IMG/VR virus record: IMGVR_UViG_3300034073_003797
Location: 1-35,348 of that record
Reading direction: 5' to 3' (one strand)
Length of the DNA stretch: 35,348 nt
Origin: a virus
Lineage: Duplodnaviria > Caudoviricetes
The notes beneath the pieces are model-generated. The model was not told where the DNA came from and did no database searches. It saw only the letters and a program-made list of their open reading frames with translations. The first letter of the stretch is position 1; each line of letters begins with the position of its first letter. Shown piece by piece: positions 1 through 35,348 of this stretch. The translations under genes and the position numbers were made by a program.

Positions 1-1
1 G

Positions 2-262
2 TTTAGGTTTATATCTGAATACGACCATTGGTTAAATCAACCAGTTTCACATTTATCTGATTGTCAATATAATGTTTACTCTTTACAGTTATCTATTTAT
101 GCCTATCTTTATCAGTTGGAAACTAAAAAAAAAGTAGGTAGACTTGGAGTTTTTTATCTTAATCCTGAAATAGATAAGTTTCAACTAATACCAATTCCTT
201 ATATGGGTCTTGAGGCTAAAAAAGTTTTAGATTTTTGGTATAAACTTAATTGTAGTAAGTGA
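2..262 (+). CDS. C-terminal part of a PD-(D/E)XK exonuclease (Cas4/RecB-like), 5' truncated by window edge
   Basis: Open frame FRFISEYDHWLNQPVSHLSDCQYNVYSLQLSIYAYLY...NCSK*; the YSLQLSIY (QxxxY) motif is typical of phage RecB/Cas4-like nucleases. Confidence 0.55.
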   Translation, partial: FRFISEYDHWLNQPVSHLSDCQYNVYSLQLSIYAYLYQLETKKKVGRLGVFYLNPEIDKFQLIPIPYMGLEAKKVLDFWYKLNCSK

Positions 263-275
263 TATTTATGCATAT

Positions 276-998
276 ATGAAAAAACACACTACAGATTCTT
301 TTATATCAAAATCAAAAAATATACACGGTGATAAATACGATTATTCAAAAGTTAAATATATCGATAGTCATTCAAAAGTTAAAATAACATGTTTTATACA
401 TGGTGTTTTTGAACAAAAGCCTTATTGTCATTTAAACGGAGAAGGTTGTCGTAAATGTAGTGACGAAATAAAATTTCAAAAAAGGAGACATAATAAACAT
501 ATTTTTATTGAAAGAGCTAAAAAAATACATGGCGATAAATATGATTATTCGATAGTTGAATATAAAAACGTTAGAACTAAAGTAGAAATTATTTGTCCTA
601 AACATGGTGTTTTTAAACAAACGACACCACATCATTTAAATGGGGTAGGATGCCCAACATGTAATTCGTCAAAAGGTGAGTTATTTATTGAAAAAATATT
701 ATTAGAAAATAATATTAAATACAATAGGCAATATATTTTTAGTGATTGTAGAAATATAAAAACATTACCTTTTGATTTTTATTTACCAGAATATAATACT
801 TGTATTGAATATGATGGTAGACACCATTTTGAACCTATTGATTTGTGGGGTGGTAAGGAATCTTTAGAATATGTAATAAATAATGATAAAATAAAAGAAA
901 AGTATTGTATAGACAATCTTATTAATTTAATTAGAATTAACTATAAAGAAGATGTTAAAAAAACATTACTTGAAAAGATAAATAAAAACAAAAAATAA
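276..998 (+). CDS. Homing-type endonuclease: 2x DUF723-like Zn repeats plus C-terminal Vsr/PD-(D/E)XK domain
   Basis: Repeats of FI..K.IHGDKYDYS...C..HG.F.Q....HL.G.GC..C; C-terminal SKGE...LPFDFYLPEYNTCIEYDGRHH. Confidence 0.75.
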   Translation: MKKHTTDSFISKSKNIHGDKYDYSKVKYIDSHSKVKITCFIHGVFEQKPYCHLNGEGCRKCSDEIKFQKRRHNKHIFIERAKKIHGDKYDYSIVEYKNVRTKVEIICPKHGVFKQTTPHHLNGVGCPTCNSSKGELFIEKILLENNIKYNRQYIFSDCRNIKTLPFDFYLPEYNTCIEYDGRHHFEPIDLWGGKESLEYVINNDKIKEKYCIDNLINLIRINYKEDVKKTLLEKINKNKK

Positions 999-1002
999 AA
1001 TT

Positions 1003-1311
1003 ATGCAACAATTTGATTCAACAACTTACAACGAAAAAATTAGTGAAGATAAATTAACCGTGGTTAAATATTTTGCTTCTTGGTGTGGACCATGCAAAGT
1101 TTTAACGCCGATGCTAGAAGACGTTGTAAAAAATTATACTGATATAAACGTAGGGGAAGTTAATATTGATGCTGATATGCAATTGGCACAAAAAGACGGT
1201 ATTCGCGGTGTACCTACAGTTGTTTTTTACAAAAACGGACAACTTTTAGATAAAATGGTGGGGTTACATCCGGCACAATCTTACCAAACTAAAATTGATT
1301 CTTTAAAATGA
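1003..1311 (+). CDS. trxA: Thioredoxin
   Basis: WCGPC active site, GIRGVPT cis-Pro motif, 102 aa. Confidence 0.95.
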   Translation: MQQFDSTTYNEKISEDKLTVVKYFASWCGPCKVLTPMLEDVVKNYTDINVGEVNIDADMQLAQKDGIRGVPTVVFYKNGQLLDKMVGLHPAQSYQTKIDSLK

Positions 1312-1670
1312 GTAAAGTTTTTTTAATTGATATTGATGGCACTATTTGTGAGGATATAAAAAACGAGGAAAGTTATTTATATCCCACAGCCAAACCAATA
1401 GAAGGTTCTTTATCTATCATAAATAAATGGTATGATGAAGGTAATGTTATAACATTTTTTACTGCGAGAGAATCTAAAGACAGGGTTGTAACAGAAAATT
1501 GGTTAAAAGAAAACGGTTTTAAATACCACGGATTGGTCATGGACAAACCAAGAATTAAAGATGGCCAAGAATATGTGTGGATTGATAACCGTAAAGTTAG
1601 GGCAGTAACCTATTTAGGTACGTGGTCTGAGTTAAAAGAAGTTCAAGCTAAAATACAAGTTTTTGCCTAG
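1308..1670 (+). CDS. Capless HAD-superfamily phosphatase (PNKP 3'-phosphatase-like)
   Basis: LIDIDGT motif I, FFTAR motif II, MDKP motif III, WIDNR motif IV. Confidence 0.8.
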   Translation: MSKVFLIDIDGTICEDIKNEESYLYPTAKPIEGSLSIINKWYDEGNVITFFTARESKDRVVTENWLKENGFKYHGLVMDKPRIKDGQEYVWIDNRKVRAVTYLGTWSELKEVQAKIQVFA

Positions 1671-2224
1671 TTTTTAATACGAAATTCGATAGAAAGACGG
1701 TTAAAACCCATCCAACCTTTACGAATTCTCCAACGGTATTCAAGGTTAGATTGAGGTACAAAACCGTCTTCTAATTGAATACCTATATTAGATTGAGTAA
1801 TTTTATCAAGAATATCCTGACCAATATTATTAACAATACCATCAACAAAGTTATTGTATTTTTCAATAGCTTTATTCATATCACCACCACCAAAAATTCT
1901 AGCTACCGCAGCAGCTCCTTCACGAGAAGCAACTTTAAAAATAGGTTCAGAGTAAAGAGTCCAATCAGTAAGTTTAGACATTTTATACTTTTTAAGTTCA
2001 ACCCTTTCACCTTTTTCAGTAACCGCGTCATATTTGTCAAAAATAGATTCAGAGGTCGGAATAAATTTATCGGGATTAAAACCGACAGACGCGATTTTTT
2101 CAAAGTTGGTACGACCAACACCAGACCAAGAAATTTTAGGTGATTTAGAAACCCTAGACCATCCCTTAGATTGACACATTGTATTTTCAAATACTACCCC
2201 TGATTTATTTCTACTTTGACCCAT
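1667..2224 (-). CDS. Hypothetical protein, possible restriction-endonuclease-fold nuclease
   Basis: G..FE helix, then YDAVTEKGERVELKK resembling PD-(D/E)XK; has its own promoter. Confidence 0.45.
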   Translation of the reverse strand: MGQSRNKSGVVFENTMCQSKGWSRVSKSPKISWSGVGRTNFEKIASVGFNPDKFIPTSESIFDKYDAVTEKGERVELKKYKMSKLTDWTLYSEPIFKVASREGAAAVARIFGGGDMNKAIEKYNNFVDGIVNNIGQDILDKITQSNIGIQLEDGFVPQSNLEYRWRIRKGWMGFNRLSIEFRIKN

Positions 2225-2254
2225 TTACTGATTCAGTTTTATTGATTAACATTA

Positions 2255-2285
2255 CAAATATAATAACAATATTTAAATTGGCAAA
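2255..2285 (-). promoter_or_regulatory. Bacteroidota-type sigma-A promoter
   Basis: On the minus strand TTTG-N19-TATATTTG, upstream of the 2224 start. Confidence 0.7.
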
Positions 2286-2341
2286 AACCATACACGATTA
2301 TTTTTTTATAGTATCCGGATACTTATTTATAAATACCAAGT

Positions 2342-3235
2342 ATGAGTTTAAGAAAAACAAAAGAGTTCTTTATAGAACAGGCTAAAAAGGTACATGGTGA
2401 TAAATATGATTATTCACTTATAGATTATAAAAGTAACGGAACAAAAATTAATATAATCTGTAAAATACACGGGGAATTTAGCCAACAACCAAGACACCAT
2501 TTACATGGTAGTGGGTGTCCCGTATGTTATGGAACTAAATTATATAATAATGAAGAATTCATCAGTAAAGCTAAAAAAATACATGGTGATAAATACGACT
2601 ATTCAAACACCCAATATAATGGAGCACATACTAAAATTAAAATAAAATGTAAAAAACATGATTTCATTTTTGAACAGAAACCAAATAACCACTTATCTTT
2701 AAAACAAGGTTGTCCAATATGTAGTGGCACTAAGAAAAAATCACTATATGAATTTATTGATGACGCTAAAAAAATACATGGTGATAAATACGATTACACC
2801 CCAGTTGAATACAAAAATAGTAAAACAAAGATTAAAATAATTTGTAAAAAACACGGTTTATTCGAACAAACACCAAATTGCCATTTACATGGCAGTGGAT
2901 GTCCGACATGTAAGTCTTCAATTGGTGAAATTAGTGTGGAAAATTTTTTAATCAAAAATAATATAAAATATATAAAACAACATTGGTTTAAAAATTGTAG
3001 GAATATTTTACCATTAAAATTTGACTTTTATCTAATAGAACACAATATTTGTATAGAATTTGATGGTGTATATCATTTTAAACCACATTGGTCTGATAAC
3101 AATTCATCTAACCTAAAAAAATCAATAGAAAGAGATATGATTAAAAATAGATATTGTGAAGAAAATAATATAAAATTAATTAGAATTAATTATAAGGATA
3201 ATGTAGAAGAAAAATTAAATAATATATGGAATTAA
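2342..3235 (+). CDS. Homing-type endonuclease: 3x DUF723-like Zn repeats plus Vsr/PD-(D/E)XK domain
   Basis: Three HGDKYDY...GCPxC repeats; SIGE...LKFDFYL...IEFDGVYH; paralogue of 276..998. Confidence 0.75.
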   Translation: MSLRKTKEFFIEQAKKVHGDKYDYSLIDYKSNGTKINIICKIHGEFSQQPRHHLHGSGCPVCYGTKLYNNEEFISKAKKIHGDKYDYSNTQYNGAHTKIKIKCKKHDFIFEQKPNNHLSLKQGCPICSGTKKKSLYEFIDDAKKIHGDKYDYTPVEYKNSKTKIKIICKKHGLFEQTPNCHLHGSGCPTCKSSIGEISVENFLIKNNIKYIKQHWFKNCRNILPLKFDFYLIEHNICIEFDGVYHFKPHWSDNNSSNLKKSIERDMIKNRYCEENNIKLIRINYKDNVEEKLNNIWN

Positions 3236-4362
3236 AATTAGAAACTTGTCAAACTTTAAAATTAACAGAAACCCTTATGGGTTTTTATCGAAATCTTCAC
3301 ACTATAAAAGATTATTTTCTTGAGCGTAAAAAAGAAAAAGTGGTTAATTTAGACCATGATAAATACACCAAACTAATGTTCAATGATTACTCTATTGAAC
3401 CTAAAGATATGCAATTTGAAATTGAAATTATTGAGGGTAAATTATTTAATCCGGCGACACAGATTATTACATCTTTACCACTTGAATCCCAAATTGGTAG
3501 ACAAATTATGATTGGTGTTAAAGAAACCAATAGTAACAAATATGTCGGATTTATTCGTTTAGCATCACCTGTGTTGTCAATTAAACCTCGTAATGATTTA
3601 TTTGAAGGGTTTAAAATTACGGCAAATGAAGTTAACAAGTATATGATTAACGGAGCGATTATTGTTCCCGTCCAACCATTTGGTTACAACTATTTGGGTG
3701 GTAAATTATTAGCTCTTATTTGTTGTTCTCACGACGCACGTCAAATGTTAAAAGATAAATACGGTGACCGTATTGATACTGTTTTTATGGAAACAACTTC
3801 ACTCTATGGCGACCTTAAAGGTGTTAGTCAGTATGATGGTTTAAAACCATTTATGAAGTACGGTAGTATGACGGAGTCAGATTTATTCCTATTCCCCAAC
3901 GATGAGGTTTTTATGGAAATTAGAAACGTTCTAAGACCATTGTATGGTAAACCTGAATGGGGTGGTTCTATGGTAGATCCAGGTCCTTCTGGTCCTAAAA
4001 TGAGAGAATTTAATAAAATGATTTCTATTCTTAAAAATCATTTAAAAGTTCAAAACCCTGTTAAGTTTAAAGAATTCAGTGACTTCACTAAATCACATAT
4101 GAAAGCTAAAACCAAGAAAAGATATTATTACTGTAACTATGGTTATGATAATGTTGCAGAATATATTTCAAGTGATGGTAAAGTTCCTTTGGTTAAAAGA
4201 GATAATTGGGATAGATATCATGTTGAACACATGATTGAATGGTGGAAGAATAAAGCTCAATCACGTTATGAAAAATTAAAAGAAGAAGGTAGATTAAGAA
4301 ATGATTTGGAAATCTATACTTTGGAACGTATTGAATCAGGTAACGTTGATATGGTAAGATAA
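3226..4362 (+). CDS. DUF4338 / DruA-like protein (predicted Mom-like GNAT fold)
   Basis: GFIRLASP...PR, IVPVQPFGYNYLGGKLLAL, ETTSLYG...SQYDGL motifs. Confidence 0.7.
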   Translation: MELKLETCQTLKLTETLMGFYRNLHTIKDYFLERKKEKVVNLDHDKYTKLMFNDYSIEPKDMQFEIEIIEGKLFNPATQIITSLPLESQIGRQIMIGVKETNSNKYVGFIRLASPVLSIKPRNDLFEGFKITANEVNKYMINGAIIVPVQPFGYNYLGGKLLALICCSHDARQMLKDKYGDRIDTVFMETTSLYGDLKGVSQYDGLKPFMKYGSMTESDLFLFPNDEVFMEIRNVLRPLYGKPEWGGSMVDPGPSGPKMREFNKMISILKNHLKVQNPVKFKEFSDFTKSHMKAKTKKRYYYCNYGYDNVAEYISSDGKVPLVKRDNWDRYHVEHMIEWWKNKAQSRYEKLKEEGRLRNDLEIYTLERIESGNVDMVR

Positions 4363-4511
4363 TGAAAATAACACTTAAAACTGAAGAAATTTTATTTGAA
4401 ATAGAACAAGAGTACGAAGGTGAATTTCCACCAAATGTACTCAAAGATATGATAACTAAAATAGCTGAAGAAACTATTAAAATAAAAAAAATAAACACTG
4501 AATCAAAATGA
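4362..4511 (+). CDS. Small hypothetical protein (49 aa)
   Basis: MKITLKTEEILFEIEQ...TESK*; overlaps upstream stop (TAATG) and downstream start (ATGA); not in the supplied ORF track. Confidence 0.65.
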   Translation: MKITLKTEEILFEIEQEYEGEFPPNVLKDMITKIAEETIKIKKINTESK

Positions 4512-4822
4512 AAGTAAAAGTAACCGGACACACATACGAAGTTTCCAATTTTGAAAATAAAGAAAACCCAGGACAGGTAATTCAATTTATACATAAAGAA
4601 CCAAAAACTGAAAGTCCTTCAGAATTAAATACTATTTCAGATGGTACAACAAATGAAGAAATTTTAGAAGTGTTAATTGACCGTATGAATTTTTTACAAT
4701 CAAAATTCCCTTGTCGTGAAAACGCGATTGTTATTACAAAGTTAGAAGAATCTTTAATGTGGTTAAATAAAAGAACACAAGATAGAATAAAAAGAAATGT
4801 AGAAGGAAAACACTTATCTTAA
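4508..4822 (+). CDS. tad1: Tad1-like anti-defence nucleotide sponge
   Basis: GTTNEEILEVLIDRMNFLQSKFPCRENAIVITKLEESLMWLNKRTQDRIKRNVEG matches the remembered Tad1 C-terminal pattern (RENA..LT..EEALMW.N.R..DR..RNV.G). Confidence 0.8.
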   Translation: MKVKVTGHTYEVSNFENKENPGQVIQFIHKEPKTESPSELNTISDGTTNEEILEVLIDRMNFLQSKFPCRENAIVITKLEESLMWLNKRTQDRIKRNVEGKHLS

Positions 4823-4824
4823 TT

Positions 4825-5259
4825 ATGGAAAATAAAAAAATCTCAAATCTATTAAGAGCTGTAGCAGACCTTATGGATGAAACAACTGAAATGGTTGTAG
4901 AAACAAACAAAAATGTAATTGAAAAAACTATTGTTAACAGTGAAAAGATTGTTGAACAAACAGTTAATTCACAAAAAGAATTTTTAGATCATTCATTAAA
5001 ATTAATGAAAAAAATTGAGGAGAATGATGCGATTAGAGCTTACAAAAATAAATTAGCTAAAACCAATAACAATTTAAAAGACGCTCTTGAAGAAATTCAA
5101 AAAATGCGTGAACAAGCAGTAAGGGATTTAATCAAAGATTCTATGGAAGTTATGACAAACCCGACCTCAATTGTTGATAAAACAACAAAAAATATGAAAA
5201 AAATGGGTGAACAAATAATGGAAGAAGGTAAAATAATGTCAAAATCCTTTAACATTTAA
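4825..5259 (+). CDS. Coiled-coil hypothetical protein
   Basis: 144 aa ORF in operon, helical E/K-rich. Confidence 0.7.
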   Translation: MENKKISNLLRAVADLMDETTEMVVETNKNVIEKTIVNSEKIVEQTVNSQKEFLDHSLKLMKKIEENDAIRAYKNKLAKTNNNLKDALEEIQKMREQAVRDLIKDSMEVMTNPTSIVDKTTKNMKKMGEQIMEEGKIMSKSFNI

Positions 5260-5261
5260 AA

Positions 5262-5834
5262 ATGTACGTTGAAATTTCTCCGAGGCAATCTGGTAAGACA
5301 ACACGCCTTATTCAGGCTGCCTCGGATTATTTAAGACACAACCCAAACCATAATATCGCCGTTGTTGGGATTAACTCAATGAATACCAATGAGTTAAAAA
5401 GTAAATTTCTTAGGGAAGGTATTGGTATCAGTCGTATTAATTTTATGTCCGGTTGTTTATTTGGTAGATTTGACCAAGAACCCAATTATTGGTTTTTTGA
5501 TGAGTTTGGTTTTATGACAAGGGAAAACATACTACACCCAATTTTTAGAAGTGTAATCGAAAACGGTTATTATTGTACCACACCGAATCATATTAGCAGG
5601 TGTGAATCAACAAACACTATCATTGATTATTGTAGACAAAATGATATTCAAATCCATTTTAATAACCCTTGGACCGAAGAACGTATACAAGAACAAGGTA
5701 ATTGGAATGATTATGTTAGAGAATCTGTGTTAGGTGATTGGGTTAGATACATGGAAATTAACGGTTTAATTAATGGTATAAAAGAAAATTTGATTAGAAA
5801 ATTCATAAAGAAACATAGATTCACATCATGGTAG
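5262..5834 (+). CDS. Small P-loop NTPase resembling a terminase ATPase N-terminal domain
   Basis: SPRQSGKTT Walker A, YWFFDE Walker B, TTP motif III-like; no nuclease domain. Confidence 0.6.
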   Translation: MYVEISPRQSGKTTRLIQAASDYLRHNPNHNIAVVGINSMNTNELKSKFLREGIGISRINFMSGCLFGRFDQEPNYWFFDEFGFMTRENILHPIFRSVIENGYYCTTPNHISRCESTNTIIDYCRQNDIQIHFNNPWTEERIQEQGNWNDYVRESVLGDWVRYMEINGLINGIKENLIRKFIKKHRFTSW

Positions 5835-6775
5835 ATAGAGAACAGTTAAAACACGATTTATTAAACTTTAAGTTTTTATCACAAGAAGAACAAAAACTTA
5901 AACAAAATAAAAAATCAAACCCATTGTGGATTGAAGAAAGTATGGTTGATGATCCAAATAATATCATTCCCGAACTTATCCCTTTGGATTCAACCAAAGC
6001 TTTATGGAAGACATGGAAGGCAATTGAAGAACATGTTTCTTCTTTTCCTTTTAGACGTAGTCCAGGTCGTAACAATTACTTTTTAGTTAAAAACCAATAT
6101 GATGGTAAGAATTTAGGCATTCTTGATATTGCAGCAGATTTCCTAGCCTTAGGACCAAGAGATAGACACATTGGTTGGAACAAAAATGATAGAGTTTTAA
6201 GAAACAGAAACATCGCAAACATTTCGGTTTGTGTACCTACAAGACACTTTGGTTATAATATGTGCGGCGGTAAGTTATTAACTCTTTTGGCAGCTTCTGA
6301 CGTTGTTGGTAATCATTGGAAGGAAAAGTATAATGATGATTTGGCAGGGTTAACTGTAACGTCCTTATACGGTCGTGGGGTACAATACAATAGACTAAAA
6401 CACTTTAACTATTTGGGTTTAACTCAAGGACAGGGAACCGTTCAGATTGACGAAGATTTGTATCAACAAATGAGATTAATTGTTGAGGAAGAGGAAGGTG
6501 AGATTCTTGGGGGTAGATTTACAAGTGGTAAAAATTCTCGTATTAACATTATTAGAAAAGCTTGTGACTATTTAGATATTGATGCGAGACGTTTAACAAC
6601 CCATGGTAATCGTAGAGGAATTTATTGGTGTGATAGGGGTGAAAACACTTCTGAGTTTTTAAAAGGTGTTGATAAAGAATTTAAACCAAAAGATTTGAGT
6701 ATTGAAACTTTAACTAACCATTGGCGAGAAAGATGGGCTAATAAAAGAATTGAAAATGTTAAAGCTAAGTTATGA
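5828..6775 (+). CDS. Second DUF4338 / DruA-like protein
   Basis: SPGR, RDRHIGW, VPTRHFGYNMCGGKLLTLL, TVTSLYG...QYNRL motifs. Confidence 0.75.
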   Translation: MVDREQLKHDLLNFKFLSQEEQKLKQNKKSNPLWIEESMVDDPNNIIPELIPLDSTKALWKTWKAIEEHVSSFPFRRSPGRNNYFLVKNQYDGKNLGILDIAADFLALGPRDRHIGWNKNDRVLRNRNIANISVCVPTRHFGYNMCGGKLLTLLAASDVVGNHWKEKYNDDLAGLTVTSLYGRGVQYNRLKHFNYLGLTQGQGTVQIDEDLYQQMRLIVEEEEGEILGGRFTSGKNSRINIIRKACDYLDIDARRLTTHGNRRGIYWCDRGENTSEFLKGVDKEFKPKDLSIETLTNHWRERWANKRIENVKAKL

Positions 6776-7071
6776 GGTTTGATGAATGGTTTTTAAATGA
6801 ATTTGGTGAGTATGGTTTTACATTAACTCCTATCGTTTATAACCCACATAATTTTATGCCACTCAAAAAGGTTATAGATCCAAGTGGAAGATGTACTAAC
6901 ATTAAATTAACGCTTGAACTAACTGATGATTTACACGGTTGGGGTATATCTTATGACCACCATGTTGAGGCCTTAAGAGAACTTATTAGAATGGAAATTA
7001 GAAGATTATATCCACAATTTTTTAAACCTGCGGTCGAACCTGTTAGATATTTAACAACTTTTAAATTTTAG
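6772..7071 (+). CDS. Hypothetical protein
   Basis: 99 aa ORF, ATGA-coupled to the upstream gene. Confidence 0.65.
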   Translation: MRFDEWFLNEFGEYGFTLTPIVYNPHNFMPLKKVIDPSGRCTNIKLTLELTDDLHGWGISYDHHVEALRELIRMEIRRLYPQFFKPAVEPVRYLTTFKF

Positions 7072-7747
7072 AAATCAAATCGTCACCATCAATAACTTGA
7101 ACCCTTGGGTGGTCGTGGATAAAGTTTAAACGTCTTTCTTTATCTTGTTCAGTTTCTTTACCTTCCATAGTTGATAACATTATAATTTTCCTATCACCAA
7201 AAGTAGAATCCATTCTAGAATAAAGATTATTAGAAGTGTCCCAATTTAAACTTTCAATTGTAAAAATATCTGATTTAACATCTTTAGGGGTTATTAATCT
7301 TTTTCCTTTAACATACCATTGATAACCCATTTCTAAAAGTTTTTTTTGTAGTTTGTAAGTAGACTCTACATTGACCCCATTTTTAAATAAGATAACAAAA
7401 TCACCTTTAATTATTGGAAAACCATCGGCATCAACACCAACTTTTTTAATATTTAATTCTTTGTAAAAATTAAATTCAGGGTCAAAAAATTTAATCATAC
7501 CCTTACGAGCCAAATCTTCAACATAACCTTGACTCATATTAGAAGTGCCATATTTGTTTTTAAACATAAAAACAGGGTATGTAAGTCCGTCCTCACGATC
7601 ACGAAAATTTACTGTATGTTTAGGGTCAAAACCTATATATTCCATAGTCTCCCAGTTATTACCTGATTTGATATGATACGTTTGACCTATAGTAAAATCT
7701 AACGGGTCATCTATATTAGGTAGCCAATCAAAATCTTCCATAGACAT
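7061..7747 (-). CDS. Hypothetical protein
   Basis: 228 aa ORF; minus-strand TATATTTG (7778-7785) and ATATTTAT (7789-7796) upstream. Confidence 0.75.
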   Translation of the reverse strand: MSMEDFDWLPNIDDPLDFTIGQTYHIKSGNNWETMEYIGFDPKHTVNFRDREDGLTYPVFMFKNKYGTSNMSQGYVEDLARKGMIKFFDPEFNFYKELNIKKVGVDADGFPIIKGDFVILFKNGVNVESTYKLQKKLLEMGYQWYVKGKRLITPKDVKSDIFTIESLNWDTSNNLYSRMDSTFGDRKIIMLSTMEGKETEQDKERRLNFIHDHPRVQVIDGDDLISKI

Positions 7748-7794
7748 TTACAACCAATTTTAAAAAGTTTATTATTACAAATATATAAATAAAT

Positions 7795-8586
7795 ATGATA
7801 CAAAAGGTTATACATACAGCAGATATTCACCTTCGTCTTTTTAAAAGACATGAAGAATATACTGAACAATTTGAAAAGTTCTATAAAGAATGTCAGGAAC
7901 ACCAGCCTGATAGAATAGTTATTGTCGGTGACTTAGTTCACTCTAAGAATCAGATGACGCCCGAACTTATTTATATGGTTACAACTTTTTTAAATAACTG
8001 TTCTAAGATTGCTAAAACTGTTATAACCTTGGGTAATCATGATTTCTTAGCGAACAATTTAGATAGAATGGATGCCTTATCACCAATTATCTCTACTATG
8101 GATAACCCTAATATTTTATTTTTAAAACATACGGGTTGTTATGTTGATGAAAATGTTGTTTGGTGTGTTTACGGTCATATGGAAGGTTCAGAAAGACCTA
8201 ATATTGAAGAGGCAAAAGAATTTTATGGTGATGAAAAAACTTATATTGGTTTGTATCACGATCCTTTGGTTGGGTTAAAAACCGCTGTTGGATTTGAATT
8301 TGAGGATGGTAAAGACATTTCTATCTTTGAAGGATGTGATTTGGTAATGTGTGGTGATATCCATAAGTACCAAGTCATGAACCATCGTAAAACACCTATC
8401 GTAATGCCTTCCTCTATGATTCAACAAGATTTTGGTGAAGATCCCTATAATCATGGGTATGTTATTTGGGACTTAGAAACCAAAAAACATGAATTAAAAA
8501 AATTAACTAATGACTACGGCTTCTATACATTTAAAATAAAATCTATTGAAGATATTGAAACTGAATCTGAAAGATTAGTAATATGA
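7795..8586 (+). CDS. sbcD: SbcD/Mre11-like metallophosphoesterase nuclease (gp47-like)
   Basis: ADIH, GDLVH, GNHD, GDIHK, QQDFGE motifs; lies upstream of SbcC. Confidence 0.88.
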   Translation: MIQKVIHTADIHLRLFKRHEEYTEQFEKFYKECQEHQPDRIVIVGDLVHSKNQMTPELIYMVTTFLNNCSKIAKTVITLGNHDFLANNLDRMDALSPIISTMDNPNILFLKHTGCYVDENVVWCVYGHMEGSERPNIEEAKEFYGDEKTYIGLYHDPLVGLKTAVGFEFEDGKDISIFEGCDLVMCGDIHKYQVMNHRKTPIVMPSSMIQQDFGEDPYNHGYVIWDLETKKHELKKLTNDYGFYTFKIKSIEDIETESERLVI

Positions 8587-9251
8587 GTCAAAAAAATATA
8601 GTGGACGTACCACAGGCTTTAAAAGATGAAATTTGGGATTATTGTCGTATCAATGACATTACCAATATTGATTCTTTTACAATCAATTTAATTAAACAAG
8701 GCTTTGCTGTTGAAAAATACGGTACCTCACCTTTACCACCTCAAATTATAGAGAAAGAGGTTATTAAAGAAGTTGAGGTTATTAAAGAAGTTGAGGTCCC
8801 TGTTGAAAAGATTATTGAGAAAATTATTGAGAAACCAATTGAAAAAATAATAGAAGTTATCAAAGAAGTACCTGTTGAAAAAATTGTGGAAAAAATTATC
8901 ACTGATGATTCACAAATCAAAGAATTGGTTGTAAAGATTGAAAACTTGGAAAAAGAATTGGAAGATTCTAAAAATGATAATTTAAAACAAATTAGTGACA
9001 GGGAAAAAGATTTAACAAACAAAGTTTCTTTATTAGAAAAAGATTTAGAGTTAGAAAAAATAAAAACTTCTAACAGTGGTTTAAATAGGTTATATGATGA
9101 AATAAATAATTTAAAGGCTTTATTAGAAGTTGAAAGAAACCGAAATAAAGCTAGAAAAGACCAAGACAATCCTTTTGGTGATAAACCAAAAAGTTCTATT
9201 AATTGGATTCCTAAAGATGAAAGAGATAATAAAAATTTATACGGAGAGTGA
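8583..9251 (+). CDS. Hypothetical protein with E/K/V/I/P low-complexity repeats and coiled coil
   Basis: EKEVIKEVEVIKEVEVPVEKIIEK... repeats. Confidence 0.75.
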   Translation: MSQKNIVDVPQALKDEIWDYCRINDITNIDSFTINLIKQGFAVEKYGTSPLPPQIIEKEVIKEVEVIKEVEVPVEKIIEKIIEKPIEKIIEVIKEVPVEKIVEKIITDDSQIKELVVKIENLEKELEDSKNDNLKQISDREKDLTNKVSLLEKDLELEKIKTSNSGLNRLYDEINNLKALLEVERNRNKARKDQDNPFGDKPKSSINWIPKDERDNKNLYGE

Positions 9252-9496
9252 AAAATTTTAATAACATATCTGATATAGATACGACCACAGATGAGGGTAA
9301 ACTTTTACTTTCAGCTGTGGCTATATTGACTAGTATAGACACTCCTGACGTAAGATACGGTAGTACAGAACATCCAGATAATGTTCTAAAAAGGATAGAA
9401 AATTTGGCTACACACATTTTTGAAAATAATGAACATGTAGGAATTGAAACCGGCATATATCAAAAAAATATTTTAAAACATAATTTTATTAAATGA
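9248..9496 (+). CDS. Hypothetical protein
   Basis: 82 aa, GTG start overlapping the upstream stop, ATGA overlap with sbcC. Confidence 0.6.
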   Translation: MKNFNNISDIDTTTDEGKLLLSAVAILTSIDTPDVRYGSTEHPDNVLKRIENLATHIFENNEHVGIETGIYQKNILKHNFIK

Positions 9497-11868
9497 CAAC
9501 TAAAACAAAAGAAAAAGTTTCAATACCCGCAAAGGCAACAGTAAGGGTGATTTGGGAAGGTGATCCTGTAGAATATACAAAAGACAGGGTTAAAAGAATT
9601 GAACAATATATCGCTGAAAAATATGCTGTTAGTAAAGTACAGGTAATCTTTAAACCTAAAAAACAAGATACTACTCACGGCCAAGTAGAAATGTCTATAG
9701 CAGATAACGTTATGGACAGTAACTACCAACGAAAGTTATTTAAAGAGTGGTTAGATGGTAATAAGATTGAAATTGATTGGGAAAGGTTAATACGTCTTGA
9801 CGATAAAGTTAATGACAAATTAAAACAAGTCCGTGATATTGAATATCGTTACCGTAATTGGTACATTAAAGAACTTGAGTGGGATAACTTTTTATCTTAC
9901 GGTGATGGTAATAAACTCTCATTCGACGGTTTAAGAGGTATAACAACTATTTCTTCAAATCCGGCAAATCAAGGTGGTAAAACAGCTTTATCTGTTGATT
10001 TATTATTGTTTTTATTCTTTAATGAAACTACTAGAACAAAAGTTGCTGCACAAGTTTTTAATAAATTTAGGGATGTTAATACAGTTAGGGTTAAAGGTAA
10101 GATTAATATTGATGGTGGTGATTACATTATTGAAAGAACTTTAACTCGTAGTAAAAAGAAAAATGAAGATGGTTATAATGTAAAAACCGATTTAAATTTT
10201 CAAAAAGTATTAGTTGATGGTTCTATACAGAATCTAGAGGGTGAACAACGTAGAGAAACAGACGAATTCATTAGAAAATCAATTGGAGATGTTGATGATT
10301 TTTTATTAACAATTATTGCAACCTCAGACAATCTTGAAGAATTAATACACACATTACCGACTCAAAAAGGTAGACTACTATCTAAATTTATTGGGTTAGA
10401 AGTTATTGAACAAAAAGAAGAAATTGTTAAGGAATTAAAATCTACTTGGGCTAAAAATCTTAAATCTGACCAATACAACTCTGGTGATTTAACCAAAGAA
10501 ATTAATGATTTAACGGTTAAGATTAAAGATTTAAATGATGACAACACTTTTTGTAACGGTAAATTGGATGAATTAAAAGTTGAAATATCTGATACAAGTG
10601 GTATTAAAGATACCCTACTATCCCAAAAAATTGTTATTGATACTGAAATCATTAGATTAAGACCTGAAGATATTGATAGGGAAATTGATGCAATAACTGA
10701 AAAGGGTAAAAAATCTAAAGAAAAGTATGACATCTTAAAAGACGAGTTTGATAAATTAACGGAAGTAGAATATGATGGTCAAACCCACAAAGAATGGAAG
10801 CAACAATTAAGTGATTTGAATATTGCTAAATCACATAAAAGTATTAAAAAAGATGCTGTACAAGACTTAATTAAAAACTTGGAAGAAGGTGAGTTTTGTT
10901 CTCTTTGTAAACAACCATTAAAAGATGTTGACCATTCTGAAGAAATTGCTAGTAACAAGTTGACGTTAGAGGAATTAGTTAAAAATATTAATGATTTAAA
11001 CCAAGAAATTGAAGAGGCTAAAGTTGAAATTGAAAAACTTGATAAGATTAAAGAAAGGGTTGATGAATACGATAGAAAATCTATCATGATAGATAAGATT
11101 GAACTTGAAATTGAAAACCTTAGACTTCAACTTAAAGAGAAAAAAGATTTAAAGAAAAAGTACGAGGACAATATTGGTAACATCGAAAAGAATAAAGATT
11201 TAGATTCTAAGATTTTAGGTTATAATGCCAAGTTAGATAGACTTAACAGAGAACGTGATGGTTATGTTTCTAGAATTCAAAGAAACAAATCTGATATTGA
11301 AAGAGCGGAAGACTCCATCACCAAAAATAAAGAGTTAATTAAAACCATTAAAGTTGAAGAGGAGGTTAAAATCATCTTTGAAATTTATACAAGAATGGTT
11401 GGTAAGAACGGAATCACCAAATTGATTATGAAGAATGTGATGCCTTTATTAAACTCTGAGTTAGAAAGGTTACTTTCAGATTCATCTAATTTTAAATTAA
11501 CTGTTGATATTAATGCTAAACAAGAAGTTGATTTTATGTTGGAAAAAGAGGATGAAAACGGTCAGACTATTAGTTATTTATTAACAGAAGGTTCAGGACT
11601 TGAAAAAACTTTAGGTTCTTTAGCATTAAGAGTTGTTTTATCAAGAATTAGTTCATTACCAAAACCAAATATTATTGTATTTGACGAAGTGTTGGGTAAG
11701 GTGGCGAATGAAAACTTAGAGTTAGTCGGTAACTTCTTTCAAAAGTGTTCGGAAATGTTTGATAACATCTTTTTAATTACACACAATCCGTTAGTAAAAG
11801 ATTGGTCTAACAATGTTATTATGATTGAGAAAGTAAATAACATCTCTTCTTTGACTATGTCAAAATAA
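9493..11868 (+). CDS. sbcC: SbcC/Rad50-like ATPase (gp46-like)
   Basis: NFLSYG, NQGGKT Walker A, long coiled coil with CSLC zinc hook, SGLE signature, IIVFDE Walker B, LITH H-loop. Confidence 0.92.
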   Translation: MTTKTKEKVSIPAKATVRVIWEGDPVEYTKDRVKRIEQYIAEKYAVSKVQVIFKPKKQDTTHGQVEMSIADNVMDSNYQRKLFKEWLDGNKIEIDWERLIRLDDKVNDKLKQVRDIEYRYRNWYIKELEWDNFLSYGDGNKLSFDGLRGITTISSNPANQGGKTALSVDLLLFLFFNETTRTKVAAQVFNKFRDVNTVRVKGKINIDGGDYIIERTLTRSKKKNEDGYNVKTDLNFQKVLVDGSIQNLEGEQRRETDEFIRKSIGDVDDFLLTIIATSDNLEELIHTLPTQKGRLLSKFIGLEVIEQKEEIVKELKSTWAKNLKSDQYNSGDLTKEINDLTVKIKDLNDDNTFCNGKLDELKVEISDTSGIKDTLLSQKIVIDTEIIRLRPEDIDREIDAITEKGKKSKEKYDILKDEFDKLTEVEYDGQTHKEWKQQLSDLNIAKSHKSIKKDAVQDLIKNLEEGEFCSLCKQPLKDVDHSEEIASNKLTLEELVKNINDLNQEIEEAKVEIEKLDKIKERVDEYDRKSIMIDKIELEIENLRLQLKEKKDLKKKYEDNIGNIEKNKDLDSKILGYNAKLDRLNRERDGYVSRIQRNKSDIERAEDSITKNKELIKTIKVEEEVKIIFEIYTRMVGKNGITKLIMKNVMPLLNSELERLLSDSSNFKLTVDINAKQEVDFMLEKEDENGQTISYLLTEGSGLEKTLGSLALRVVLSRISSLPKPNIIVFDEVLGKVANENLELVGNFFQKCSEMFDNIFLITHNPLVKDWSNNVIMIEKVNNISSLTMSK

Positions 11869-11880
11869 TGATTACATTTG
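11850..11880 (+). promoter_or_regulatory. Bacteroidota-type sigma-A promoter
   Basis: TTTG-N19-TACATTTG, followed by GATATTTAT at 11886. Confidence 0.6.
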
Positions 11881-11910
11881 TTAGAGATATTTATAATAAA
11901 AACAACAACT

Positions 11911-12378
11911 ATGAACAAAAGATTTATGATTATTATACTTGGTACCGCGAACGGTATTGAGAAAGATTTAAATTTTATCGCCGATGGTGATACTGGTGTT
12001 AACTATGTTGATGGTAAAGGTATGTTTATTTGTACTTTTTATAGTCCTTATACAGCAGCCGAAATTCACGAAAAAATGGCTCATAGACCAGCTATCATGA
12101 TTTTTGATATCACAGATGTTGACAGCTACGGAGTGAACCTACCCCCAAAATATTATATGGGTATTTTCCCTGAAGTTCAAAAAACAATGGATTCTATTTT
12201 AGAAGAAAAATGGGGGTTAACAAAAACTTCTGTAAAAACTAAAATAAAAGAAGAAGAGATTGTACCTAAAATTGAAGAATACGACTCTATAGATGAGATT
12301 TTAGATAAATTATCTCGTTATAATTATGATAGAAATTGTTTAACAGAAAAAGAAATACAAATTTTAAATAAAAATTGA
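11911..12378 (+). CDS. Hypothetical protein (start refined to ATG 11911)
   Basis: MNKRFMIIILG...; C-terminal IDEILDKL....LT.KE...L motif resembling DUF6576-type tails. Confidence 0.7.
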   Translation: MNKRFMIIILGTANGIEKDLNFIADGDTGVNYVDGKGMFICTFYSPYTAAEIHEKMAHRPAIMIFDITDVDSYGVNLPPKYYMGIFPEVQKTMDSILEEKWGLTKTSVKTKIKEEEIVPKIEEYDSIDEILDKLSRYNYDRNCLTEKEIQILNKN

Positions 12379-12379
12379 T

Positions 12380-12547
12380 ATGATTTTCCTATTGTTTATT
12401 TTATGGGCAATATACCTAACATTAGGTATTGGTTGGTTATATTACATTATAAAAAAAAATAACATACAGGAATATAATATGTTAGGATCAATGTTTGTCG
12501 TTGTAACATGGCCTATACATTTGTTTTACACTAAATTTAAAAAATGA
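12380..12547 (+). CDS. Small 2-TM membrane protein (55 aa)
   Basis: MIFLLFILWAIYLTLGIGWLYYII...FVVVTWPIHLFYTKFKK*; ATGA overlap with next gene; not in the ORF track. Confidence 0.6.
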   Translation: MIFLLFILWAIYLTLGIGWLYYIIKKNNIQEYNMLGSMFVVVTWPIHLFYTKFKK

Positions 12548-13038
12548 AATTGGATTTAAAAAATTTTTTTAAAAACCCTTTTAAAAGGGAAAAAAAACTA
12601 GAAATAACAGAAGAATCAAAAGAGGCTTTTGCTAAAATAATTTTAGACAAAAAAAAAGGTAAAAAACCCAAAAAGTATGAACCAAAAGAAAATTGTGAAA
12701 TACAGGGTTACAACTTTAAAATAGGTGATAAAGTAATTTGTAGATCAAATGAACCATACCCTTTAATAATTGGTAAAATTATTGAATTTTGGGATAATGA
12801 AGGTAAATGGACAACACCAGTTCCAGTGGTAAGAAATAGTCGTAATGGTAAAAAATTTAATGTTCATGGTATAGTTAGACCCTACACACATGAATTGATG
12901 GATACTTTACGTCCTCTAAAACCTTTAGAACAGTGGAATTATTTTGTCCCTGAAGATGTTCGTTATACAGAAGAAGAGATGAAACGTAAAGAAGAGTCTT
13001 TTGAAAAAAGAGAAAAATCTTTGCCAAAGAAAAAATAA
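12544..13038 (+). CDS. Hypothetical protein with SH3/KOW-like segment
   Basis: FKIGDKVICR...IGKIIE. Confidence 0.7.
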   Translation: MKLDLKNFFKNPFKREKKLEITEESKEAFAKIILDKKKGKKPKKYEPKENCEIQGYNFKIGDKVICRSNEPYPLIIGKIIEFWDNEGKWTTPVPVVRNSRNGKKFNVHGIVRPYTHELMDTLRPLKPLEQWNYFVPEDVRYTEEEMKRKEESFEKREKSLPKKK

Positions 13039-13050
13039 GTGTTACATTTG
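13020..13050 (+). promoter_or_regulatory. Bacteroidota-type sigma-A promoter
   Basis: TTTG-N19-TACATTTG directly upstream of the ligase-like gene. Confidence 0.65.
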
Positions 13051-13055
13051 TGTCG

Positions 13056-13688
13056 ATGATTCCTTATAACAAGTATCGATACATATACCCACCCCGTCCC
13101 GAAATTAACTTACCATCTTCCGAGTTAACCAAATATGATACAGGGCAATGGGTGGGACAACCAAAATTAAATGGTTCCAATATTACAATCTTCACAAATG
13201 GAACTGAAATCCATATTTATAATCGTCACAGTAACCCTTTAATGAATGTTAAGATGGGTAACAAAGAACTTTTATCCTTACATAGGGGTAAAGGTTGGTT
13301 TGTTCTTAACGGTGAGTACATGAACAAGGCAAAAATTAATTCAAAAAATGAGGCCTTTAACCATAAATTAGTTATCTTTGATGTGTTGGTTTACAACGGT
13401 ATTCAGACAGTAGGAATGTCTTTTGATGAAAGAATAAAGTTGTTAAACATTCTTTTTGAATCAACAGAATATGATGGTTACATAAATAAAATTACCGATG
13501 ACGTTTACATTGTTAAATCTTTTTATGAAAATTTTAACACAATATATCAAAAAATAATACAAATCGATATGTATGAGGGATGGGTTCTTAAAAAAAGAAG
13601 TGCCAGACTTAAAAATGGTTTGTCAGAAAAAAATAATACGGATTCACAAATGAAGTTCCGTAAGCCTACAAAGAACTATAGTTATTAA
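13056..13688 (+). CDS. ATP-dependent ligase-like nucleotidyltransferase (adenylation domain only)
   Basis: Motif I QPKLNG, III LNGEY, IIIa IFDVL, IV EGWVLK, V MKFRK; no OB domain. Confidence 0.75.
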   Translation: MIPYNKYRYIYPPRPEINLPSSELTKYDTGQWVGQPKLNGSNITIFTNGTEIHIYNRHSNPLMNVKMGNKELLSLHRGKGWFVLNGEYMNKAKINSKNEAFNHKLVIFDVLVYNGIQTVGMSFDERIKLLNILFESTEYDGYINKITDDVYIVKSFYENFNTIYQKIIQIDMYEGWVLKKRSARLKNGLSEKNNTDSQMKFRKPTKNYSY

Positions 13689-14050
13689 TGTTATATAATG
13701 AGTATGAAAAAATATTAACAAAAGGTAAAAGAGTAAATTGGTACGACACCCAAGTACCTGAGAAACTAATAACTGATATTGTAAAAGCGATGGCAAATCA
13801 GATAGTAGATCAAATAAACAAATACGAGGGCGTTGATTCCAACTCAAAAAAAGATTATATTTGTAATCTTTGGGAAAATGTAAAAAATTTACCTTACACT
13901 ATGAACGGTGATTTTTATTTAATAAAGAAAAAAGAAATTGAAAGTAAACAAAAAAAACCTAAAATTAATAAAAATGTAAAAGAACCAAAAGAAGAAATAA
14001 AAAAAGTGACAAAAAATAGTGGTTTAATTTTCGGAAACAAAACAAAATAA
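13688..14050 (+). CDS. Hypothetical protein with Lys-rich tail
   Basis: 120 aa ORF, TAATG-coupled. Confidence 0.65.
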   Translation: MLYNEYEKILTKGKRVNWYDTQVPEKLITDIVKAMANQIVDQINKYEGVDSNSKKDYICNLWENVKNLPYTMNGDFYLIKKKEIESKQKKPKINKNVKEPKEEIKKVTKNSGLIFGNKTK

Positions 14051-14059
14051 AAGTTATAT

Positions 14060-14884
14060 ATGAGCACAGTAAACACAAAAAGATTTATCGACACTTCAGA
14101 AGAAAGCATTTCAATGTACCTTAAAGACGTTAGAAAGCTGGATATGATTACGGCTGAAGAAGAAATTGTCTTAGCTAAAAAAGTTAAAGAAGGTGACGTT
14201 AAAGCTACTGAAAAACTAATAAAATCAAATCTAAGGTTTGTTATTTCTGTGGCAAAAGAATACCAAAACCAAGGGATTCCTTTAGCAGATTTGATAGCAG
14301 AAGGTAATTTGGGTTTGATAAAAGCTGCTCAAAAATTTGATCCTGAACGTGGTTTTAGATTTATATCTTATGCAGTTTGGTGGATTAAACAATCCATAAT
14401 ACAGTCATTAAATGACCACGCCAGAACAGTACGTTTACCAGTTAATGTAACAAACCATATGACAAAACTGAAAAAAGATATTTCAGCTTTTGAACAAAAA
14501 CACGGACGTAAACCGACAGAGGCCGATATGGACATGACCGGATTAAACCAACCATTTTGTACGTCTTTAAATGAAACTATAAATGAAGACGGTGATGAGA
14601 TTATTGACGTTATTGAAGATAATTCATTTGTTAAACCTGATGAGTCCATGGAAAGACCTAACGAAATGTTAAAAAATGAATTAGAAAAAACTCTTTCAGT
14701 CCTATCACCAAGAGAAAGACAAATAATAGAACTTTATTTTGGTTTGGGTGGAACACCATTAACTCTTGAAGAAATTGGTGAGGACTATGGTTTGACCAAA
14801 GAACGAATCCGTCAAATTAAAGAAAAAGCCCTTCGTAAGTTGAGAAATAAAAGTCAGAATTTATTTGAATTTGTTTATAAATAA
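14060..14884 (+). CDS. RNA polymerase sigma-70 factor (RpoD/RpoS-like, no region 1.1)
   Basis: YLKDV region 1.2, SNLRFVISVAK, DLIAEGNLGL, FISYAVWWIKQ, TLEEIG...TKERIRQIKEKALRKL. Confidence 0.95.
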   Translation: MSTVNTKRFIDTSEESISMYLKDVRKLDMITAEEEIVLAKKVKEGDVKATEKLIKSNLRFVISVAKEYQNQGIPLADLIAEGNLGLIKAAQKFDPERGFRFISYAVWWIKQSIIQSLNDHARTVRLPVNVTNHMTKLKKDISAFEQKHGRKPTEADMDMTGLNQPFCTSLNETINEDGDEIIDVIEDNSFVKPDESMERPNEMLKNELEKTLSVLSPRERQIIELYFGLGGTPLTLEEIGEDYGLTKERIRQIKEKALRKLRNKSQNLFEFVYK

Positions 14885-14886
14885 AG

Positions 14887-14914
14887 AAAAACCCCTTTAC
14901 AGAAGGGGTTTTTT
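14887..14914. terminator. Bidirectional intrinsic terminator
   Basis: AAAAACCCCTT-tacag-AAGGGGTTTTTT between convergent genes. Confidence 0.85.
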
Positions 14915-15484
14915 ATAAAATCTTTTTTTAAATTTTTGAATGAACTTATCTACAAAACTTAAAAAATAGGCCTTTAAAATTAGATTTATTAAATTTTTAT
15001 TTTCCATTCTAATAACTAAAACATATCTAATACCTTCGGTTATTGGAAATGCCTCATGATATGACATAATTGTGTCAGCTTTAAATAATAAACCACAACC
15101 TACCTCTTTAGGGTTTAACACTTCACCACTTAAGGGAAAATAAGTTCCACCACCTTTATAATCTTCATTTAATTTAACCACACAACTGTAAGAGTTACAA
15201 TCGTGATGTGCTGACATGTAATTTTTTGTATCTAAAGAATATCTTACACCGAAAACCATCCCAGTTTTTCCACCTGTTATAGGTTTTATAACAGTATTAA
15301 TTTTTTCCTGTATTAAATCAGCGATGGGTTTTGACAAATTTTTTATGTTTATTTCATAGGAACTTATCCTCTCAACACCGTGGTTGGTGGAAATTTTTAT
15401 AAACTCTCTATTTTTTTCAAAGTCTTTTACTATTGACTCACACTCCTTTTCATCAAAAATTTTTACTATTTTTACAGGTACCAT
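14897..15484 (-). CDS. 2OG-Fe(II) dioxygenase, PLOD/lysyl-hydroxylase-like
   Basis: RY...AHHD, LNEDYKGGGTYF, YHEAFPITEGIRYVLV (HxD...H...R). Confidence 0.85.
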   Translation of the reverse strand: MVPVKIVKIFDEKECESIVKDFEKNREFIKISTNHGVERISSYEINIKNLSKPIADLIQEKINTVIKPITGGKTGMVFGVRYSLDTKNYMSAHHDCNSYSCVVKLNEDYKGGGTYFPLSGEVLNPKEVGCGLLFKADTIMSYHEAFPITEGIRYVLVIRMENKNLINLILKAYFLSFVDKFIQKFKKRFYKKPLL

Positions 15485-15804
15485 TTTTTTCTTTTAAAAT
15501 TAAATTTAATCAAATCTTTTAATAGGTTTTTTAAAAATATTTTTTTATAGTTATATTTTAATCTAATAACCTCTACTTTAAAATCTTCTCCATACATCTC
15601 CTTCAACAAAACTACTCTATGATGCCCGTTAATACAGTAACTATCTTTACTAATTGTGATGTAACCAAATTTAGAAGGACACCACCCATTTTCTGTAATA
15701 CTTTTTTTTAACACACCCCAATCGTATTTAGGGTCAGAATTAGTACCTCTACCGTAAGATTCTAAAAAACTAAATTTTATTAATTTTAATTTAATTAAAT
15801 CCAC
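15472..15804 (-). CDS. ParB/Sulfiredoxin-like N-terminal domain protein
   Basis: LKKSITENGW...ITI....CINGHHRV. Confidence 0.65.
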   Translation of the reverse strand: MDLIKLKLIKFSFLESYGRGTNSDPKYDWGVLKKSITENGWCPSKFGYITISKDSYCINGHHRVVLLKEMYGEDFKVEVIRLKYNYKKIFLKNLLKDLIKFNFKRKKWYL

Positions 15805-16685
15805 CTTAAATTAATTTTATCGATTGTATTAACTGACCAATTAATATCCACTGTTTTATTAAAAGTTTCGGTTAACTTGTCTCTTTGTTCTTCTTCACTC
15901 ATATCTTTACCCTTACCACGATTTATTGACATATTTTCGTTGTAGTAATAGTAGTATAAATCTTTATTTATCACACACTCTGTTTTTATCAAACCCATTT
16001 TATAAATTTTTGTAGCCCACTCCAAATCCTGTTCTCTTGGTCTATCACTAAATTTTACAGATTCGAATATTTCTTTTTTTATAGGGGTTGTGTGACAAGT
16101 ATGTCTTAAATTCAATGTTATCTTCTTTTTTAAAAATTTTATTATAAATAAAAAAAATAACATTTTTATAGAATTATTTTTTAATTTTAAAATAGTTTTT
16201 TCCTTATCTTCAAAAGTTTTAATAAATTGATGCACGTTTAAACGAAACTCCCAATCCTGATTTCTATCATCGTAGTATTTCTGAACATAACATTTTAAAA
16301 AATTAAAAAACACTAAAGATTCACCTTCATACTTATTAGAAACTTTAATTCTAATAAAATTATCTTTATTATTGTGATAATATCTGTGATTGTGTGATAT
16401 TTGGTCAACATTTGGGTTTTCGTCTATGGCTTTTATAATAGAAGAACAATAATCTTCAGATACCATATCGTCATCACCAATTAAAACACAATACCGACCT
16501 TTGGCGGACTCAACCAATTTATTAAATTTGTAACCAACTACAGATTCAAAATTGTCCTGATAAATAACAACCTCTATCCTGTTTTGTAATTCATTTTTAA
16601 CAATTTGATCTTGTAAATTAGTTAATAACCTGTTAAGGTATTTTTTTCTTGGTGGTACTGTAGCGATTAAAATTGATAAATCCAT
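15795..16685 (-). CDS. Glycosyltransferase family 2 (GT-A)
   Basis: LSILIAT, AKGRYCVLIGDDD DxD motif, EQDLEW. Confidence 0.85.
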   Translation of the reverse strand: MDLSILIATVPPRKKYLNRLLTNLQDQIVKNELQNRIEVVIYQDNFESVVGYKFNKLVESAKGRYCVLIGDDDMVSEDYCSSIIKAIDENPNVDQISHNHRYYHNNKDNFIRIKVSNKYEGESLVFFNFLKCYVQKYYDDRNQDWEFRLNVHQFIKTFEDKEKTILKLKNNSIKMLFFLFIIKFLKKKITLNLRHTCHTTPIKKEIFESVKFSDRPREQDLEWATKIYKMGLIKTECVINKDLYYYYYNENMSINRGKGKDMSEEEQRDKLTETFNKTVDINWSVNTIDKINLRWI

Positions 16686-16714
16686 ATTGAAATATATAGA
16701 TTTTATTTAAGATA

Positions 16715-16726
16715 ATAAATATTTAT
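16715..16726. promoter_or_regulatory. Palindromic ATAAATATTTAT: phage ATATTTAT promoter-like motif on both strands
   Basis: Lies between divergent starts at 16685 (-) and 16732 (+); the same motif recurs before about 12 gene starts. Confidence 0.55.
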
Positions 16727-16731
16727 ATTAT

Positions 16732-17130
16732 ATGATAAAGAAAATAATAAAAGAACACTTATTATTAGAAAAAAAAATAGCTGATATTAGAGCTAATCTA
16801 ATAATTAGTTATGATTTAAGACATGATGAAAGAAGTTCTCACAGTGAAAAAAGAAAATGGAGACACGTATCAACTGGGGGTGATAGAATTTATGACTTAT
16901 ATATACAAAATCTTGTTGAAGCGGCCAAAGATGAAATAACTTTCAGAATAGTCCAAGAAGAGATACAAGACGGAGTTCGTTTTATAGTTTCACAAAAAAG
17001 TGATCCACATTTAAATGTTATTATTGAACCTAAAATGAAAAACCCTTATATATGGACTTTATATGTTATAAGTGTTATGAATAAAAAAGATTTTGCTATT
17101 GGTAGAGACCAATTACAAATATTTGCATAA
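16732..17130 (+). CDS. Hypothetical protein, possibly virion-packaged
   Basis: MIKKIIKEHLLLE N-terminus; preceded by ATATTTAT. Confidence 0.75.
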   Translation: MIKKIIKEHLLLEKKIADIRANLIISYDLRHDERSSHSEKRKWRHVSTGGDRIYDLYIQNLVEAAKDEITFRIVQEEIQDGVRFIVSQKSDPHLNVIIEPKMKNPYIWTLYVISVMNKKDFAIGRDQLQIFA

Positions 17131-17131
17131 G

Positions 17132-17168
17132 TAAAAACCCCACTAGTATTCTGACCGTGGGGTTTTTA
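17132..17168. terminator. Bidirectional intrinsic terminator
   Basis: TAAAAACCCCAC ... GTGGGGTTTTTA 12-bp inverted repeat. Confidence 0.8.
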
Positions 17169-17278
17169 TTTTTCATCACTAATATCCGTTAGTGATTGAG
17201 GATTTTCACCTTGACGTTTCGTGTCATACCGTCGGTTAAGCTTAAGGGGTTAACCAATTCAACCCTGTTTCATTAACA
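17132..17278 (-). ncRNA. Candidate structured small RNA (about 145 nt)
   Basis: Bounded by a minus-strand promoter and a terminator; several hairpins; GC-richer than flanks; no credible ORF. Confidence 0.55.
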
Positions 17279-17281
17279 ATA

Positions 17282-17312
17282 CAAATATAGTAATGTTTTG
17301 TTTATTGGCAAA
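17282..17312 (-). promoter_or_regulatory. Bacteroidota-type sigma-A promoter
   Basis: Minus strand TTTG-N19-TATATTTG pointing into the non-coding 17132-17278 segment. Confidence 0.7.
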
Positions 17313-17396
17313 ATCGTATTTAAATAAATATTTAGATTGCTTTATATTAACTTATAATTATAATAAAATAACAAGATATTTATAAATAAAAATAAA

Positions 17397-17711
17397 ATGA
17401 AAAAAATTATAGATTTTGTAGACAAATGGGCAATTAGAATCACGTTCCCACTTTTTTTAATTGTTTTTTTAAAAACTTGTTCCACTAATGGTAAAATTGA
17501 AAAATTAGAAAAAAACTTGACAGAACAAAATAGAAAATTAGATTCTGTAATAAAATCCGAAACTATTTCAAAAGAAGAATTCAATAAAATGTTAAAAATT
17601 GAAGGATTAAAAGTTGAAAAAAGAATGATACAATCAACAGACAGGAAAATTTTCGATGTCAACCGTCAATCGGAAATAGATAAAGAGATTCAAAATTTAG
17701 AAAATAAATAA
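17397..17711 (+). CDS. Single-TM / possible lipoprotein coiled-coil protein (lysis cluster)
   Basis: Hydrophobic ITFPLFLIVFLKTC, then coiled coil. Confidence 0.65.
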   Translation: MKKIIDFVDKWAIRITFPLFLIVFLKTCSTNGKIEKLEKNLTEQNRKLDSVIKSETISKEEFNKMLKIEGLKVEKRMIQSTDRKIFDVNRQSEIDKEIQNLENK

Positions 17712-18352
17712 TGGTAAATTGGTTTAAAACAAATAAAAAAGGTATAATTAGAGGTTCATTCCTTGTACCAATTATATTGGTTATGATTATATCTATATCC
17801 CACGTTGTTAGTTGGTACGATTTATCAAACCCATTTAGTTGGGCAATATACTTATCAGTAGCTATTGAAATTGCCGCGATGAGTTCTATTGCTGCAGCAT
17901 CTGTTAAAGTTAAAGGTGGTGTTTGGTTGGTTTTTATTATTGTTACCTTGATACAATTTATAGGTAATATTTTTTTCTGTTTTAACGACATTGATGTGGC
18001 TAGTAAAGAATTTAAAAGTTGGGTTGAATTAACGGGTCCAGTTTTTGAGTCTTTAGGTTCAGACATTACTGATATAGTCGCACAAAAAAGATGGTTAGCT
18101 TTATTAGAAGGTGGTTTATTACCTATAATTTCTTTAGCTTCCCTACATTTTTTTATAAAATACGGTGGTATGGACGATGAAAAACGGGTAATAGAAAAAG
18201 TTTTACCAAAAACTGAAGAAATAAAAACCGAAGCCGAAGAAATAAAAACCGAAAAAATAGAACAGAATGTAATAACCACCCCAAGTATAAAACAAAACCC
18301 TTTGTCCATAAACATGACAAAAAAAAATCAAGGATTAGATAAATGGTCTTAA
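17711..18352 (+). CDS. Multi-pass membrane protein (holin-like candidate)
   Basis: About 4 hydrophobic helices and a charged C-terminal tail; immediately upstream of the amidase. Confidence 0.6.
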   Translation: MVNWFKTNKKGIIRGSFLVPIILVMIISISHVVSWYDLSNPFSWAIYLSVAIEIAAMSSIAAASVKVKGGVWLVFIIVTLIQFIGNIFFCFNDIDVASKEFKSWVELTGPVFESLGSDITDIVAQKRWLALLEGGLLPIISLASLHFFIKYGGMDDEKRVIEKVLPKTEEIKTEAEEIKTEKIEQNVITTPSIKQNPLSINMTKKNQGLDKWS

Positions 18353-18945
18353 TAGATAATGAGACATATAAACTATTAGAAAATAATTACCATAAAGAAG
18401 TTTATGATAAAACACAAATAATAATAGGACATACTGGTCAAAATGATATGTTACATTATAATGGTTGGGTTTATAGGTTAAACGGTAAGAACAAAAAAAC
18501 CGCGACATTTACAATAACAAAAAACGGAAAAATATACCAACACTATAATCCTATATATTATTCTTCTTTCGTAGACAATCAACAAGATAAAGCCTCAATA
18601 TCAATAGTTTTAGAAAATTTAGGTTGGTTTAAAAAAGATTCTATGATTGGTAGATATGTTGATTGGTTAGGTAACAATTACAAAAAAAATAACGAAGAAG
18701 TTTTATGTAAACGTTGGCGTAATTATACATATTGGGATCTTTACACTAATGAACAAATAATATCATTAAAAAATTTGGTGGTAAAGCTTTGTGAAAATTA
18801 TGATATTTCTAAAAATTTTATTGGCCACAACGTTTTTGATGACAATGTTGACCTATTTAAAGGTATAACCTTTAGAAGTAATTACCACCAAGAGTCTACT
18901 GACGTAAGTCCGGCTTTTGACATGGAAATATTAAAAAACATATAA
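18343..18945 (+). CDS. N-acetylmuramoyl-L-alanine amidase-like (Amidase_2 fold)
   Basis: QIIIGHT, F.I.K.GKIYQ, SISIVLEN.G, YT.EQI.SL..L...L, DVSPAFD. Confidence 0.7.
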   Translation: MVLIDNETYKLLENNYHKEVYDKTQIIIGHTGQNDMLHYNGWVYRLNGKNKKTATFTITKNGKIYQHYNPIYYSSFVDNQQDKASISIVLENLGWFKKDSMIGRYVDWLGNNYKKNNEEVLCKRWRNYTYWDLYTNEQIISLKNLVVKLCENYDISKNFIGHNVFDDNVDLFKGITFRSNYHQESTDVSPAFDMEILKNI

Positions 18946-18946
18946 A

Positions 18947-19459
18947 ATGAAAACACAAAAAAAGGATGACATTAGAGAACTTTTAGGTAGAATTAGAAAG
19001 TTACAAAACGAAAATCAGCAAATAGGTTTAACAAGTTTCGCTGATGGTAAAAAAATTATTAAAGAACAAAACATTAGACTTTTAAAAGAAGAAGAATTTC
19101 AAGATATAACACCAGAAGAACAAAGAGAGGAGGAAAACAAGTTTAAAGATACTGTGTCTAAATTGGTTAAGTTTGAAAAAATGAAAGTTTACCGTCAAAA
19201 TGTTGAATGGTCTGGCCAACTTGTACGTGAAAAAATAAAATGGGTTTTTTCATTAAACGAGAGTAACGGATGTTACATCTCAATAGAATCCCAAGACATG
19301 TTACAGTTAACCATGGAAGTAATTGAGACACTCAAAAAACTTAAAGGTTATTACGATGTATGGTCTGATGAATGGAGTGCTAGATTAACAGGTACAACCA
19401 CAGAAGAAGGTGGTGAAGAAGGGGGTACCGAAGTACCAGAAGGGGGTTTTGGGGAGTGA
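18947..19459 (+). CDS. Hypothetical protein (acidic, Gly-rich tail)
   Basis: 170 aa ORF in operon. Confidence 0.75.
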   Translation: MKTQKKDDIRELLGRIRKLQNENQQIGLTSFADGKKIIKEQNIRLLKEEEFQDITPEEQREEENKFKDTVSKLVKFEKMKVYRQNVEWSGQLVREKIKWVFSLNESNGCYISIESQDMLQLTMEVIETLKKLKGYYDVWSDEWSARLTGTTTEEGGEEGGTEVPEGGFGE

Positions 19460-20250
19460 TGAAAGATAAATTCAATTCAATACTTTTAGTTATCTTATTG
19501 TTGGTGATAATATTTTTAACTTGGCGAATTAATAATATTGAAAAAAACAATGAAGATGCACAAGATGCTTTAAAAAAATCTATTATAATGAACGATTCTT
19601 TAACTAAAGAAGCTGATGGTAGGTACGCTAAATTAGTTAATTATTACAATACAGAAAAAGATTTAAAATCTGAACTTAAAAAAAGTAATGAAAAATTATA
19701 CGATGTTATTAAAAAAGAAGATGAAAAACTCCTCAGTTTAACAAAAGCAGTATTGTCATTAGAAAACGCTGTAATTGAAGGTATCGGTAAAATAGATCCC
19801 ATAGATAGTAATAAAATTAATTTAGTATTAAGGTATCCTAATGATAAAAACTCTTTTATTAATTGGTATGGTAGTGTAGATAAAAAAACTGCTTTTTATA
19901 AGGGTGAATGGAATTTTGGTAAGTTACCTTTACAAATTGTTTTAACTGAAGAAGAAAACGGTATATGGAAGTCAAGACTAGTTGGCCCCGAATGGTTAAA
20001 AGTAGATTCTATGACAATTAATAGTTTACCCCCGAAAGATTTTTCTGGTAATGAACTAGGAAAGCTTCAATTTTTTGTAGGAGGCGGTTATATTAGATCA
20101 TTATCCGATGGACCAAACGGTGTTAGCATAGGTGGGGGTCTAAGTATAAACGGTTACCATAATTTACTTTTACAAGCAACAACAAATAAAGAAGTAAGTT
20201 TAAATTATTTTTATAATTTTCAAAAAAAGAAAAAAAAGAAGAAAAAATGA
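19456..20250 (+). CDS. N-anchored membrane protein with coiled coil and beta-rich C-terminus (spanin-like candidate)
   Basis: ILLVILLLVIIFLTW TM, coiled coil, C-terminal FFVGGGY/VSIGGGL beta strands. Confidence 0.55.
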   Translation: MMKDKFNSILLVILLLVIIFLTWRINNIEKNNEDAQDALKKSIIMNDSLTKEADGRYAKLVNYYNTEKDLKSELKKSNEKLYDVIKKEDEKLLSLTKAVLSLENAVIEGIGKIDPIDSNKINLVLRYPNDKNSFINWYGSVDKKTAFYKGEWNFGKLPLQIVLTEEENGIWKSRLVGPEWLKVDSMTINSLPPKDFSGNELGKLQFFVGGGYIRSLSDGPNGVSIGGGLSINGYHNLLLQATTNKEVSLNYFYNFQKKKKKKKK

Positions 20251-20561
20251 GCAGTCAAATTGAAAAATTATTACAAGAAATAAAAAACAACAATAACAAA
20301 GAAATTGTTTTATACACAATGGAACATTGTCCTGCTTGTAAAGAATTGAAGAAAAAACTTGACCATTTAAATATCACTTATGAAAATGTTGAAATGGAAG
20401 GTAACGAAAAAATGTGGGAATGGCTTAAGGAAAAAGGTGGTAAGGATTATGTACCACAAGTTAACATTGAAGGTAAAATTTTAAATGAATTTGACGAAAT
20501 AAATGATTTAATTAGTATGGTGATTAGTGAAATGATTGGTAGAAGAATAATTATAAAATAA
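20247..20561 (+). CDS. Glutaredoxin
   Basis: LYTMEHCPAC, YVPQV. Confidence 0.85.
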   Translation: MSSQIEKLLQEIKNNNNKEIVLYTMEHCPACKELKKKLDHLNITYENVEMEGNEKMWEWLKEKGGKDYVPQVNIEGKILNEFDEINDLISMVISEMIGRRIIIK

Positions 20562-20643
20562 AGTTATGAAAAAAAAATTTTGTATTTTGATAAGTAAATT
20601 AACCTTTGGAAAATTTTGTTTCAAATGGTGTAAACTTTAATTT

Positions 20644-20671
20644 AAAAACCACCCCTTCAGGTGGTTTTTTT
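20644..20671 (+). terminator. Intrinsic terminator
   Basis: AAAAACCACC-ccttca-GGTGGTTTTTTT. Confidence 0.85.
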
Positions 20672-20739
20672 ATGCTATGACGATATTTATTGAAAAAGTG
20701 TATATACACTAATAACAAAATAATTTAAAAAAACCCAAA

Positions 20740-20898
20740 ATGGCCAAGAGAGTATTAAGGTATACAGAAGAAGAGTTTGTAACTCTTTTAGAGAACATTG
20801 TTAATAAAGTTAAAGCGGAAGAAAAACGTATTAACGAATCTAAATTAAGAAATGACAGAAGAAAAAACCTAAACGAAAGATTTAAATCTTTAAAATAA
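20740..20898 (+). CDS. Small hypothetical protein (52 aa)
   Basis: MAKRVLRYTEEEFVTLLENIVNKVK...FKSLK*; not in the ORF track; downstream of GATATTTAT at 20682. Confidence 0.65.
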   Translation: MAKRVLRYTEEEFVTLLENIVNKVKAEEKRINESKLRNDRRKNLNERFKSLK

Positions 20899-20908
20899 TT
20901 TTTGTAAA

Positions 20909-21193
20909 ATGGATAGAATTAGGATTAAAAATTTAATTAAAGAAGAGTTAAATGCATCTGACGAGGCAAGAATTAAAAAACTTGCTCGCGACGAATTTGA
21001 CAAAGAAATTAAAAAACACCTATCAAGTTCACAACTAGAAAAAAAAGTAAAAGAACTTGTTATATCTAATCTTAAAAACCATAAAGCAACACAAAAAGAA
21101 ATTGCTTCAATTACAAAAGAGGTTTTAGTTAAACTATATAAAACTCTTTGGACAAGAAAAGGGTTCTGGAGTAACGGTTTAGAAAACATTTAA
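20909..21193 (+). CDS. Hypothetical protein
   Basis: 94 aa; IKNLIKEEL N-terminal motif. Confidence 0.75.
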   Translation: MDRIRIKNLIKEELNASDEARIKKLARDEFDKEIKKHLSSSQLEKKVKELVISNLKNHKATQKEIASITKEVLVKLYKTLWTRKGFWSNGLENI

Positions 21194-22758
21194 TGAACAC
21201 ACAAAAAGACCCACAAGCAAAAGAAGGTATGAGAGTTAAAATAATCTCCATGGTTGACGATCCAAACCCAATACCTAAAGACACTTTAGGTACAATATCT
21301 TTAATTGATGATGCGGGTGTTATTCATGTTAATTGGGATAACGGTAGAAGACTTGGTATGATACCTGGTGTTGATGAGTATATTTTAGAACCTGATTTAG
21401 AAAATGTGTTTGACAAACTTAGTGAACAGGATAGTGGTAAAATTGCTATTAAAAATGATATTAAAAAAACACCTAGTGTTGTAAGCAAATCAATGCCAAA
21501 ACCAACAAAGATGTCTTCTAATGTTAAAAGTTCATTAAAATCTTCAGGTATTAAAACAGATAAAGTAACAAAAAATTTTAAATCAGCTAATATCTCTGAC
21601 ATTAAAGTTGAGTCTGAAGAAGATATTGATTATATGACTGGTGCCGGTGGTGCTGCAACAGGGGCCGCAAGTTCTTCAGGGGCTTACGTTGGTCCTATGG
21701 GAGCGACAAAACCAACATTTGGTAAGGGTCCTTTAACTAAAGATAAAGGTGTGACTAAACCAGGTCCATTACACCCAAAGAATGAAAATATTTTTACCAA
21801 AGCCGATTTAATTAGTGAAATTACCAACTCAGACGAAAGTGGTTGGTATGATGATACAAGGTTTGAAGCTTGGGCAGATAAAAACAAAGATGGTTGGCGT
21901 TGGAACGATACTCCGGCTTATCACAAAGAAGGTGTTATTATTGATCCTCTAACAAAAATATCTGCGACTTGGGATGATGACAATCTTGATATATCTAAAA
22001 AATGGGGTGCCTACCAAGACAAAATTAAAAAAGAAAATGTTTTTAAAATAGTTAAAAAACTTCTTAACGAATCAATAGAAAATATTTTTTTAGATAATGA
22101 TGGGGATGGGTTAGTCAAGGGTAGTAATTATGTTTACAAAGGCAAAGTATCAAAAAAATCGGGTACACCTACTACAAGTGACGATGAAGAATCTACTGTC
22201 GATGTTAAATTAACAAAATGTACTAAAGATACATGTTATTTTGAAGTTTTGGATGATGATATAAAAAAAAGGGGTTTTAACACAATCACTTTAAATTTAT
22301 TAGACAAAGAACCTAATAAAACAAAAAAGCATGTTTTTAAAAAAAATATAGAAGAGACAACAACTTTTAATTCTGTTTTTGGTTCTGGGTTTCCTGTTGT
22401 ACCAGCTTTTGCGGCTAAAAAGGGTCAATGGAAGACAGCTAAAAAACCAATATGGAAAGGTGGTAAAATAGTACAACAAGTTGAAAATTCCGGTATGTTA
22501 AATCCAATAAATGAAGTAAATACCGTTAAATACAATAAAGGTGGTAAGTTTGTTAAAATAAAAAAGAAGTGTACAAAATTTCCTTATTGTAGTCAAGGTG
22601 CTTTAGATAAACCTTTAGAAGTTTCAACTAAGGTGTCTGAACCAGGTAGTTACGTAGAAGAACAATTGATGAAAAATATTCATGAAGTTGCTAAAATGAC
22701 CGGTAAATCATTTCAAGAAGTATATAATATCGTTAAGAATAAAACATTTATAAAATAA
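21193..22758 (+). CDS. DUF4314-like N-terminal domain protein with long low-complexity body (probable virion-associated)
   Basis: GMRVKIISM.DDPNPIP..TLGTI..IDDAG.IHVNWDNGRRLGMIPGVD; Gly/Ala/Ser linker; CTKFPYC.QG motif. Confidence 0.7.
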   Translation: MNTQKDPQAKEGMRVKIISMVDDPNPIPKDTLGTISLIDDAGVIHVNWDNGRRLGMIPGVDEYILEPDLENVFDKLSEQDSGKIAIKNDIKKTPSVVSKSMPKPTKMSSNVKSSLKSSGIKTDKVTKNFKSANISDIKVESEEDIDYMTGAGGAATGAASSSGAYVGPMGATKPTFGKGPLTKDKGVTKPGPLHPKNENIFTKADLISEITNSDESGWYDDTRFEAWADKNKDGWRWNDTPAYHKEGVIIDPLTKISATWDDDNLDISKKWGAYQDKIKKENVFKIVKKLLNESIENIFLDNDGDGLVKGSNYVYKGKVSKKSGTPTTSDDEESTVDVKLTKCTKDTCYFEVLDDDIKKRGFNTITLNLLDKEPNKTKKHVFKKNIEETTTFNSVFGSGFPVVPAFAAKKGQWKTAKKPIWKGGKIVQQVENSGMLNPINEVNTVKYNKGGKFVKIKKKCTKFPYCSQGALDKPLEVSTKVSEPGSYVEEQLMKNIHEVAKMTGKSFQEVYNIVKNKTFIK

Positions 22759-22765
22759 AATAAAG

Positions 22766-23707
22766 ATGTCAAAATTAAATAAAATAATCAAAAACGATCT
22801 TGAAAATCTTTTGGAAACTAAAGGTTTTGAAGATATGGAGGTTGCTTTCGGTGTTAAACATAAAAGTGATAATTTATCTGACGCTGAAAAAAACCAATTT
22901 GGTCCAATGGGGCAATTAAAAACTTCCGAGGGTGGAAGTTTTACTAATCCTAAAGTACCTGGAACTAAAGAAGTTGAAAAGGCAAATATCCAAGGGGGCA
23001 AGGATGCTCAAGCATACTATAAAGAAGTGGCTAAGAAAATTAAAGACTACCAAAAACCAAACGATAGTGAAAAATTTGTTGAACCAAAAGTGCCTACAAA
23101 TACCGATAATGAAGATGAAAGAGTTAAGACGACAGGTTATGATGTAGGTGTTAGTGGTATGGAGGTAGTGTCCGATATGGCTGAAAAAGAAGGTGGTTCT
23201 GAGGCTGATAAGAAAAAATATAAAGAAAGATTAGATAAGCTTAATGGTAATGACAAAACTCACCAAAAACTTAAAAAGAATGCTAATAAAACAAATGTTA
23301 TGAAGTATGATAAGGATGCCAGAAACGGTAGACCTGTAAGAAATTCAGATTCTAGACAACCAGAACAACCGGAAAAGAAAAATGAAAACGTTTTTAAAAC
23401 TAAAGGTAAGTTAGTTTCAGAAGAACAAGTTATTAAGTTAGCAAATAAAGTTCCTACAAGAATTAAAATAGATGAAACTAAATTTGAAATAACTGATGGT
23501 GAAAATACTTATAAATTAATTTGGGAAGGGGATACAAAAACAGGTGAGCCCATTATTACAAATTATAAAAACAATAAGTTAGTAAATGAAGACATAGAAA
23601 AAATGAAATATCTATGGGGTTTTAAACCTAAAGAAGAAAAAAAGATTGTTAAAGAAGAGGCTGAAGAAACATTTAAAAAAATGTTTAGACAAGTTAAAAG
23701 AAAATAA
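22766..23707 (+). CDS. Hypothetical protein (probable virion-associated)
   Basis: 313 aa charged ORF; LVNEDIEKMKYL.GF motif. Confidence 0.75.
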   Translation: MSKLNKIIKNDLENLLETKGFEDMEVAFGVKHKSDNLSDAEKNQFGPMGQLKTSEGGSFTNPKVPGTKEVEKANIQGGKDAQAYYKEVAKKIKDYQKPNDSEKFVEPKVPTNTDNEDERVKTTGYDVGVSGMEVVSDMAEKEGGSEADKKKYKERLDKLNGNDKTHQKLKKNANKTNVMKYDKDARNGRPVRNSDSRQPEQPEKKNENVFKTKGKLVSEEQVIKLANKVPTRIKIDETKFEITDGENTYKLIWEGDTKTGEPIITNYKNNKLVNEDIEKMKYLWGFKPKEEKKIVKEEAEETFKKMFRQVKRK

Positions 23708-23709
23708 TT

Positions 23710-23735
23710 AAAACCCCTCACTAGAGGGGTTTTTT
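23710..23735 (+). terminator. Intrinsic terminator
   Basis: AAAACCCCTC-acta-GAGGGGTTTTTT. Confidence 0.85.
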
Positions 23736-23777
23736 ATTTAACTTAATATTTATTTAAAAATAATAAGTTTTATATTT

Positions 23778-24248
23778 TTGATAATGAAAGGAAAACTACA
23801 TACGATAGATTTCATAGAATACATTTCAAAACCAATGAAGAAAGAAGATATTTTATTAATGTATAGAATAAATAACATAATACCTGAACGTAGTAGTTTA
23901 TATTTAGATTTTTCACATTCTTTATTTGATTTAGTTGTAAATACATATATGGGTGATGAACTAATGAATAGTCAAACCATTAAAGAGCATTTTGATTGGT
24001 GTTGGAAAAAAACAATAGATTCTTTTAAGAAAGAACGGGTTTACATTAGTAGTACAGAATTATATAATTATTTTTTAACACTTTTTTTAGAATCTTTTTA
24101 CAACGAATCTGATAAATCCGAAAAAAATATTAATAAAATTTTAGAGTTTTGGCAGGATGTATTTAAATATTCTACAAATAAAACTTTGTCTGAAATTGAG
24201 ACTTTTATTGATTTATACAAAATTTTTGATAAATCTCTAAATAATTAG
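23778..24248 (+). CDS. Hypothetical protein
   Basis: 156 aa ORF (likely true start ATG 23784). Confidence 0.75.
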   Translation: MIMKGKLHTIDFIEYISKPMKKEDILLMYRINNIIPERSSLYLDFSHSLFDLVVNTYMGDELMNSQTIKEHFDWCWKKTIDSFKKERVYISSTELYNYFLTLFLESFYNESDKSEKNINKILEFWQDVFKYSTNKTLSEIETFIDLYKIFDKSLNN

Positions 24249-24298
24249 TATTTAGTTTTTAAAATAAACCCATTATTTTTTTACTAATTAAAATTTTT

Positions 24299-24535
24299 AT
24301 GGATAAAAGAGTTTTAGATCTTGTTAGTACAAAATACATCACAAAAAAGTTGGAAGCAGAAATTGACCTTGAAAAGTTGATTAATGAATCACCCAAAGAA
24401 ATTACGTCCAATCAATTGGCTGAATTAATCATGGGTAAAATTAAAATCTTAAGAAATGTTTCTGCCGAACACCAAATGTGGGAAAGTATTTTATCACAAC
24501 TAACCAAACCCGAAGAAAGGGAAAATAATAAATAA
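24299..24535 (+). CDS. Hypothetical protein
   Basis: 78 aa helical ORF. Confidence 0.7.
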   Translation: MDKRVLDLVSTKYITKKLEAEIDLEKLINESPKEITSNQLAELIMGKIKILRNVSAEHQMWESILSQLTKPEERENNK

Positions 24536-24551
24536 ATAAAAATAAACAAAA

Positions 24552-24740
24552 ATGAAAGAAAACAGTTTAGACAAAATGAAAGCTTTGGTTTCAGAATTTG
24601 AAGCAGATTTTACAAAATTTTCAGAAAAAGGTAACAAAGCAGCCGGTACTCGTGCTAGAAAAGCTTTACAAGAAATTAGAAATCTTGCGAAAGATATCAG
24701 AACCGAAATTAGTGATGCTAAAAAGAAAACTGCAGCTTAA
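24552..24740 (+). CDS. Histone H1-like (Hc1-type) small DNA-binding protein
   Basis: EKGNKAAGTRARKALQEI signature. Confidence 0.85.
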   Translation: MKENSLDKMKALVSEFEADFTKFSEKGNKAAGTRARKALQEIRNLAKDIRTEISDAKKKTAA

Positions 24741-24946
24741 TGATTGAAATTCTCATAAATAAAACTCTATACGTATTGTTTTTTATGTCGATATTAAATG
24801 TATTAAGACATACTTGGAAGGTTTTTTCTATAGTGAGAAATGAAGATGTCCCTAATAAGTATGAGCTCTCAAAACAAGAGCTCATATTTTTAGGTTTATC
24901 TGTCGCTTATGTTTTAACAACAATTTTTACAAAAATAACCATATAA
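24740..24946 (+). CDS. Small 2-TM membrane protein
   Basis: Two hydrophobic segments, TAATG-coupled. Confidence 0.65.
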   Translation: MIEILINKTLYVLFFMSILNVLRHTWKVFSIVRNEDVPNKYELSKQELIFLGLSVAYVLTTIFTKITI

Positions 24947-24954
24947 ATTTTAAT

Positions 24955-25377
24955 ATGATACAAGAACGTTTTAATGAATTACAACCTTACCTGAGAGGTG
25001 TAAAATTAGCAGGTGAATTTTCAGTTGTTGAGTGTATTTTAAAAAATACATGGAAGATTGATGGCGTAATTGCCACAGGAATTCAATATAAATCAGGGAA
25101 GGAATCAGAAGACCATAAAGGTTATGTTTCACATATGTTTTGGGGGGAGGATTCTATCGATAATTTGATTAATGCTTTAGAAGTTGTCATCAACACTAAT
25201 ATTGAAAATGAACAAAAACAAGCACTTCTTCGTTCAAAAGTAGAAGAACTTAAAAAAATGTTTGAAGATAAATCTCTTGATGAATTAAAAGGTTTAAAAT
25301 TTAGTTCAGAAATGGATGTGACGTTAAAAGTTAAAACCCCAGAACCACATAAAAATGGCACTACCGAAAAAGTTTAA
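24955..25377 (+). CDS. Hypothetical protein
   Basis: 140 aa ORF. Confidence 0.75.
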   Translation: MIQERFNELQPYLRGVKLAGEFSVVECILKNTWKIDGVIATGIQYKSGKESEDHKGYVSHMFWGEDSIDNLINALEVVINTNIENEQKQALLRSKVEELKKMFEDKSLDELKGLKFSSEMDVTLKVKTPEPHKNGTTEKV

Positions 25378-25702
25378 TGAAACAGTTAACTTTAAAAACA
25401 GGGTTGAATCATTAAATGATTTAATTTATTACTCTGTAAAGTACGATTATAAACTAACAGAAGGTTATAAAGATTATTTAAATAATGAATTTGATATTGG
25501 TGGTGAAATTACTGGATATAAAGAAGTTTCAGCTTTAAATGAAGAACAAGCAAAATCTAAAGTAGAAAATTGGTTTAATGTTTTAATTAAAAATAAAATT
25601 TTGGAGAGTTACGAAATTAAATCAGAAGAAATCAAAAATCTCTATGAGACTTTAAGAGATAAAAAAATACTTAATATTTTAAAATTTAAAAACCCTCAAT
25701 AA
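25355..25702 (+). CDS. Hypothetical protein
   Basis: 115 aa ORF. Confidence 0.7.
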   Translation: MALPKKFNETVNFKNRVESLNDLIYYSVKYDYKLTEGYKDYLNNEFDIGGEITGYKEVSALNEEQAKSKVENWFNVLIKNKILESYEIKSEEIKNLYETLRDKKILNILKFKNPQ

Positions 25703-25714
25703 AGAGGGTTTTTT
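25688..25714. terminator. Bidirectional intrinsic terminator
   Basis: AAAAACCCTC-aataaa-GAGGGTTTTTT between convergent genes. Confidence 0.85.
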
Positions 25715-25715
25715 A

Positions 25716-26276
25716 TTATTCCACAAATTTGTCCCATTGGTCAGATTTGATTTTATTTAAGTAAAAAGAATCGATACGACCCATTTTTTTTAATCTACGA
25801 CCCCACTCTTCAAAATCACCAAAATGCTCTAATCTATCATCCCACAATTCAACTTCACGAATTTTTGGGTACTTATCTAATAGATTCATTAAATGTTGAA
25901 TCTTATTACTTAAAGTACTACCACCGCGATTAAAAAGATAGTGTTCAAAATAGTATCCCCTGTCATTAACAATTTGTTTAACTAAATTATCTTGTTTTTG
26001 TATACGACCTGTTAACAACACCGTTACAGTATTAGGGTCATTAACTTCTTTTTGGTAATCATTAAAAACTTCTTTAACGACAGGCATATCCCAAACATCC
26101 GTGTCTAAAGACTCGTTGCGTCCCCACCAACCAAGATAAGGCCAAGGTTTACCGTAATAATTAGCCCATTTTTGTTTGTTTTCAGGAGATCCAATAGGCG
26201 TCTCAACCAAGGTCCCATCAAAATCAAATACCGAAAGCTTTCTTTTTTCCATTAAAATCTTATTTTTACTGTACAA
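25716..26276 (-). CDS. HAD phosphatase, Swiss-Army-Knife RNA-repair-like type (true start probably MEKRKL, about 26252)
   Basis: VFDFDGTLVETP, GWWGRNESL, LLTGR, K, ELWDDRLEH. Confidence 0.75.
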   Translation of the reverse strand: MYSKNKILMEKRKLSVFDFDGTLVETPIGSPENKQKWANYYGKPWPYLGWWGRNESLDTDVWDMPVVKEVFNDYQKEVNDPNTVTVLLTGRIQKQDNLVKQIVNDRGYYFEHYLFNRGGSTLSNKIQHLMNLLDKYPKIREVELWDDRLEHFGDFEEWGRRLKKMGRIDSFYLNKIKSDQWDKFVE

Positions 26277-26303
26277 ATATAAATATTTTAAAACTTATAA
26301 TCT

Positions 26304-26675
26304 ATGAAATTAATAATTTTTCTTTTAATCGCTTACGGAATTTGTAATATAATTGTTTTTGGTTCCATTTTTAAAGGTTGGCGTGATTTTTGGTCTACCT
26401 TTAGCCCTAAGTTTTGGGGTATGTTATTTACCTGTATGATTTGTCTACCTACTTGGGTTGGTTTTTTAGGTTCTATGTTGGTTTGGTCCCCGTCCGAATA
26501 CTATCAAATAGTAACTGAAGGATTAAATCTTGGGTTTTTTACAATCCCAAAAGGGTTAATATCAGTTTTTCTTGACGGTTGTTTAACTTCTGGAGCTGTT
26601 TGGTTAATACATTCTTTCCAAGAAATGATGGAAAGACACTTTGACATTCAAAAATCAGATGAACCAGGTTTATAG
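26304..26675 (+). CDS. DUF1360-like membrane protein
   Basis: GSIF...R....LFTCMICLPTWVG pattern, 3 TM. Confidence 0.6.
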   Translation: MKLIIFLLIAYGICNIIVFGSIFKGWRDFWSTFSPKFWGMLFTCMICLPTWVGFLGSMLVWSPSEYYQIVTEGLNLGFFTIPKGLISVFLDGCLTSGAVWLIHSFQEMMERHFDIQKSDEPGL

Positions 26676-26713
26676 TTCTTTACATATTAAAAAAAATTAA
26701 ATATAATTGTTTT

Positions 26714-27073
26714 ATGAAAAAATATCTTACACTTAAAAATTTAGGTTGGGTTTTTACTACTGTTGTATCATTAATGGTATTAATGAGTGGATTACCCAAA
26801 ATTATCGGCACTGAAGAAGTTATTAAAAACTTTACATCTATGAATCTCCTTCCTTATATGGGTTTGGTTGGTTTGATGGAAGTTGCTGGTGTTGGGTTAC
26901 TTGTCTACCCTAAAACTTCTGTCTATGGTGCTTTACTTATATCCACTGTAATGGCAGGAGCTGCATCAATTCACCTTTCACTTATGGGTGGTGTTGGTTT
27001 GATAATGCCAACTATTGTTGGTTCATTAGCTTGGGCAGGGCACTGTTTACGTACTTATCGTCGTAAAAAGTAA
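26714..27073 (+). CDS. DoxX-family membrane protein
   Basis: MSG..K, G..EV.G..LL.YPKT...GA.L....M.GA...H. Confidence 0.8.
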   Translation: MKKYLTLKNLGWVFTTVVSLMVLMSGLPKIIGTEEVIKNFTSMNLLPYMGLVGLMEVAGVGLLVYPKTSVYGALLISTVMAGAASIHLSLMGGVGLIMPTIVGSLAWAGHCLRTYRRKK

Positions 27074-27091
27074 AAAAACTTAAAATTTTTT

Positions 27092-27116
27092 AAACCCCAC
27101 ATGTGTGGGGTTTTTT
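27092..27116 (+). terminator. Intrinsic terminator
   Basis: AAACCCCAC-atgt-GTGGGGTTTTTT. Confidence 0.85.
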
Positions 27117-27134
27117 ATTTGATATTTATTATAT

Positions 27135-27578
27135 ATGAGAAAAGAATATCAGTCAGTTGGAATTATTATTGTAGCTAAAGACACTAATAAATTTTTAATG
27201 TTACACCGCGTTAATTACCCAATTACTTGGTCTGCTTTGGCAGGTGGTATGGAAAAGGGGGAGGATCCAATCCAAACTGTTAAAAGAGAAATAAAAGAGG
27301 AAATAGGGGTTAACCCGAGTATGGTTAAAGATATAGAAATAGTGGGTACATCTAACGCTATGGGTCACACACATTACGTCATGGTAGGTTTTGTGAATAA
27401 ACAATTTGAAATACCCAACTTGCAAATAGAAGAAAATGATAATTACGGTTGGTTTACGGAAGAAAATTTACCTAAACCTTTACACCCAGGTTTTATAAAG
27501 TCTTTAAATATGATAAAACCTTTATTAAATTTAAGAGAAAATATTAAAAAGGTTTTAAATAATTTTTTAAATGAGTAG
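27135..27578 (+). CDS. NUDIX hydrolase
   Basis: GGMEKGEDPIQTVKREIKEEIGV Nudix box. Confidence 0.92.
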   Translation: MRKEYQSVGIIIVAKDTNKFLMLHRVNYPITWSALAGGMEKGEDPIQTVKREIKEEIGVNPSMVKDIEIVGTSNAMGHTHYVMVGFVNKQFEIPNLQIEENDNYGWFTEENLPKPLHPGFIKSLNMIKPLLNLRENIKKVLNNFLNE

Positions 27579-27759
27579 GGATTTAATTAAAGACGAACAA
27601 CGTAAGATGCGACAAGATATTGTTGCAACTGAAATTAAAAAAGAAAATTTTATTAAAGAAATGGTTGATGGTTTGGGTAATGAAATATTACAAGAACCTA
27701 ATAAAATACAAACTGTCAAAAAAATAACTTTTTGGGATAAAATAAAAAAATTGTTTTAA
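27571..27759 (+). CDS. Hypothetical protein
   Basis: 62 aa, amphipathic FWDKIKKLF C-terminus. Confidence 0.7.
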   Translation: MSRDLIKDEQRKMRQDIVATEIKKENFIKEMVDGLGNEILQEPNKIQTVKKITFWDKIKKLF

Positions 27760-28007
27760 TGGAAAAATTAGTTTATAAAATGGTTTCTTTAAAAGAGTAT
27801 GTTGATTTTGCTATTTCTTTAAAAGAAATGGATGAGGTTAAAAAAGGATTTCCCGTACCGAACACAATTACTTTTTCTTTAGATAAAAAAAATCACGAAT
27901 CTTTACAAAAAGAAGTTTTACGTGAAAAAAATATGCCAATGATAGATTTAGTAGATGAATTTGAATTGGAATTATACGGAATTATATTCAAGTTCGTTTC
28001 CAAATGA
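27759..28007 (+). CDS. Hypothetical protein
   Basis: 82 aa, translationally coupled on both sides. Confidence 0.7.
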   Translation: MEKLVYKMVSLKEYVDFAISLKEMDEVKKGFPVPNTITFSLDKKNHESLQKEVLREKNMPMIDLVDEFELELYGIIFKFVSK

Positions 28008-28591
28008 GTTTACTACCATTTTTAAACGAATCCAATATTGAAGTTGGGTTAGATGAAGCTGGTCGTGGTTGCCTTGCCGGTCCTGTCGTTGCCGCAGCGG
28101 TCATATTACCAAAACATTTTGACTATTCAATCGTCAGAGACTCTAAAAAATTAAGTGAGAAAAAAAGAAAAGAGGCCTTTGAATTGATAAAAAAAGAGGC
28201 TGTTGATTATAGTATTTCTTTTGTAACCCCACAAGAAATTGATAAATATAATATACTTCAAGCAACAATGTTAGCAATGCATAATTGTCTCGACATGTTG
28301 AGAGATTTTAACCATATATTAGTTGACGGTAATTATTTTAATGAGTATAAAGATATTCCACACACTTGTCTTATAAAAGGAGACGACACCTACTATTCAA
28401 TAGCTGCGGCATCTATATTAGCTAAAGTATCGAGAGACGAATACATGAAAGAGTTACATACTCAGTTTCCTAAATATAAATGGGAAGGTAACAAAGGTTA
28501 TGGTTCTGCCGACCATATTAAAATGATTAAAGAAATTGGTTATACAGAACATCATCGTATGTCATTTTTAAAAAATATCCTTCAGTCTTAA
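28004..28591 (+). CDS. rnhB: Ribonuclease HII
   Basis: GLDEAGRGCLAGPV, RDSKKL, LVDGN, KGD...SIAAASILAKVSRD, NKGYG, HRMSF. Confidence 0.97.
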   Translation: MSLLPFLNESNIEVGLDEAGRGCLAGPVVAAAVILPKHFDYSIVRDSKKLSEKKRKEAFELIKKEAVDYSISFVTPQEIDKYNILQATMLAMHNCLDMLRDFNHILVDGNYFNEYKDIPHTCLIKGDDTYYSIAAASILAKVSRDEYMKELHTQFPKYKWEGNKGYGSADHIKMIKEIGYTEHHRMSFLKNILQS

Positions 28592-28615
28592 TTTTATTTT
28601 TGGTATTCTTACTAT

Positions 28616-29056
28616 ATGAAATTACCTAACAATGTTTTAAAATCTGTCATAGAAAGAACTGAACAAGTTTTTAAAAACTATGTTAGAAAACCACACCTAT
28701 CAAAAAAAGATGTAATTGGTGAGATTAACGATTTATATGATAATCAAAAAGAAGTGATTTGGATAGAAAACCCTCATCAGATTAGAAATATTTTAAAAAA
28801 CTCTGATAACCCATGGGTTTACCACTACTCATTAAACCTTAATTGGGTTCTATTCTTCAAAATTCTATATGAAGAATACCTGTTTGGGAAGGATGATTTA
28901 GATGAAGATATTTCAGATGTTTATCTAAAAACTTGGAGGTTAAAAATACTTTTTGACCATGCTGACGGTTTAATAGAAGATGGTGATAAAGTTTATATAG
29001 TTAAAGATGACTATAATTTAATACAAAAAGGACTTGATAGATTTACCTTGAGTTAG
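28616..29056 (+). CDS. Hypothetical protein
   Basis: 146 aa ORF. Confidence 0.7.
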   Translation: MKLPNNVLKSVIERTEQVFKNYVRKPHLSKKDVIGEINDLYDNQKEVIWIENPHQIRNILKNSDNPWVYHYSLNLNWVLFFKILYEEYLFGKDDLDEDISDVYLKTWRLKILFDHADGLIEDGDKVYIVKDDYNLIQKGLDRFTLS

Positions 29057-29684
29057 AACGGTAAAGACGGTTATACCCAATCCCCGTTCTTTCATGAATC
29101 TTTTTATACCAAGTCTTACGATTTTCTTTTGGGATGGATCCAAAGAATATAATATCACCAATTTTATTATCAAAACAATAAGTTCTTATTTTATTATAAA
29201 GTCTAATTGTTTCATCAATATCTTTACAGGTTACCAAATATAACTCTAAACCTTCTACAACAATCTTATTATTTAACATTAAAACTTGCTTAGGTGCCTT
29301 TTTTTGCTTATTTGGTATAACAACATAGTCTATAATTTCTTTTGCTGTTAATTTACGATTGGCACCTGAAATATTAAAAGTCTCTTCTACAAAGTAAGGG
29401 GCAACATCAACTATTACCCAAGAATCGTCATCAACCGATTCTTGAACAAATTTCCCTAATTCATTTTTTATGATTCTATCTGAATCTTCTTCGGTTCTTT
29501 TTTTTAAAAGTAAAATTTCATAATTAATATCTTCTAAAACTTTATCCTTGTAGATTTTAGTTTTAGGGAAGAATACTGCTTGAGATTTCAATTTTTCAAA
29601 CCTATAATTAACATCGTGTTCTCTACTATAATTGTGGAGAACTTTAATTTTTTTACGATTTTCGGTTAAAACTATTTGATACAT
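29043..29684 (-). CDS. Hypothetical protein (start refined to MYQIVL)
   Basis: Long ORF; minus-strand ATATTTAT at 29693-29700 just upstream. Confidence 0.75.
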   Translation of the reverse strand: MYQIVLTENRKKIKVLHNYSREHDVNYRFEKLKSQAVFFPKTKIYKDKVLEDINYEILLLKKRTEEDSDRIIKNELGKFVQESVDDDSWVIVDVAPYFVEETFNISGANRKLTAKEIIDYVVIPNKQKKAPKQVLMLNNKIVVEGLELYLVTCKDIDETIRLYNKIRTYCFDNKIGDIIFFGSIPKENRKTWYKKIHERTGIGYNRLYRSNSR

Positions 29685-29780
29685 ACTAATATATAAATAT
29701 GTTCCACACAAAATAAATTGGATAGTTATAAAAAAATATTAGATTATGTTAATCAGATTAATAAAATTATAAACAAAGAT

Positions 29781-30746
29781 ATGGGAAAATATCATGATAT
29801 ATTGGGTGTAAACCCTGGAGCAACAGAAGATGAAATTAAAAAAGCTTATAGAAAAAAAGCTATGGATTCACACCCAGATAAAGGTGGGAGTGAAGAAGAG
29901 TTTCAAAAAATTAACGAAGCTTATGAAATTTTAACTGGTAAAAGAGAAGAACCTAAAGATCCAAATCAGTTTAGAAACCCTTTTGGTGGAAACCCTTTTG
30001 GTGGAAACCCTTTTGTGAGAAATAACGGTTTTAGGATGAAAGCCAGAGCAATAAATTTGGATGTGAATTTGACTGTTGAAGAAGTTTATAATGGGTGTAT
30101 TAAAAATGTTAAATATTATGTTGATAGATTTTGCCATACCTGTAAAGGAAAGGGTGCTTTAAAATTTAGTTCCTGTGGTGCGTGTAATGGAAGGGGTATG
30201 TATGTCCAAAGTATGCACGGAATGCAAACTTTTACAATGTGTAATAATTGTGGTGGTTTTGGGCAAGTAAGTTTAGAAAATTGTGGTACATGTGCTGGGG
30301 TAGGTCTTAAAAAAGAAATTGAAAGTCTGGACATTAAAATTCCTAAAGGAGCTACTGAAGGCTCAAAAATGGTGGTCAATAACGGTGGTAACGATGTTGT
30401 TGGGGCTGAAAGGGGTGATTCAGTAGTTATCATTAGAGTTTTACCACATAAAAAATACGAACTAAATGGTTTAAATGTTAATCAAACCGAAGAAATATCT
30501 TTTGTTGATATGGTATTAGGTGGTGATATAGATATAACCACTTTAGGTGGTACTTTTAAAATAACGGTACCTAAATTCTGTGAAACAAATAAATTATTTA
30601 GATTAAGAGGTCAGGGTATTAAAGACGATGACACAGGTATAGTGGGTGATTTATACGTTAAAATAGTACCAAAAACACCAAAAGATATTACAGAACAAGA
30701 GAAAGATTTATTATTAAAACTAAAAGAAACAACTAACTTTTCATGA
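29781..30746 (+). CDS. dnaJ: DnaJ chaperone (class A; start refined to MGKYHDILGV)
   Basis: J domain with HPD, G/F region, four CxxCxGxG repeats, C-terminal domain. Confidence 0.95.
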   Translation: MGKYHDILGVNPGATEDEIKKAYRKKAMDSHPDKGGSEEEFQKINEAYEILTGKREEPKDPNQFRNPFGGNPFGGNPFVRNNGFRMKARAINLDVNLTVEEVYNGCIKNVKYYVDRFCHTCKGKGALKFSSCGACNGRGMYVQSMHGMQTFTMCNNCGGFGQVSLENCGTCAGVGLKKEIESLDIKIPKGATEGSKMVVNNGGNDVVGAERGDSVVIIRVLPHKKYELNGLNVNQTEEISFVDMVLGGDIDITTLGGTFKITVPKFCETNKLFRLRGQGIKDDDTGIVGDLYVKIVPKTPKDITEQEKDLLLKLKETTNFS

Positions 30747-30758
30747 TATTTATAATTG

Positions 30759-31982
30759 ATGAAGAAGCGTCAATTATTAAATGAAATCATGGGAGTACCA
30801 AAAGCAGTAGACTTTTGGGTAGATAACTTTTCTATTATCTTAGCGGGGATGGCTAAAGGACTTGTTAGTAAAGATGAGGTTGAAGAAAGTGATGTTGACT
30901 ATGTTAATAGTGAAAATGAAACTGTAACCGATACTGCTTACAGAGCTAGAACGGTAATGGAAGGTAAAGAATTTATGAATTGGGTTCTTAAAATAAATAA
31001 TTACACGGATTTAAGGCAATTATTAACAGACCCAAGGTTTCAACAATTCCCACTTTATAACCCAACTGTAACTCTTTCTTTATATTTTTTACCAGACGAG
31101 TTATTTCAACTTGAATTTGGGGGTAGAGATAGCTCTGATCTTGTAGAAGGAAGTCATTCTTTTAGAACAGATGAAAAAGCCATTTCAAAAATTGGTAATA
31201 ATAAAATTTTTGTTAAACAAAAATTAAATTTTCAAATTTATTTACCAACTTCAGATTTAGATAATCTAGACGTTGATAGTATAAGAAAAATGGTTAAAAT
31301 AACTGTTAGCCATGAATTAGTACATGCTTATGAAACTTTTAATAGAGTTTCCACATCTGGAGATCCTTTTCAAGGACAAGAATCTTTTTTAAATGCAGCA
31401 CAACAATTAATGCGAGACGACAAATACCCACAATGGGGACAGTTTTTAACATTAGTTTACTTACATCTTAGTTTTGAAATTAATGCTAGGGTAACACAAT
31501 TCTATTACAGTGTAAAAGATAAGGATATAAAAAACATTGATGAATTTATGGTTGAACTTAAAAAAAGTTCAGTTTGGAAAGAATTACAAATGTTAGAAAA
31601 TTTTAAAGCTGATGATTTTATAAACAGTTTTAAAATGAGAGGTGGTGATGACTTATTTGGTATGATGAATGATATCGGTAAACAAATGGAAAGAAGAGCA
31701 CAAGGTTTACCGGCAATTAAACCAATTAAATCACCAAAAGAAGGTATGCAACATTTAATTCAAGGATGGGATTCGGTTTTACAAATGTTAAATTTGAAAT
31801 TTTCAGAACAAGGTGTTTATAAAGGTAAACTTATGGAATTAGTACCAGCTAAAGCAATGAAAGATCCTTATAATTTTTTTAAATTTTTTGAAAAAAGATT
31901 TCACAAAAAGGCAGAAAAATTTAAAAGAAAACTTTATAACATATCAGTTTTAGTTTTGGATAAAAGTTTAATGGAAAAATAA
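30759..31982 (+). CDS. Hypothetical protein with zincin-like HExxH motif
   Basis: SHELVHAYE and downstream FEINARV; preceded by GATATTTAT. Confidence 0.65.
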   Translation: MKKRQLLNEIMGVPKAVDFWVDNFSIILAGMAKGLVSKDEVEESDVDYVNSENETVTDTAYRARTVMEGKEFMNWVLKINNYTDLRQLLTDPRFQQFPLYNPTVTLSLYFLPDELFQLEFGGRDSSDLVEGSHSFRTDEKAISKIGNNKIFVKQKLNFQIYLPTSDLDNLDVDSIRKMVKITVSHELVHAYETFNRVSTSGDPFQGQESFLNAAQQLMRDDKYPQWGQFLTLVYLHLSFEINARVTQFYYSVKDKDIKNIDEFMVELKKSSVWKELQMLENFKADDFINSFKMRGGDDLFGMMNDIGKQMERRAQGLPAIKPIKSPKEGMQHLIQGWDSVLQMLNLKFSEQGVYKGKLMELVPAKAMKDPYNFFKFFEKRFHKKAEKFKRKLYNISVLVLDKSLMEK

Positions 31983-31985
31983 AAT

Positions 31986-32591
31986 ATGAAGACACTGTTT
32001 TTTTATTTATTATTTCTTTTTTCAATATTAAAATCTTTTGGACAGTGTGCCGGCCCTACAACATTCACCCTAACACCAACACCACCAGCAAGTGGATATC
32101 TTCCTAATACAACAGTAACAGTTTGTTTTACTTTAACAAGTTTTACACAAACAAACTCTAATTGGTTTGAAGGATTTGATATTAATCTAGGTACTGGATG
32201 GACTAACGTAACACCTATTTCAGCTCCCGCAAATTGTGGTGGTAATGGGACAGGGGGTCAATGGATTTGGATGAATTCTGTAACATCAAACGCTACACCT
32301 GTTACCACAGTAGGTCCTGGTTATTTTTTTGATTTAAACAATGATGGTAATCCAGGTAATGATTATGGTGATAGTAATGCCGGTGGTAATTGTACTTGGA
32401 CTATGTGTTTTAGTGTTAAAGTTTCTAATAATTGTACACCACAAAACTTATCAATACAAATAGCACCTGGTGCTGATGGGGTTTGGGGTAGTTATACAAG
32501 TACGTCATGTGATAATGTAAATTATACTAATGTATATACAGGTTTCAGTAACCCGACACCAGTAGTTGTTGGGCCAATAAGTCATAACTAA
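31986..32591 (+). CDS. Secreted beta-rich adhesin-like domain protein
   Basis: Signal peptide ending SFG/QC; Cys pairs, Ca-binding-like DLNNDGNPGNDYGD; ends GPISHN. Confidence 0.75.
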   Translation: MKTLFFYLLFLFSILKSFGQCAGPTTFTLTPTPPASGYLPNTTVTVCFTLTSFTQTNSNWFEGFDINLGTGWTNVTPISAPANCGGNGTGGQWIWMNSVTSNATPVTTVGPGYFFDLNNDGNPGNDYGDSNAGGNCTWTMCFSVKVSNNCTPQNLSIQIAPGADGVWGSYTSTSCDNVNYTNVYTGFSNPTPVVVGPISHN

Positions 32592-32609
32592 GAAATAAAA
32601 AAAAGAAAA

Positions 32610-33170
32610 ATGAAAAACCTACTTCTACTCATCTTTACAATCCTAACAACAACTGTATTTGGGCAGTTAACAACCACCAATCCCGATACCGTATGTTATC
32701 AAACTAATGGTTCTATATATCAAGTACCTTCATTAGGGGCGGGATATACTTACAACTGGAACGTTGTTGCACCTGGGGTTATCACAGGTGGTCAGGGTAC
32801 TAATCAAATTAATGTTAATTGGTCGGCAGCAAACCCAGGGTTAATTAATAACGCTGTTACAGTGACAGCGACAGGACCAGGAGGTTGTCAAAGTTCACCT
32901 GTTACAATAAATGTTTTTATTTTACAAGTCATACCAACAATCACTGCTGTGGGACCTTTATGTCAAGGCGGTCCTTGTGTTAATTTAGTTGGTAGTCCGG
33001 CAGGCGGTACTTGGTCAGGTACAGGAGTTAGTAACGGCCAATTTTGTCCAACAACAAGTGGTAACTTTAATATTACTTACACAGTAACTCAGAATGGTTG
33101 TACATTTACAACCACAACAAGTATCGTAGTAGTACCATTACCTGTACTATCACCAATACAACATAACTAA
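32610..33170 (+). CDS. Secreted PKD/Ig-like repeat protein (SprB-type repeats)
   Basis: Signal peptide ending VFG/Q; YTYNW....G.ITGGQGTN.I.VNW and GSPAGGTWSGTGV; ends SPIQHN. Confidence 0.75.
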   Translation: MKNLLLLIFTILTTTVFGQLTTTNPDTVCYQTNGSIYQVPSLGAGYTYNWNVVAPGVITGGQGTNQINVNWSAANPGLINNAVTVTATGPGGCQSSPVTINVFILQVIPTITAVGPLCQGGPCVNLVGSPAGGTWSGTGVSNGQFCPTTSGNFNITYTVTQNGCTFTTTTSIVVVPLPVLSPIQHN

Positions 33171-33172
33171 CA

Positions 33173-33739
33173 ATGAAAAGGTTATTTTACATATTAATCT
33201 TATTGCCAATTTTTGCCTTTTCACAACAAGAAATTGAAGTTTGTGAAGGTGATAATGTGATTTTTACTTATTCAACAGGTACGAACCAAATGGGTAGTAT
33301 AAATTGGTATATAGATAACACTATAAAAGGTGGGGGTCAAACTTTAACCGTTAATTGGGCCGATTACTCTGCAGGAACTTACATCATTACCGCGGATTTT
33401 ATTTCAATATACAATTGTCCGGCAGAACAAGTTTCATTTCAGGTCATAACTAAAGAATGTGAACAAACAACTGTGTACATACCTAATTCTTTTACACCAA
33501 ATGGTGATAACACAAACGAGTTTTGGGTACCAAAAGGGTTTAATTACCAAGAACCTTATTTTTTTATAATGAATAGATGGGGTAATTTTTTATTTAGTTC
33601 AAATAGTTTTGATATTGGTTGGGATGGAACTTACGGTGGTAAAATATGCCAAGACGGTGTTTATGTTTACGTTGTTAGATGGAAAGATAAAAGAGGTAGA
33701 CAATACACAGATTACGGACATTTAACACTTTTAAGATAA
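33173..33739 (+). CDS. Secreted protein with T9SS type B (gliding-motility-associated, CHU_C) C-terminal domain
   Basis: Signal peptide AFS/Q; YIPNSFTPNGD..NE.W...IMNRWG...GWDGT...QDGVYVY...GHLTLLR. Confidence 0.88.
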   Translation: MKRLFYILILLPIFAFSQQEIEVCEGDNVIFTYSTGTNQMGSINWYIDNTIKGGGQTLTVNWADYSAGTYIITADFISIYNCPAEQVSFQVITKECEQTTVYIPNSFTPNGDNTNEFWVPKGFNYQEPYFFIMNRWGNFLFSSNSFDIGWDGTYGGKICQDGVYVYVVRWKDKRGRQYTDYGHLTLLR

Positions 33740-33740
33740 A

Positions 33741-33771
33741 TTTGACTTTATTATAAATTTTCGTACATTTG
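33741..33771 (+). promoter_or_regulatory. Bacteroidota-type sigma-A promoter (leader promoter P1)
   Basis: TTTG-N19-TACATTTG. Confidence 0.75.
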
Positions 33772-33805
33772 TGAATATTTAATTATTACAAATACTCCGT
33801 TAACT

Positions 33806-33877
33806 ATGACACACAGGTTTTTCAAAATAAGAGAGAGAAGAGAATCGACTAAAAGTCGGACTGGGTGTCGCATGTAG
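33806..33877 (+). CDS. Putative attenuator leader peptide MTHRFFKIRERRESTKSRTGCRM
   Basis: 23-codon ORF between promoter and terminator; contains AGA GAG AGA AGA GAA at 33830-33844. Confidence 0.6.
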   Translation: MTHRFFKIRERRESTKSRTGCRM

Positions 33878-33936
33878 TTACGTTTATATACATACACAAT
33901 CTCAAAATCCGACTAAAAAAATGGTCGGATTTTTTG
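33845..33936 (+). promoter_or_regulatory. Transcription attenuator (1:2, 2:3, 3:4 alternative hairpins)
   Basis: TCGACT(33845)/AGTCGG(33854); AGTCGGA(33854)/TCCGACT(33908); terminator AAAATCCGAC(33904)/GTCGGATTTT(33924) plus T tract. Confidence 0.65.
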
Positions 33937-33964
33937 TTTTTATGAAATATTGTTTTTATATTTG
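33933..33964 (+). promoter_or_regulatory. Second sigma-A-like promoter (P2) before the tRNA cluster
   Basis: TTTG-N20-TATATTTG. Confidence 0.55.
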
Positions 33965-33984
33965 TACTGTTCTTTGAAAATAAC

Positions 33985-34056
33985 GCTCCCATCGTCTAGG
34001 GGTTAGGACGCATCCCTTTCACGGATGAAACGCGGGTTCGATTCCCGCTGGGAGTA
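33985..34056 (+). tRNA. tRNA-Glu(UUC)
   Basis: GCTCCCA/TGGGAGT acceptor, CATCC-CTTTCAC-GGATG anticodon arm, GCGGG-TTCGATT-CCCGC T arm; no encoded CCA. Confidence 0.95.
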
Positions 34057-34059
34057 CTT

Positions 34060-34139
34060 TGTGTTGTTCCCTTGAGAAAGGAAGACTCGAGCAGTAGTAT
34101 GAATGACTGGACTACCAACACAGAGGATTTCTCACCCTC
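34060..34139 (+). ncRNA. Unidentified structured RNA with kissing-loop potential
   Basis: TGTGTTG/CAACACA, TTCC/GGAA, GTAGT/ACTAC, GAGG/CCTC stems; loops TGAGAAA and TTTCTCA are complementary. Confidence 0.5.
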
Positions 34140-34143
34140 AAAT

Positions 34144-34269
34144 AGTCAGGTGGCGGAATGTTAGACGCTAGAGCTGGAGTTAGGTCACACGCATTTTGGG
34201 TTCGAGTCCCGTTAGTTGGGCCAGCTAGGAGAGCCGTAGACCATGTGGGTTCGAGTCCCACTCTGACTA
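34144..34269 (+). ncRNA. tRNA-like RNA with expanded, non-canonical anticodon region and a second T-loop
   Basis: AGTCAGG/TCTGACT acceptor, Leu-like D arm TGGCGGAATGTTAGACGC, T arm GTGGG-TTCGAGT-CCCAC, internal GGG-TTCGAGT-CCC. Confidence 0.7.
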
Positions 34270-34273
34270 CAAA

Positions 34274-34405
34274 GGTAAGTTAAAACGTATCGTCAAATCG
34301 TATGTCGACTATTGGGGTTATAGGTCACTGGACTATAAACCATAGATAAGGCCCAGCCAGTGGAGGTAAAATTGCAATGTAGTCCTCAAAATATGGGAAC
34401 TTACC
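34274..34405 (+). ncRNA. Unidentified pseudoknotted RNA (about 130 nt)
   Basis: Closing stem GGTAAGTT/AACTTACC; TTATAG/CTATAA hairpin whose loop CACTGG complements CCAGTG; GAGG/CCTC, CCCA/TGGG. Confidence 0.5.
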
Positions 34406-34420
34406 AATGTTCTTTGAAAT

Positions 34421-34497
34421 TGTAATATGTGGGGTCGGAAACGTACCCGAAAGGGGTCAGATCGAGGGCTTAAAAATTTTAACCCACCTCTATTACA
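34421..34497 (+). ncRNA. Unidentified stem-loop RNA with GNRA tetraloop
   Basis: TGTAATA/TATTACA, GTGGG/CCCAC, CCC-GAAA-GGG. Confidence 0.4.
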
Positions 34498-34503
34498 TAA
34501 TTT

Positions 34504-34574
34504 GGTTCCATCGTTCAAGGGAAGGACAAATCTCTTCTAAAGATTTAATGGGGGTTCGAATCCCTCTGGGACTA
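34504..34574 (+). tRNA. tRNA-Arg(UCU)
   Basis: GGTTCCA/TGGGACT acceptor, AATCT-CTTCTAA-AGATT anticodon arm, GGGGG-TTCGAAT-CCCTC T arm; no encoded CCA. Confidence 0.9.
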
Positions 34575-34605
34575 CAAAAAAAGTAAAAAAAAGTAAAATA
34601 GCGTA

Positions 34606-34634
34606 TTGACAGAAAGACTTTTTATACTTAGTAT
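34606..34634 (+). promoter_or_regulatory. Possible canonical sigma-70-type promoter
   Basis: TTGACA-N17-TAGTAT upstream of the Ro60 leader RNAs. Confidence 0.4.
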
Positions 34635-34670
34635 TAACAAACGTTCTTGAAAATATTGATTCTTTGATTA

Positions 34671-34719
34671 TCTGAAGCGGTTGGAGTAATTTCATCAATT
34701 AAAACAACTACAATTCAGA
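34671..34719 (+). ncRNA. Y-RNA-like stem A
   Basis: TCTGAA/TTCAGA closing stem; shares TGAAGCGGT...AGT.A...CATCAA with stem B; upstream of TROVE gene. Confidence 0.4.
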
Positions 34720-34949
34720 AACGTAAAACGATAAAGCCGAAAGGTTTTGTTTTACGAAAAAAGTGTTTAACTTAAGCGTTTGACTTACTCAAGCCTTAGG
34801 AGTTCGATAACCTCTCTAAAAGTTATTAAGTTAAGGTAAGGTCTTTAAAATCTTCTCGGGGTCACTCCCGGCCAATCCCCTAGATGGGGAAGCAAGAAGT
34901 AACCATTATTCTGAGAAATTCTCAGGTAATCTAAGAAATCATACAAATA

Positions 34950-35028
34950 TTCTGTTGAAGCGGTGATAGAAGTTACATCAAAACTATTGAAACTGAAAAA
35001 CACTTTTATCTAATATACTCAATAGGAA
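34950..35028 (+). ncRNA. Y-RNA-like stem B
   Basis: TTCTGTTGA/TCAATAGGAA and GATAGAAGT/ACTTTTATC helices separated by an AGCGGT internal loop; adjacent to TROVE gene. Confidence 0.55.
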
Positions 35029-35073
35029 CTTATTGTCCACTATGGTTGAAATATGCCCTGAGTGAGACCTGTT

Positions 35074-35106
35074 AGTCCCTACGAGTAAAATTGTAGGGAC
35101 TTTTTT
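35074..35106 (+). terminator. Intrinsic terminator immediately upstream of the TROVE gene
   Basis: AGTCCCTACGA-gtaaaa-TTGTAGGGACT-TTTTT. Confidence 0.85.
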
Positions 35107-35134
35107 ATTTTAAAAACAAATTAAATTACACATT

Positions 35135-35348
35135 ATGCCAAAGTTTGAATCAAAAGCAGTAGAAAATTTCGATGGTGGTATTTCTTATACCGTAAACCCA
35201 ATTAATACACTTCGTATTATAGCGGCTTCATCTATTTTTGGTGAACCTTCTTATTACAGAGGTTCTCATGATAAACCTTCTAATTTGTCTACTTTAAAAA
35301 GACATGATATTTTAGGTGTCTACACTGATCCAAGTGAGACTACTACCG
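35135..35348 (+). CDS. TROVE-domain protein (Ro60/Rsr-like), 3' truncated by window edge
   Basis: MPKFESKAVENFDGGISYTVNPINTLRIIAASSIFGEPSYYR matches the TROVE N-terminal N..GG..Y...P...L......F.E..YY pattern. Confidence 0.75.
   Translation, partial: MPKFESKAVENFDGGISYTVNPINTLRIIAASSIFGEPSYYRGSHDKPSNLSTLKRHDILGVYTDPSETTT

Follow-up and report, generated by a model that had tools for sequence, protein, structure and literature searches.

The phage DNA analysed here, 35,348 nucleotides long and referred to as the window throughout, carries a short Arg/Glu-rich leader and a terminator upstream of its genes for tRNA-Glu(UUC) and tRNA-Arg(UCU), and together these probably form a ribosome-read transcription attenuator that raises the output of the two tRNAs when AGA, AGG, GAA and GAG codons are decoded slowly. 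The anatomy of this unit, its conservation, the covariation of its terminator and the match between leader codons and tRNA block are found across a phage family. Judged by sequence comparison among these relatives, the feature is real and the main attenuator idea is well supported. The preliminary description of this DNA had proposed an attenuator with codons matching the tRNAs behind it; conservation and co-variation bear out that core, but not the masking of segment 1 or the control of downstream RNAs.

The window record is a linear virus sequence, 11% complete, whose genes include a sigma factor, DnaJ, RNase HII and a type IX secretion C-terminal domain. Promoter boxes of the type TAnnTTTG, the sigma-A box consensus in Flavobacterium according to the available part of PMC9723704, lead us to infer a Bacteroidota host. 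No cultured close relative was found: in 50,697 phage records, TROVE matched at 48.8% at best. The TROVE (Ro60-like) gene itself starts at 35135 and is cut by the window end (35135-35348); it was assigned by Pfam PF05731 on a full-length identical protein in locus L003. Relatives were gathered by TROVE-anchored searches, which gave 43, 46 and 80 loci. One close relative has a major head protein match, and another, G001, is 318 kb long and 96% complete. A single-protein search with the upstream 408-aa gene returned the identical record only; 13 distant homologues of this gene were found, and none of the 8 that were scanned has a tRNA nearby. The stretch directly 5' of the leader (31986-33739) is taken up by three genes whose products begin like signal peptides and include a PKD-like domain and a type IX secretion C-terminal domain; in relatives, this cassette is located on the opposite side of the Glu/Arg block. 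Elsewhere in the window, two Druantia DruA-family genes (3226-4362 and 5828-6775) reside within the phage genome, and a TATTTATA-type motif occurs at 23 sites on both strands, often just 5' of ORF starts and also behind P1-type promoters; it is a candidate promoter of the phage sigma factor encoded at 14060-14884.

All elements of the tRNA locus lie on the + strand. The promoter-like site P1 (33742-33771) consists of TTGACT at 33742 and the Bacteroidota -7 box TACATTTG (TAnnTTTG at 33764), and a P1-type motif stands ahead of every leader in the relatives. It is followed by a leader ORF of 23 codons (33806-33877) with the translation MTHRFFKIRERRESTKSRTGCRM and a stop codon, which is likely translated, judging from homologous leaders that keep the frame and whose indels are whole codons. 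The control codons AGA GAG AGA AGA GAA occupy 33830-33844, and a further AGG is codon 4 (33815-33817); promoter, ORF and codon run are all present as first described. AGR or GAR makes up 6 of the 12 leader codons 5' of segment 2 against 10% expected from 7,966 codons of 30 window ORFs (binomial p=6e-4), and none of the 10 tail codons, where Arg is encoded by CGG and CGC. The other two frames of the GA-rich run also yield Arg/Glu (0.33 and 0.25 vs 0.50 in the leader frame). Taken alone, the codon enrichment of the window is thus weak evidence, and the case rests on comparative data. Four RNA runs, of which a small share each was covered, gave no RNA contig over the leader, which is uninformative either way. 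Both ARAGORN and Rfam found exactly two tRNAs across the window, tRNA-Glu(UUC) at 33985-34057 and tRNA-Arg(UCU) at 34504-34575, confirming these as its sole canonical tRNAs; the Rfam leader families (Trp, His, Thr, Leu, Phe, T-box) had no match in the window at gathering score, the only matches being to tRNAs.

Folding of the leader RNA indicated how the terminator could be controlled. The 1:2 hairpin (33845-33859) is weak (-4.7 kcal/mol) and lies within a larger fold of 33800-33882 (-19.6 kcal/mol), in which segment 2 is hidden (P 0.46) when no ribosome is present. Folding and complementarity predict a 2:3 antiterminator at 33854-33914 (-16.6 kcal/mol), and a 3:4 intrinsic terminator with a U tract at 33904-33941 (-14.0 kcal/mol) was found by folding and by a separate terminator scan. 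The complementarity of segment 2 to the 5' arm of the terminator was tested against 300 dinucleotide shuffles (p=0.037). Ribosome positions were modelled with 12 nt masked from the A site and with segment 4 not yet transcribed. In this model, segment 3 would be paired upstream with a probability of at least 0.99 for a ribosome at codons 2-13, of 0.66 at codon 14 and of 0.02-0.49 beyond, which places the modelled switch edge at codon 13, the last Glu codon of the control run. The mutually exclusive antiterminator would accordingly be free with the ribosome on the control codons and covered once the ribosome advances. Since a ribosome on any of codons 2-13 permits 2:3, which disappears once codons 14-15 are reached, the switch in the model is coverage of segment 2. 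The originally proposed route, in which stalling frees 2:3 by masking segment 1, was therefore rejected as unnecessary; of the mutually exclusive hairpins proposed with it, 2:3 and 3:4 fold, but 1:2 is not the switch. Wherever the ribosome was placed in the window, the full RNA at equilibrium still favoured the terminator (P 0.83-1.0), and the switch therefore has to operate kinetically. Classical attenuators are likewise assumed to work under kinetic control. Formal covariation of 2:3 was not counted; the alignments set segment 2 in two registers.

Close loci carry Glu(UUC) and Arg(UCU/CCU) upstream of TROVE; exceptions are Phe(AAA), called in two loci, and Asn, called on a tRNA-like RNA of L211, both of which were treated as artefacts by assumption. 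In 14 loci and in L069, the Glu/Arg block is headed by a leader whose stretch 5' of segment 2 contains AGR/GAR codons, and the Arg/Glu runs of these leaders are of four distinct types. The window and L069 both keep R-E-R-R-E, with a synonymous GAG/GAA change. Across 13 relatives, 96.1% of the cells in the terminator stem are paired and 5 of 10 pairs are changed on both sides; compared with 500 shuffles, the covariation score was reached in 0/500 and the pair count in 88/500, the sequences being kin. Only L017 and L140 lack leader and tRNAs alike at this position; the genomes behind L004-L006 and L008 carry the Glu/Arg block further upstream. In the more distant L148, L152 and L155, no leader accompanies Arg(UCU). 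Arg/Glu leaders are weak in L211 (3/11 matching codons, p=0.095) and in block A of G001, which holds Glu/Arg tRNAs (5/18, p=0.03), and out of frame the Arg/Glu share of such leaders reaches up to 0.5. The checks suggested in the preliminary description, conservation of leader and hairpins and co-variation of leader codons with the tRNA set in related phages, both came out in favour of its core idea. Endonuclease genes or similar inserts are found between the terminator and the first tRNA, or between tRNAs, in L012 (2551-2952, HNH/NUMOD4), L013 (1127-1768, GIY-YIG), L130 and G010 (near 13300).

Further evidence came from the other tRNA blocks of these phages. Of the 26 tRNA matches in G001, 25 cluster in four blocks, and a promoter, leader and terminator head 4/4 of these blocks, each leader scoring top on its own block. 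Besides block A, the leader MKTLTNILFVMTLTVLFQFT precedes a Gln/Phe/Thr/Val/Leu/Met block (16/19 matching codons), MKNWHNISSIHSNRINSS a His/Asn/Ile/Trp/Ser/Arg(ACG) block (16/17) and MRKNYTYQPSTPKAGKVADKGCD a Tyr/Pro/Asp/Gly/Ala/Cys/Lys block (15/22). A pattern of the promoter only hit 39 places (27 distinct), with a short ORF next in 27/27 and called tRNAs in 25/27. In 38 leaders the terminator is located 17-33 nt past the stop codon. Without exception, the segment most complementary to the 5' arm of that terminator begins 65-79% of the way along the ORF; this complement has p<0.05 vs shuffles in 24/38, and 14/38 do not beat shuffles. Leaders that are not GA-rich match their blocks at 78-94% in frame, a level that drops to about background in the other frames. 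Of 40 amino-acid changes in the leader cores, 33 stay within the set of the block and 2 leave it. The codons track the tRNAs: a Glu/Arg block in G009 that also holds Leu(UAA) has TTA TTA GAA AGA TTA GAG AGA, Pro codons appear in leaders where the block has a Pro tRNA, and Arg is written as CGN before Arg(ACG) and as AGR before Arg(UCU).

With hand-curated tRNA sets, the diagonal was best in 1/40,320 permutations (8 families) and 1/720 (6 families), a curation made after seeing the data, in which weak calls, L229 and duplicates were dropped and L219 and L231 were scored on the family set. In a held-out test, the prediction was set down, unexamined blocks were then fetched, and scoring was left to an automated pipeline. 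The four new leaders match at 18/19, 7/15, 11/15 and 11/16 codons (p=2e-6, 0.018, 0.008 and 4e-4). In the automated test of 14 leaders, which included 10 already seen, every leader scored best on its own block (14/14, ties included; 0/200,000 permutations); this and the other permutation counts overstate independence because the loci are relatives. G010 was excluded from this test as the pipeline merged two of its blocks, and its second leader, 1.2 kb upstream, is a fifth held-out case that matches by eye.

The arrangement is specific to tRNA blocks in the DNA covered. Among 108 terminators scanned in phage DNA, 25 have a short ORF in range and 18 (17 distinct) have a promoter in addition; 18/18 of these complete units head tRNA blocks, in two cases with an inserted gene in between. 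A leader is missing from the solitary Arg(UCU) of G011, from the Met and Ile calls of G009 and G013 and from one sub-block of G010. In G009 (L292+L293, position 26058) and G013 (L298 reversed, position 4240), no leader separates a leader-type promoter from the tRNA-like RNAs and Met(CAU) tRNA behind it, and the initiator tRNA is possibly exempt from attenuation. A sequence-only model gave weak matches in 23 of 151 Bacteroidota genomes (at most 24.6 bits, mostly to the terminator part), in a search blind to diverged analogues; none of the best 10 cellular loci holds a tRNA. The promoter pattern was absent from 3/3 cellular TROVE genomes, and tRNAs were seen in 0/7 cellular TROVE loci scanned, of 39. 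The combination of terminator and segment 2 was discarded as a family finder in viral contigs: 6 of its 14 matches were family and 8 were chance matches without tRNAs.

The attenuator had also been thought to switch on the RNAs downstream of the tRNAs. The conserved RNA and TROVE form a unit with a separate promoter-like site, P3 (34606-34634). This promoter is kept where leader and tRNAs are missing (L017, L140), and in two relatives the unit is located kilobases away from the tRNA block. With P3 at their disposal, and being present even where the block is missing, RNA and TROVE are not supported as targets of the leader. The RNA-like region itself (34660-35110) contains two GAAGCGG...TACATC/TTCATC motifs, a motif that precedes most related TROVE genes, and its strong terminator (35074-35110) sits just 5' of the TROVE gene. 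Contigs of 270 and 332 nt with about 98% identity to it occur in two lake RNA runs; it had no Rfam match, including the Y RNA/YrlA partner of Ro60, and is a candidate Ro60 partner or TROVE leader. Shortly 3' of TROVE in G001, an RF-1-domain gene (L010, 5622-5993) encodes a possible ribosome-rescue factor.

Between the two tRNAs of the window lies a tRNA-like RNA (34144-34269, 29.5 bits) with a GTCAG/CTGAC acceptor and D and T arms, in which the place of the anticodon arm is taken by a long insert with a second T-loop-like hairpin. Its free folding was no better than that of shuffles (z=0.06). Three related RNAs are present in G001 (L208; 14840, 15058 and 15385), and near-identical copies with a different upstream flank appear in the RNA runs X1 and X2. 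Further hairpin-rich spacers of the block are 34058-34128, which by eye resembles a stretch of the Leu/Glu/Arg block of G009, 34274-34406, and 34420-34500, which is conserved in L086 and L130.

The second promoter-like sequence, raised as a caveat in the preliminary description, is real as a sequence. P2 (33933-33964; TTTG, 20 nt, TATATTTG) is a canonical -33/-7 site of full consensus 3' of the terminator stem and a likely bypass. It is kept in 5/5 loci of the window's clade, whereas the other 31 of the 36 loci have no TAnnTTTG box in the stretch from terminator to first tRNA. Boxes similar to P2 are found behind the terminators of Glu-containing blocks in G009 and G010, and a motif that we liken to boxA (GTTCTTTGAAA, 33969-33979) recurs behind the terminators of several blocks. 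In loci without P2 the first tRNA often follows the terminator stem by only 8-30 nt; with no promoter between, the tRNA must be made by read-through. Because P2 is of full consensus and conserved in the clade, transcription of the tRNAs in the window clade probably never ceases altogether, and the attenuator most likely acts there as a boost above basal P2 output. The attenuator might even work in the family at large while P2 drives nearly all tRNA-Glu/Arg transcription in the window clade, the leader being minor or decaying; the weakest Arg/Glu leader (L211) belongs to this clade. We consider this unlikely, as P1 is kept, the antiterminator folds at -16.6 kcal/mol with its edge at codon 13, and R-E-R-R-E persists in the window and L069 through a synonymous change. 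That the ORF is a chance product of a GA-rich spacer before an ordinary terminator, with the tRNAs made from P2, is highly improbable. GA runs do give Arg/Glu in all frames and about a quarter of the scanned terminators (25/108) have some short ORF in range, but the in-frame matching of the non-GA leaders, the restriction of complete units to tRNA blocks and the many relatives with no room for P2 largely refute such an origin.

An attenuator read by ribosomes could nevertheless respond to signals other than a lack of functional tRNA. A general sensor of translation stress, such as antibiotics or ribosome jamming, in which codon identity is secondary as in E. coli toiL, would profit from the property of the model that any stall at codons 2-13 frees 2:3; the four G001 leaders jointly cover all amino acids, and the window leader contains K-I-R and R-E-R, which we take to fit the +X+ macrolide arrest motif. 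Such a sensor has no need of block-specific codon matching, substitutions remain within the amino-acid set of the block, and +X+ is missing at the run in Glu/Arg leaders of the MNTV type. The +X+ motif was rejected as the general logic of the leaders; we regard the stress-sensor reading as very unlikely. Less remote, yet still rather doubtful, is that the same switch has a different trigger, sensing amino-acid starvation in the classical way or timing late protein demand. Stalling is blind to its cause, and classical attenuators read the supply of charged tRNA (PMC3082878, in the part available). This reading sits poorly with the match at the isoacceptor level (AGR vs CGN) and with neighbours of RNA-repair and ribosome-rescue function (TROVE and, in L010, the RF-1-domain gene); moreover, more tRNA would supply no amino acid.

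The switch mechanism itself is classical attenuation of the pheL type. Leader-peptide attenuators of amino-acid operons include trpL, hisL and the multivalent thrL and ilvL, and they share with the phage unit a short ORF with control codons, 1:2/2:3/3:4 segments, a U-tract terminator and read-through favoured by stalling. They control enzymes, whereas the output of the phage unit is tRNA genes, i.e. the sensed decoder itself; the phage unit further differs in being phage-encoded, in having one leader per tRNA block, in its isoacceptor-level match and, in the window clade, in its internal promoter. As the regulated genes are tRNAs and not genes for making or loading amino acids, we regard the unit as a variant and not a member of the trp/his/phe leader families. 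In E. coli pheM-pheST, attenuation by decoding of the own codon also controls a part of the decoding machinery, but this is a synthetase, cellular and for a single amino acid, in contrast to the tRNA of the phage unit. The available portions of the literature describe pheL-pheA as a leader-peptide transcription attenuator (PMC3082878) and clues of leader-peptide attenuators before amino-acid operons of Flavobacterium (PMC9723704). In the accessible text of PMC8421152, the cryptic trn operon of Anabaena is a tRNA array induced upon impaired translation and co-regulated with rtcB RNA repair; unlike the phage unit it is cellular, not codon-specific and regulated by direct repeats in its promoter, and that text does not contain 'attenuat' or 'leader'. 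Phage tRNAs that replace host tRNAs cut by defence nucleases, and TROVE proteins in some jumbo phages, are reported in PMC11555353, PMC10264068 and PMC7824862; they describe strong promoters or resistant anticodon loops, and the available parts of these texts are likewise free of 'attenuat' and 'leader'. The part of PMC6429828 consulted holds no phage case of attenuation. E. coli toiL resembles the phage unit in that an upstream ORF senses ribosome stalling, but according to the accessible text of PMC12121999 it works by translation attenuation together with Rho-dependent termination, is triggered by many antibiotics and controls a toxin-antitoxin pair. A leader-peptide attenuator of tRNA genes was not found among the top-ranked results of full-text searches, which covered mainly open papers and main texts without supplements.

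We propose that host RNA polymerase with a coupled ribosome would read the unit. A ribosome that stalls no later than codon 13 would leave segment 2 free to pair with the 5' arm of the terminator and permit read-through; a ribosome running on would cover segment 2 and let the terminator form. Newly made tRNA would restore decoding and shut its own block again (negative feedback), so that each block would report on its own codons only, and in the window clade P2 would provide a basal tRNA level that the attenuator tops up. The trigger is the weakest step: loss or overload of functional tRNA during infection, through host tRNA nucleases or phage demand, is the most plausible candidate, at somewhat below even chances, and is suggested by the consideration that extra tRNA would not cure amino-acid starvation. 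Attack by nucleases is the least supported part of the mechanism. Tentatively, these jumbo phages may possess a genome-wide, codon-resolved tRNA homeostat, in which per-block leaders would detect destroyed or exhausted host tRNAs and replace only those, an inducible counter-defence against tRNA-cleaving immunity; the Glu/Arg block beside the Ro60-like gene might then mark the tRNAs most often attacked by Bacteroidota defences.

Why phages carry tRNAs, for codon supply or for counter-defence, is an old question. If the proposed attenuator is correct, phage tRNAs would be supplied on demand by a codon-specific feedback switch, and attenuation would extend from enzyme operons to tRNA genes, the product being the thing sensed. 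The leaders would then be compact natural sensors of single isoacceptors, and as each would read out which tRNA becomes limiting in infection, the question would become a reporter assay.
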